DNA of 56,371 nucleotides, counting the filler, from Dirinaria sp. TL-2023a (lineage: Eukaryota), in NCBI GenBank assembly GCA_051941275.1. It is 4 parts of 4 records of this genome, joined end to end, with 100 filler letters (N's around TTAATTAATTAA, not from the genome) between each part and the next. Parts side by side here need not be neighbours in the genome. Positions count along the whole stretch, not along the records: positions 28,258 to 42,266 come from JAVEBF010000633.1; 3 more parts are not named here. One strand, written 5' to 3'. Positions 1 through 56,371 of the stretch are shown here, piece by piece. The notes under the pieces were generated by a model. The model saw only the letters and a program-made list of their open reading frames with translations, was not told the DNA's origin and searched no databases. How positions within the stretch are numbered: the first letter of the stretch is position 1; each line of letters starts with the position of its first letter. The position numbers and the translations under genes are program-made.

Positions 1-500
1 GTATACTTCTCGCCGAAAAAAAAAAAAAGACTTTCTTCGAAAAACGGGTATCTCGAATTCATTAATTTGATTCTTTGGGGGGAAGAGAAGTCGATGATAT
101 GGATTTTTTTTTGGATGCGGACTAAGGTAAGAAGGTTAACTTTCTCAAGGTATTATCTCTCTGAAGTTCTATCAGAAATAAGTTGAAAACAGTACATGCA
201 TGCCTCTTCACTTCACAATTGTTGGAGAGAATGTATCGATCGATTGATTGATCATGGAAAATCTGACATAGGCGGTGCAGGGCATTTACCGATTTTACAT
301 ATGTCAGAATGCCGTTGGATACCACCCTTCATACTTTATATAGTATCGTAGGCTATCTATCTACATTATTTAGCAACAGGGCGAAAATTGTTGGTAATTT
401 GGCCGGTGTATATAAGATATACCCCTGTTGTACGAGTACCCCGAGTCTGCCAGGACTTACATATGGCATCGATCTCCGTAAGCTAGCAGCAACAGACGCC

Positions 501-2857
501 TCAATCTGGCGGAATTGGAGTAGGCGCGCTGCTGCGGGAAGTATCGCTTTCCAGATTCGTTCCCGCCAAACCGTTGATGAGATCGTCAATGCGCTTGCGG
601 TTTTCGGGTTTGTCTGCGATTTCCGGGATATTGATCGGCAGTTCGACGTGAACGTTCTGTAGCACAGATAAATCAATTGGATCGGCGGCGCTCTTTTGAG
701 AATTATCCGTGGGGATTGATACCCCCGCCTTCTCCATACTGTCACGGACGAATCGAGCGAGGATACGCGCGAGATTGCAGAATTCGGCCTGGTCGCAGAT
801 ACCCTTCATGGCAAGAGCGACTGAGGAATGGATGGCCTCGGTCTTTTCGTTATCCAATCCGTCGCGCTTGAGGTCCCTCAGGATGCCGAAGCTGTAAATT
901 GAGAGAAGGTAGGATAGTGTTCCATTATAGATTTGGAAGCTGTGGCGGAAGTAATAAACCCGCATGAGGATATTCATGCGAGCGCTTGCTTCGGCGACAA
1001 TCTCTGATGACGATTGGCTAACATTGGCGGTAGCTAGAGGCAGCGGGGGGAGGTCATGGATTTGGGAGACCGCTTGAACCTCGAACAAGGATACGACGAC
1101 GTCGTAGAAATGGATACTACAATGTAGAATTAGAATCAAAACCACGCAGCCAAGGGCTAAGTTCAACTTTTAATGTTCAGGGTTTCTTCTGGTGAGCTTA
1201 CTGAAGTTGAATGTGTTGTGGCAAGACGATGTTTTGCGGATTGAGGCATGTTGGTAAGCTCTCGAACTACATCCTCAAATCAAGATAGAAGCTCAATGTG
1301 TCTTCTGGCGAGATTTTGGAGTTTGCGTTGACGTAGGGTTTGGCCATTTCGTTCATAATGCTGCGTATCCGGAATGTGGCATGGCACAACTGTGGTTGAT
1401 GCGCAGACCACAAAATTGGGCTCGATGGATATTTGAACCATAACTCACCATACCATCCTGCATCTGTCAATGGGTCTGGTAGAGGAGCTTCGGGAGGGTC
1501 TGATAGCAACGGCGGCCGAAGGTAGTGATAGGTAGAAACCCTACGCGTATTTGTTATCGCTGTCAAATATCGAAGGATGGAATATAAACCTACACTTGCC
1601 AGCAAAACACAGCCCATGCGGTGAAAGTATAGACGGTCTTGGTCTTCTCGTCCTTCATCTTCGGCTTTTTAAATATATCCAATGCTTGAGCCATGATAAC
1701 TGCTTGTTTTGAATAGACATAGCCGACCTTGTCGATTCCTTCCATGTTGAGGTTCACGGCCATGACCATAGCGGCTTGAATGGTCGTGATTTAATTGCCT
1801 ATGATCTCAAGCTCCCACATTCTTCGGGCTTCTGAAAGAAACAACGATCCCAAAGTTTGCTGGTTCCCAGAAACATGGCGATATCGGCCATTGTAGGCTC
1901 CGTGGCACGCGTCCGCCAAGATCGTATTAACGAGTAGGGATGAACAGAATCGATGTCTGCCGGCTTTCAAGTCCTCAAGAAAATGATCTTTGTGAAAAAA
2001 GGGCCAGGATGAGTAGTGGTGCATGAAGTAATAACGCATGAGACTATTGAGCAAAGCTTCGTTGGTGGAAGTCACCGCCGTCCAATCTGAAATATTAGTG
2101 TCAGTGAGCAGGGGCTCGACAAGCTCAGCACCGTGGAAAGGCTTTAGATAAGGGACTGCGATCCTGGAAGCTATTTCTTCTGCTTTTCAATGTCCTTAGA
2201 CTCCCAGTTTCCGAAGCTGAATCTTCGTAGAAATAAGATTGCAAGTACGGGTTGCCAGCGTCCTGTTGTACGAGGGCCGGCAAGCTTGGACCGTAAGGGA
2301 AATCGTACCGAAGACGGCTTTCGGGGACAACATACAGTTGCAAGAGTAAGTCTCCATCGTGAACCTGACGGACGATGCTCTCGGCTTCTGCTCCATTTCG
2401 AAGCATCTGAAGAATCCTCCCAACATCGTTGGCAGGCCTATACCGAAGTAGGTCGCATAATTCCTCGCTTCCAGACTTGTGTGTTTGCAATTCGCCATAT
2501 TTCCGCTTCAGAGCCTGAGAATGTGTCTCTTTCGGATGCGTTTCATAGTGGCACTCTACATTGCGTTTGATGCAATGACAACACGGTCGATTCGAATCAC
2601 ACTGATGGTTCCAAGTTAGTACCCTAGCGACGCTGCATCAGATTCCAACATGCGGCAATTAATAAAGTGAGTTTGACTTTTATCTTCTTCTTTCTACATT
2701 CCTCGCATGCAGCAGCAACCACCTTTCTTTTCGACGCCTGGGGCCCTTTAGGAGCTGCAGCAGTCTGTGCGCTCGCCGGCGGAGCTGAAGTAGTCGCACG
2801 GAGCAAAGGGCGCCGCGAACGTCGGCCCTCGAGGGCTGATTCGCCGGACGTGGACAT
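501..2857 (-). pseudogene. Zn2Cys6 (GAL4-type) fungal transcription factor with middle homology region, NirA-like; disrupted
   Basis: Exon 2857-2678 (ACEECRKKKIK) joins across intron 2677-2602 to CDSNRPCCHCIKRNVEC, completing the six-Cys cluster. Downstream are typical motifs FFHKDHFLEDL, FCSSLLVN, ITTIQAA and LPQHIQLH. Lesions: frameshift near 2151-2154, in-frame TAA 1791-1793, in-frame TAG 1267-1269. Confidence 0.85.
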
Positions 2858-5800
2858 TCAAAAGGTTTTGAGCATTCCAAAAAAAATGATTGTAGTAAGG
2901 TAATTTCTGCAGTTATCAGATCGATGACGGAACGCGCTCCGTGCCAATTAGCTCTTGAAACTCTGAAACTCTAGCGTGAGCAAGGAGCGGCGGTTTCGAA
3001 ATTCTTGGCGTATATTTCGACAAAAGATGCGCCCCCCCTCACCACACGCATATTTCACTTTGCTGGTAGCACATGATCTGTGAACGTTTTTTTCCATTCA
3101 AATTTGAATGTAACGTTATACTTATTGCCAGACCTCTGTCGTGTGATTGCCTCGGCATCATTGCTTGATTGGGCTTGACGCTTCACGTAGATGTCAGAGA
3201 AATGGCCCTAAAGCAGCCCTATAACCAACTTTCTTTTCGACATCTCGGAGCAATACTATGCATCTGATCTCATCATGAATGCAACTCAATTCGCATGCAT
3301 TGACGTAAAGTTTGAAGTTTTGTTGAAACGACTCTAATTCAAGTCAGAAGGTGATCGAGAATCTCGTATTTCGTAAATGTGAAACGTTCGATTATATCAT
3401 CCTAGGACTCCAATCAACGGGACTCGGAAAGTCGGCCGACCTATCTTCCCAGGCAAATATTGGAAGGTCTGAAACATTCGGCAGCTCTGAAGTGGAATCA
3501 GGCGAAAGATTGAGAAGTAAGCTTGATGTCCGCTTCAGGATGGCTGCCTCGAAGGTTTGGGACCTCGTCAATTGCTGTTCACGACTGAAGGTCCTCGAAA
3601 ACTAGATGATGTTCGGTGGTATCTCTCTTTGGAGTTCCTGGAGGAAGCGATTTCGCTGTCGGAATTGAGAGAGTTGCATTTACGTTCAGTGTGGTTTGGA
3701 AAACCTAGTCGCTACATGGAGTTGAGGAGCCTATAGAACATTGCAACAGGATGGAGCAGAGTATTCCCGCAAATGCGACGATCTCCATGCTCTGCAGACC
3801 TGTATGGGCCCGGGATTCGTATAGAAAAGCATCCATCAAGTAGTGGATCGGATGGTGATGATGACCATTGGAGCACCCGGAGCGACAGCGAGATGTCCCT
3901 GAACAACCCCAGACTGGACCCAGAATTTGATGATTATGACTTGAACTGATTTTATATGAGAAAGCGGCTCTGAAATTTGTTGAGCTATCAAATGGGCGGT
4001 TGTCTGGAAGTCATCGCTGGTAAACATCACATGTGGCAAACCAATTTTGACACCGAGACATTTGACTGGCCCATCAGCCCAATGCGCGGGCTAGATCCAC
4101 ATATGTACCCCAGGGCAGAGGTAGCAGAAGTGCTAGATCTAACAACGTTTTCGTCATAAGCAAAGTCGGAAGAATTTATCATCGTGCCCCTTGTGACTTG
4201 CCGAAGCGGAAAAAATACCAAAAACGAAGCGAGCCAAAGTTTTGTCACCCGTGGCCTATAACAATCGGTTCAGGAACTAGACAAGCGATCATGGCAGGGA
4301 CAGTAAGATGGGTAAATGAGGTAGAGAAAAGGAATTTCAACAAAACTAACTGAGAACACTGACAGCCACTCTCATACATAGCCATAAGTGAGACAAATCG
4401 ATCAACTTTTCAACTTCCTGTTATGAAATAAGAAATTTCAAGCCGTGGCTGATGGTTATTGGAAGCATCAAGATGGGTGGCTTGGACGGGAGTCAGCCAA
4501 GATTGGTCACTGTTCAGTTAAATAGCCCGCCGGAAATAGCAACTTGGTACACCGTTTCGCAAAGGATTCGAGCATCTTTCGGGATCTGTGTTCTCCTGTC
4601 CGCTGGGTTCAAAGTTGTCCAATGTTGCTATTTTCGGCGTGATCGATCTGCTGATGTCATGCATGGCATTGGGGTGTTTGCAGTTGCCACTCCAGCAAAA
4701 CATCGGGGATTAGCCTTATAGAGTTGCTAGCGCGCACCATGTGTGTCCAGGTCAGGCTGCCATCCTCCCTTAATGGTTAAATGGAGTACGCAAGTGACCA
4801 CCACATACTGCTTGCAGTTGCTGCTTAGTTACGTCATCGCCGTCAGGTGCCTTGATATACGTTCTGACAAGATTGATCTATCTTTATTTTCGGGGAAGGT
4901 AATTTTGGAGCGGCACCGGTGCTAAGAATTTCGGTGGCAATGCAGTGAAAATAGAATTCCACAATTGGTAATAGTGATATGCTGACATCGATTCAATAAT
5001 AAGAGTATTCTGTTTAAAAAGTTGCATATAAAAACCTTCATAAGGTCAGAAATCGAACAGAGTTGTTATGGACCAGATGGTGGGCCAAATAGAATGACAA
5101 TATGCCATAAGGTAAGTGTGCAAAATAATCTAAGTATAATGGTGATGATATGGGAAACCTGGGTGCTATCGCCTACTAAATACGCCATACGTGCTCCATG
5201 GCATGCCGCCATGACCCGGAGCATGTAAAAAGGAGCATTGTTGCGATATGATATGCGTCAAGTGCATGGTACAAAGCCATATGAGGCAAAACATTAGGTC
5301 AGAGCCAAAATACCATAGAACCTGCCTAGTGCCAAAACCACAAGAAAAACCATAACAGACTGCGTGTACCGTAACATGTTTTGAAGAAGAGTTCGCTCGA
5401 ATTGAGAATCGTAAAGAAAGATTCGACGAGATGGCACGATTTACTAAAATGGATGCTAAAAGATGAAGGAAGTCAGACACAACTCAGAACGATCGTGTCT
5501 TGAGAAAGAGCTTTGATGACGAGTTAGCTGTCGTTTCGATCGAGCGAAATCGTCGTAGCTGAGATGCGTTGATTTCGGGCTTGTAAATGACAGAACTTGA
5601 GAGTTCGAGCGAGGCGTGCGTGAGAGCGGAATGCGGAAAGGACGAGTTCTACAAAAGAAAGACAAAGATGATGGGAAGAAAAGAGAAAGTCGGGCGTCTT
5701 ACTCGATGAGAGGGACGTCAAACTCGGGTGAGCGGACACTACTTCGACCCAGATAACAATAATAGTAATCCTAAGGTAAGGTGAGGTAGGCACTAGGCGG

Positions 5801-6510
5801 GCTCATGGTGGTGTCATCGCCACCCGCCACCAAGCACGGATGACTCTCAATTGGCTGAGCGGGAAGAGACCGCGCCAAGAGCGGCTTCTATGGGTGCGCT
5901 AGAGCTTAAAAGATCTTAGTCGTTGCTTGATGCTCCTGCAATCTCCCAAGGTAGAGTAGAGTAAGGTAGGTGATCCGTTGCCTCCATGGCATGGACAGCG
6001 TAGAGACGCCAGGCGAACAAGGAGAGATGGAGGGTACAGTATTGGCAAAACTACTCTACTCTACCTATTCATGTCCGCAGGTTCGAGATCGCTGCAAAGG
6101 TGCAAAGGTGCTAAGGTGCAATGGAAGGAATCCCTGAGACCTGACAATGGGCCGGTGATGTACGAGGGACGAGGGTGCCTTGATATCCGTACAAGCTACC
6201 TTGCGAGCAGCCCCGTCCCCAGCGAATGGGATGACGCGCCCAAATTGGCACACTGGTCCACGTAATTATTGAGCTCCCGGCGAGGTCGATCCCGTTGGTG
6301 CGTGATTCTCAGACCTTCCCACACGAGAGAGTCCATGGATCTGTGGGTGGCAGTCTCACAGCCTCGCCCTCTCCCGTTCTTCCTCCTTTACCTTCCGTCG
6401 CAAATGTCGTCGCTCGCTTTCCCATTTTCACCATCAATTCAATTGGGCTGGGGTGGTCACTGACGGATAGATACTGCCTTCACTTCGACCCTGTCGCGCC
6501 TGTTCTGATT

Positions 6511-7855
6511 ATGCCAGGCTCCTCATGTTACTACCCCAACGGTGACCTCTCAACGGCAGGGGATATTCCCTGTAGTTCGGGGGAGGGTGTGCAATGCTGC
6601 CCTCAAGGCTGGACCTGTCAAGATAATGGACTCTGCTTCCTCCAGAATGAGCAATACTACGGCCGCTACACTTGCACCGACCAAAGCTGGCAGTCCTCAG
6701 GATGCCCACACATCTGCACCCATGGTACGCTTAAGGGCCGCCAGTTGGCTGTCACATGACGGCCTTGATGAAGAAGCTAATTGTGCTCCAGGCAACACAG
6801 CAGCCGGCGACGAAGCAGTGCTTTCCTGCGGTAATGGATTTTGCTGCGACGCTAACCGCCCTGACGCCAATGGGGACGCGAGTAAAGGATGCTGCGAGAC
6901 CTCAACAGACCGTTTCCAGCTCAGCAATCGCCAAATGGTCAACGGGAGCAGTCCCGTCTCCGCTTCCGCCGCTCAGACCCAATCTCACACTATCTCTTCG
7001 CGCGCTGCCGTTAGCACTGCGGATAGCGATGGCGATGACGACAGTGGCGACGACGGTGATGGAGATGGCTCTTCCCAAATCTCTACCACCAGCTCCACTT
7101 CCTCCACCAGCCCTACTCTGATCTCCACTCCGACCTCCACTGCCATCTCCACCCACACTCACGCCCAAGCCTCCTCCCAGGCCCACGCCGGTAACCCGTC
7201 GCAGGCTCAGGCCAGTACTTCGTCGCATGCCCCGGCCCACACCTCTGTCGTTGTTGTTACGTCCGTCGTCGACCAGCCGGGTCGTGGTTCCAGCACACTC
7301 GTGTCCTCCAAAACCAGCGTCATCGCCGAACCTGCCTCTACTTCTGCTGCCTCTACATCCTCGCCGACCGCTTCAAAGCATAATGATGTTGGCACAATAG
7401 TTGGCCCTGCAGTCGCAGTGCCTTTGGCTATAATTGCACTGGCCGGCGTACTCTTCTTCGTGTGGCGGAGACGGAAGCAACGAAAGAACAGTTACGATGG
7501 GAGCAACCACGCAGGTTACCAGCCAGAGGACCCGGTGGATATGTACGCGGCACACAAGGCGCTCCCGCCGAAGATGCCCGAATTGGAAAGCCCAGATCCT
7601 CAGAAAACATCAATTGGGACAGCACCTCCAAGTTATAGGGGCGTGAGTAGTGTCGCAAATACTCCGAATATGAGCGGTAATCCGATTTTACCAGGAGTCG
7701 TACCAAGCTCCAGGAATTCGGGACCGCCGCAAAATACGCCAGTTGCGGCTGGCAGCAGTCCTCCAATGCCACAAGATCCAGTGGAGACAGAGCCAAGTGA
7801 GCTGCCTGGGAGCACGTATCACCCTTATAGACCGGCCGGCAAAACGGGCTCTTGA
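6511..7855 (+). CDS. Single-pass membrane protein with N-terminal Cys-rich domain and Ser/Thr-rich stalk (Mid2/cell-surface-sensor-like architecture)
   Basis: Exons 6511-6724 and 6792-7855; intron GTACGC..CTAAT..CAG keeps frame. Cys-rich CYYPNG..CC..C..NGLC..CTDQSW..C..C, then S/T-rich region, TM segment IVGPAVAVPLAIIALAGVLFFVW followed by RRRKQRK, and a Pro-rich tail. Confidence 0.8.
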
Positions 7856-10719
7856 CCAGGCGCTCACTACTCATAATCAAAAATTAGCTGAGACGCTACG
7901 TTTAATGGATTAATGAACTACCTGGCGCTTTCCGGCGCTTTATTACTGGCTGGAAATTAGTCTGAGAGGTAATGTATATCGTTGAGGAGATGTAGATATA
8001 GATCGTCTCGAAGCCGGCAGGTCACTCAAAGACTATGAAAACTCATGCTGGCATTGTGTCTATAAGGAAGAAGTGCCTATATATATTAGCTCATCACAAG
8101 TTCCGAGACGACAGACCTAATTTTCTGAACTAGGTGTCCACACAAGTGTGGTACTATTGTTGTTCCGATTATTCCCAAATACATCACAGGCTCATCGATG
8201 TTGTATACAGTCGAACCAATCTAAACTCCTGAGCCCAGAACTGATAGGCGGCTTTATGTTGCATAGAACTCAAAGTATTCGCTTGCATATATCATCATAT
8301 TGCATTTGGACAATCCGGTTCTGAGCTCGCTACATTATGATGGAACCTGATCCGTTTCTCAAGGATTTTCGGGTTTCTAGTCTAAGTAATTGCGATCTAA
8401 ACCGAGCACTACCTACTTTACCCAGATCTGGCTCATTCATAGTTTCCGGGACTACGTTCGGTAGTTTTATAGTCCTTGATCGCTACCGTTCTAGGGATAA
8501 TTACTTTGCGTTGCTCTTTGACACCGACTACCTTATACTATTTCTCCCCTTCCACCAAATAGTTCCTACTACCAGAGCTATCCTAAGTCTATGATAAACA
8601 AGGCGACAAGCGGCAGCCGTACCTTAACCTCGGCACAACAGTCATGTGAAGCAAGTTCTGATTCCCATTCATGAGTTTTGAAATGGCTGTCAAAGTACTA
8701 TTTGAGTAACTATTGGAGTAAAGGACTTGATCTAGCATTCATTATTGTATGTATATCCCTTCGTGAGTATTGTACGTATATGTAAACAATGGTACACGTG
8801 AGTAGAAAAGCGTACCTTGAGGCGTCTCCTTTTTAGAAGGTAGCAAAGGTAAAAAGCACTACTACCCTATGGAGACTATCTTGATGGATCTCCCCTAGGT
8901 GTGCATGAAAACTTCACGTACAATTCGCAGATGTGCTGCGACTCTACCTTTGAGGGCTTCGTGCATGAGACTCGAGACCGCATCGAGGCGGCAGGTTAAC
9001 ACCCCCAGATGGACAATTCTGCAATCTTGTGACGGCAGACCTCGAGGGACTTTCGGCAGGTCATGGAATGACTGCGAGCAGAGCCTCTGGTGAGGGATGA
9101 TCCACGATCCTTTGCGCGATCCTTTGCGCGATCAAGGACGGGATACGGGGCCCTTTGAGTCGCTGGCATTCTATTATTTCTATAGCGCTTGACTAATGGC
9201 TCCGCCGTTAAATTCCAGGGAAAGCAATTTGAAGTGGTGATTTCGCTTTGAAATCCGCCAGATTGAATCGTAGAGGTAGGCTACCACGCCAAGGAGCATC
9301 TAAAGCATGATGAAGACGAAGGTTATGAAGATGAGCAATTTCTTCTTCTGGCCCGGCCAGAACGGCTGATGGCGTACTCAACAGCTAGGACGAGCTCGAG
9401 GATTCATATACTATGCTTCATTCTGGAGTCAGGATGCTTACAATATGCGATAAGCGATCAAGAGCTTGGTTTCAACAGACGGTGATGGATTTGATGTGAG
9501 ATGGCTCCACGTGAGCTGGGCAGATTGATGTATGATGTCCAGCATCGGAACAGTGAGACTGGCTCCTGGTTGAAAACATGTTCATTACTCTGTTTATTAA
9601 CCGCGTACGTTCAAGGTAAGCAACCAGATAATGCCCTCGCGCCCTTGCGCATCGTATCGGATTCGTGCTACGATATCTCGTCATTTTCGGATTTTTATTG
9701 AGGGCCGAATTTCTAGTGGTGTCTATTATGGTGGCAGGATCATCCAAGATGTTTAGACCTGACCGTCAGCACCAGCGACGTAATGATCCGAGTATCATCT
9801 CGAGGAAGCATCGAGTAAATGATCGGTGATCTGTGTCGGCAAGCCGGATATACTCACGGCCCGCAGACCGACTTCTCTTCTAGTGACTGGACTTTTCCTA
9901 CTTCCCGTCTCTATCGCACTATACTTCTACTTTCCTATGGCAAAGCCCGACATACTACATCAATCAAACAGAAGGACCGTATAGCATCAACGTCTCTGGA
10001 CCAGCGTAAAGCATTAACCAGCTGTAATGCATGTCATGGCACTGTACTCGTACCACCACAATCATCAGTGTTCACCAAACACTGCCGTACATTAGAAAAC
10101 GGCAGCAGCCTTAGATAGGCACATTAACACCTCCAAAGAGTACGCTCAGTATTCCGCCTTGCCAAAACTACTTCACTTCCCGTGATAAGGTAGAACATGC
10201 CATATGATTAGCTCGCGCAATTGCGCATCGGTAGGTTTCGCGCTTACTGCGCCTGGAGATATGCGCATCCTAGCATCCAAGGAGCCAGTGGACTTTTTTC
10301 ATCGATTGGAACGTTTCTATCGGCATTGTGAAAGAGAAGAGTATGGCGCTGCGAACGCACCTTCCGCTCAGTGAAGCTCGAGTATGACCACATCCATGAG
10401 AAGTCCATGCAGGGATGGCATCCAAACGGAGAATTGGTTCTGTGATATAAGAGGTTCGGTCTCTCGTCAGAGAAAAAAAAAGTACTGTCGCCGGCTGCGT
10501 GATGTCTTCTCCCGGGAAGTTTTGCTTCAAGAGCCTTGACATTGCCACTAGTGAACCTCGCGAAACGCGGGTCGCCAAAGTGCATCTTTCCATCCTTCGT
10601 CTGGATCTATTGTTTATAATCTGCATAAAATGGCACATCGTCGTTCATCTCTCAGAATCCAAATCTACTTTCCATCTCCGTAAGCTTTGTGCTACGAATA
10701 TCTCACCTCTTCTGCGGTT

Positions 10720-12196
10720 ATGGCTCCTCTGCACATCCTGATGTTCTGGTCTGCGACGTTGTCACTTTCGTCTTGCTCTCCCTTCTCGGCACTCAACCAT
10801 CGCAGCGGCCTCAAGACCAGACAGATCGACAATTGTCACGACAGCCGTGCGGAATTTGACTCATCATGCTGGGCTACTCTTGACATCCCCAACTATCTCA
10901 CGCATCAAAACAATGGCTGGATTCACACGACTCCTACCTGCTCAGCCGGCCAAGATACCTCGGCATGCTGCCAGAGCGGTGAGGCTTGGTCAACGTGTTT
11001 CCTTCGCTTGGCAACTGGAGCGCCTGGAAAAGACTGCACTGTGGTGGGGAGCCCGTTTTGTACATATTCAGCACAACTTGATCCGGGTCTCAGCCCAACT
11101 ATACGGGCGCAGGTACAATATGTTGTATTGAACATTTACCGGATGAATAATCTCTTCTCTAGCATGTATCAAGGTGGGCACGCAAATTATCCAGCGCAGA
11201 GTTGCCTCTCTGCAAGTCACTGATCTGAGTTACAGTGATCAACTCTGTGCAGGCGCCGGTGCACCAGACTACATTAAATGTAGCATCAACGCTTGGTGTT
11301 TCTCCAGGGTCCGACGGCACTATAGGTCCAGATTCTGACGCTCTGAACACCGCAATCTCACTAGGCGTCGTTTTTCTAGGTGTTCGTCTCTACTTTCTTA
11401 GTTTCCCTTCCCATACGTGGCTATTACTAACCACTTGCAGAGTTTGACCGCAGGCGAAATCCCTGGAGGCTCGAACTCTCCCTCCCAAAAAGCCGCAAAG
11501 AGCTTTGTCCAAAGCCTGCTCAAAACGTCCGGCCTCGCGAAAGCCATGTGGCCCAATGGCAGTGGTAACCTGGATAGCTTGTCCTCAGGCTTGGAAATGG
11601 TCATGACCAATGCCTCTAGCTTTGTTGAATTCGGAAACAATGGGACCTACTCTGGGGCGCAAGATGTCGGGCCAACACTGCAGAGCGGCTCGTTAGATGG
11701 GTTCGCCGACGCCGCAAACACCTACTCCACATCGGAACTCCTACAGACGAATGGCTTTTATGCCGTCCCCGGGAAGCTGATATCCAGACCCACAACAGGA
11801 TGCACAGGGTTCGATAGCACTGGGAACAGTACGGAAGCCTTTGCCGGGCTGCTGTGCACGGCCACCGACGGCTCGCGTACAGTCTCATACTGGTCGCCCA
11901 TTACCGGACGGTCGTATACGATTGTATCCAAAAATGGGGCGGGCATCGGCCCCGCGGGAGTGCTAAAGAGCATCGCGACACAAAACCAGGCGAACTTACC
12001 GGTTCTCTTCGATGGCGCCTACAAATGCACCCTTGAAGGCAACGCCGGGCCAAAGGTGGCGTTTGACGGCAACGGGCTCCCCGATTTCAATTGTCTTTCT
12101 GTCTTGCCCATGTATTTGCAGTGTGGCACGAATTGTCCGCAGGGCGCCACGCAGTCGAATGGAAAATGTCCGTTTGGATATGAACGGAATTGTTGA
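10720..12196 (+). CDS. Secreted Cys-rich hypothetical protein
   Basis: Exons 10720-11173, 11236-11381 and 11441-12196; both introns are GT-AG with branch points and preserve frame. Hydrophobic N-terminus MAPLHILMFWSATLSLSSC; Cys clusters at both ends. Confidence 0.75.
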
Positions 12197-13189
12197 TTGC
12201 TCTGTCTCACGAAGAGGGCCTGTACTATTCAACTCTGCAACGAAGAGCGTGTCGGAATATCAAGTAGGTTATCAGTCGAGAAAGCCCCCATAGAAGAAAG
12301 TCAACGCATATAGTCATTCCCTCTCCACGCTCGCCACAATGACAAGCTTCGGAGTCGATGACAGTTTATCGAATAAGTCCATGGGAGGGCGTTCAGGCAA
12401 TGGTGACATCTTTGTACGCTTACCGCAGGAGATTAAGGGGTCGATGGGGGGTTGAGGAATACGAGAACCGCCACCAGCTTCATTCTCACCATCTTCATTT
12501 CCTTTGTCTACTGTCCAGTTGATGAAATGGACATAGCAAGTATATCATCTTGCTGGCGTCAAATCGCCAGGCCTGACCTGACGACAGTTACTCTCTTTAA
12601 TGATTATACATACCTTAGTGCTTATCTCTGCTGGGTGTCAGTAATTGCCTACGCTCGCCACCATACCCTCGTAACCTCCTTCATATTTATCGTCCGAGTA
12701 CAAGATTCTAACATCATGGTTATCTTTTTCCTAGCTCTTAGCAGGAAGGAGGGTTCCGATTCTTTACGTCTGATTTTTTTGACCACACGAAATGTTAAAC
12801 CTAGCATCTACCTTAGCACGCTACATGTAAGATTACTTTACCTAAGTCCCACCCCAAAAAGAACTGTAGCAATCAATTCGCGACGCGAAAGTTCCCGGGA
12901 CGATTATTGCAAACACCTGGTACTAATAATTAAGACGCTACGGCGGGAGACAGGGGATGGAGCATATATCGATTCCGGATCGTTTCGATCGGGGCTTGGA
13001 TAAACGTACTTATGCGAGGTTACAGCATACATGTGGTGGGTGGAATCATGACCGGTGTGGCTTGCATGTCGACGATGCACCAGAGTAGCCAGTGACCAGA
13101 CGCTTTTCATCGACATCTGCTGCTCCAGCCACTTGGGAAAAGGAACGTGCCGTCCCTTACATTCTGGGTAGCATCCAATAATCCTCTAC

Positions 13190-13404
13190 GGAGCTTGACG
13201 CCATAAATCCTGGCTAGCGCGGTTAGGGGTTACTGTAGTGTGACCAGAAAGTCACCGGGCAAGACATCACCCGAACGAGCCAGAGGACGACTACCCAGGA
13301 ACCACCTAGAGACTACCTGTACTTCCCAAAACCCAACTGCAGCCACCCAGACGACTTCGTCTTAGCATACAGAGCGCTAGCCAAGACTTATGACGCCAAC
13401 CTCC
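13190..13404. mobile_element. MITE-like element, ~215 bp, with 31-bp imperfect terminal inverted repeats
   Basis: 13190-13220 GGAGCTTGACGCCATAAATCCTGGCTAGCGC versus the reverse complement of 13374-13404, GGAGGTTGGCGTCATAAGTCTTGGCTAGCGC (26/31 identical). No ORF inside and no clear TSD. Confidence 0.6.
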
Positions 13405-13937
13405 TCGAGTCTCTTCGAGTAGGTACCTACCTTAACATTATCTTAATACATTGCGGTTACGGAGGTATGGAATACCACTTACCATTACTCCAAAAAATGA
13501 AAAGGTACCGACGGGAGCGCTACGGCATCCCCCACCACACATCATGCGGCTACAGGTGGTCACAGTTTATCTAGAGGAGCTGGGCCGCAAGGCACAACTT
13601 TGTCGATCCTTTTCGCTCTCGTCGATCGAGATAGCGTAGGAGCAGCGTGAGCTCGTTGTTGGCAAGCACCATGTAGAACTGTGGCACGGCAAACTTTTTT
13701 TCTCTCGCGTCGGCTTCTTCTATAGGTGATGGGCGCAATGAGCTCATTTTCGATCTCAGATTCTGTGGTAGATTGAAATTTTTTTTCTTCTTTTTTTTCC
13801 CTTTTTTTTGGCTCGTTCGACAAATTTTGATTCCAATTCCTCTCTCCTCCTTTCTAAAGAAAATATATCACAGAAAGACTCGTGATAATTTTGGAAAGAA
13901 CTTCAAGGTAGAAAACAGGATCAAACCTCCCAAAAGC

Positions 13938-14039
13938 ATGGCCTCTCCCAAGACCAACAACCAGTACATCTTCTCCCGCAGCTACACTGACTCCGCACGG
14001 CTCATCCTGCAACACTGGATCTGGATGCACCGCACCCGC
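13938..14039 (+). CDS. 5' fragment of a probable fungal SAM-dependent methyltransferase, truncated by contig end
   Basis: MASPKTNNQYIFSRSYTDSARLILQHWIW fits the Y..R....S.RL.LQH..W N-terminal motif of fungal class I methyltransferases. The frame runs into the Ns. Confidence 0.55.
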
Positions 14040-14139
14040 NNNNNNNNNNNNNNNNNNNNNNNNNNNNNNNNNNNNNNNNNNNNTTAATTAATTAANNNNN
14101 NNNNNNNNNNNNNNNNNNNNNNNNNNNNNNNNNNNNNNN
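14040..14139. other. Artificial contig linker (N44-TTAATTAATTAA-N44)
   Basis: 100-nt spacer with a six-frame stop core at 14084-14095; identical to the other two linkers. Confidence 0.98.
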
Positions 14140-14581
14140 AACTCCCAGTCAAGCTTCAAGGATGTCGAAAACATACAAGCGCCGATAGGGTAAGCTTGCG
14201 ACCACGTCACGATGGCAAGCTCGTCAATCTCCATTTTCGGCTCATGGTCCTCTTCTCTGCTATCTTCAAATGTTATCGACAATCTGGTCAAAGCTTGTCT
14301 TGCTGTTTCTTTCTCTCGAAACCCTGACTGACGGAAGGTTTATCGTTGCTTTGTCTTCAGCCGACAGTGACCGACGCCGAGCTATTGAAAAGGGGACGAG
14401 GTCAATTATTGGACTCGTGCATGGCATAACCCTCAGCATAAAATCCTCCCTTGATTGATCGGGCAAGCCACAGCATTCACAGGCACATTCTACTTATCTT
14501 GCATTAACCCGCCTGCTCTGCTACACCCTCCTACCGAGAGCTTTTCCAGCTCCTCCCCCATGACGCTGAGCTACCTTCACG

Positions 14582-17260
14582 ATGCCCGTCTTCCATGATC
14601 CTGACCTACGCTTGGCCAGCGACAAGGAGGAGAAGAGGGCTTCGGAAGAAGCTGCCTCTCCCCTTGCCACCATGAGAAGGCCTTCAGAAGAGAGCATCCG
14701 AACAGAGTTCTGCGACGGGCCGGAGCCGGAGGTGCCTCGGTGGATTACCGCTCTTGAAAATCAAGCCACGGCCATCGATGGCAAGGAGCAAGCAGCATCT
14801 ACAAGCGACCGAGCGGAGTTGATCAAGAGGATCAAGAGCGGCGAGAGCCCGACTTGGGTGCCGAGCGAAGCAGTACGTACCGTCTCTGCAGCATCGCTTA
14901 AAGACTTTGCTCCCCTGATCGTTCAATCGTATATTTAAAAAGCTTTCGCTGGCTGCGAAATACATCAACCTTCCTGGTTTCGCTTGGGAGCCTGTTTCTG
15001 CTGCTGAAGAGCTGGGTCTTTGTCTCCCTTACACAACCCTCTGCATCACATTATATACCTTATGCTACTCAGGTCCTTAGCGTCTTCTATAAAGTCTAAA
15101 GCAAACTGACAATCCTATCTATCTTAGCTCAAGCAGGAGATCGCCACGTTTGAACCGAAGAAAGACCTTTCTCCCCAGCTCGCTTCTGCAGACAACCAGG
15201 GATCTGCAAACCTTCTACCTCCGGCAGAAATCTCAGGATATGTGGGGAAGGCAAAAAGTCTTTCCCAAGTGATACCAGATTCTCCCAACGATATTCAACG
15301 GCCGAGATCTGCTCTACACTCAGGAGACTTTACAGAAGGCACTCGAAAAACGGGAAGACAGCGTGCGAGCCCCTCGCAGTTCCCCTCACCTACTTCACAA
15401 GCGTCGAATCCGGCACAGTCTCCAAGCGTACCATGGCATGTTCCTTCGTTACCGTGGCAGCGCCGAGACATTGGGACTGGATTCCAGCATAGCGAGAGGT
15501 ACCCGGAGTGGGCTGACAGAAGACCATTAAGGAGCCGTGCGCCATCGTTACAGTCGTACTCATCAAGTTATGTACTCAAGCCTCCCACAACCCCACTGGT
15601 CCAACAGTCAAACAACGAAGACCTCGACTTCTCCGACATATCTCCAGTAAACCTCTCGGAAAGTCCTAGCAAGAGCAACCGACGCCACACCCTGCCTCCC
15701 AATGCGCTACCCGCGAATGCAGGCAAACTACCACCAGCCACACGGAGAATCGCTAGCTCGCCATACCAAGGCCACCGTCCCAGAAGATCGCTCACGTCGA
15801 CTTGGTCCCTGCAATCCACCAGTTCGCCTGTGTCACCTAGGAGCTTACGCTCTCGGAAGCCGTCTTTCTCTTCCGATACTGGATCAATACAGCATGCTTC
15901 GATGGTTGGGTCCTATGAGGAATCAATCCTACGTGGATGGATGTCCACGCCTCCCTCCAAACCTCTGGATTTTACGGCACAAATTGGTGTTTTGGGCAAA
16001 GGAAACTGCAAACCGAAATGCCCGGCCCACGTTACTGTGCCTTTCCCCGCAGTCTTCTACAGCTACGGCGGTGGCGGGAGCGGGAACCACGGTATTCTAG
16101 CTGAGCCTAGCCCCTACGTCGGGCATATCGACCTTCAAAACCTCCTACCACATACAGGGCCGGAAGGTAGCGTACATAAACGTCTTCGCTCTACTCACAT
16201 GAGCAACGACGATGATGATCATGTGAGTAGTAGCCAAGAGAAAGATCATGACGATGATGTTCTCCAAGCAAGAAAACGTAAGAAGCGAAGAACAATGTCT
16301 CTCGCTCGAGATCTGCCACCTGGTGGAAGTTACCGAATACCGCAGCAAGGCCAACTTCAGATCATAATTAAAAACCCAAACAAGACGGCCGTGAAGCTTT
16401 TTTTAGTTCCTTATGACTTAAGTGGGATGGAAGCTGGTACCAAGACCTTCATTCGCCAGCGCTGCTATTCTGCTGGAGCTTCCATCGACAATGCTCTTAG
16501 CTCGAACAGTGAACGTCCCAAGAGGATTTCCATAGGGCTCGAGCCAAGTAAGAAACCAACCCTCCGCTACCTCATCCACGTCAATATCTGCTGTCCTTCT
16601 AAAGGGCGATTCTATTTGTACCAACACATCCGCGTTGTGTTCGCCAATCGCGTTCCGGATAGTAAAGAGCAGTTACAAAATGAAATACAGCTGCCACAAC
16701 CTCGGTATAGCCCTTACAGAGCCAATCGCGAACCACTGACACCCAGCTCTAATATTGGTGTTAAACTTGCAGCAGAGAAGACCTTTCGCAGGCGCAGCTC
16801 AGGCTTTGGCTACGATTCTGAGACTTTGGACATGCGTTTCACGCGATCAGTTGATGACGGTTTGCAGTACCCACGTCCGGCTCGATCACCTCCCCCACCA
16901 GTTCCAGCCATACCTTTTGACTTTGCATTGTCACCCGTTAGATCGAGCAAGGAACCCGGACTTGGCTATGACGGAGCGCTGGAAGCCGACGACTCAAAGA
17001 CTGTTACTACCACCACATCAGACGTACCGTCTACATCGGCAAGTAACCTCTTTCACTTAAATCGGACATTTTCGAGTTCAACCAAAAGCAGTTCGAGCAA
17101 TAGCAGTGATGGCTACACCAAACTGAGCAAAGGCGACAATGGCTATGGTGGGTTGTTCGGTAGACCAAGCACACCAGAGCCAGGAGAAGGTCTGTTGGCC
17201 AGGAGATTACGGGGGCTGGGCTTGCGAAGAGAGGGCAGACCGGATGAAGAAAGCATCTGA
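14582..17260 (+). CDS. Atos/FAM214-like protein (DUF4210 + C-terminal Chromosome_seg domain)
   Basis: Exons 14582-14872 and 15128-17260 (GTACGT..ACTGAC..TAG, phase 0). Motifs VGSYEESILRGxMS, PSPYVGHIDL, YRIPQQGQLQIIIKNPNKTAVKLFLVPYDL, KTFIRQR, LRYLIH and IRVVFANR. Confidence 0.85.
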
Positions 17261-19327
17261 AGCTCATCTGAGGGAATTCCTTGCATAGAATGGCGCTGTT
17301 GCGTACTCATCTGGGCAGAGAAGGATTGGTGTAAGGCCAGATCTCAGTGATTACGAGCATTTATGATGGGAGCTTCGGAATAAAATATGGGTTAGGCGTA
17401 CGCCGTGGTCGGCACTAAACGTCCATCTCACCACAATTCATGTTAATGTCGTGGTACCCAAATTCAAGTGCATTGCATCCAACTACAGTGAGCATCTTCG
17501 AGGCGTGGATCTCTCGCTACTATCTTAGATGTACCATGCTTTGCTGATCACACTATTTTTGCCTTGCAATCTTGATCCAAATCCAATTTGACAGGCTCCA
17601 GATGTTCCTTAACTTGCAATAATCCGACTCTCAAAGATTCAACTACAGATACAATACAGGGTTGTTGCTTTTCTTTTTTTTTTTTTCTTTCTTTTTTTTT
17701 TGTTGACAAATATCTCCAACTCAGCCGTTGCAGCTGAGGAACTTCGGAAAGATTTTACATTTCTGATTCTGAAAAATATCCGATTAGAATCCCCTACAAC
17801 TCGTCTGTCGAGAGACGCAATCCACGAGAGATTTACTGGGAAAAGCCTGTCGCCCGCGAAATTCCTGCCGAATCGGAACTGTAATGAAATTGCACTCAGC
17901 CCAAGTGATCCCAAATCCAAATTCCCGAATTCAAAATCCCGAAGCGTCGAGATTTGAAGATGCCAAAACAAGAGGATTATTGACAGGAGACTTTCAAGGT
18001 ACAAGATGAGCTACTCTACCCCTTTCCCAATCCGTACTTTGTAACTCTTTCAAAAGCCCTGTTCGATGCATATTATAATATCTGAAATATCTTCTTGTTA
18101 CTTATCCCCCTCATTATGGGTACTCGAACGTCACTTGGTCTGATAAAATGTCGAGAATCAGAATGATATTTCTTCGCGGGATCGGTGCAGAAGCGTTAAA
18201 ATGCTTTGTGAATTGATTCGTCTTGATAGACATGCATTGGATGAAGAATACGCTAATTCAGTCACAGTCCGAAATGGTCAAGTAAGTGACTCCACTTCAA
18301 TTTGATTCGAAGTTTCCGGTTGCATGTGCAACACAGGTACCGTAGGGCCATTCATTACCTAGTCATCAACCCAATTGGAAGCTACAGTAAGTATACCTAC
18401 CCTTCCTCGACCTGCCAGTCAACCAGAAATACAAAGTCGAGCAGCTTCTTCAAGCATCAAGAGTACCGTAGGCATGGTCTATACGAGCAGAGTGCGAGGG
18501 GAAAAAAATCGGAGGAGATATCCTTTCTGCTGAAGATCCCAGGTAATTTTCCTACGCCCTGCCTTGGCAGCGACCCAAAAAAAAAAACGAACCGTTCCCC
18601 TTTGAGGCTTACATGATCAAGACCTTCGCTGGAGGGAGCCGGCGGAGTCCTCTCAGTGGAGAATTCTCATGAGCACGCTTCTCACTTTCTCCTTCACTTT
18701 ATAATGATGCCAGTGAGGCTCGTCGTGTGAACCTGTCTTGCTCGTGGTTTTTGGGCGAAAGCGAATACCGTTGATGGGGTAGTTGGAGAGGAATGCACCT
18801 GATATCTGGACTCTAGTTGCTACGATGCCGGCGTATCAGGGTTATGTGAAGCTTTGGGTTTTTAACCAAGTCAATCTAAATTCAGTCTCGTTGGAAGGCG
18901 ATCCGGCTAGGTTGTTTGCTTTCCGTGGAGCGGTAGAAGATACGCAGAAGAGCGTTATATCGTAACAGCGAGATATGCAAAAGATTTCTGGTCGTGTGAG
19001 GTATTATCAAAGTTATTGGATGGTATTATTGTACAGAGCATCGGAAGTGTAATACGTGACTACAAATAGCCACACTAAAAGAAGAGTCAGAATGAGGTAA
19101 TTTTGCATAGGCAGCTTGCAAAGTCAAAAAAAAAATCAAATTGCTTGAGCCAGAGGAGATTCGTAGTAGTTTATAATTGATTGAAGACTTAGAGGTTCAA
19201 AAATCCGATGCTGTGAAATCCTGTATGGAACTTCTTTGAAATTTTTGAGTGGGGAATTCGCATAGAGTACGACCACAAAACCCCTGAGGCTCGGGTTCCT
19301 ACTAAGCTACTGCTGGCAATGTTGCTC

Positions 19328-20336
19328 CTATTTCCTCGGGTACTTGTTCTTGAAAAGCCATCTGCGACATGAATGTCAGCACTGACACCACTGATACGCC
19401 TTCGTTGAGAATACTTACTGGCTCAAGTAGTAGTCGCCTACAGCCAAAACACCCACCGCACCTGCCGTGATCCCAACGATGCCCCAATCGAGCTCCCCTT
19501 TGACGTGTTTGTTGTACGCACCTACTCCCAGCGCCACTCCGCCAATGGTCCATGCAATCGCGTTGCCCAACACGACCGGGTTATCTCTGTTGGAACTCAA
19601 GTCGTCACGCGCTTCATTCGCGTTGATTCTCAACTCTTCCTTGATCTCGTTCGCCTCCTTCTTTCCCTCCCTATAATATTCACTGGCCACCTTCTTCGCT
19701 TTGTCATACGTCTCGCTACTCTCTTGCTTGCCTTTTTCTAAGTGCTTGCCGGCTGCCTTGGAAAGCTCATCTGCTTTATCAGAACCTTTCTTGGCATATT
19801 CGGAGCTTTTTTGAGAGGCTTCTTGGGAAGCCTTGCGGGCCTGATCTTCAGCTTCGTGCGCCATCCTCTCAGCTTGAGCTGTTGTTTGTTGGACCTGTTG
19901 CTTGAAATCGGAGTGGACTTCAGAGATGTGTGGGGTGTCGACGTCGATCAGATTAGAGGCTGGGCCTTCGGTGTTCTCAATTTGTGGAGGTTGGGGGGCG
20001 CGGCTAAACGTACGCAATTAATGAGAGAATAGTGCGGCGATACTATGATGGATTGGATGCAAGGGAAACGCCGCCAGAAATGAGATGGGGAAGAGGTAAC
20101 AACAACATGCAGCAGAAAACATGAGCTATATTAAAAGGACCCGCACTTGACTGGGAGCTCGTGATATGCGATGAGAAGGGCAGCTGCGCGGAAAGATCAC
20201 GAGGATGAGAGGTACTCACGCCTAGAACAGGTTAGTGCGAATCTTGAGCGCTGCTGAATTCTATGTCTGCAAGGCCGAGACTCACTTCTTCAGGAGATTG
20301 CTTTGGGCCTTTGGCAGCGGCTTGAGCGTATGACAT
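19328..20336 (-). CDS. Mitochondrial outer membrane OM14-like protein
   Basis: Exons 20336-20286 (MSYAQAAAKGPKQSPEE), 20221-20220 (2-nt GC), 20003-19419 and 19361-19328 (..YYLSQWLFKNKYPRK*). A charged helical region is followed by two C-terminal hydrophobic helices (NPVVLGNAIAW.., WGIVGITAGAVG..). Confidence 0.8.
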
Positions 20337-21174
20337 GCTTTTGTCTACGGGCTTTTAAGGTAGTATCTTCTCTCGACTATCCTGGCAGGCCATCAGCAGT
20401 CATACAATCGGATCAGCGGAATCGCGGACTTACAGCTAAGCCACGGGAGACGGATAAGCATCAAAGGTACAGTACAAAGTAATGCTAGTTGTGTGGCTTA
20501 CATCCAATAATAAAGATCAGGTACTGCTCGCTGGAGGTGATTAACGTATCCTGCCAAAGTACAACTGGAGCAGGGAAAGCTCTGGGCTTGGCATGTCTCA
20601 CATGCAAGAGAATTACAGACGCTACGTCACAGGGCTAATCACCCGACAAAGTACCTAAGGTACATTACTTACAGACAAGTACCTAGGTATCTTCTCCTTA
20701 CCTTACACCGCAATTCATCGACGAAGTCATTAATATTAAGGGAGGTTGAAAGGACTCCCTTTGAGTCGATATGCTCTGACCTTATTTTTGGTCACTAACT
20801 TTGAAGAGTCGCAGTAAATTGCTGATCTGGAAAGAAACCACTTGGGCAGGCACCACTGGCTGCATGGACGAAGCCGCTTATCGCACGCATAGAGTCACTT
20901 GATAAGTATTTTTCTATTAAAGTATACAATTTGATCAGTGCAGCAACTTTGTACTCCCGGCCCCATGCCCACGGCCCAGCACGCCTATTTTCCCTGTGGT
21001 CCGAGCACCAACTCCGTGTGAGATACTCGATGCGCGACCGAAAGACGCCTCGCTGCAAAATGCTTTATTGTAATGTGCACTGTTTACAGTACGATCTGGG
21101 AACTCGACGTGTCTGCTATATGGGATCGATCGAAGTCTCGCCCGGCTTTTAAGTTGTTGCTAGCTGGGTAGGTT

Positions 21175-21570
21175 TCAACGGTACCATTCTCCCGGGCCTC
21201 CATTGAGTTTTCCTTTGATACTTTCAGCTGCTCTGTAGTTAATGCTTCCGTTTAATGGACGCCGAAGCTCAATCTGCATCAGGCCCTCTGTCTTTCTCTT
21301 GCTTTCTCTAGCCTCTTCACTTCGCTGGCTGGCATTATTATACGCCACTAACTGCGCACAAATCATAAAGATGGTGTAGGTCCAGCAGAGATTCTTGGAG
21401 GACTGTACATCAACGTGTTGATGCACAGCGGCCGGTCCGAACGTGGAGTATGCAGGCGGTTGAATGGGGCTCGCAGCCACGACGGGAGGTAGGATGCGCG
21501 ATAGAATAGTGTTGACACTATGGATAAAAATGACAGGGTTGAGGAATATGGCAGGGATGATGTAGGACAT
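21175..21570 (-). CDS. Small hypothetical membrane protein
   Basis: ORF MSYIIPAIFLNPVIFIHSVNT..CWTYTIFMICAQLVAY with two hydrophobic segments; divergent from BOS1. Confidence 0.55.
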   Translation of the reverse strand: MSYIIPAIFLNPVIFIHSVNTILSRILPPVVAASPIQPPAYSTFGPAAVHQHVDVQSSKNLCWTYTIFMICAQLVAYNNASQRSEEARESKRKTEGLMQIELRRPLNGSINYRAAESIKGKLNGGPGEWYR

Positions 21571-22428
21571 TGGTATCGACGGATGCATTGTGAGGACTGT
21601 AGCGGGATTGATGAAAATTTCACAGACACAAGCTGCGACTGCCTGGCTTGATCAGGAGCCTAGGTCCTCAAAGTTGTTCACCTGTCTAAGGTGAGCAAGC
21701 CGTACAGCTTAAAGTAGAGTTCAGCGAGCGCTTACGAGGAGTCGAACGTCTGCTCATGAGCAGCATACTAGTCCTTTGGCTTCCCGAACACTTTCTGCCC
21801 CTTCCATGCAAGAACTAGGTAGCATGTGAAGTCGAAGCAATACCAAAGAATGAACCCTTTATCTCTCCCCAACAATAAGTGCAGCGTTTTGGAGTCAGCT
21901 GAGTGAGAGTGAGGGTTCAAGTCACAGCTTGATGAAGGAATGTGGCAAGATTCATAGTCATGGGCAAGGACAAGCACAAAGAGGATGCTAAAACAAAGAT
22001 GAAGGGTGTTATCTGAGAACTGGAGAGATCTTGCTTGATTCGGCGCAAAAGAAAGACGGTTTAAGCTTTTCTGGGGAAGCCTGCAGGCTGCATTTTCGGG
22101 AAATCCGAACACGATTGAGGGATTCAAGTATGATATTATGACTGAATGGAAGACTAAGGTACATTTACATTTACATTATTACAGTCCAGGAATCCGATAG
22201 CAGGGTAAAATCCTTTCAGATAGGTCTCTAAGAGTACAGTAGTCTTCCCAGTCCATCGATTTTTCTCGTGTGTTAGTCACTTCGCCGACTTCGGTCTCCG
22301 AGTGAGTTTCAAATAAAGAGTCCGTGCCCCGTGGATGGTTGTGCCTGTGGAAGGATTTGGGATGCGCAACAAAAAGAGCCTCTGCCTCGAGCATGCAGGG
22401 TCTTGCCAATGTTGACGCCATCGCTTAC

Positions 22429-22705
22429 AGGTAAGGTAGGTACTGTATGTTCCTAAGGTAGGAAGTGAGGAAGGTACCTTACATAGGTAGTAAGGTAAGG
22501 TACTTAAGATCTTACCTTAGAACGGCAGTACATATCTATCGTAAGGTGCCAGCCCTTCCCGCTGCCTTAGGTACCTTACGTACTCCGACTCCCTACCTAA
22601 GGTACCTAAGTAAGGTACTCTGTAGGTAAGCTGCTAAGGTAAATACTACCGAGGCTTCGAGGTTACTCTAACCTATTTTAGCCACCGTACCTGTACCGTA
22701 AGGTA
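22429..22705. promoter_or_regulatory. Dense AGGTA/TACCT pentamer array upstream of BOS1
   Basis: Many AGGTA(AGGTA)/TACCT(TA) units in both orientations, ending ~105 bp before the BOS1 ATG. Similar arrays precede other genes. A regulatory role is inferred. Confidence 0.5.
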
Positions 22706-22811
22706 GTCCGTAGGGGAACATCTTTTAGGGTTCGCAAGAGGCTGAAGGACGACTGCATTTATTTTGTCAGTTGAAAGACTTCTTACGCCAAATGCCCTGG
22801 AAACTGCAAGA

Positions 22812-23801
22812 ATGGTACACACATCCCATAAACAACGCCGGCATTTTGATAGGCGGCTTGCTGAGGCTTACAGAATTCCCTCTTCAACTCCGCCCTCAAG
22901 CAATCCTCTTCTGTCCGGCGAGATCTCGATACCTTCGCCGAAACTCCTGCGACCTCGTCGCCGGCTCTACAAGGTCAGCACCGACTTAGCATAGTCCTCG
23001 AATAATAGTGGTTGTCGGACACCTGAAACAAGACCCAGGCCAAATATCCGCTTCCCTCACATCCTTCTCACGAACCATAGACGACTATGCCGAAACCGCA
23101 AAGAAAGAGCTTATACAAACCAAGCAAGAAAAGGCTCAGGAAAGGATCAAGAATTTCAAGGCTGAGCTGCACGACTATCGGCAAACATTCGAGCGATTGA
23201 AGCGAGATAGAGACGCAAGTGTAAGTTTTCCCGGATCCGACTCGCCCGGCACTGTCCATTTTCAAAGCGCTTTCGAGCCCCCCAACCATCAACGCCAAAC
23301 GTGAAGCGCTGAAATATTCTTCAGGCCCAGCAGACGACCTTCAGCCCAGCCTCGACCCTTCCCCGCCGTCCCCATCACACATCATCAACGCCGGAAAACC
23401 CCTATACCTCAGCACCAGCCATGCCTTCCAACTCGCCGCTCTTCTCCGGCCCGCAGCCGACCTACCGGAATGGTCCCGGGCAGCTCTCGTTCGGTGCTTC
23501 GCCTTCCGACTACACGCGTGAGGACGCCGCCTTGCATGAGCAATCCTTCCTGTCACAGACAAACACACAGCTGGATGAGTATCTGGAGCGCGGACGAGCC
23601 GTCCTGGGGGACCTGGGTGCCCAGAGAGAAATGCTCAAGGGGACGCAGAAGAAGCTGTACAGTGTCGCGAACACGTTGGGCGTCAGTGGCGACACAATCC
23701 GCATGGTGGAGAGGAGGGCGAAGCAGGATAAGTGGATCTTTTGGGGAGGCGTGGCCGGGTTTGGGGGGTTTTGTTGGCTGGTGATTCATTTTCTCCGGTG
23801 A
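22812..23801 (+). CDS. BOS1: ER-Golgi Qb-SNARE Bos1
   Basis: Exons 22812-22814 (ATG only), 22874-22973, 23039-23220 and 23325-23801. Gives M-NSLFNSALKQSSSVRRDL..GQISASLTSFSRTIDDY, SNARE region QREMLKGTQKKLYSVANTLGVSGDTIRMVERRAKQDKWIFW, and a C-terminal anchor. Confidence 0.93.
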
Positions 23802-24394
23802 CCGAGCTAGGACTGAGGTGTAGTGACTCTGGACCCCGGCGGTTGGGGAATCAATGTCGCGCCTCGCGCTTGATGGCCATGCATCACTGTACTCGTAATA
23901 TCAATTTTTCAACAGCTTGCAGCTCGGCGTTAGGGCGTCGCTGAATGCAGGCAATAACCCCTTGGATGCTCCAAATCCTGGACGTACCGCACTGTCATCT
24001 CGAGCTGGCCTATAGCCATAAGTTGCCGAGTCAGTCAAAGGGGTCTGATGGCGAAGTTTTGGAAGGTTCGGCCGGGGGACTTACGAGAATAGCTACTTAG
24101 CTACACTCCCACGACATCAATAAACGGATCAGAGCAAGCAATTATTACATTCATCCGTCTCTTGACTCTTGGGACACTATCTACACTTTGCGTTGCTCCG
24201 CAGAGGAGCATTATGGAGCAAGTTTCCGAAACTTTGAATCAGCAGGCTTCTTTTTCCTTTTTTGACCAAACTCCATATCCACTCCAACGCCACAATTTCT
24301 ATGCATAATGCCACGCTAATCGAGTTTTCCCTCCGCCATTAATCCTATGGTCGTCACCGTCTCCAAGAACTTGTGCCCAAGTCTAAATTATGAC

Positions 24395-27225
24395 TCACTT
24401 CCTATCAGGTCTCGGCTTGCTCAATCGAGCTCTCTTTTTCTTGTCTTTGCTGTCCTCCCCCTGTCCACTACGTATGCTGCTAGGCGCCGGACTAACATCT
24501 CTCATGTTTGAACCCATTGGCCTCGGGCTTGCACCTCTCACTAAAGGCTCACGCTGCTGAATTCTCTGCTCAAGCTCAATACCTGCCTCGTCACCTGTGG
24601 TCGTACGCATCAGCGGCATTCGACCCAGCGGGCTACGATTAGATCGGATTTCCGGTTGTGCGAAAGGTGATGTGGAGCGGCCTCGGCGCTCATTATGGGG
24701 TGCAAGCGTCGCTTGAGTAGGTGGGGACAGGTCGTGGTACCCATCTTGTGGGAGTTCGGCGCTGAGACCTGATGGATGAGTTGGCAGGAAAGATGGTGAG
24801 CGCGAGGCCGTACTGAGACGATCAGCGCGCAGGTAATCCTGTCCTTGGCTGTGACTATGATAATCAGTACCCAGAGACTCGACGGATTCCGTCCAATCGC
24901 CCTTGTGATCGCCATCGTCACTCATCTCGTAGACATGACCGCCCTGGTGATGCGGCTCAGCATAGGAAATACCAGATTCGCGCTGAGCTTGCTGCGCAAA
25001 GAAGTATTTACGTCGATCCTCGTCGCCCATGATCGATTCGACGCGCCGAGGCATATAGACAGAGTTACCCGCTGATGCACTCGTGATAAATGAGTCGAAA
25101 GAGTCGCGGGGATGAAGCGGAATGCGAGGCGCGTTGGGGTCTCGAGGTAGCATATTCGGTAGCGTAAGGCCAGAATCGTTGTTTTGCATATACCACCCAC
25201 CCGGTAGACGCTCGGCAGGGGCGAACCGGCCTTCAAGACGATCTGCCGGTTGAAGCGGAACTCCGAGTGGCTTGTCCGGGTGACGCTCTTGTACGGCGGG
25301 CTTGAATGTTTCTGGCACGACATTGAGGTCATCACCAGTGGCTTCGGCTTGCTCAATGGCTTGTTGTGGTGTGGTACCAGCATCCGCTTTGCCAGCGTCT
25401 GCCCGAGGACCTCCCCAGGTACGTTGGCCGGCAGTGAAGATGCCATAAACCATGTAGACCCAATTGAAGAAGGGGTTTATGATAAACATAACTGGATAGA
25501 GCCAGATCTTGAAGCGGCGGAGCTTAGCACCAAAGTACAACATGAGAAGCCAATTGAGTCCAAGAGAGACGGCAATAAAACCGACCGGCAGGTTTTTGAT
25601 CTTATTCGAAGTCGTAATGATCGAGAGAACCATGATAAAGAACAGCAAGGCCGTGGTTCGAATAGTGTTCTGCATGAACCGAACAATGCAGAGTAGTGGA
25701 TATCGCTTCCAAAGCCGGACATCAGTCAGCATGCAAACCTCATTGGTTATGAAACCGAGAAACCATCGTCGTCGTTGCTTCAGTAAACTTCGATACGTTT
25801 GGACGGCTTCAGTTTTGCAGAACGCGCCAGTGCAGAGCTGTATTTGATATCGCTCCTTTGCGCCGATCATAAACAAGTGCGTAAGCCAACGGTCTTCCCC
25901 GAGATGGCATTTGCCATAGTCGAAGAGATCGTCACATTGCTCTGCTTTATCCGCGAAGTAGTATTTAGCCATTTTACGAAAGGCCGAGAATCGAAGCATG
26001 GTAAGTGCTCCAGGGAGACAGGTCACAGCGCCACACCCAGACTCGACCGAGCGTTCGAAGAGTTGCCCGTGGATGTACTCCATATCCTGAAGGAGGGTGA
26101 TCAAAGAGTTCTTTTCAGTTGTTGAGGTAATTATTCCAGTCATAGCCAGCATGTTTTGCTTACTTCCCGGCTTGAGCTCCTATGAACATCTAATCAGCGG
26201 CCATACCATGGGGCAAAATGAGCCTCAAAAGAGTGCCTGAAATCAAGTCTGTTTTTGGTATAATATGACTTACCATCTCGTACATAAAGTTCTGGATGCA
26301 CACTTTATCCAGGATGCAGTCAGAATCGATAAACAGTATAAAGAGGTTATCGTTGCGCTTCAGGTACTCCGTGTAGATCTTATCAATGAGCCTGAAGGTC
26401 GACTTCTGGCAATGCCGCTTTCCTCCATGAGGAAATCTCGACACGGTAATCCTTGCATCCTTATATGTCACATCGATACTCTTCGGATAACTCTCTAAGG
26501 TCAGCGGAACACCCAGCATCTCGATCGTCTTGAGATAGAGCTCGTCCTCTTGGTCGCCATCAAAGGAAAGAAAGACGTGGATGCACGAGGGAGGATAATC
26601 GCAATCAACTACAGAATTGATGGCGGTCACCAAGACTTCCGGCTCTTCCTTGTAAACCGGCATAACGATCACCGTTTTCGGCGCCGATGTCTCATCCAAG
26701 GCATGCTTTATCCTCTTCGTACGTCCTAGCGAGTTTGTGACAAGCTGGTAGATACAGAATAGCCACGGGATAGTGAGTAGACCGGCGAACGACCAGAAAG
26801 CGAACCATTGCATGAAGGAAACCATTCCATGGGGGTAATACTGTGTGACTCGCGCAGGAAGAGGAAGCGTGACGATCATGATAGGCAGGAAAATCAACCT
26901 GTTCCCGGACGTAAGCTCTTATCCTACTTCCAAATTGCACCCTTGCTAACCTCAAAGCGGAGAAGCCGATCATCATAACAACGGCCAGTAACCTGATGCT
27001 CCAATGCTCCGCTTTCTTGAAGACCTTAATCAAGCAGTAAAGGAATGCTGCCAGCCACAAGAACCATTCCAAGAAGGCTGCCATCATGACTGTTCCCATG
27101 ATAGACACATAAACGATCTATGTCTCCAATCAGCACTCGATTCCCCGCATCGTGCCAGTGTCCCGTCTTACATCTTGATCCGGCCATTTGGCGGTGATCG
27201 GCGGTATACCGTTATCGTTCGCCAT
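24395..27225 (-). CDS. chsD: Chitin synthase, ChsD type (division 3; class VI or VII depending on scheme)
   Basis: Exons 27225-27172, 27117-26951, 26898-26274 and 26179-24395. N-terminal TM helices and no myosin motor; motifs GGKR, FIDSD, LQDMEY, CLPGA, LGEDRWL and QRRRW. Confidence 0.9.
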
Positions 27226-28157
27226 TGTACGCAGGTGGAGGACTCAGAGGTCCTTGTTGTACGAGGAGAATTTTTGCACGTGAGGAGATAAGGTATTGAG
27301 TCCCACAATCAGGAATTATGCAAAATAAAGCAGTAACGTCGAAGCGAGGCCTTGGGATGTGGCTGGATGGAGATTCGACTAGATCCTCAAATTTTTGGTT
27401 AGTCAGAGTGTGATGATCAATGCGGACACTTGATAATAGAACCAATGTTTAGCTTGGATGTAGAAACTTGTTGCGGATTTTACTAACCTTCGGGGTTGTA
27501 GATTGAAGTCCACTACCAGCTATAGGTTCAAAGGAGGGGAAAAGAAGGTCCACACAGAAGATTGTGGATGGCCGCTGAACATCAATGGTGTCGCATTTTA
27601 GTGATTCAAAATCCCCTTGGTTCTGATCTCGACGACAATACCGCTTCTGGACAACTATATTGGAGTTTGAAATGTAGGCAGTCCGGCCTTTACGTGATAA
27701 TGCGCACGGCCGACGCAAAGTGACACTGATGCAGTGGTTGGTGGTGAAGGTTTATGGAAAAGCGGCAGACACGCAAAGGAAGTAAGCGAGTGACTAGGGG
27801 AGAACAATGTTAGAACTGGAAGGGAAGAAAGACGAGATTCTTGACTTGATCAGGCATGACCTTGGGAGGGCAGGCAAAAGAGTGGAAGTTGGTAAGGTCG
27901 GTGGGTTTTTGCTAAGCCAAGGGCAGGGAGAAGTTAGAGGCAGTTAATACCTGATACTTGGTACGCTAGAGTAAGGTACTCGTACCACGGGTAGCTCCTG
28001 TAGTACGTTTAAGTTACAAAGATGTCTACCTAGCTGACTTAGGTACCTAAGGTAGCCGAGGTACCTTAGGTATGGAGGTATGTTACTGAGGTAAAAGCTA
28101 ACGTGGCAAGCGGTCTCAGCGGTCCCTGAGTCATGATTATTACCCACTGTTATTTTC

Positions 28158-28257
28158 NNNNNNNNNNNNNNNNNNNNNNNNNNNNNNNNNNNNNNNNNNN
28201 NTTAATTAATTAANNNNNNNNNNNNNNNNNNNNNNNNNNNNNNNNNNNNNNNNNNNN
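28158..28257. other. Artificial contig linker (N44-TTAATTAATTAA-N44)
   Basis: Same 100-nt spacer as at 14040. Confidence 0.98.
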
Positions 28258-28316
28258 CCCTGAGAACCCTGGGAGGTGTTGCCCCAGGTAGTATACCAGG
28301 TGCATGCTCGTAACAG

Positions 28317-28828
28317 TCGTAGCAAAATATAAAAAATATAATACAATTAGAAAAAAATACTGAAAAATAAAGAAAAAAAAACGATATGAAAAACACTAAA
28401 TTTGAAAATATTAACGCAAACAGTAACTCTAAAAAAAAATAATTATTTTCTAAAAAAATACAAAGCTTTTAAATTAATTTGAGAAATCAATTATAGAAAA
28501 AAACGATAAAAAATATGATATATGAGTATCAAATGCATTAAATCGACAATTTCTTGTCGCAGCATGAAATAGAAGATAAATCCGGAGACGATAATGTCGA
28601 ATAAAATCGTCTCAAAAAACCAACATAATATAAATAAACAAATCGTCAAAAGAATTACGCGATTGCAGATTACACGATTTTATTTTTGAGACAGATGTAA
28701 GAAGACAAAAGTGAGACACTGAGACACTCTCATTGATTAAATAGTATGACTCATGATCGTATAGCTAGTTTTGATAGGATGGACTCCGAGTGCTTAATGA
28801 CGTAATCAATTAATCAATTAATCAATCA
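28317..28828 (+). mobile_element. AT-rich degenerate repeat relic ending in an (AATC)n tail
   Basis: Very A-rich, with no credible ORF. Ends in AATCAATTAATCAATTAATCAATCA (28804-28828), i.e. (AATC)6 with two CpA>TpA changes. Confidence 0.5.
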
Positions 28829-29158
28829 TCGATTCAAAACCGTTCTAAAACCAGGTTAGAAAATGGCGTAATGCCCGTAAGATAAGGTCGGCCCGAGGCT
28901 CTGGATTCCAATGTTCGTTGACATGCGCATAACGAAGTAGCTCTCGAGGTGGCTAAACGGTTTCGAAACAACGATACACAGCATTGTCCGATACTTGACG
29001 AGGACTGGCCTTGCATAGATTCTTATCCTTTGTGCACGTATCTGAGCGAGATGGAAACTTTCAAACCGAAGTCAGGCCAGCACTACCTCGAGCGAAAAGC
29101 GGATCCTGCCTCTAGAGATTTCCAGAACACACTCAGAAGGTAGCTCACCAAACTGAAT

Positions 29159-29836
29159 GTGGTCAAGACTAACTTCCCAGCAAGACCTCTTACATCATCG
29201 CTCGACCAGGATGAGAATTCTTCTGGATTGCAGGGAAAGCTCGCACCTTCTCGCATATACACACAGGAAACAAAGCCGGGAACTAAACACAGGACTTTCC
29301 ATGTATCTCGCGCTGTAGAGCCCACACGGTCGACAGCAAGCGCAAATGGCCACTACGACTCTCGAATTCATCCGACACAGAATAGCTACCCTTTTACGGC
29401 ATCTCGCAAGGCTAAATCCTGCGAACCTAGTCAGGGCGACCTAAATCGTGTCGCACTCCAACGTTCCGGTAGGATAACGCTTCCTCTGGAGACCAAGAAC
29501 CTCGAGCTTCTTTCGAGCAGAGGACCCTCTACAGGTCATGTCCACAAGCATGGTGGCAGCGCAGCACTCTTGCACGCTTCACGTTCTCAGCCCCATAGCC
29601 GCGACACATTATCCTATTCACGTCATGATTCTCAAGGGAATATGAAGACCGAAGCCTTTCGTCCTCAGCGGCTTACAGATGATAGCAATTGCATTGTGGA
29701 GGTTGTGGAGGAGATTGCTAAGCCAACTAGGTCACCTCACTGTCATATTCCGGGGACGCAGCAAAGACGTTCTCGAGAATTTTACAGGCCAAGTACAAGG
29801 GGTTCAACTTGGAATCCAAGGAAGATAAAGTCGTAG
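29159..29836 (+). other. Orphan S/R-rich low-complexity ORF (225 aa, GTG start); coding status uncertain
   Basis: Long open frame with a possible ACTAAC..CAG acceptor at 29180, but the nearest donor (29140) is out of phase with the upstream ATG ORF. No recognisable motif. Confidence 0.25.
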
Positions 29837-30054
29837 GGGTTAGCCATAGCAGAGATCCTTCGTGGCATAACACAAGAGATATCAGTGATATTATCGATGA
29901 AAGCTTGGGTTAGATCTCGACGATGATATTCAAGTTCGACCACATTTGTCACAATCTATGAGCTTGTTGCTCGTACACGCAAATCTACCTTCGGGTATTG
30001 CGGTATCAGATGTAGCATGTATTCTCCAATGCATGTCTGCATGCTCGCATATCT

Positions 30055-30419
30055 TACTCGTATTCATCTACTTTGTTGCCTCATCTACCTTAAGGTACTT
30101 TGTTGCGAGGGTTAGGGTTACCCTCCACCAAAATTCTTCCAACTCTAGCTTACCTTACTTACTCGTACTCACCTACCATACTTTCTTGGGTCACCTACTT
30201 TCTTGGGAGGGCTAGGGTTATTTCACCAAGAACCCCATAACCCTAAGTAAGGTAGGGTTGGAGGGATTTTGGTGGGGGTAACCCTAACCCTCCCAAGAAA
30301 GTAGGTAGGTAGGTGAGTACGAGTAAGGTAGGTTTTCGGCGTTTTTGGTATGATAACCCTAACCCTCGCAACAAAGTACGTGAGGTGAGGCAACAAAGTA
30401 AGGTAGATGAATACGAGTA
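30055..30419. repeat. Nested inverted repeat of four ~65-bp modules, each containing GAGGG(T/C)TAGGGTTA (telomere-type TTAGGG)
   Basis: 30095-30120 is a perfect reverse complement of 30354-30379. 30055-30071 pairs with 30403-30419, 30069-30083 with 30386-30400, 30194-30220 with 30279-30305 (1 mismatch), 30159-30177 with 30308-30326, and 30107-30147 with 30253-30292. Confidence 0.9.
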
Positions 30420-30801
30420 GAGGTCCTTAGAGGGAAGGGCTACGTACCTTAAGGCGTTAAGATGCTAAGGTACCTTATCTACCTTAGGTACCTACCTTGA
30501 CAAGAGCTGTAATTTTACAACAATATGGTAAGGTATTGGAATATAACATACGATTCTCTTGTATCTTTACTAGACGCTACAATGGCAGCCCAATCCTGGG
30601 GTTCATCTAGTACTTAATGTAGTGCTAGGTACGTCTTAGCAGGGCTCGAGGCAGGTCTTTCAAAAATTTCCGGTCCTTCGCAAAATCAGTACGCTTCCTG
30701 GATAGCAATAAATACAAGTGTAGCCTCTACAGTTGGCTCATGCCGTCCAAAGGATTGATGGATGCATGAGTCTAGAACGAGAGTATTGTCAAGTCTGCAA
30801 A

Positions 30802-31753
30802 ATGGAGACGATTTCTGAAATACCTTTTGGCTGCCACTATTATTCCGACCCAAAAGAGATGCCATGGGACGTTCAGAAGTGCGACTTGACTATTAAAACT
30901 TAGACTTTCCCACTGAATGGTCGGTAGGTACTGGCATCAACGCTACAGCATTTTCTCCAAATATGACGATGGTATCTGGATGACTGACGACGCATGGTTT
31001 GGTGTTACTCCAGAGCCCGTAGCGTGGTAAGAGAGCTCTTCGATCGGTATACTGTGTTACTGAACTGGCACCCAGCAAGATAGCCCAGCATGTATCTGAG
31101 GCAGCATCAGCCAAAAAAGCAGTTTTGATAGATTGCTTCGCTGGCGTTGGAGGCAACACCATAGCTTTTGCACGATCTGATCGATGGACAAGGGTGTACG
31201 CTATTGAAAAGAATCCTCACGCTCTTGCTTGTGCGAAACACAATGCGCGACTCTACGGCGTGCACAACAAAATCTCCTGGTATCTGGGGGATTGTTTCGA
31301 CATTATTTCAGGTCAACTTCGAGACCTCCACCAGTATGCTGTGCTTTTCGCCAGTCCTCCATGGGGTGGTAGGCTAGGAGTCAATCAGATGGTGCGAAGC
31401 CTCCCATGCAACGGCTGACCTCGACTAGGTCCAGGATATTGTTCGGAATCTGTGTTTGACCTTACAAGAATGCAGCCTTACAACTTGTCCGAACTCCTCG
31501 AACCGTTCCGGAAGCATTCTGACAGCGTCGCTTTGTACTTACCTCGAACTTCTGACCTAAAACAATTGGCTCGGCAACCTACGACAGTTGGCAAGACCAC
31601 AGTCATCCACTACTGTATAGAAGGCGCGAGTAAGGTATGTTGCACGCCAAGATGGAGCTTTATATTGGCCAGTATCAGTGATTGCTAAGACTTACTCAGG
31701 CCCTCTGTGCGTACATTGGTGATTTCAAATTCGATTGGCTGCACATAGCGTGA
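30802..31753 (+). CDS. TGS1: Trimethylguanosine synthase (RNA cap hypermethylase)
   Basis: Exons 30802-30878, 30928-31026, 31076-31368, 31429-31634 and 31700-31753. Motifs KYWHQRYSIFSKYDDGIWMTDDAWFGVTPE, IDCFAGVGGNTIAFA, FASPPWGGPGY and LYLPRTSD. Confidence 0.95.
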
Positions 31754-31767
31754 TATCAAGGACCCTG

Positions 31768-32500
31768 TGATTGATTGATTGATTGATTGGTGGCAGCTAT
31801 TTCCTAATTCCAAGGAGCATTTGGGTCAAAGTGTCCTCACAAACAGCTCGTATTCATGTTTTAAGTATCTTATACTGAAGTGCATGCACATGAGTGGTGG
31901 GCCATTCCCTGCGTTGTATGATACTGTCTAAGAATGGGCTCAGCCGATTCGTTCTCCTCCAGCAGCAAGCAATGAACAGTTAAACAATAATAAACAATAC
32001 ACGTAAGAGCTCGTCTGAAAAAATGAGTCCCTGATCGAAATACTGCTTGACGATCATCGCTCGTTAACGTTGGAAAAGCATAGATCATATGATCTCGCTC
32101 GTCATTGATGCGAGATAGATCCATCGGTTTAACTTGATCTCACGATTTGACTCAAACTCTTTCTCTTAGATATTTTTCTTAAGCTTAGCCGTCTCAATTG
32201 CAAAAATTCGAATTTTGTATAGTTTGAGTGACTGTCGAAGGCTCTGTCAGCCTGAATCGACTCCACTACAAAAGTGTATGCTGAATGGTTTCTGACTTGC
32301 ATTAGAAGTTGTAATGAGTTGCGGAATAAGACTGAGCTACGATGTGTTCACTTAATCAATTCAGGTATTGATTTATAGAGTGAGTGCATGTCTTTAGTAC
32401 TTGCTTGAGACTCAGGCATCTCTGTGTCTTCTGATTTCTCAAGCTTGCGCTGTGCAGCGCAGTCTGCAGCAAAATATGTTTTTGGTTATGACTGTGCACA
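31768..32500 (-). mobile_element. Possible degenerate repeat relic ending (minus strand) in an (AATC)n tail
   Basis: (TGAT)5 at 31768-31787, 14 bp after the TGS1 stop. The adjoining sequence is AT-shifted with no credible ORF. The right boundary is approximate. Confidence 0.3.
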
Positions 32501-33077
32501 CCGGTAGTAGGAGAGGCTATGACATATAAGAACTATCCAAGGTAGCCAATGTCGAGGTCCTGGCGATTTGAATGCTTGTTTCTGACGCCATTGTTGGAGC
32601 TCTTATCTCTGAAATCGAGCGTTGACGGATTAAATTATAAGTAAGTAATCTGCACCTGATCTCAGTAGAAAGCTAGAGACGATCTCGGCAAACAAGCATG
32701 ATTGCCTTATGCCAGACTGGATAAGAATCTACAATTCAGCTACAGTGGGTACTCTGAGGTGATTGGAAGGTACGTGACTAAGGTAAGGTAGGTGAGGTGG
32801 TGTTGGGAATGATTTTCAACCCTAAACCTAATATTGTTTCACTAAGGTAAAGTTAAGGAAACACCTAAAGTAAGGTACGGTAAGGTAAGGTAAGATCTTA
32901 CCTTATCTTAACTTTCATTCGTCGCACTACCTAGCGGATAGGCAAGCCATGAAATCAATGTGAGCTCACAAGAACCTCCCTTCCTGCATCCGACATCAAC
33001 CCAGGAGTAGGGGGTATACCCTCTTATCCCAAATTCATATTTCATTTCGAACGTGAAGCCAGTGCCAGAACTCTATC

Positions 33078-36000
33078 ATGCCCCATGCAACAGTGTCCCA
33101 GGATGCAGAAGACGAGAGAATCATAGCTCAAGCCCTCGATCTTGAGAATCCCTTCGATTCCCCGTTTAATGTTAATCGTGAGCTTGACACGGGAGAAAAG
33201 GCAGACGATGCGGTAGACTTCGGCGACTTGGGTGATGATGACCTGGCCGACGAAGAGGACGAGGAAGATAACGGCAGTGTGCCTGCAGAAGTTGTCAGTG
33301 GTTCGGGGGGTATCAACGGATCCTTGGACGACCTCGATTACGCCTCTGGGGAGGGACTGATTTTCGATCAAGGAGCTGGCAATGGCACCCATGGAGAGGG
33401 TGATGATGATCTCTTCGGTGAACGTTCGTCATCGCCGCTTGAGGATGGCATTTTGGTAGAGGACAGTGGCCGCTTGAGAACAGCCGCTATCACATCTGTT
33501 GGACCAAGCAAGGTTTCGGTCACTCAGACTGATCTCAGCACTCGGTCACTTCCAGATGGTGCGAAAGTACTTGAAGGCTATGATAAGGCCTATCAGACTT
33601 TGCTTCCTGTAGCTACTGTAGGCGCCAGGGATGGACTTCTGTCCAAAGAACAACAGCTACAACAAGATTTGTTTGCTATGTCAGGAGCTGTCTTTGGCAA
33701 GTTAGATTCTGTGCCAGTCATAGAAACCCAGGATGATTTATTAGCCGCTTTATGGCCTCGATTCGAGCGCGATACTGTACCTAGATTTATGGATCTGCTC
33801 CCACCCAAGAAAGCTCGTTACACTGGCAAGACACCATTACGGCGGCCAAAGCCAGTACAGCCAACGAAATTGAATTTGGAGATTGCTGGTGATCAAGAGA
33901 AAGCATTTAGGTTCTTCTCGTCAAACAGAAAGCCTCAAGAGCATCTTGGCCAAAATGGGATCATCACAATTCTGGACACGAGATCTGAAAACGAGCAGGA
34001 CGAAAATAGTGAGGATATGAATTCCGACTTCGAAGAAGAACCGGTCGGTGGTGTTTTGTGGCAAGACTTACAGCTCATCTGTGGCGATTGGGATGCACAG
34101 ATCTCGACGGATATGTCAAGTCCGGATCCATCTGAGCTCGAATTGAAGGACAAAGATGATATCTTTGTCGACTTAGTAGGAAACCTTGAGGATCAGTCGG
34201 AATTGCCATCAGCCAAGGTGAGCTTAAAGCAAGATACAGAAGAGCGCTCGCTAATTACTGATAGAGGAGGAAATTGGGATCGACTCCAAGCGAAGTCTTA
34301 CGTACTTCTCAACTCTCTTTTCCTCCTCTCCACAACCCAGAACATACCACTGCGAAGATTGCCAAAGCAGTGACTCTAGATCTAAATGATGCACATATCC
34401 TGGTTAACCTTGATCAACCCATCAAAGGACCCAAGAACGTAAATCTGAACACGCTCAAAGGCGATACACGTCGTGCTTTTCTGAAGGGATTGAATCGAAG
34501 ATACAATATATCCAATGACGAAGCGTACGACCTTTTGAAGGAGAACCATCAAAGCAAGGTCCGAAGCACTCTTGGGAGCATGGCTATAGATCATAGTCTG
34601 CCTGCTATCAAATTACAGTGGCCATTTGTAAGCATCGGACCTTTTCCATCGTATTATTTTTAAGGATGTACATTACTGACATTCTGTAGTATTCTACCAG
34701 AATGCACAAGCAGCAAGCGCGATCATTTCATAGGCCTCAAATACAGTTTGCTCGCAATGAAAGTGTCAATTTTAACAAGCCCAAAATAATAAAGAAAAAG
34801 CACCTCCGAGGACGAGACATCCACAGCATTTTCTCTTCCGCAAAGGATCTTTCCCTCGGCGACAACTCAAGCGTCCTACTGCTTGAGTATTCGGAGGAGT
34901 ATCCTATCGTGCTATCAAACTTTGGCATGGGAAATCGGCTAATCAATTATTACCGACGGCGAAACATGGATGACGTGTCAAGACCAAAACTCGATATTGG
35001 TGAGACATCGATCTTGCTTCCGCAAGACAAAAGTCCATTCTCTATATTTGGTCACATTGATCCAGGTGAGAGGACGTCTGCTTTGCATAACGCCATGTAT
35101 AGGGCACCTGTGTTCAAGCACGAGCCCAGATCGACAGATTTTCTTGTAGTACGAAATAGGAGTGGGGAAGTCGGCCATACATACTGTATGCGAAATATCG
35201 AGAACCTGCATGTAGTCGGGCAAGAATTTCCTTCTGTTGATGTCCCTGGTCCACACTCTCGGAAAGTCACGACAGCCTCGAAGAATCGCTTGAAAATGGT
35301 GTCCTTTCGACTGCTTCGTCAGAGCGATAACGGGCAGATTCCAGTAGGCGATGTTACAAAGCATTTCGGAGACAGCACAGATATGCAGGTCCGACAGAAG
35401 ATGAAAGAATTTCTCCAATTTTCTAAAGAGAGTAAAAATTGGACGATGCGTCCTGGTGAGGCAATCCCAGACGAGGACTTCATTCGGGCTATGGTCAAAC
35501 CCGAGGATGTCTGCCTTCTTGAATCAATGGAGGTCGGCCAACAGCATTTGCAAGATGCCGGTTTCAGTAAGGGGGATGAGCAGTCTGAAGATGAGGAGGG
35601 CAAAGAAGGTCAAAGTATTGAGCAGCAGCTTGCACCCTGGTATACCTCTCGAAATTTTCTTAATGCTACGCAGGGTAAAGCCATGCTTCAGTTGCATGGT
35701 GAAGGTGACCCATCTGGTCGAGGGGAAGCCTTCAGCTTCATCAAAACTTCAATGAAAGGCGGATTTAAGGCAGTCGGTGAGAGCGTTGAAGACAAAATAG
35801 ACGCTAAAAAATTAAAAGAGCTGGGTGGACATAGCTACAATGTTGCTCGGCAGCAAAAGTCTTACGAGGAGTCAATTCGTCGCATTTGGGAGGCTCAAAA
35901 GCAAAGCCTCGCATCAACAATGGAACAGTCCGACACCGAATTTGACGATGAGCAATCTGAGACTGCTGAAGAATCGGTCACTGACACTAGGACGCCGCGA

Positions 36001-36816
36001 TCTGAATTGGAAACACCATCCATAGCACGCCGACGAGACGATGAAACTACAAGCCAATTCAGTAAGATGAGCACCAACAGCCAAGCTGGCAAGATCCTCA
36101 AAATCACTCGTAAAGTTCGGAACAAGTACGGAGAAGTCAAGCAAGAGGAGGACATCATCCGTGATCCGCATGTAATTCACCATTACGTCAAGATACGGCA
36201 AGCGAAAGACATCGATAGCACCAGGTAGCTAAGCGCACGCAACTTTCCAAGATCTTTCACTCACAAATCGTGCAGGGTCGAGGAGTGCAACCCTACCGGC
36301 GATGCAGACACAGATCAACGTCGTCGGCAGAAGTAGGGCCTGCACCGATTGCTTTCTGTAGCTCTAACTAATTGATTTAGGCTTGAAAAGGAACTTTCGA
36401 GGCTTCAGCGCAACAAAGAGCGACGTCTTGCGCGTGACAAGCAGAAAGGTGTCTATACTGACGGTGCTGCTGAATCGCCAGCCTCGCCAGGCGACTCTCG
36501 AGCGGCCATTCCGGCAGTGAAGCCGGCAGGAACTCAGCGGAAGTGTGCTAATTGTGGACAAGTCGGGCACATCAAAACGAACAAAAAGTGCTTTCTACCA
36601 TCTCCTTGACGTTATACTTGACACCTTGATGAGCATCTCCTACCTTTTTTGACGCCATGGCACCCCTTTCCCCCTCTTCTTCGACCCAATTGGGCATAGG
36701 GATGAATGCTAACAGCGTCACGCTGCAACAGGCTTTGCCCTCTGCTCAACGGAACGATGAAGCAGGAGGATGGGTTCGCTGATGGTGCGTTCGCCATGGG
36801 CGCTTCAGCGTTCTAG
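33078..36816 (+). CDS. TAF1: TFIID subunit 1
   Basis: Exons 33078-34217, 34265-34627, 34690-36224, 36276-36332, 36381-36587 and 36732-36816. Motifs GEKADDAVDFGDL, YNISNDEAYDLLK, LLEYSEEYP, LHGEGDPSGRGEAFSF, GGHSYNV, and C-terminal zinc knuckle RKCANCGQVGHIKTNKKLCP. Confidence 0.96.
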
Positions 36817-38460
36817 AAGTCATCCATCCGTCTACAAGGCAGTCGGAAGCAGGACTATCCATCTCTCAGGTGTAGCACGAAATCCCAGTGCCTTGCTTGA
36901 TTGCGAATATAGGTAAAACCTGGATAAGACTATGGGGTGATGAAATAGTGTATGGTTGGAGCTAATGTAGCGCGCATTTCTGATAGGAATATGGTAGACA
37001 CTCCTCCCAGGACACCCCATCGCTTCAGAAATCAGATCCAAGCTCGATTGATCTATTACTGCGCGTTGACTCCGCCCATCACCAGGAGAACATTGCGATG
37101 AGGACTACCTTACCTGATAGAGGATACTGGTTATACGATAGCTTAGGATACAGAGGACTACGCCTGTTCGGAGCTCGCACCTGAAAAGCCGGTTCGTCTG
37201 ACCTATGTGCCCACACCTCCTAAATAAAACCACACTTATACAACCAAATGATTTGAATCACATTATACCATCACTACGCCGTGCTATAAAATCGCCCATA
37301 TAGACTTTGATGTATAAGTAATCAGATGCATCCGTTTGTAACATAATCCTAGATAATTTCAGTGGTGTAATGTTGAGATCAATAATAATCAACGATCTTT
37401 TGATATCTAAATTGAAATATTATCGTTACCGGTAATGTACCCTACCTTAGTTCATTCTCTTCAGATGATTGCAACCTTCAACATAACACCACGAAAAAAA
37501 GCTTATAGTATTCTAAAAGAGAATTGCATTTAACTGTATATGCATTGAAAATTGTGTGCGCATTTCTCTGACGTTTTGCAGCATCGCGTTGTGATTTATT
37601 AGTGTGATTTCAATGATTGAACATTCAAGTGTGGTTTTGTTTAAGCAAGCGTGAGCACCTAAGAGGACCGATTGTTCAGGTGCGAACGTCGACTAAAGTC
37701 CTCGCTGGCACAATCAATATGCTACTAGTGAGATCAACTGGAAGTCGACTTTGGCCGGGACGTGTGTTCGCCAAAGCGCATTTCGTATAGATTTACCTAA
37801 GGTGACTTACCAAGGCTTGGAGGTTGACGCCAAAAAGTTCTGGCTAGCCCATGTACGCCAAAAATGGTCGCTTAGGTAACTGCAGCTATCTATGCTTTGC
37901 ACAGAACAGCTGCACCCCAGGTAGCGAAATTGGAGCGTTCGGGCGACAATCTTAAAGTAGGTAGTCCCATGGCGACTTTCAATTGAAGCCACTTGAAACA
38001 TTGACCGCGCTAGGCAGGACTGCGGACGTGGACATAAGGTAAGGTAGGTACCTTACCTTATGTACCTTACTTACACGTACCTGACCTACTTAGGTACCTA
38101 GTACGGAGTATCTACCTTGATATATTGTACTCCAATAAGGCAGGTAATGTAGGATACATACTGTAAACCTTACCTTACCTTACCTCCGCGACCTCGGCAT
38201 GATGCGTAAGGTAGTGTGGCGGTTAGAGCCCCTTGCTGAATCCAGACAACTTCTATCCATATTGGGAAGCGGTACCTGGCGATCCCCAAGTTTATTTGAT
38301 GGCCACTACTTTTAGGTAGCCTGGAAGAGCTTTCCTCGCAATTCAATAGTAATGGGCGAAAGTGGGACCATCCTTCGCTCCCCCTTACCTTCCACGCGTA
38401 TGCCAGCGCGCTCAGCTCATAAGCGTTTGTCTCGGTGATAAGACTGCCTCCACCAAAAGA

Positions 38461-39178
38461 ATGATGGCATTGGTTATGCGTGTGCTCGTGACATTCCTGG
38501 GCGCTCTTTCAGTCGTTGCGCAGGGCTCGACCCCTACCACTCTGTCGCCGACGTCCTCGCTCACTGCACAGGCATCCGCCTCCATCGTTCTGGGTTCGGC
38601 TACGTACAGCTACCTTGGCTGCTACAATGAGACTACAGGGAACCCCGGTGTGGGCAACGTGCGAGCTTTGGCAGGCGGCAACATGGTTCGTTCATTCTCC
38701 TCCGCCACCACGGCAATTCAGCTTGCATTACATACCATGAGCTTATTTCCAACTAACCTGGACGGAACGGCTGACCGGAATTTGCTTAGACAGCATCCAA
38801 CTCGATGACCGTTGAACAGTGCATGGCCTTTTGTGGCGGCAACGAATATGCTGGTCTCGAGTACGGGCGTGAATGCTGGTGTTCGGATACCTTGAACTCC
38901 TACTCGCAGAAGCTGCCTGATCGTAATTGCTCTTTGACCTGCAGCGGCGACAAGACTGAGATTTGCGGAGGATTCTTAGTGTGCGTCTTGCTGCAGTGCC
39001 GCCGATTTTGCTGCCTGAATTCGCTAACCACCGTTGATACAGGCTAACCACCTACCAACGGAAAGCCAACGCAAAGTCGCACGGGTACAGATTGACTCAT
39101 TGGAGCGATGGGATGCTTTTATTCTTGTGTTGCTTTGCAGTGTACGCAGGAATATGGTATCCTATATCCTATTTTTGA
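38461..39178 (+). CDS. Small WSC-domain protein with signal peptide and hydrophobic C-terminus
   Basis: Exons 38461-38685, 38790-38980 and 39043-39178. Motifs YLGCYNE, RAL, MTVEQCMAFC, YAGLEYGRECWC and CSLTCSGDKTEICGG. Confidence 0.88.
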
Positions 39179-39578
39179 GGATTGCCAAGTGGTGACAATA
39201 CGCAGTTGGCGCGTGGACAGAAATCCAAACGGTATGATAGCGAAGGCAGATTTACCTTATTGACGTTTCAGCCAACTCTGCGCTAGGGCGTAATTCTTAA
39301 ACAAAGAACATTGTATGGTAACCAAATAAAAAAACGCAGTACAAGGTAGGCTCTTGTTTGTGTGATTGAAGGCTGGTGTTCTACACTCCTCAATTCGAAT
39401 CCTAAAAGACTATCCCAGATTCATCATCACCGTTCGCCCATCGGCTCTGCATTTGTTCGTGAGGGGGACAAATTTGACGAACGACTTAGATCGTGGTCCA
39501 CCTTAAAACAGAGGCAGCCTAGACCTTGCACAGAGGAGCTAAGGCGAGAAGTTTCATGTCCACTTCCAGCTATGCCGG

Positions 39579-42108
39579 TCATCTGCCCTCTCTAACCATT
39601 GCTCGGGCTCGCGATCTGTCCTCGGCATCGATGGTCCAGTCCCCGTCAATGCTGCTCGTTGGATCCGCCAAGGCTGTTTGCAGCTCCCCCCACTCATCAT
39701 CTTCCATGTTCATTACGAGGCAGATCTGCGTGCATCGAGTGAAGTTATCCCGCAAACTGTAGCGGCCACCTCGTACTACTACGTTTACGATACTGGCGAT
39801 GTCTCGCTCGAGCCGTACCGCGCCGACTCCGTTCAGTCGTCCATAGTAGCCCCAGATGCGTTTCTCCAGAACTTCTCCTAGGTAGGAGATGATGGTGGTA
39901 AGAAGCTTATCAAAATTACGCTCCGTCAGTATTCTCGCAATAGGTCTGGTCAGAGCATCCCAGCCTCGCTCAAACTGCCGCTGCACAACGAAGTCGATCG
40001 TATCGACTCCAGCATTCTCAATTTCTTGCTCTCGACTCAAAGCGTCCAGTTCTTCACTTGCCATTTGGTAGTCAACATCACGAAATGTATCTGCAAGGAT
40101 CGGCCGTAGGCGAGGCTTTATAACATTCTTAAAGATCACGAAAACTCCGTCGCTGATCAGTTCGGATGTCTTGGCCTGGAAACTTTCTTGCAGGGACTTG
40201 AGTGTAGTGATGACAAATACGGCGTCATGCTCGAATGGATATAGCGTTGCAATGGATGCTGGGGACGGCTCGACATCAGGCCCAAATGTAGCAGTAGTTG
40301 AGGACACCTCAATACGAGGTTGGATGATCCGTTTCACGTAATCCATAGCAACGTCAAGGCTATTGATGAGTACGAAAAAGCCGACAATAATGTGCTCGGG
40401 CGGTAGCGTACCTTGGACGGTAGCCTTGGGGTAACTCTCGTCTCTCATCTTTCTCTGAATCATACCCACAAAGTCTGACCCGAGAACTCGGGCGACAGTC
40501 GGGATCACGCTGGAGATAACTCCTCGTTGTGAAGTGGCTAATGACCTCTCCAGGATTTGGTTGACAATGTACATGACATCGTCTACCGCAGAAGTGATGT
40601 ACGGAGGATTAGATTGAATTGGCCTGGCGAGATTAAGGGACAAGCCCGGCGGTTGTTCGTCAAGCTGGAATGCCTTCTCAACTGAACGGCGAAAGAAGAA
40701 GATGGTCAAGACATTGTAGGGGGAGACAAGTCTGTCTGCGACTTTCTTGGTTAAACTTGAATTCAGAAGCAGTGACGGCGCCTTCAGAATACTAGCCTCG
40801 CTCTCCAATATCGCAGCGGACTTTTGCTAAGATCAGTCGCGTCTACCAGTGTGGTGTGATGGAGAGTTTGCACTGTACCTGGCATTTGGATGCTACAAAC
40901 CTTGAGTACAGGGACCAGCGCCCTAACATAACCCCAATCTCGCTGAGCAGTTCATCAACTTCTTGCATATTGATGCCATCATCCTCCCGTGACTGACTGT
41001 GAGCAGTCACGTTCCTAATAGCTGGTGAACTTGTCCGCGGGGTACTATCCCTGGCAGTCGCAGCTGGGAGAAAACTCTGTACAAGGAAGGTGAAGGCATA
41101 AGACTTGATATCAGTTAGACTTCGGTCAACATTCCTCTCATCGCTCCAGGTATCCAATACTATGCCACCTTGAATGTCCGCTTCTAATTGCAGACGTTCG
41201 ATGACCCGTGCCATACGTCCTGTACCGTAATGACGCTCTACGAGGGCACCATGGTGCTCTACGATCTGAGCAATATGCTCAAACAGCTTAGTCAGAGCAT
41301 CTGCATAGAAAAAGCTCTCCTTTCGCTGACGTCCACCTGTGCCTGCATTGAGGTTCACTCGTGCACGAGATGCAACGCCTTGGCAAACATATCGGCCGTA
41401 CACATCTAGGCCAACATCAGGTTTTCCAATAAGTGGAAAGAGTTTGAAGAATCGCGTGACTTTAACGCCATCTCCCTCACGAGCTGCCTCCTCGAACTCT
41501 CGGAGGAACAGCACACGCAGTGATTCTGCAGCGTGATCCAACGTCACTTTGGGAGGGTCTGGAACTTCAGCTGTGGGGACAATCTCTTCTGCGAAGGGAC
41601 CGTTTACAATCTCATCTGGTATTTTCGCCGCTCGACTCAGGTAGCTGGCGGCCGTTTCCCAATCTTGCGCGGCTCCCATAGATCCAGTGACTCCCAGGAC
41701 GCATGCCTTGAGTTCAGCAACTTGCTCGACTACGTTCAAAGTGCTTTTGACTCTAATTTGCTCTAGGTCCAGCCTCTGCACTGCTTCGCAGATGTTGAGC
41801 GCTGTCAAAGATGCACCAGAGAGCATGCCGTGACTGATAGATCTTGTTGCGACTGCATACGAGCCCAAATTAGCTCGTAAAAGATCCAGTCTGCCAAGTT
41901 CTCGGAGAAGGTCCTTCGGCGATGCTATCAGAGCATTTCGCCGAGCTGTCACAGCGGATTCCTGATCCGAGAGGCTGACCAGAGCCGCTCTGATGCCACT
42001 GGTTGAGACCGCTTGGCTAATTGTGCTGTTAGCGTGCTTATCTCCATCATTTTTTTGCGAAGGGTCGTTCGGCTTCTCTGCTGAGCCTTTGGCTGTTTGG
42101 AGAATCAT
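39579..42108 (-). CDS. COG4: Conserved oligomeric Golgi complex subunit 4
   Basis: Exons 42108-40879 and 40826-39579. Motifs QVAELKACVLGV..AAQDWETAA, TRFFKLFPLIG, FFFRRSVEKAFQLDE, ITSAVDDVMYI and GAVRLERDI. Confidence 0.93.
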
Positions 42109-42266
42109 ATCATGTAGATTGTTTGGCGATTAAGAAACTTGCTTTCACTGATGTCTGATTTTTGTGCATACCCTACAGGCGAAAGGCGTGAACTACTTCG
42201 AGGTGAGTTACTAGCTACATGTATGGGCCGAGGGGAGGGAAGGGAGGGTAAGGTACATGTAGGTAA

Positions 42267-42366
42267 NNNNNNNNNNNNNNNNNNNNNNNNNNNNNNNNNN
42301 NNNNNNNNNNTTAATTAATTAANNNNNNNNNNNNNNNNNNNNNNNNNNNNNNNNNNNNNNNNNNNN
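42267..42366. other. Artificial contig linker (N44-TTAATTAATTAA-N44)
   Basis: Same 100-nt spacer as at 14040 and 28158. Confidence 0.98.
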
Positions 42367-43484
42367 GAATGGGAAAGGGGGGGCGAAGGGGGAAGAGAAT
42401 GGAAATTGATCCATCGTTCCTCAGTTCCTTGACGGTTAGTCTGACCCAGGCGGTGTAGCACAAGCTAGGTGCTAGGTACAGTAAGTACATTACCTATGGG
42501 CAAACGGGTGCGAATAATAACAAGGCGATTGTTGGGCACAGCACTGGCTACGGATGGGGAAACGCGAGGAATTGGTTTGTGATGCGCTGGCCCGTGCCGT
42601 TTGTTAGAGGCAAGACACACCTTGACGACAATAGCGTGTGGAAAAAAGGGAAAAGGCGAGGAAGGATGCAGCATCGAGGGAGGAGCCGGTGCGGGAAATG
42701 CAGAAGGGGAGCAACGACTACTTTTAGCAATATGACATCTCAGATGTCGAGGAGACGGCGCTAGGGTTTTGACTTTGGGACTCATGGTTGGAGGTCGAGA
42801 GGGAGGAGGTTGTAGGGTATGAAGGGTCAGGTATGAAACCAGGTTCGCTCGGGTTACACAACAACGTCTTTTTCGTCGGCGGGTTTCTCATTGGCCCCAA
42901 GCAATCGGTCTCAAGTAGGAGTCGGCAGGAAGTAGTGGAGAGGGAGAAAAAAAGTGGGCAGGTTGACGTGCCACACCGGTGGGTGAGGGAGAGAAATGGG
43001 GCACGTCGTTGGAAGAGAGGAATTTCAAAAGAGCGGTCAATAATCAACGCCCGCTTGTTCTTTTTCTTCCGGCCCCGCAGCAAGACGCTACCTTAGTCCG
43101 GTTCTAATGCAGGCTATCCAACGCATCGGGCATCAATCATTTACCTTAATTCTGATTCTTTGCAGACCAGAATATTATCAGGCGTGTTTCATTGGCCCGG
43201 CGTCCTGGCCTTTTTCGAAACTGCGTGTCGGCGTGTGGCGTTTGAAGTTGCGTGTGTGGTTTGGACATGATCATTCTCTGAGCCACCAAGAGACGAGTTT
43301 ATCCCTCGGCTCTTCTTCGGCAGCCGCCTGGCTCCGTGGCTCGTCCGCTCTTGCCGACGCCCGAAGCCGCTAGGCCGCTCCGCTGCGCTCTTCTCGGCTC
43401 TCTCCACCCATGGTCCATTCAGAATTCTTGGCACCAACATCCCAAAACCTGCATTTTGCAGAATCGCCCCTCAGCAGGAGCAGG

Positions 43485-44474
43485 ATGAAGTCTGCCCGTG
43501 ATATACCCCTCATCATCACCTCCGCTGCTTCCTCTTCTGAGCGTCGCATAACGCCTTCTTGGACCGTTGCTCAGCTGAAATCCAAACTCGAGCCCCTGAC
43601 AGGGATTCCCCCAGCATCTCAAAGGCTCGTGCTTCGGACGTCAGATCAAGCGGAACAGGTCATTGAAGCCGGAAACGAAGACGAGGTTCAGATTTGGCGC
43701 TGGCCCTTGACCGGCTATGCGGAGATCCATGTATGTCCTATTTCAGGCATTCTCGAATAGCGAGGCTTGGCACGAGTTGCATGAAGAATTTGATATCTGA
43801 GTCCTTGGCTTGCACAAATGTTCATCTACGATATTAAAACCGGTCAGAATAGGTCGTGGTCGACCTCCTGATTTGGACAAGCGGGCGAGAGCTGAAAATC
43901 CGAACCTTATAGGTGACGACTCTCGATCCTCAAGCCCCAAACCTCATCCCCTCCGAAACCTCTGCAGTACCTAAATATACTATGCCAGTAGAGACCTACT
44001 CTGCACTCCCCAATACAGTACTTGCATACAAAAAGACGCACAATATCGGACGGTTCGACCCCAACGGGCCAGAGATCCATCAGAAAAAGGTCCAACAAGC
44101 GTGGAAGGATATTGGCGATAGAAGCAAGTAGTTCTCTTTGCCATCAGACTCCCGTGAGACGTCCGTTGGTACACGCTAACCTTAGATGTGCAGAGATCAC
44201 CGTAGACTCAAGGTGCAGGATTGGAGGCTCAGATGCTAGACGTGGCACAATAGCCTATATAGGAAATGTCCCTGAGATCCCCGGCACAGGGCCTTGGATT
44301 GGAGTGAGACTTGATGAGCCTGTAGGGAAGAACGATGGAAGCGCTGATGGTAAGAAATACTTCGAGTGCAGCCCAAACACTGGCCTTTTCGTTCGAACGG
44401 AAAGGATCGAGGTTGGTGACTTTGCACCACTCGGACTTGAAAATGAGTTAGGTAGCGACATGGAAGAAATCTAA
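43485..44474 (+). CDS. ALF1: Tubulin-folding cofactor B (ubiquitin-like + CAP-Gly; Alf1/Alp11)
   Basis: Exons 43485-43730, 43913-44123 and 44194-44474; the second intron is GC-AG. Motifs SERRITPSWTVAQLKSKLEPLTGIPP, KYTMPVETY..VLAYKK..GRFD and CAP-Gly WIGVRLDEPVGKNDGS. Confidence 0.92.
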
Positions 44475-45520
44475 AAATGGGACTAGTGGATATGTGTGTT
44501 CCATGCTAACTTTTCTTCACCTGAAACACCCGATACAGACGAATTCAGAATCTCAGATGATGTCGCGTTGCCAGGTCGTCCAGTCAAAATTTATTCTCCA
44601 TTCAAGATGAGACTGGGAAAGGCCGTGACTGGGTTACCACGGAGGTCCGAAGCCTCGGTGTTTTAGGTACAGATCAAAAGATCAGAACGATCGATTGATA
44701 GGTGCTTCTTGCATGCATCAGGCTAAGGAGTCTGCAAGACCAGCCTGGCAGCTGATCGCAATAATCCACCTCGACCTCGCTCAGATTGTCCCAATTTTTT
44801 TTATATGTATCGACGAATAGCCGGCACCCAAGTATTCGCTATGACGGCGCAGAAGTTTTCTGGGTTGAATTTGTTAAACAGAGCCAATAACGGAATGGCG
44901 ACAAGGACAAGGATGCTTGCTTGATCATGAAATGGGCAGGAATAGAGCTGTCACTTTGCTCTTCGGACAATATCCTGTAATGTGTGTTCGCAAATCTGAA
45001 CACCCTTTCCAATTCTGCAAGTGGTGATAATTTATTTCTTTTGTTTGTGATCACGAGTGAGAGCTTATACGTTACGTCTTATTCTATAAAAATGTGCCGC
45101 GTCAGAATCGTTTGAAGAAAAATGAAAGAATATGCGTATCTGGTAGAGCAAAGGTAGCAAGAGAAGCCATTTTGAGCAGGCGATCTCTATATCGTCTCGC
45201 CAGGCGATAAGGAACGTTATGAGAGCAGGAAAAAAAATTACTGCTTTTGATATAGAGGCTAACATAAACTTTCTGCGCTTTTATAAATCTTTCTCCTAGC
45301 CTTTAGTAGGACCAAATATACAGTATAAAGAACCTCTCGAAAGACTCGGCATCCGGATCATGAAATTATATCATAGCATCAAGGCTTCTTTAACGATAGT
45401 AGTAGTGTAATTTTTTTTTTTTTTTTTTTTTTTTTCCCCTTTCAATTTTCTGGGGGGACTTTTTGGAATTCCAGTGATTCTCCTTAGAAAAGCGGGCCCG
45501 GGGCTCGGGCCGAAATGTGC

Positions 45521-45666
45521 GTTCTGGCTAGTGTTATCGGCGCAGGGCCAGCTGAGGCTCGCCTTGAGGGCTACCCGAGACGATCACCCGGACGGGAAAC
45601 TTGGTGCCTATAGTGCACCTGAAGCCACCTGGACGTCCTAGTATAGACACATATCGCTCTGCCGAG
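45521..45666 (+). repeat. Diverged relative of the 13190-13404 MITE-like element
   Basis: Four colinear blocks shared with the contig 1 element: CTGGCTAG(T/C)G, ATCACCCG(G/A)ACG, CTG(A/C)AGCCACC(TG/CA)GACG and CGTC(C/T)TAG(T/C)ATA. Confidence 0.45.
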
Positions 45667-46458
45667 GACGTACCACCCGTATACGCGTACTATGTTATAA
45701 AAGCAATAGAGTAATGGAATTTCCCACTTTTTATAGTATTTAATGACAGATATCAACAATATTATCATGGAATCGAGTTTGATATCGTCCGATTGGAGAG
45801 AAATAGCTGTAGCTCAGATTTCGATTAGTATTTCAGTTATAGAACTTGGTTCATCTGGTATTGGGATTGGTTAGATATTAATAGAATTCGATAAGGTGTT
45901 TATAAATTTAACGCTTCTATTCGCACAAAGATATGATAGCTTGAGATATATTGGATTGAACAGTGAAGTTGAATCTTTTGCGTGAAGTCGAGCCACAAAG
46001 TGGCGCAACGATAAGATGAATGTCTTGGCAGTCCTTACACGCTCTTCAGTACCTACGCGAATACTTTCTTGCAATAATCATTTCGTTGCTTTCATCGAGT
46101 CTCAGGACTCGGACTTGCTGTTCGCGTCACGATCACAAAAATTCAGGTTCAAAGATCGTGCACTATTGAAGTAAGTATTCACTCAGAAGAGCTTTTACTT
46201 ATGTCTAATTCACGCGTCTTCGAACTTCTTCTAATCTTTGCGCCTCGTTCTACTTTCACGATCTCGATAACTGACATATATCTATTAGTCTCTCCTCGAC
46301 TACTGAACATGGACCGTCGACGCCCTGTTGCGCTACCCTATAAAGCTTCAGTCGCACCACAGACTATATTTGCAAAAATTCGAAATGAAGATACTTTAAG
46401 CGTACTGGAATGCCTGGACTTTGATACTCGATCTCGATGAGAATGTCGGTTTCTCGAG

Positions 46459-48543
46459 ATGGCTTCTTCTACTATGAGCCTTAAAACCACCACCACTATT
46501 TCGCCAGATCCTGAAGCGAGGCTGTCTTCGCTTCTGCGGCGGCGGGAGCTTGGCTTGGAAAACGATAGCCGATTTACACAACAAAAGTTGAGATATAGAT
46601 CCATCGACAATCTTGCGCCGATAAGATCATGGAAAGGCGCATCTGGCGACATCGTCTCTGCGACTTGGAGTGCGGACTCTCAGTCTTACGCGTTAGGAGC
46701 TACAGCGACGTCGAATGTAGAAGATCTCCAATACAATCGCCCTCACAATCTACTCTTCGGGAACATCAGAGATAATAGTCTACGAGAGCTCGTGGATCAT
46801 CGTATTCCTAGGCCCCGACCAGATACAATTCCTAGTGGGCCCAATTCTTCAGAAGCAGTCTATGATACCTGCGATCCTATGATCTACAAAACTGTTGAGG
46901 ATGTGCGATTTTCTCCAACAGGACAAACACTATATTCTGCAAGCCACGATTCTACTGTAAAGGTGTGGGATAGCGACAATGATAAGGGAATACCAATCTG
47001 CACCAGTACTCTCATGCACGATGCGAATGTCACAGCGCTAGAAGTCTCGAAATTTTTTCCAAACACATTTGTTACCGCCTCTCATAACGTGAAAGATTCC
47101 ATTAGAGTTTACACCAAACAGTCAGAAGGATATATACATGTAACCTTCGAATCAGAACGAGCGCATGCCAAGCCGCAGCATGATATTCTCCCTGCATGCA
47201 TTCGATGGGGACTCGTACCGACAAACCAGCATCTCATGCTAGCTGGTTTCTTACGTTGGGGTGAACTACCTAATCATGACCCCGGACGGGAAGGTGACCT
47301 GTGTTTGTGGAACGTCGCGACCGGTGATAAGCTAAAGGTGGTTCCTTCTGCTCACAGCATATACACCGCGGCTTTCCATCCATTTTTAGACGCCTTTTCG
47401 ACAGGTGGGGCTGCTGGTATTAGGCTAACACATCGGCACACGACTCGAAGCGTCGTGCGAACCTGGGACAGACGGATGGCTTCCATGAGTTACGAATGCG
47501 AATGTCCTGCTCTGGATATGCAGGACTTGGTTTTTCATCCTCAGGAATCAAACATTCTCGCCGTAGGCTGCACAGACGGGTCAACGTATGTCTGGGATGT
47601 TCGAAAAGCGAATCATATACTTCATCGTTTGGAACATGGGGACCCAATCGCTGACTGGGATCAAAAATATGCCCAAACCCCCACCACACGCGAACAAGGC
47701 GATGGCGGCGTTAATATGACGCTTTGGGGTACTGGAAGGCATAATCTGTATACCGGCGCTACCGACGGCATGGTTAAGTGTTGGAATATCAACCGAGCTC
47801 CTGAAGATGCTTTCATCCGAAACGTTGCTCAGCTGCCTGCTGGGGTGTCATGCGGCTCTTTCTCCCCTGACTTCGTCACCCTGCTCGTTGGTGATTCTAC
47901 CGGTGGCGTATATCTATTGTCCTCCGATGCGGGAGGTGAATACCATTTTGATGATCACTCCGACAGCGCAGACGTGAGCACACAGAAGATAAAATTTATT
48001 CCAGCACCATGCGATGATTCGACTTACCCAACGGAGCAGCTTGGGTTAGGGCAACGCACAGCACGTGAGATGATCCGAAGCGGGCAGCTTATCATAGATC
48101 CAGAATTCGGAGTCGGGCAAGGACCAGCTTATGCTGGACCATATGCGAAATATGCGTATAAAGAGGGATCTACACGCCTTATGCGGGAGTATGAAAAGAG
48201 ACAGCCGGTCTCGAGGAAGGGACGGGTCCGTAACAATGCAGCAGCCCGGAACATCAAGGCCATGCTGGCAAGACGTCGCGAAGAGCTTGGATCGACTGAA
48301 GAGGATCCAGACATCATTGATCTGACTAGCGATATCGAAAATGATCCAATCGCGGCAAGGGTCGAGCTTATTGATTTGACTAGCGATACAGAAAAGGATC
48401 TGGTGGAGGAGAAGGAAAAGAGGGTCGACAGGAACGTTGTAGATGGGGAGGTTTGGGATGATGGTCCGATGGAAGATGATTATTGGTTCCCATACATGGA
48501 CCATGAGACTTTGCTGAGGTTGAAGGGCCAATACCCGTTCTAG
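46459..48543 (+). CDS. WD40 DDB1/Rik1-associated factor, Raf1/Dos1/Clr8 (DIM-9)-like
   Basis: 694-aa ORF with WD40 repeats (SASHDSTVKVWD, TGATDGMVKCWN) and two WDxR motifs (RTWDRR, YVWDVR). WKGASGDI and QYNRPHNLL recall the Raf1-like family. The true 5' end is uncertain. Confidence 0.75.
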   Translation: MASSTMSLKTTTTISPDPEARLSSLLRRRELGLENDSRFTQQKLRYRSIDNLAPIRSWKGASGDIVSATWSADSQSYALGATATSNVEDLQYNRPHNLLFGNIRDNSLRELVDHRIPRPRPDTIPSGPNSSEAVYDTCDPMIYKTVEDVRFSPTGQTLYSASHDSTVKVWDSDNDKGIPICTSTLMHDANVTALEVSKFFPNTFVTASHNVKDSIRVYTKQSEGYIHVTFESERAHAKPQHDILPACIRWGLVPTNQHLMLAGFLRWGELPNHDPGREGDLCLWNVATGDKLKVVPSAHSIYTAAFHPFLDAFSTGGAAGIRLTHRHTTRSVVRTWDRRMASMSYECECPALDMQDLVFHPQESNILAVGCTDGSTYVWDVRKANHILHRLEHGDPIADWDQKYAQTPTTREQGDGGVNMTLWGTGRHNLYTGATDGMVKCWNINRAPEDAFIRNVAQLPAGVSCGSFSPDFVTLLVGDSTGGVYLLSSDAGGEYHFDDHSDSADVSTQKIKFIPAPCDDSTYPTEQLGLGQRTAREMIRSGQLIIDPEFGVGQGPAYAGPYAKYAYKEGSTRLMREYEKRQPVSRKGRVRNNAAARNIKAMLARRREELGSTEEDPDIIDLTSDIENDPIAARVELIDLTSDTEKDLVEEKEKRVDRNVVDGEVWDDGPMEDDYWFPYMDHETLLRLKGQYPF

Positions 48544-48922
48544 CATTCGACTTCTTTCAGGCAAGGCCAAGCGAAATGCTTTCGATGATTTCACATGTCG
48601 CTGATGGCGGATGATCTTCGCAAGGATGGGATACCGGAGATTACCCGCCCTCGGCCTCCCTCTCGCTTAACCTCCCGAACCGAGGCTCATTCATCTCAGG
48701 ATCAGCTCAGCTTGAACCTCTCAGTTCGTAAGTCGCCACGCTCGAAGCTCTCAGAGCATGGAACACTGCGAGTTACACATGAGTATTTGGTGTCAGCAGA
48801 TGCAAGCGATGAGCTAGTAAGATTTGTCGTGCACGGGACTATGGACTTGAACTGACTGCCTTAGACATACCTTGATCTTTCTGAGCCTCTCTCCATTTCG
48901 CCTGCAGGGGGAGTCCCATAGG

Positions 48923-51329
48923 ATGGCGTTCCTTGACCGTGCGAAGGAGATATCTGCTCCCCCTCCTGTGGGATCTCCACACTCGGTACCTGTGCCAAAG
49001 TCTGAAGTGCCTGGTCGAAGCGCAGTATACCGTCATTGGAGGTGTCAAGATGAACTTCTCCAGACCCTGGATCCTAACGTAAGTCAAGATACAGAGAAGC
49101 ACGATGTAATGTCAAGGAGCATGGAATTAATGTTGTGGCCAGATTACTACGGCACACCACATGTTCGAAGATGCAGGTAGGCGCAGCTGAACCGAAGTTG
49201 TACCCCTGTGCTAAATCATCTCTAGCGAATCGAAACCCTACGAACAAGTGCCTCGGGTCGCGACTGTATGATGCTGTCAAGAAGGACTATGGACCTTACA
49301 AATGGATAAACTATAGCACTGTGCAAAAACGAAGGGCTCATCTTGGTGTTGGTATTGTGGAGGCAAACAAGAGGGCTGGTGTTGATCAGCAAAAGTACGG
49401 AATAGGCCTGTGGTGCCAAAATAGGCCGGAATGGCAATTGACCGGTAAACCGTGCTCTTCCATGGGTGAATGAATTGGCTGACCATGCCTTAGATCTAGC
49501 GTGCATGTCCCAGGCTTTATACACTGTTTCCTTGTACGACACTCTGGGTCCTACAGCCGTCGAATACATTATCAACCATGCCCAGCTACCATGCATTGCT
49601 ACATCCCTTCCTCATATTCCAACACTCCTGAGATTGAAACCCAAATTATCATGCTTGAAAGTCATCATCTCGTTGGATACGCTGGACGACGGCGAGAAGC
49701 CGGGCCACTCTAAATATGATCTGCTTAAGGCTATAGCATCGGATGTTGGTGTTGATATATACTCGATACAGCAGGTAGAAGCCTTAGGAGAGTCCTTTGG
49801 TAGTCCTGTTTACCACGTCCCAGGTCCATCCGACCCAATTACCATCAACTACACCTCTGGCACCACTGGTAGGATGCTCCCTTTGCAAGCAGGGTATCCT
49901 TCGAGGCTAATTACAAGACCAGGCCCTCCTAAAGGTGTTGTACTGACCCACTCCGCCGCCGTAGCAGCAACCTCAAGCGGCCTCACCATTATGCCAAGTA
50001 GCGGTTCCGATATTATTATTTCCTACCTTCCGCTAGCTCATATATACGAAAGGGTAGCTGAACAAGGCGCTCTTTGGAGCGGCGCCGCCATTGGGTATTT
50101 CCATGGTGACGTGCTTGCTTTGGTGGACGACATGAAGCTCCTCCGGCCCACAGGCTTTATTTCTGTCCCGAGGCTCTACAACCGCTTCGGCGGCGCTATT
50201 CGTGCAGCCACAACCGATCAGCCAGGTATCAAAGGTGCTTTGGCAAGGCATGTGGTATCGACCAAGACAGCTTCTCTTCAGCAACCAGACTCGCCCACTG
50301 CAACAAACAGACATGCTTTGTATGATCGCATCTGGGGCCGAAAAGTCGCTGCAGCACTCGGTTTGGACCGAGCCAAGAATATGGTGTCCGGCTCTGCGCC
50401 TCTTGATCCTTCCCTTCAGACTTTTCTCAGGACCGTCCTAGGAAATCGCTTCGTCCAAGGTTATGGCTTGACTGAGACTTATGCTACCAGCCTGGCGCAG
50501 CTGACTGACGACTACACCACTGGCAGTTGCGGTGCCGTAACGCCAAGTAACGAAGTGTGCCTTGCCAGCGTGCCAGATATGGAATATCTTGTGACGGACC
50601 AGCCTCAGCCACGAGGGGAGTTGCTAGTGAGAGGCTATACGATGTTCTCCGGGTATTACAAGAACGAGGAAGACACCAAAAAATGCATGCTTCCTGATGG
50701 CTGGTTCCGCACGGGCGACATCGCCACCGTCGACTCTCGGGGCCGATTCAAGATCATTGACCGGATCAAGAACGTGCTGAAGCTGGCGCAGGGAGAGTAC
50801 ATCTCGCCGGAGCGCATCGAGAACGTCTACCTGTCTCACTTAAGCTTCCTCTCACAAGCGTACGTGCATGGCGACTCAGCGCAGGATTTCCTCGTCGCAC
50901 TCTTCGGCGTGTTACCGGAAATGTTTGCACCATTCGCGAGCAACGTCCTGGGTCGCAGCATCTCCGCGACGGACTTGCAGGCGATTGTAGCTGCTTGCAA
51001 GGATGCGAAAGTTCGAGCGGCCGTGGTCAAGGAGCTGGACAAGGTAGGGAAGAAGAACAAATTCGCGGGCTATGAGCGGGTGAGGAACTGCTACCTCTAC
51101 TTTGAACCGTTCACGATCGATAACGATCTCTTGACTCCGACGTAAGCTAAGCCCAGCCCCCTCTTGCTTCCAACATCCGTTGACCTCTCTTTTCTAATTG
51201 CGGCGCAAACGCAGGCTCAAACTCAAGAGACCGCAATGCGCGAAGAAATTCCGGAAGGAGCTCGATGAACTGTACGCCGAAACGTTGGCGGCGGGTGGCA
51301 GAGGAGGTAGCGTCAGAGCGAAACTATAG
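48923..51329 (+). CDS. Peroxisomal long-chain fatty acyl-CoA synthetase (Faa2/LACS7-like)
   Basis: Exons 48923-49078, 49143-49176, 49226-49444, 49494-49868, 49923-51141 and 51215-51329. AMP-binding YTSGTTG-PPKG, YLPLAHIYER, QGYGLTE, GWFRTGDI and IIDRIKNVLKLAQGEYISPE; C-terminal AKL is a PTS1. Confidence 0.93.
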
Positions 51330-52412
51330 CGCTCCGAGATTTGACGCGAAGATCCTGTACTCGTACATACATATGGGCATGGCATGCTGATGTGGGAGAG
51401 CTATCAGTTGCTTCTCTCCATCGGGGGCAAAAGGGAAAGGGGTGGCTTCGTCATAAACTTCAGTTACATAAGGTAACTAGCATTCTATTGGGAACATGAA
51501 TAGATCGACCTGTGACGAGAGAAAAGACGAGAAACGCACAAAAGCCGGGCCGCTTACCGATTGTCGAACCAGTTTCAGAACGCGAAATAAGACAAGTAAT
51601 TCGGAGTACTCCTTACCTTACCCCAGTAAGGTAATCTCTCCTTATTATATCTTCATACGACATCCTTGGTGATAGGTAATGTACTAGATTCACGTTCGTA
51701 CCTGAAATACGGGGTCCGCCTTCCATTTCGCACCCTTTTCTTCTTTTTTTTTTTTCATCGTTTCTTTTGCCTTCTTCCCACAGCAAAATCAATAGCACGG
51801 AGTTTTCTGCGTCTTCAGATTTTTAAAAAGGCCGGACGAAATCGCGATAATGCCAATTGTATTTTTCGGAATGTTTGTAGGGACCGCTGCTGCCTCTGTG
51901 GAAATATAAATGATGTTGACTGGGTCATGAAGATTGGACTGGAAGGTTCTTTATGGACAATACAGTGGAAAAGAGAAGGATCTTGAAACGGGCCTCAGAG
52001 CGTTGAGTGTTGGGCGCTATTCCCGTAAGATATATCCAAGGTAGGTGGTTACACCTCGATAGCCAATGCAGATACCTTACCTCCTGTTCAGGTGGGTGCT
52101 AGCCTCATTCCTTGACACTCACCTGCACACAAATTTCACTATGCGCGTAATGTGTGTGGAGGGAGCCTTCCGCTTGATGCTGTCAAGGCTGCCCCTCCAC
52201 TGAACCTTTCCAAATGTTTCCATCCGTATCGAATGTCGATTAGGCAGCCAATAATGTACGACCTGCGTGTGCAACCTCAAAGCGGGGTAGGGGCGGTAGA
52301 AAGATGGAAATGGAGGCGACGGTCTCGATTTCCCGGGCTCGATTTCCCGGTCTCGATCCTGCAAAAACCCTCTGCTGAGGCCAGATGTTGTAAGCCGAAA
52401 TCCTTTGGCTTG

Positions 52413-54162
52413 ATGTCAGGCGCTGAGGCTCTGGGTATCATCGCAAGTACCACCCAGCTTGCGGCCTACAGCATCAAAATCGTGCTTCACTTGCGTGAAC
52501 TCTGCAAAGAGGTACGCGGCATTCCTGGGCGAACGAACGAGCAAATAATTCAAGTCAGAGAGCTTATTGAAACAACCACCCTAATCGAGCAGCATCAATC
52601 GCTCCGGTCTCCAGCAATCGAAGCGCAGCTTCAGACTACTCTTGACGAAGCTCGATCCCTTTACAGCAATTTGAGAGATTTAGCAGGTAGATACAACACG
52701 AACCCACTCTTCCGATACTGGGACATTACCAAAGGGGCATCCGCAAAAGCAATACACTATCAATTAGAAAAACTGGACAGGCATAAGAGTACCTTGAAAT
52801 TGTGTATCAGTCTCGTCCACACTGATCTTCTCGCAAATATTGAGGGTGGAATCCGATCAGTGTCCAATAGTAGCATGCCGCGGCTCGCTGACCAGAGCCC
52901 ACCTCCATCAAGTACTGCTGTCAGTCTTCACACTGTTAGACATCTCGAGGGTCGAACTCTCTCCACCTAGACTCCTCCCACAACAATTTTGATTCGGCCA
53001 ATAAAACAAATGGCTAACGTTGATCCAGGCTACCCAAGGAGCAGGTATCAACACCACCTCAGCGCTTGTTCGAAAGATTGGAAACGAGTTGCTACCGGTC
53101 CCAGTCATGTCTGAAAACCGTGTAGAGAATACACTTCAAGCTGATACACGTACGGATATCTGAGCCTTTAGAGGAAGTCTTGCTAACTTAGTCAGCGGAG
53201 GCAAAGCAGTCAGCTCCGCAGAATCCTGCATTCCAATTTCAACGAGAGGTGACCTACTCTGGCAGTCATAGTGGTCACTTTTCCAATGTCCAGGGAGACC
53301 AAACATTCACAAACAGTAAGGGACTTTCCTACTGGATGCCGAACTCACTAGGACTGATAGCTGACTTCGCGCAGACTACGGACAGGAAAAGAATTCCAAG
53401 TTCAAGAAAATGCCAGAAGAAGAGCGTAACCACAAGCTGCATGATTATGCATTCGCAGGGAATAAGAAAGCTTTGAGCGCTTTGCTAAAAGCGGATGTCA
53501 ATGTGGAATACAGAGGGCCGAAAGGCAACACACCACTGCACCGAACTATCCCAGGTCATCATACCGAATGCGCTGCGCTCTTACTCGATTGTGCCGCAGA
53601 TGTAGATGCTCAAGGAGCTGGTAACGCCACTCCACTGATACTCTGCGCTCAACATGGAGACGACAAGACGGCAAAGTTGCTCCTTGAGAACGGTGCAAGT
53701 ACAGAAAAAAGAAACTCGTCTGGCGAAACAGCCCTTATGATTGCTTCGCGTGATCGACAATGGCTCATTGTCAGGTCTTTGCTCGAGTCTGGGGCCGATG
53801 TTCAGGCGGCTAATGATGCAGGCAAGACGGCTCTGATGCTTGCTTCTGACAATGGTCATCGCGAGGTAGTCAGTTTGCTCTTGGAAAAGGGGGCTCATGC
53901 TTAGGCAGAGACAAATCGCGGACGGACAGCATCAATGTTCGCTGCTGGTCATGGGCATGAGAAAGTTGTTCGAATCTTACTTCGGCATGGACCTGGGATC
54001 AATAAGGCTGATAGAACTGGGGGTAACACGGCTCTCATGTGGGCTGCTACGAATAGGCAATGGCTCGTCTATAATTTGCTTATTGAGGAGGGTGCAGATC
54101 AAGGAATGACTAATAAAGAAGGGCTGACAGCAGGTGACATAGCGAAAAGAAAGCAAAATTGA
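52413..54162 (+). CDS. SesA/HeLo-like N-terminal domain + amyloid-like motif + ~7 ankyrin repeats; in-frame TAG at 53902-53904
   Basis: Exons 52413-52919, 53029-53149, 53196-53315 and 53375-54162; all GT-AG, with branch points and matching phases. N-terminus MSGAEALGIIASTTQLAAY..LEKLDRHKSTLKLCI; ankyrin GxT(P/A)Lxx repeats continue in the same frame past the TAG. Confidence 0.8.
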
Positions 54163-56371
54163 ATAGTGGCTCAGACGAATGGGAATCATCGAAAAGCCAA
54201 TCTTTGATAGCTTTAATGAAAAAGGACAGTTTGCTTCGAAGCTCCATTGCCTTGTAGACCATCTCGAAGTCGAGGCTTTGAAGAGATGGGCCAATTCCAC
54301 CTCCCTAGTTGGATCAATTTGGTGAATAGGAGCTGGACTCTGTCTTAAAAAAGAGCTGGAAGCACGTTCAAGAATACTAGAGATCGAAGAGGTAGGAGAG
54401 AACGGTTAGGGTGTCAGTGGAATGCTTACTGGGCCTCTACGGAAAAGCCTCGGGTTCGTGTCGAAGCCGCAGGACTTGAAGCCGAGTTCTCTGTCCAAGG
54501 GGAAACCGCAGACGAAGTGTCTAGGCTTTATTAGATTGTCGGCCTATCAAAATCAGGTCTAATCCCTACTTACCTGCATTCTGGAGCATTGTTGCTCTCT
54601 ATCCATTCTTCGACTTTCTTTGATTCTGCCGAACTCCCTCTAATCTTAAAGCGAAGCAGTTGTTATCAGTTTCAATCAACTTTCTGGTCTGTTCGCTTTC
54701 TGACGATTGATTTCATCTCCTGCGGCTTAATGTTCTTTATCTAGACCCTATCAGCTTACACGTGTTCGACATTGCCGTGTCATTAGGGAAATAAGGGTCA
54801 GTATGAGAATAAATTGAAAGCCTTGTCTTAAATCCTCATCTCGGAGAGATTCAATTCGTTTTTCTCTTTCCATAGTATTTTTTACCTCTTATAGTGAAAG
54901 CGTTGGATCCTGAGTAATATGTAGCTCTATAAGTCAAGCTTTGAACGAACCTCGGTCGAAAAAGCTATTTAACGTCGCTTTGCGCTCAGTAGGGCTAAAT
55001 TGAGATAACATGTGTTTCAAGACGCTGTTAATTCATGGACCACTGGTGGAGGAGTTACACGGGGCCGCCGCGATCTTGCTTGCGCTCTCCTCCAAAAAAA
55101 AAAAAAAACAATCCGGGTGTTCAGTCCGAAAAAGAGACAGCAGCACTCACTAAGAGTAGTGACGGTGGACAAAAAGATTTATGACCAGAACAGCATCCAT
55201 CGTTCAAATGCATATGTAGACCCAGCTATTATCCCATGTTCCGGCCGGCTCAAAAATTTTTCTTGCAGAATCTCCTTCGAAGGGTTTGTTTTCTGCACAC
55301 AAAAGTGCAAGTGCCGTACGTACCTTATGTAGCATTCCGGTGAATCATTATGACTTTCGAGCTGAGTTGTTGCCTCCCAATTTTTTCTCTATTTCTCTCT
55401 CCAGCCCGTTTCGCCAGATATCATCCCTCACTACATGTACATTATAGCTTGAACCCCCCCCCCCTCCGTTCTCGGCAGAAGTTATTTGCTGCAAATCGAA
55501 TGAATAAATAGTAGTAAAGGTAGGTGAATTGAAATTGCCATTCGATCGAACTCGACTTGCTAACGGTAACAACAAATGTAGTTAATTATTGAAAGAGATA
55601 AACCAAAAAAAAAAAAAAAAAAAAAAAAATCCCTCGAATGGCTGAAACTGCAGAACAGTAAGGAAATGCGACAACCCGCTCGCTGTTTTGGTGTACATAC
55701 AGCCTTATCTAAGTTTTTCTTTGGTAAGCCTAGTTTATTGAGGGAGACAAACCCCCCTGACGAGTACGTATATCATGAAAAGGGGCCTGCTGCTGAAATT
55801 CGGATGAGAAAGATTTAGCGCGGAGCATCTGAAGGCATTTCAAAAAAAAATATTATTATTATTGTACATAGTTTACCTTGTGATTGCGGGTGTACATAGG
55901 TACGCGCTAAATGTTAGATCACAGCCAATCGGACGCTCATCCGAAAGATCAGTACCCTCGGACGAGGAGTACTCCGTACCTTAGTTCTAACACACCCGAC
56001 GGGCACGGGCATCTCCCGTCGCTAAAACGCATGTATGTACCTTATGTATGTATGTAATTTGTACCTTGCATGCCCCGCATTCATCAAACAAATTATTCAC
56101 CCTGTGCTTAGGTCGTCATTCCTTTTCAATACATCGAAATTAAATGAATGTAATTTGTCTATGAATCTCTCTTTTCACTTCACTCATTTATTCTTCCCCC
56201 CCCCAAAAAAAAAGCACCCAGCAATCCACTAGAAATTAAACCCACACACAACAACAGAATGTGTAACAACCCTTTTCTGTGAAGCGATTTCTTTTCCCAA
56301 ACAACAACAAAAACACGGAGAAACCGCGCTACATTCCACCGAACGACGACCCCTAAACATCCACCCACCAC

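What the first reader, a model, noticed from the sequence alone, without database searches (positions are those of the whole stretch)
30055..30419. 365-bp four-module nested palindrome built around telomere repeats, ~380 bp upstream of TGS1
Seen: a module TACTCGTA(T/C)TCA(T/C)CTAC..TACTTT(G/C)TTG(C/G)GAGGG(T/C)TAGGGTTA occurs twice forward (from 30055 and 30160) and twice reversed (ending 30325 and 30419). A fifth TAACCCTAA lies near the centre (30238-30246). The outer arms include a perfect 26-bp pair, alternative pairings (module 1 with 3, 2 with 3) are possible, and the ends are TA..TA. Established: TTAGGG is the usual Pezizomycotina telomere repeat and a Tbf1/Tay1-type binding site; Tgs1 hypermethylates snRNA and telomerase RNA caps in yeasts. 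Inference: a foldback/MITE family carrying telomere-protein sites (perhaps one copy nested in another), a structured RNA, or a promoter element coupling TGS1 to a telomere-binding factor. The adjacency may be chance.
Basis: partly seen in the sequence, partly recalled or inferred. Interest (0 to 1): 0.7.

Follow-up and report, generated by a model that had tools for sequence, protein, structure and literature searches.

The report
Nested foldback transposon with telomere boxes
The 365-bp palindrome upstream of the TGS1 gene of this lichen-type fungus is most likely two small non-coding "jumping" DNA elements, one sitting inside the other, each carrying short telomere-like motifs in its arms, and so is probably a fairly ordinary mobile-element relic.

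Summary
Four homologous modules (two forward, two reversed) fill 30055-30419. Each has the same 17-nt end, 1-2 subterminal repeats and a two-unit telomere box, and none occurs elsewhere in the 56-kb window. The DNA hairpin is far beyond chance (z -19).

Best reading (about 0.6): two copies of one ~170-200-bp foldback MITE. Copy B (30160-30325) lies in the central TA of copy A, in the opposite orientation.
- Arms within a copy are 98% identical up to the telomere box; between copies they are 85-91% identical.
- The inner segment of A's left arm matches B's right arm (28/32), not its own partner arm (15/28; P=0.005).
- Both copies are TA-flanked.

Not shown: genome copy number, an empty site, or a transposase. 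No genome is held, and no copy turned up in public scans or in 259 kb from relatives.

The TGS1 link is weak. Relatives have no such element, but telomere hexamers are enriched 5.6-fold in their TGS1 promoters (4 of 11 representatives). No RNA family fits.

Verdict: a new variant of a known kind, of moderate interest.

The parts
30055..30419 (.). Whole four-module palindrome (copy A interrupted by copy B)
30055..30159 (+). Copy A, left arm (module 1). The long TIR is 30055-30120 and the inner segment is 30121-30159.
30326..30419 (-). Copy A, right arm (module 4). The long TIR is 30354-30419 and the inner segment is 30326-30353.
30160..30325 (.). Copy B, 166 bp (modules 2 and 3), inserted at the central TA of copy A in the opposite orientation. 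Its left long TIR is 30160-30220 and its right one is 30279-30325.
30055..30071 (+). Terminal 17-mer of A, left end (T,T variant), beginning with TA
30403..30419 (-). Terminal 17-mer of A, right end (T,T variant)
30160..30176 (+). Terminal 17-mer of B, left end (C,C variant)
30309..30325 (-). Terminal 17-mer of B, right end (C,C variant)
30107..30120 (+). Two-unit telomere-type box at the inner edge of the long TIR (module 1)
30207..30220 (+). Telomere-type box of module 2 (GGGCTAGGGTTA variant)
30279..30292 (-). Two-unit telomere-type box of module 3
30354..30367 (-). Two-unit telomere-type box of module 4
30238..30259 (.). Centre of copy B: TAACCCTAA and TAGGGTT facing each other across 6 nt
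30069..30106 (+). Two subterminal direct repeats TACTTTGTTGC in module 1 (30069-30079 and 30096-30106). Counterparts: 30179-30189 and 30196-30206 (module 2, CTTGG variant), 30293-30303 (module 3), and 30368-30378 and 30390-30400 (module 4).
   Evidence: D4, D5, I9, I12
30595..31980 (+). TGS1 (cap guanine-N2 methyltransferase). This is the extent covered by spliced RNA contigs of a related lichen fungus. The candidate start codons are at 30802 and about 30766.
28924..29954 (+). Upstream gene of no recognised family. It is covered by spliced RNA contigs of the relative that reach 29954, 101 bp before the element.

Best explanation
The palindrome is two copies of one family of small, non-coding foldback DNA transposons (MITE-like, about 170-200 bp).

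Anatomy (shown):
- Each copy has long terminal inverted repeats of 47-66 nt.
- Each repeat consists of a 17-nt end, one or two subterminal TACTTTSTTGS repeats, and a two-unit TTAGGG-type box at its inner edge.
- A poorly symmetric core of about 60 nt lies between the repeats.
- Copy A occupies an intergenic spacer. The spacer runs from 101 bp past the last base of the upstream gene covered by RNA contigs to 176 bp or less before the first covered base of the TGS1 mRNA.
- Copy B lies at the TA in the centre of copy A, in the opposite orientation.

Mechanism (inferred):
- Copy B arrived in copy A by a later insertion.
- A transposase encoded elsewhere, with a TA target as in the Tc1/mariner/pogo group, bound the ends and subterminal repeats and moved the elements by cut-and-paste.
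- The telomere-type boxes lie inside the part of the arms that is kept alike. They are therefore either part of what the transposase needs, or sites for the host's TTAGGG-binding Myb proteins (Tay1/Teb1, Tbf1/TRF-like) that the element carries along.
- The locus thus holds four double and two single such sites within 540 bp of the TGS1 transcript. Any effect on TGS1 is unproven.
For: 1. The four modules are homologous over about 100 nt. Their motifs occur nowhere else in the window.
2. In the long-TIR part, arms of the same copy are nearly identical: M1-M4 59/60 and M2-M3 46/47. Arms of different copies are 85-91% identical. Seven alignment columns carry states shared by both arms of one copy and different in the other copy. 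This includes a G..C / C..G swap present in all 4 subterminal repeats of A and all 3 of B.
3. Identity drops right after the telomere box: inner segments are 15/28 alike within A and 17/26 within B. This is the pattern of conserved TIRs around a free core.
4. The inner segment of A's left arm matches that of B's right arm (28/32). It matches its own partner arm (15/28, P=0.005) and B's left arm (14/26, P=0.007) less well.
5. Where B's two arms differ, 7 columns fit 'A inverted relative to B' and 0 fit 'same orientation'.
6. A with B removed aligns to B better when reverse-complemented: score 155 with 144/166 identical, against score 88 with 131/160. A simple inverted duplication of a tandem pair does not predict this. 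Two insertions of one asymmetric element do.
7. Both copies are flanked by TA on both sides, and no longer direct repeat is present.
8. There is no coding capacity: the longest stop-free stretch is 64 codons.
9. MITE and Tc1/mariner families exist in a lichen-forming fungus (tables of PMC8773270). TA is the required target of the fungal MITE mimp (passage of PMC3599309).
Against: - No third copy was seen anywhere. None is in the rest of the 56-kb window. None is among 33 loci (258,772 bp) from related lichen-type fungi. The 25-nt core pattern has no exact match in the metagenome or prokaryote-genome collections. There is no look-alike in this scan's index.
- The whole genome is not held, so the defining property of a MITE, dispersed copies, is untested.
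- TA may simply be the first two bases of the inverted repeat, so the target-site duplication is ambiguous.
- Insertion of B exactly at the symmetry centre of A is a coincidence that a replication-based palindrome would explain without mobility.
- The second predicted match (A's right inner segment with B's left) is no better than background: 17/26 against 17/26.
- No transposase is among the 16 ORFs scanned, out of 46 ORFs of at least 130 codons in the window.
Confidence: 0.6

Rival explanations
1. This is a local, non-mobile palindrome. A roughly 100-bp module was duplicated in tandem and the pair was then copied in inverted orientation, for example by template switching at a hairpin during replication. 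Gene conversion between modules came later. The starting material could have been a promoter segment that already carried telomere-type boxes.
For: - It is the only locus with these motifs in everything searchable.
- The same genome is noted elsewhere in this scan to hold an array of ~165-bp modules in alternating orientation (note e1-7653329, not checked by me).
- Related fungi carry small facing box pairs in the TGS1 promoter: AACCCTA-N9-TAGGGT in L004/L005 and TTAGGG-N19-CCCTAA in L002. These resemble the centre of copy B (AACCCTA-N7-TAGGGTT).
- The inner copy sits exactly on the symmetry centre.
Against: - An inverted copy of a tandem pair predicts M1~M4 and M2~M3 over the whole module. 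The inner segments instead group M1 with M3 (28/32 against 15/28, P=0.005).
- Sharply bounded, 98%-identical long arms around 54-65%-identical cores look like transposon TIRs, not like one duplication event of a single age.
- Apart from the hexamers themselves, nothing in the relatives' promoters is homologous to the modules.
Confidence: 0.2
2. Whatever its origin, the cluster of TTAGGG-type boxes now works as a cis-element of TGS1. It would bind a Tbf1- or Tay1/Teb1-type Myb factor and act as an activator, a nucleosome-free region, or an insulator against the upstream gene. This would tie cap hypermethylation to the regulon of telomere-repeat-binding factors.
For: - In 11 representatives of related lichen-type fungi, TTAGGG/CCCTAA is 5.6-fold denser in the 500 bp upstream of the TGS1 start than in the rest of the loci. 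The counts are 6 in 5,447 bp against 17 in 86,770 bp (binomial P=0.0018). Four of the 11 have at least one (P=0.015).
- The hexamer is otherwise under-represented: 15 in the window against 27 expected, 4 of them inside the element.
- S. cerevisiae Tbf1 is a transcription factor upstream of snoRNA genes, and S. pombe Teb1 regulates transcription (passages of PMC7952879; PMC7277114).
- TGS1 converts snoRNA caps (PMC7277114).
- Tbf1 acts as an enhancer-blocking insulator (abstract of PMC4551913).
Against: - The enrichment rests on 6 hexamers. L005 and L007 share one conserved box, so there are at most 3 independent cases.
- L014 and L016 fall in one 97% cluster. L013 and L029 were dropped because they hold less than 400 bp of upstream sequence.
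- The background includes coding DNA, so promoters in general may be enriched.
- Seven of the 11 representatives have none.
- The window species has no box at the position conserved in the relatives, and its boxes lie farther upstream, inside a probable transposon.
- A promoter MITE need not matter: promoter deletions of mimp showed no direct effect on two Fusarium effector genes (abstract of PMC3599309).
- No binding or expression data exist.
Confidence: 0.15
3. It is a gene for a structured or hairpin RNA: a small-RNA precursor, or an RNA that contains the telomerase-template-like TAACCCTAA.
For: - It forms a very stable hairpin.
- Rfam hairpin models (MIR5380, MIR1882) score 40-44 bits on 30194-30305.
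- MITE hairpins are known sources of siRNAs in plants. I saw this only as a reference title in PMC3599309.
Against: - All Rfam matches are far below the gathering scores (44 against 150 and 40 against 107).
- The hairpin is explained by the inverted DNA modules.
- The differences between arms are indels and unpaired cores, not compensatory changes.
- There is no independent sign of transcription.
Confidence: 0.04
4. It is an assembly artefact, or a relic of a head-to-head telomere fusion.
For: - Palindromes can be created by chimeric reads.
- The boxes face each other in the G-strand-inward orientation expected of fused chromosome ends.
Against: - The arms differ by indels of 5-19 nt and by 35-46% in their inner parts, unlike an artefactual perfect foldback.
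- Each box has only two telomere units, and the boxes sit in a four-fold modular frame with their own terminal repeats.
Confidence: 0.02

Closest known systems
mimp, the miniature impala MITE of Fusarium oxysporum (Tc1/mariner superfamily)
   Same: - A small non-coding fungal DNA element with terminal inverted repeats.
- TA is the required target site (PMC3599309, passage).
- It typically lies in gene promoters (abstract).
   Different: - The terminal sequences do not match the mimp inverted-repeat pattern printed in that paper.
- Here the inverted repeats are 47-66 nt long, with subterminal direct repeats and telomere-type boxes.
- Here neither the copy number nor the transposase is known.
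Foldback (FB-type) transposons with long, internally repetitive inverted arms (recalled from general knowledge; no paper read here)
   Same: Almost the whole element is made of two long inverted arms that contain short direct subrepeats. It forms a hairpin as a single strand.
   Different: It is much smaller. There are only 1-2 subrepeats per arm. Membership cannot be tested without other copies.
Telomere-bearing elements (TBE) of Oxytricha, Tc1/mariner transposons
   Same: These are DNA transposons whose terminal inverted repeats contain the host's own telomeric repeat (PMC4724952, passages and Table 3).
   Different: - TBEs carry the telomere repeat at the very tip of the TIR, encode three ORFs and duplicate ANT.
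- Here the boxes lie 50-66 nt inside the ends, nothing is encoded, and the flanks are TA.
Telomere-repeat-tailed Penelope-like retroelements of fungi
   Same: These are fungal mobile elements that carry 1-3 TTAGGG units (PMC4522978, passages).
   Different: They are 3.4-kb retroelements with reverse transcriptase. They are subtelomeric and have the repeats at the 3' end. They have no inverted repeats and no foldback.
Tbf1 / Tay1 (Teb1) sites in yeast promoters, and plant telobox elements
   Same: Short interstitial TTAGGG-type motifs upstream of genes, bound by Myb-type telomere-repeat factors that act in transcription or as insulators (PMC7952879 passages; PMC4551913 abstract). For plant TRB proteins and the telobox I saw only the search listing of PMC11287191.
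   Different: No binding, chromatin or expression data exist here. The sites come as part of a probable transposon, not as an isolated promoter motif.

Membership tests
MITE (non-autonomous class II element) | Short and non-coding | tested here: met
   Copy B is 166 bp. Copy A is 199-201 bp once B is removed. The longest stop-free stretch in the 365 bp is 64 codons.
MITE (non-autonomous class II element) | Terminal inverted repeats | tested here: met
   The 17-nt ends are identical within each copy. The long arms are 59/60 and 46/47 identical.
MITE (non-autonomous class II element) | Target-site duplication | tested here: inconclusive
   TA lies on both sides of both copies, but it could be the first bases of the repeat. 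No longer direct repeat is present (3-nt and 9-nt flanks read).
MITE (non-autonomous class II element) | Many dispersed copies with unrelated flanks | not testable with these tools
   No genome is held. There are two copies at one locus only and none elsewhere in the window. Public scans found 0.
MITE (non-autonomous class II element) | Autonomous partner with matching ends | not testable with these tools
   There is no transposase domain in the 16 ORFs scanned, out of 46 ORFs of at least 130 codons in the window. The rest of the genome is not available.
Tc1/mariner-derived (Stowaway-/mimp-like) MITE | TA target and ends related to a Tc1/mariner/pogo transposon | tested here: inconclusive
   The TA flanks are consistent. 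No transposon with these ends is available for comparison.
Telomere-bearing elements (TBE) | Telomere repeat at the extreme tip of the TIR, three ORFs, and an ANT duplication | tested here: not met
   The boxes start 50-53 nt from the ends, there are no ORFs, and the flanks are TA. TBE features are taken from PMC4724952.
Known RNA families (Rfam 15) | A score at or above the family's gathering threshold | tested here: not met
   The best match is 43.9 bits against 150 (MIR5380). All 5 listed matches are below threshold.
Tbf1/Tay1-type promoter element | TTAGGG-type consensus present | tested here: met
   There are four double and two single boxes.
Tbf1/Tay1-type promoter element | Conserved at orthologous promoters | tested here: inconclusive
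   Four of 11 representatives of related fungi have at least one hexamer in the 500 bp upstream of TGS1, a 5.6-fold enrichment with P=0.0018. None of them has the palindrome.
Tbf1/Tay1-type promoter element | Bound by the factor, with an effect on transcription | not testable with these tools
   This needs EMSA or ChIP and reporter assays.

The most novel reading that the evidence does not exclude
This is a fungal MITE family whose conserved long terminal repeats carry the host's telomere repeat as a functional part. The boxes would recruit a TTAGGG-binding Myb protein (Tay1/Teb1 or Tbf1-like), either for the element's own transposition or protection, or as a portable promoter or insulator module. 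By landing upstream of TGS1, whose promoter carries native telomere-type boxes in several related lichen fungi, it would have replaced or multiplied an ancestral link between telomere-repeat factors and the enzyme that hypermethylates snRNA, snoRNA and telomerase-RNA caps.
Probability: 0.1. Interest if true: 0.6.

Novelty: new variant of a known kind. Interest (0 to 1): 0.35.

Why it matters
If the family is confirmed, it would be a fungal counterpart of transposons that carry host telomere repeats in their inverted repeats. So far I found that described only for the ciliate TBE elements (PMC4724952).

I saw no such fungal MITE in the listings of two literature searches.
- 36 papers held all terms and 15 were listed.
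- 17 papers held all terms and 15 were listed.
- I read only PMC4522978 from them. There the telomere repeats belong to retroelements.

Such an element could spread binding sites for telomere-repeat factors to promoters. It would also give a simple test case for whether TGS1 belongs to a Tbf1/Tay1 regulon in filamentous ascomycetes.

If it is only a single-locus palindrome, it is a curiosity of local DNA rearrangement. It would matter little beyond its possible fragility and its effect on one promoter.

Tried and rejected
- **Whole genome.** It is not held, so no copy-number test was possible.
- **Records behind the metagenome loci.** Searching them by handle was answered with 'not held'. I then ran BLASTN with the element against the 33 fetched loci in a script. 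The only hit was one 21-nt match with E=5.
- **Exact 25-nt core pattern.** It had 0 hits in metagenome contigs and 0 in genome contigs.
- **This scan's own index.** It showed no look-alike stretch for the element or for the surrounding 6 kb. There were no notes under the words MITE, telomere, or the combined words, and none near the place.
- **Sequencing runs.** Only 4 RNA runs turned up, all from one lichen-metagenome sample and study, holding 5-8% of the sampled words. Their contigs are 90-99% alike to the window, so they come from a relative. They cover the two flanking genes but not 29970-30504. Contigs cannot show absence, and the relative may lack the element, so nothing follows from this for transcription or presence.
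- **Synteny or an empty site.** The upstream ORF has homologues in only 3 of 33 loci. They lie on the opposite strand, 2.1-4.4 kb upstream of the matched TGS1 exon, so the spacer is not orthologous and no empty-site comparison was possible.
- **Foldback structures in the relatives' promoters.** None was found in the three lineages checked; there are only two unrelated 14-nt pairs.
- **Rfam.** Nothing reached threshold.
- **Telomerase RNA.** I considered it because of the TAACCCTAA. I rejected it because the motif sits in the loop of a four-fold modular palindrome and no RNA family matches.
- **PIF/Harbinger-type 3-nt and Mutator-type 9-nt duplications.** I rejected both because the flanks are not direct repeats (read).
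- **Pairwise re-alignment of the inner segments with free end gaps.** It collapsed for the most diverged pairs. I therefore used the MAFFT columns for those counts.

Full report
**1. The observation**

The stretch 30055-30419 consists of four homologous modules (alignment A1):
- M1, 30055-30159 (+)
- M2, 30160-30246 (+)
- M3, 30247-30325 (-)
- M4, 30326-30419 (-)

Each module starts with the 17-mer TACTCGTAYTCAYCTAC. There are 4 matches in the window, all exact, against 0.00 expected. One or two copies of an 11-nt subterminal repeat TACTTTSTTGS follow (D4, D5, I9, I12). Then comes GAGGGYTAGGGTTA, with 4 matches against 0.01 expected and 0 of 100 shuffles reaching 4.

A fifth TAACCCTAA (30238-30246) and a facing TAGGGTT (30253-30259) sit at the centre. 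The outer arms share a perfect 26-mer (30095-30120 with 30354-30379).

As single-stranded DNA the stretch folds at -126.3 kcal/mol against -43.5 +/- 4.3 for shuffles (z -19.2). Sensitive BLASTN of the four modules against the whole window finds only 10-14-nt chance hits outside the locus.

**2. Surroundings**

TGS1 lies downstream. Two exons match PF09445, the RNA cap guanine-N2 methyltransferase family (E 5.7e-26 and 2.9e-13). The candidate start codons are at 30802 and, in frame, about 30766.

Four RNA runs, all from one lichen-metagenome sample, hold contigs of a related fungus that are 90-99% alike.
- They cover 30595-31980, spliced at GT..AG introns on the + strand.
- They cover an upstream + strand gene from 28924 to 29954, with one intron.

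The element therefore lies in a tandem intergenic spacer. It starts 101 bp after the last covered base of the upstream gene. It ends 176 bp before the first covered base of the TGS1 mRNA. Contigs do not define true RNA ends.

The upstream gene has no Pfam family above threshold. Further neighbours are a chitin synthase gene, a TAF1-like gene (DUF3591) and COG4. No transposase was found in the 16 ORFs scanned, out of 46 ORFs of at least 130 codons.

The lichen-metagenome runs and the related loci suggest that the organism is a lichen-type ascomycete. That is an inference.

**3. Anatomy that bears on the origin**

I split each module at the end of the telomere box into a long-TIR part (47-66 nt) and an inner segment (26-39 nt).

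Long-TIR part:

| Pair | Identity |
|---|---|
| M1-M4 (arms of one copy) | 59/60 |
| M2-M3 (arms of one copy) | 46/47 |
| Pairs from different copies | 85-91% |

Seven columns carry states shared by both arms of one copy and different in the other copy. Among them is a G..C against C..G swap that is present in all four subterminal repeats of the outer copy and all three of the inner copy.

Inner segments: identity within a copy falls to 15/28 (outer) and 17/26 (inner). M1's inner segment instead matches M3's at 28/32. Fisher's test gives P=0.005 against M1-M4 and P=0.007 against M1-M2.

Where the inner copy's two arms differ, 7 columns fit 'outer copy inverted relative to inner copy' and 0 fit the same orientation. 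The outer copy with the inner one removed aligns to the inner copy with score 155 (144/166 identical) when reverse-complemented. It scores 88 (131/160) in the forward direction.

Both copies are bounded by TA on both sides, and no longer direct repeat is present.

This pattern is what two insertions of one slightly asymmetric element would give, the second into the central TA of the first and in the opposite orientation. A single inverted duplication of a tandem pair predicts M1~M4 and M2~M3 throughout, which the inner segments contradict.

A weakness is that the reciprocal match (M4 with M2, 17/26) is no better than background.

**4. What could not be shown**

No genome is held, so the copy number, an autonomous partner and an empty site are untested.
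- The exact 25-nt core pattern has no match in the metagenome or prokaryote-genome collections.
- A scan with one TGS1 exon brought 33 loci, 28 of them from lichen-type fungal contigs with 64-73% amino-acid identity.
- These loci hold no copy of the 14-nt end (0 of 33) and no BLASTN match to the element in 258,772 bp.
- Their TGS1 promoters have no foldback.
- The spacer is not syntenic. The upstream ORF appears in 3 of 33 loci, on the opposite strand.

The relatives are distant, so their lack of the family says little about mobility in this species.

**5. The telomere boxes and TGS1**

Short telomere-type boxes do occur in the relatives' TGS1 promoters.
- L002: a facing pair, TTAGGG-N19-CCCTAA.
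- L004/L007 and L005: a conserved AACCCTA-N9-TAGGGT. It lies about 230-270 bp before the start codon.
- L004/L007/L010: also a two-unit box farther upstream.

I clustered 30 of the 33 loci; L031-L033 were left out as weak matches. This gave 12 clusters. I counted 11 representatives. L013 and L029 were dropped because they hold less than 400 bp upstream. L014 and L016 fall in one cluster.

The counts are:

| Region | Hexamers | Length |
|---|---|---|
| 500 bp upstream of TGS1 | 6 | 5,447 bp |
| Rest of the loci | 17 | 86,770 bp |

This is a 5.6-fold enrichment (P=0.0018). Four of the 11 representatives have at least one hexamer (P=0.015).

This is a lead, not a proof. There are at most three independent cases. 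The background includes coding DNA. Seven representatives have none.

In the window the hexamer is under-represented: 15 seen against 27 expected, 4 of them in the element.

From the literature:
- Tbf1 acts upstream of snoRNA genes in S. cerevisiae, and Teb1 regulates transcription in S. pombe (PMC7952879, passages; PMC7277114, passages).
- Tbf1 works as an enhancer-blocking insulator (PMC4551913, abstract).
- TGS1 makes the trimethylguanosine cap of snoRNAs (PMC7277114).

A functional link is therefore conceivable but unshown. A promoter MITE need not matter: mimp deletions showed no direct effect on two Fusarium effector genes (PMC3599309, abstract).

**6. Mechanism proposed**

Shown:
- the modular foldback anatomy;
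- the two copy types;
- the conserved long arms that end at the telomere box;
- the TA flanks;
- the position in the spacer before TGS1.

Inferred:
- cut-and-paste mobilisation by a transposase, encoded elsewhere, that targets TA and binds the ends and subterminal repeats;
- a second insertion into the loop of the first copy;
- the telomere boxes acting as sites for the transposase or for host TTAGGG-binding Myb proteins.

The boxes lie inside the part of the arms that stays 98% alike while the core decays. This argues that they are part of what is selected when the element moves. That is an inference from two copies only.

**7. Comparison with known kinds**

The nearest kinds are:
- fungal Tc1/mariner-derived MITEs such as mimp (TA target, promoter location; PMC3599309);
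- foldback elements with internally repetitive arms (recalled from general knowledge);
- for the telomere repeats, the Tc1/mariner TBE elements of Oxytricha, whose TIRs contain the host telomere repeat (PMC4724952).

It is not a TBE. Its boxes are internal, it has no ORFs and its flanks are TA.

Fungal elements known to carry TTAGGG units are Penelope-like retroelements (PMC4522978), which are quite different.

MITE and Tc1/mariner families are reported in a lichen-forming fungus (PMC8773270, tables).

I saw no fungal MITE with telomere boxes in the listings. These were title and abstract listings only, apart from PMC4522978.

**8. Verdict**

The structure is real, and I read it as a nested foldback MITE pair with about 0.6 confidence. 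The rivals are:
- a non-mobile local palindrome (0.2);
- a co-opted regulatory role (0.15), which is not exclusive of the MITE origin;
- a hairpin RNA (0.04);
- an artefact or a telomere-fusion relic (0.02).

It is a new variant of a known kind, with interest 0.35. One BLASTN against the full assembly would settle the main question.

Noticed in passing
window 30055-30419 (copy A against copy B): Of the 22 substitutions between the two copies, 10 are C>T or G>A in the direction B to A and 1 runs the other way. All 10 lie at CpC or CpT (or their complements), and none lies at CpA or CpG. This fits the CpC/CpT-directed repeat hypermutation that other notes of this scan report for the same genome, which I did not check myself. 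Four of the 10 are mirror-image pairs in the two ends of A, so they may be inherited from A's source copy and not made at this locus.
   Followed up: partly
L002 4446-4476; L004 4470-4491; L005 4466-4487; L004 4287-4299: TGS1 promoters of related lichen-type fungi carry facing pairs of telomere-type boxes about 230-270 bp before the start codon. One lineage also has a two-unit box farther upstream.
   Followed up: partly
window 32813-32831: A degenerate two-unit telomere-type box (CAACCCTAAACCTAA) lies about 250 bp before the start of the next gene, which is TAF1-like (DUF3591, 33057-36228, +).
   Followed up: no
window 28100-28800: An AT-rich stretch (about 25% G+C) lies between the chitin synthase gene (24395-26918, -) and the gene at 28924-29954. 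It may be a decayed repeat.
   Followed up: no
window 30440-30500: The flank just after the element is rich in TACCTTA / TAAGGTA / GGTACC motifs. It shares 14-27-nt imperfect repeats with module 1 (D2 and D3). Similar motifs occur in the TGS1 promoter of L005. Their meaning is unknown.
   Followed up: no
window 14040-14139, 28158-28257, 42267-42366: There are three pairs of 44-nt N runs at regular spacing. They look like masked stretches, not assembly gaps.
   Followed up: no
whole window: TTAGGG/CCCTAA hexamers are under-represented. There are 15 against 27 expected from base composition, and 11 outside the element. The related loci show a similar density of 0.2 per kb.
   Followed up: partly

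Follow-up and report, generated by a model that had tools for sequence, protein, structure and literature searches.

A predicted SesA/HeLo-like domain joined to ankyrin repeats without a NOD module in the lichen-forming fungus Dirinaria, in a gene with a premature stop codon

Introduction

In related proteins, the SesA/HeLo-like domain is a membrane-targeting executioner of cell death. Where such effectors signal through HET-s-related amyloid motifs (HRAMs), the partner NLR with the matching N-terminal motif is usually encoded next door. Two set-ups are described in the accessible part of an earlier survey: an effector with a prion-like tail that is templated by a neighbouring NLR, and an all-in-one NLR that carries the effector as its own N-terminal domain (PMC3321046). 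According to the same part of that survey, SesA-domain proteins have the domain at the extreme N terminus, and in many relatives a short prion-like extension of repeat type comes after it (PMC3321046). Two further papers, in the excerpts available, merge the annotations SesA and HeLo-like (PMC4986451, PMC12258605). The HRAM is defined, in the available excerpt of PMC4518210, as a 21-residue unit with Gly at position 19 and hydrophobic residues at positions 5, 8, 10, 16 and 18, which usually occurs as a pair of repeats; His at position 3 is the hallmark of HRAM3, and Gln at position 16 that of HRAM5. The accessible text of PMC9815663 reports single HRAM-like motifs on PNP_UDP effectors as well as a kinship between HeLo-like domains and MLKL.

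Here we describe a locus of Dirinaria sp. TL-2023a within a window, by which we mean the whole stretch of 56,371 nucleotides of DNA analysed. The original prediction saw in it a possible one-gene module for amyloid-signalled cell death, in which a SesA/HeLo-like domain, an amyloid-like motif and ankyrin repeats share one chain without a nucleotide-binding oligomerization domain (NOD). One of the closest described systems is SesA of Nectria haematococca (PF17107), whose N-terminal helical domain belongs, by transitive homology, to the same superfamily as that of the Dirinaria protein, although the Dirinaria sequence does not reach the SesA Pfam model. SesA has a sigma motif and an adjoining NLR (het-eN); the Dirinaria gene has neither and carries a fused ankyrin array instead.

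Results

We model the locus as one gene of four exons on the plus strand at 52413-54162, with three canonical introns. Exon 1 (52413-52919, 169 aa) starts with the ATG at 52413 and opens with the residues MSGAEALGIIASTTQLA; residues 1-153 (52413-52871) make up the SesA-family five-helix domain, and the remainder begins the linker. Intron 1 (52920-53028, 109 nt, GTCAGT...CTAAC...CAG) is followed by exon 2 (53029-53149), which encodes linker, and by intron 2 (53150-53195, 46 nt, GTACGG...CTAAC...TCAG), which contains an in-frame TGA and therefore cannot be retained. Exon 3 (53196-53315) encodes more of the linker together with a segment rich in Gly, Ser, His and aromatic residues (FQFQREV...TFTN from 53231). 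Downstream of intron 3 (53316-53374, 59 nt, GTAAGG...CTGAC...GCAG), exon 4 (53375-54162) encodes the end of the motif segment (to 53382), a short linker and the ankyrin array, and closes with the terminal TGA at 54160-54162. All three introns begin with GT, end with AG and have a branch-point-like CTAAC or CTGAC 10-20 nt before the AG.

The joining of four open reading frame pieces by three introns had originally been argued from phase compatibility. This argument is weak by itself because, in a systematic scan, 282 GT/AG combinations kept the frame open apart from an internal TAG (see below) and the terminal TGA. The joining itself is backed by homology. A word-index search with exon 1 retrieved five proteins, all from lichen-forming Lecanoromycetes. 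One of them (P0001, 355 aa), from the Dirinaria sp. TL-2023a metagenome-assembled genome (MAG), matches exon 1 with 100% identity, and we therefore take it as the public model of the same gene. Another, from Lecanora helva (P0002, 426 aa), is 71% identical and has homologous counterparts of exons 2 and 3, GFQFQDKVEFSGYHAGHFSN among them. In a tblastn comparison, P0002 from residue 168 onward aligned in the same frame with exon 2, and the junction across intron 1 (SSTA/ATQ) is collinear with SSITATQ of P0002. Directly 3' of the intron 3 acceptor lies Y[GE]Q[EQ], which is conserved in P0002 and in a Pyrenodesmia homologue (P0005).

The public model omits exons 2 and 3 by reading through to a donor at 52951 and removing a single 424-nt intron (52951-53374), and consequently lacks the motif segment. 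If it were correct, the two exons would be intronic and the protein would consist of a SesA-like domain and ankyrin repeats without any motif. The model was deposited in this form, and the many frame-preserving GT/AG combinations would accommodate it. However, its donor GTCGAA is inferior to the GTCAGT at 52920, the reading frames of exons 2 and 3 are conserved in an independently annotated Lecanora protein, and each of the three short introns has its branch-point-like CTAAC or CTGAC. We thus regard the public model as quite unlikely, and homology to P0002 favours the four-exon model with exons 2 and 3 included, which we do not consider final.

The predicted helical domain of about 150 aa was confirmed by AlphaFold2, which, with the family alignment as input, folded residues 1-153 into a five-helix bundle (pLDDT 85.9) with helices at residues 3-33, 39-60, 67-96, 98-107 and 109-153. 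Its assignment comes from relatives. Exon 1 matched none of the Pfam models SesA, PigL_N (the Pfam name of the former Helo_like_N) and HeLo at E ≤ 1. Exhaustive searching by phmmer with exon 1 as query yielded 203 representatives at E ≤ 1e-3; almost all are 150-350 aa long and have the domain starting at residue 1. Among 138 aligned relatives, 40 matched SesA (PF17107) at E ≤ 0.01 and six matched PigL_N, and the curated SesA cut-off (26.3 bits) was passed by 6 of the 117 relatives that were rescanned. P0023 (SesA 27.4 bits) and P0034 (28.6 bits) matched exon 1 with E = 4.2e-24 and 5.1e-20, respectively. The nearest ESM Atlas clusters pointed to PigL_N (28%) and SesA (15%). A family HMM scored 178.5 bits on the exon 1 reading frame and, over the window, matched this gene alone and no paralogue. 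The domain is accordingly placed in the SesA/HeLo-like superfamily (PF17107/PF17111) by transitive homology, which bears out the predicted N terminus at the level of the family.

Foldseek returned nothing from the PDB at E ≤ 1e-3, and the family profile gave two chance-level rows against PDB sequences (E = 0.18 and 9.5) and no related solved chain. The top 30 of 48,161 chains in VIA included immune and necroptotic helical bundles, which speaks for the assignment, namely the Sw-5b N-terminal domain (Z 10.9), Rx-CC (10.1), MLKL (9.2 for 4btf, with an r.m.s.d. of 2.6 over 99 aligned residues, and 9.1 for 6ux8), NRG1 CC-R (8.0), AtMLKL3 (8.0) and MLA13 (7.8), all of which lie below the Z of about 13 that helical bundles reach by common arrangement, so that the MLKL values, too, fall within the chance range. 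The HeLo domain of HET-S was not among the best 50 VIA matches. With Foldseek empty and the VIA scores below the caution level, we file the domain as SesA/HeLo-like by homology rather than by fold.

The C-terminal part of the protein consists of tandem 33-residue ankyrin repeats (Pfam CL0465), of which we counted seven and a C-cap by eye, in agreement with the roughly seven originally described. The earlier reading had overlooked a TAG in the same frame (53902-53904), which falls into a loop between repeats (...LLLEKGAHA*AETNRGRTA...), cuts the array after about five of the seven and marks the end of the public protein. Pfam matches lie on both sides of this codon: Ank_2 with E = 4.7e-31 upstream and 1.9e-12 downstream, and Ank with 4.3e-28 in four stretches upstream. 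The first part of exon 4 (53375-53901) encodes the ankyrin N-cap and four repeats from about 53428, and the second part (53905-54162) encodes two further repeats and the C-cap in frame to the TGA at 54160-54162. At the position of the TAG, all three homologues have a sense residue, namely Glu in P0002, Asp in P0026 and His in P0005, and the array of P0026 is collinear with that of Dirinaria over its full length to the C terminus. A short in-frame intron that would excise the codon (GT at 53866 or 53869 to AG at 53904; 39 or 36 nt) was rejected because it is too short for fungi, shows no branch site and would cost an ankyrin repeat its helix 2. Repeat-induced point mutation (RIP) was also rejected as the origin of the TAG, the dinucleotide indices around the gene being ordinary (TpA/ApT = 0.68 at 52001-54000).

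Could the locus be a decaying pseudogene, inactivated by the nonsense codon and with a degraded HRAM repeat as its linker segment? The stop at a position where 3/3 homologues have a sense residue suggests so, as does the misfit of the motif segment to the family repeat profile (see below). Yet the TAG is the sole lesion in 511 codons, with no frameshift and no second stop; the frame stays open for 85 codons beyond it, and these still score as good ankyrin repeats. RIP-like composition is absent as well. The predicted truncated product, which is also the publicly annotated protein, keeps the N-cap and four of the seven repeats, and the TAG itself may reflect misassembly or a polymorphism in the MAG. 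A decaying pseudogene is therefore a tentative reading that deserves serious consideration, at clearly less than even odds. A single lesion in a composition that is not RIP-like points to misassembly, to a polymorphism or to a nonsense mutation of recent date. Since the final two repeats and the C-cap are lost through the codon, we class the copy in this assembly as either a truncated allele or a young pseudogene.

A Pfam scan confirmed the reported absence of P-loop, NACHT and NB-ARC from the gene, including the roughly 100 linker residues that separate the helical domain from the first ankyrin repeat. The 71 other reading frames of at least 110 aa in the 56-kb window contained no NACHT, NB-ARC, AAA or other STAND NTPase at E ≤ 1e-5. 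The surrounding genes are ordinary ones: an AMP-binding enzyme (49442-51142), a WD40 protein (46441-48540), COG4, a TAF1-type DUF3591 protein and a chitin synthase, and the 2.2 kb downstream of the gene held no convincing reading frame.

The NOD-less chain of effector and ankyrin repeats seen at this locus is a plan shared by homologues: P0002 from Lecanora helva, P0005 from Pyrenodesmia and P0026 have the same N terminus followed by ankyrin repeats. Such repeats occur in 4 of the 138 aligned relatives and a NOD in two (P0092 and P0123). The latter correspond to all-in-one fungal NLRs, which share with the Dirinaria gene both the N-terminal domain family and the type of C-terminal repeats: P0123 (1024 aa) combines SesA with an NPHP3_N/NACHT-type domain and ankyrin repeats, and P0092 combines SesA with NB-ARC. 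These proteins have a NOD, whereas the Dirinaria gene has none, and its linker of about 100 aa is too short to accommodate one. In the domain tree, P0092 and P0123 fall in the other main branch from the Dirinaria clade. The Dirinaria protein groups with P0002, P0006 and P0007 (SH-aLRT 99), the two-repeat protein P0003 groups with the ankyrin-bearing P0005 (SH-aLRT 99), and P0026 lies elsewhere in the same large, poorly resolved clade, so the ankyrin-bearing proteins do not form one clade. The tree and the collinear ankyrin arrays suggest that the NOD-less form is an established lineage of lichen fungi, standing beside paralogues with HRAM tails. This argues against a recent NACHT deletion, and the simple local loss that had been considered as an alternative to the original prediction is disfavoured by the NOD-less plan of the homologues.

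In many full-length relatives, the same domain is followed by a tail that consists of a 21-residue unit repeated two or three times (P0003, P0004, P0015, P0028, P0069, P0078, P0089, P0090, P0091, P0098 and P0136 are examples). In this unit, position 3 is often His, position 5 Tyr or Phe, position 18 often Asn, position 19 Gly and position 20 Asp or Asn, with the limitation that the seed repeats were selected by a pattern fixing positions 5, 8, 19 and 20, so that only the remaining positions count as free evidence. Position 16 is Gln in 11 of the 20 seed repeats and in all nine non-seed repeats. The repeat was found at iE ≤ 0.01 in 15 proteins among 154 sequences searched, 12 of these 15 having supplied seeds. 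The Pfam model HET-s_218-289 did not match the relatives tested at E ≤ 0.05. The plan of HET-S/HeLo-like effectors with two HRAM repeats, whose NLR partner is, e.g., NWD2, is shared by P0003 (Letrouitia), P0015 and P0028, which at about 290-340 aa consist of a helical domain of about 155 aa, a linker and two or three 21-residue repeats with Gly at position 19 and Asp or Asn at position 20. Where the HRAM of HET-S type has hydrophobic residues, the repeats of the relatives have Gln16 and Asn18 instead. The relatives thus display HRAM features, unlike the Dirinaria segment, and the Dirinaria gene differs from the HET-S-type effectors in that ankyrin repeats come after a single unrecognisable repeat at most.

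The segment that had been proposed as an amyloid signalling motif does exist at the described place: FQFQREV...NNYG, 31 aa, is encoded by 53231-53315 and 53375-53382. It is rich in Gly, Ser, Asn, Gln and aromatic residues and free of proline. Its core is identical to that of Lecanora P0002 at 13 of 19 positions, and the identity between the two species is 52% over the 31 aa but 36% and 20% in the adjoining sequences. Immediately to either side of the Gly-Asp, the spacing differs by two residues. The linker of P0002 is predicted to be disordered, the stretch equivalent to the segment having a pLDDT of 32-45. The family repeat HMM missed the Dirinaria segment, its best score over the whole protein being -1.6 bits in the ankyrin part. 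In Smith-Waterman alignments against 20 HRAM tails, 127 of 300 composition-preserving shuffles of the Dirinaria segment reached the observed score and 232/300 of the Lecanora segment reached the observed maximum; for Pyrenodesmia, 44/300 shuffles did so on the best score and 5/300 on the mean of the top five. In P0005, just one 21-mer conforms to the repeat pattern (6.4 bits, iE 0.13), and P0026 has the same architecture without the linker segment. Being single-copy, undetected by the repeat HMM and no better than shuffles, the Dirinaria segment does not qualify as an HRAM unit. Compared by eye, it also fits none of the sigma (GxGxQF / GGTQN), PP (NxGxQxGxN) and PUASM (FxGxGxQxxGxGxF) motifs. 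A complex prediction with four copies of the exon 3 peptide scored 0.02, which speaks neither for nor against self-assembly.

We considered whether the segment could nevertheless be a working amyloid motif, so that effector, motif and sensor would sit in one chain templated by an NLR with the same motif or by HRAM-bearing paralogues. Its position is suggestive, since relatives carry two or three HRAM-like 21-aa repeats right behind the same domain; the pattern-fitting 21-mer of the ankyrin-bearing Pyrenodesmia homologue, the composition, the conservation in Lecanora and the predicted disorder of the P0002 stretch are in line with it, and effectors with a single-copy motif have precedent in the accessible text of PMC9815663. 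Against these stand the failure of the repeat HMM, the alignments to HRAM tails that shuffles equal in Dirinaria and Lecanora, the spacing differences around the Gly-Asp and the same architecture without the motif in P0026. A partner is missing, too. The original prediction expected an NLR elsewhere with the same motif at its N terminus, but neither the 52 kb upstream nor the 2.2 kb downstream contain a NOD gene; the repeat HMM on all six frames of the window gave nothing above 8.0 bits (iE 0.45), and a profile of the three linker segments retrieved P0002 and P0005 only from a large protein collection, which is weak evidence as the search used a word index. A homologue search with residues 1-262 of P0002 likewise returned only P0002 and P0001 within the limited reach of the word index. 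The role of the segment as an amyloid signalling motif thus found no support, and we judge a working motif unlikely. The FQFQ...GHFSN segment may be a remnant of a HET-s-related amyloid repeat, and any amyloid function of it is speculative.

Discussion

Our preferred reading, to which we assign a probability of roughly 0.6, is that the gene encodes a SesA executioner and an ankyrin regulator on the plan of MLKL, and that the copy in this assembly is a truncated allele or a young pseudogene. The SesA/HeLo-like helical domain of about 153 aa would be the executioner and the ankyrin domain, behind a presumably disordered linker of about 100 aa, a regulatory or sensing module, which would keep the executioner inactive until a ligand or partner binds. 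Control would then follow the MLKL plan rather than the NLR plan. We infer this division of labour, in which the ankyrin array senses or regulates and the helical domain executes, purely by analogy with MLKL and HeLo-type proteins. As a working analogy, the likeness to MLKL lies in a single NOD-less chain whose C-terminal regulatory domain would hold an N-terminal helical killing module. The regulator differs: MLKL, with its four-helix bundle and brace, has a pseudokinase, and the Dirinaria protein has an ankyrin array. Given the premature TAG, the gene may do nothing in this organism.

An extension of the amyloid reading would make the segment a divergent single-rung amyloid motif that links the NOD-less SesA-ankyrin proteins of lichen fungi to signalling by their HRAM-bearing paralogues, which we consider very unlikely. 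If it were true, the SesA-ankyrin protein would be an extra executioner gated by ankyrin repeats, or a cap that ends or tunes fibril growth. Effector/NLR pairs and all-in-one NLRs would then be joined by a third design, and this in a lineage of symbiotic fungi for which no amyloid signalling has been described.

In the portions of the literature available to us, we found no description of a NOD-less effector-ankyrin protein or of amyloid motifs in lichen fungi, such mention possibly standing elsewhere in these sources; in the available text of a Xanthoria preprint, the word 'amyloid' occurs 0 times. The premature stop and the unsupported motif lessen the weight of the Dirinaria locus itself. 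Under our preferred reading of an MLKL-like executioner and regulator, a conserved coupling of effector and ankyrin repeats without an NTPase switch would add a third set-up to the two known ones, with a control logic nearer to that of MLKL. Lichen-forming Lecanoromycetes encode SesA-like proteins with two or three HRAM-like repeats, and amyloid-based signalling therefore probably exists in lichen mycobionts.

Structure and flanks of the gene

An ATG at window position 53409 (KKMPEEER...) lies immediately 5' of the ankyrin N-cap, so that a product consisting of the ankyrin part only, translated from this internal start, is formally possible. The N-terminal and ankyrin halves are joined in one protein in four independent gene models from four species. 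About 55 nt 5' of the gene's start codon, the 14-nt unit CGGTCTCGATTTCC is repeated in tandem at 52320-52357 (2.7 copies, 91% matches). On the 3' side of the gene, the last 2.2 kb of the window (54163-56371) has a G+C content of 0.42-0.44, compared with about 0.50, and contains long A/T homopolymer runs near 55600-55640; no ORF of at least 110 aa was found in this region.

HRAM-like repeats among SesA-like relatives

Two to three HRAM-like 21-aa repeats were found at the C-terminus of a sizeable family of SesA-like proteins, all encoded outside the window (P0003, P0004, P0015, P0028, P0069, P0078, P0089, P0090, P0091, P0098 and P0136). The repeats feature H3, Y5, Q16, N18, G19 and D/N20, and are often followed by a conserved tail, ...EAI[KR]AF[FY]. 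In a six-frame scan with the repeat HMM of this family, the best match in the window outside the gene was 8592-8738 on the minus strand (...YSNSTLTAISKLMNGNQ; 8.0 bits, iE 0.45), which is probably due to chance; neither the window ORFs nor the family HMM scan revealed a NOD or SesA-like ORF nearby.

In the public annotations, the Lecanora helva homologue P0002 carries the label 'Actin-related protein 3', given by the source of the record, despite lacking any domain of that kind. The annotated 811-aa P0004 combines a threonine-synthase-like N-terminal half (PF00291, PF14821) with a complete SesA-like protein bearing two repeats, and is probably a merged gene model. P0004 (Wetmoreana) and P0003 (Letrouitia) both originate from lichen-forming fungi. 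The occurrence of SesA-like proteins with HRAM-like repeats in such fungi suggests amyloid signalling in lichen mycobionts.
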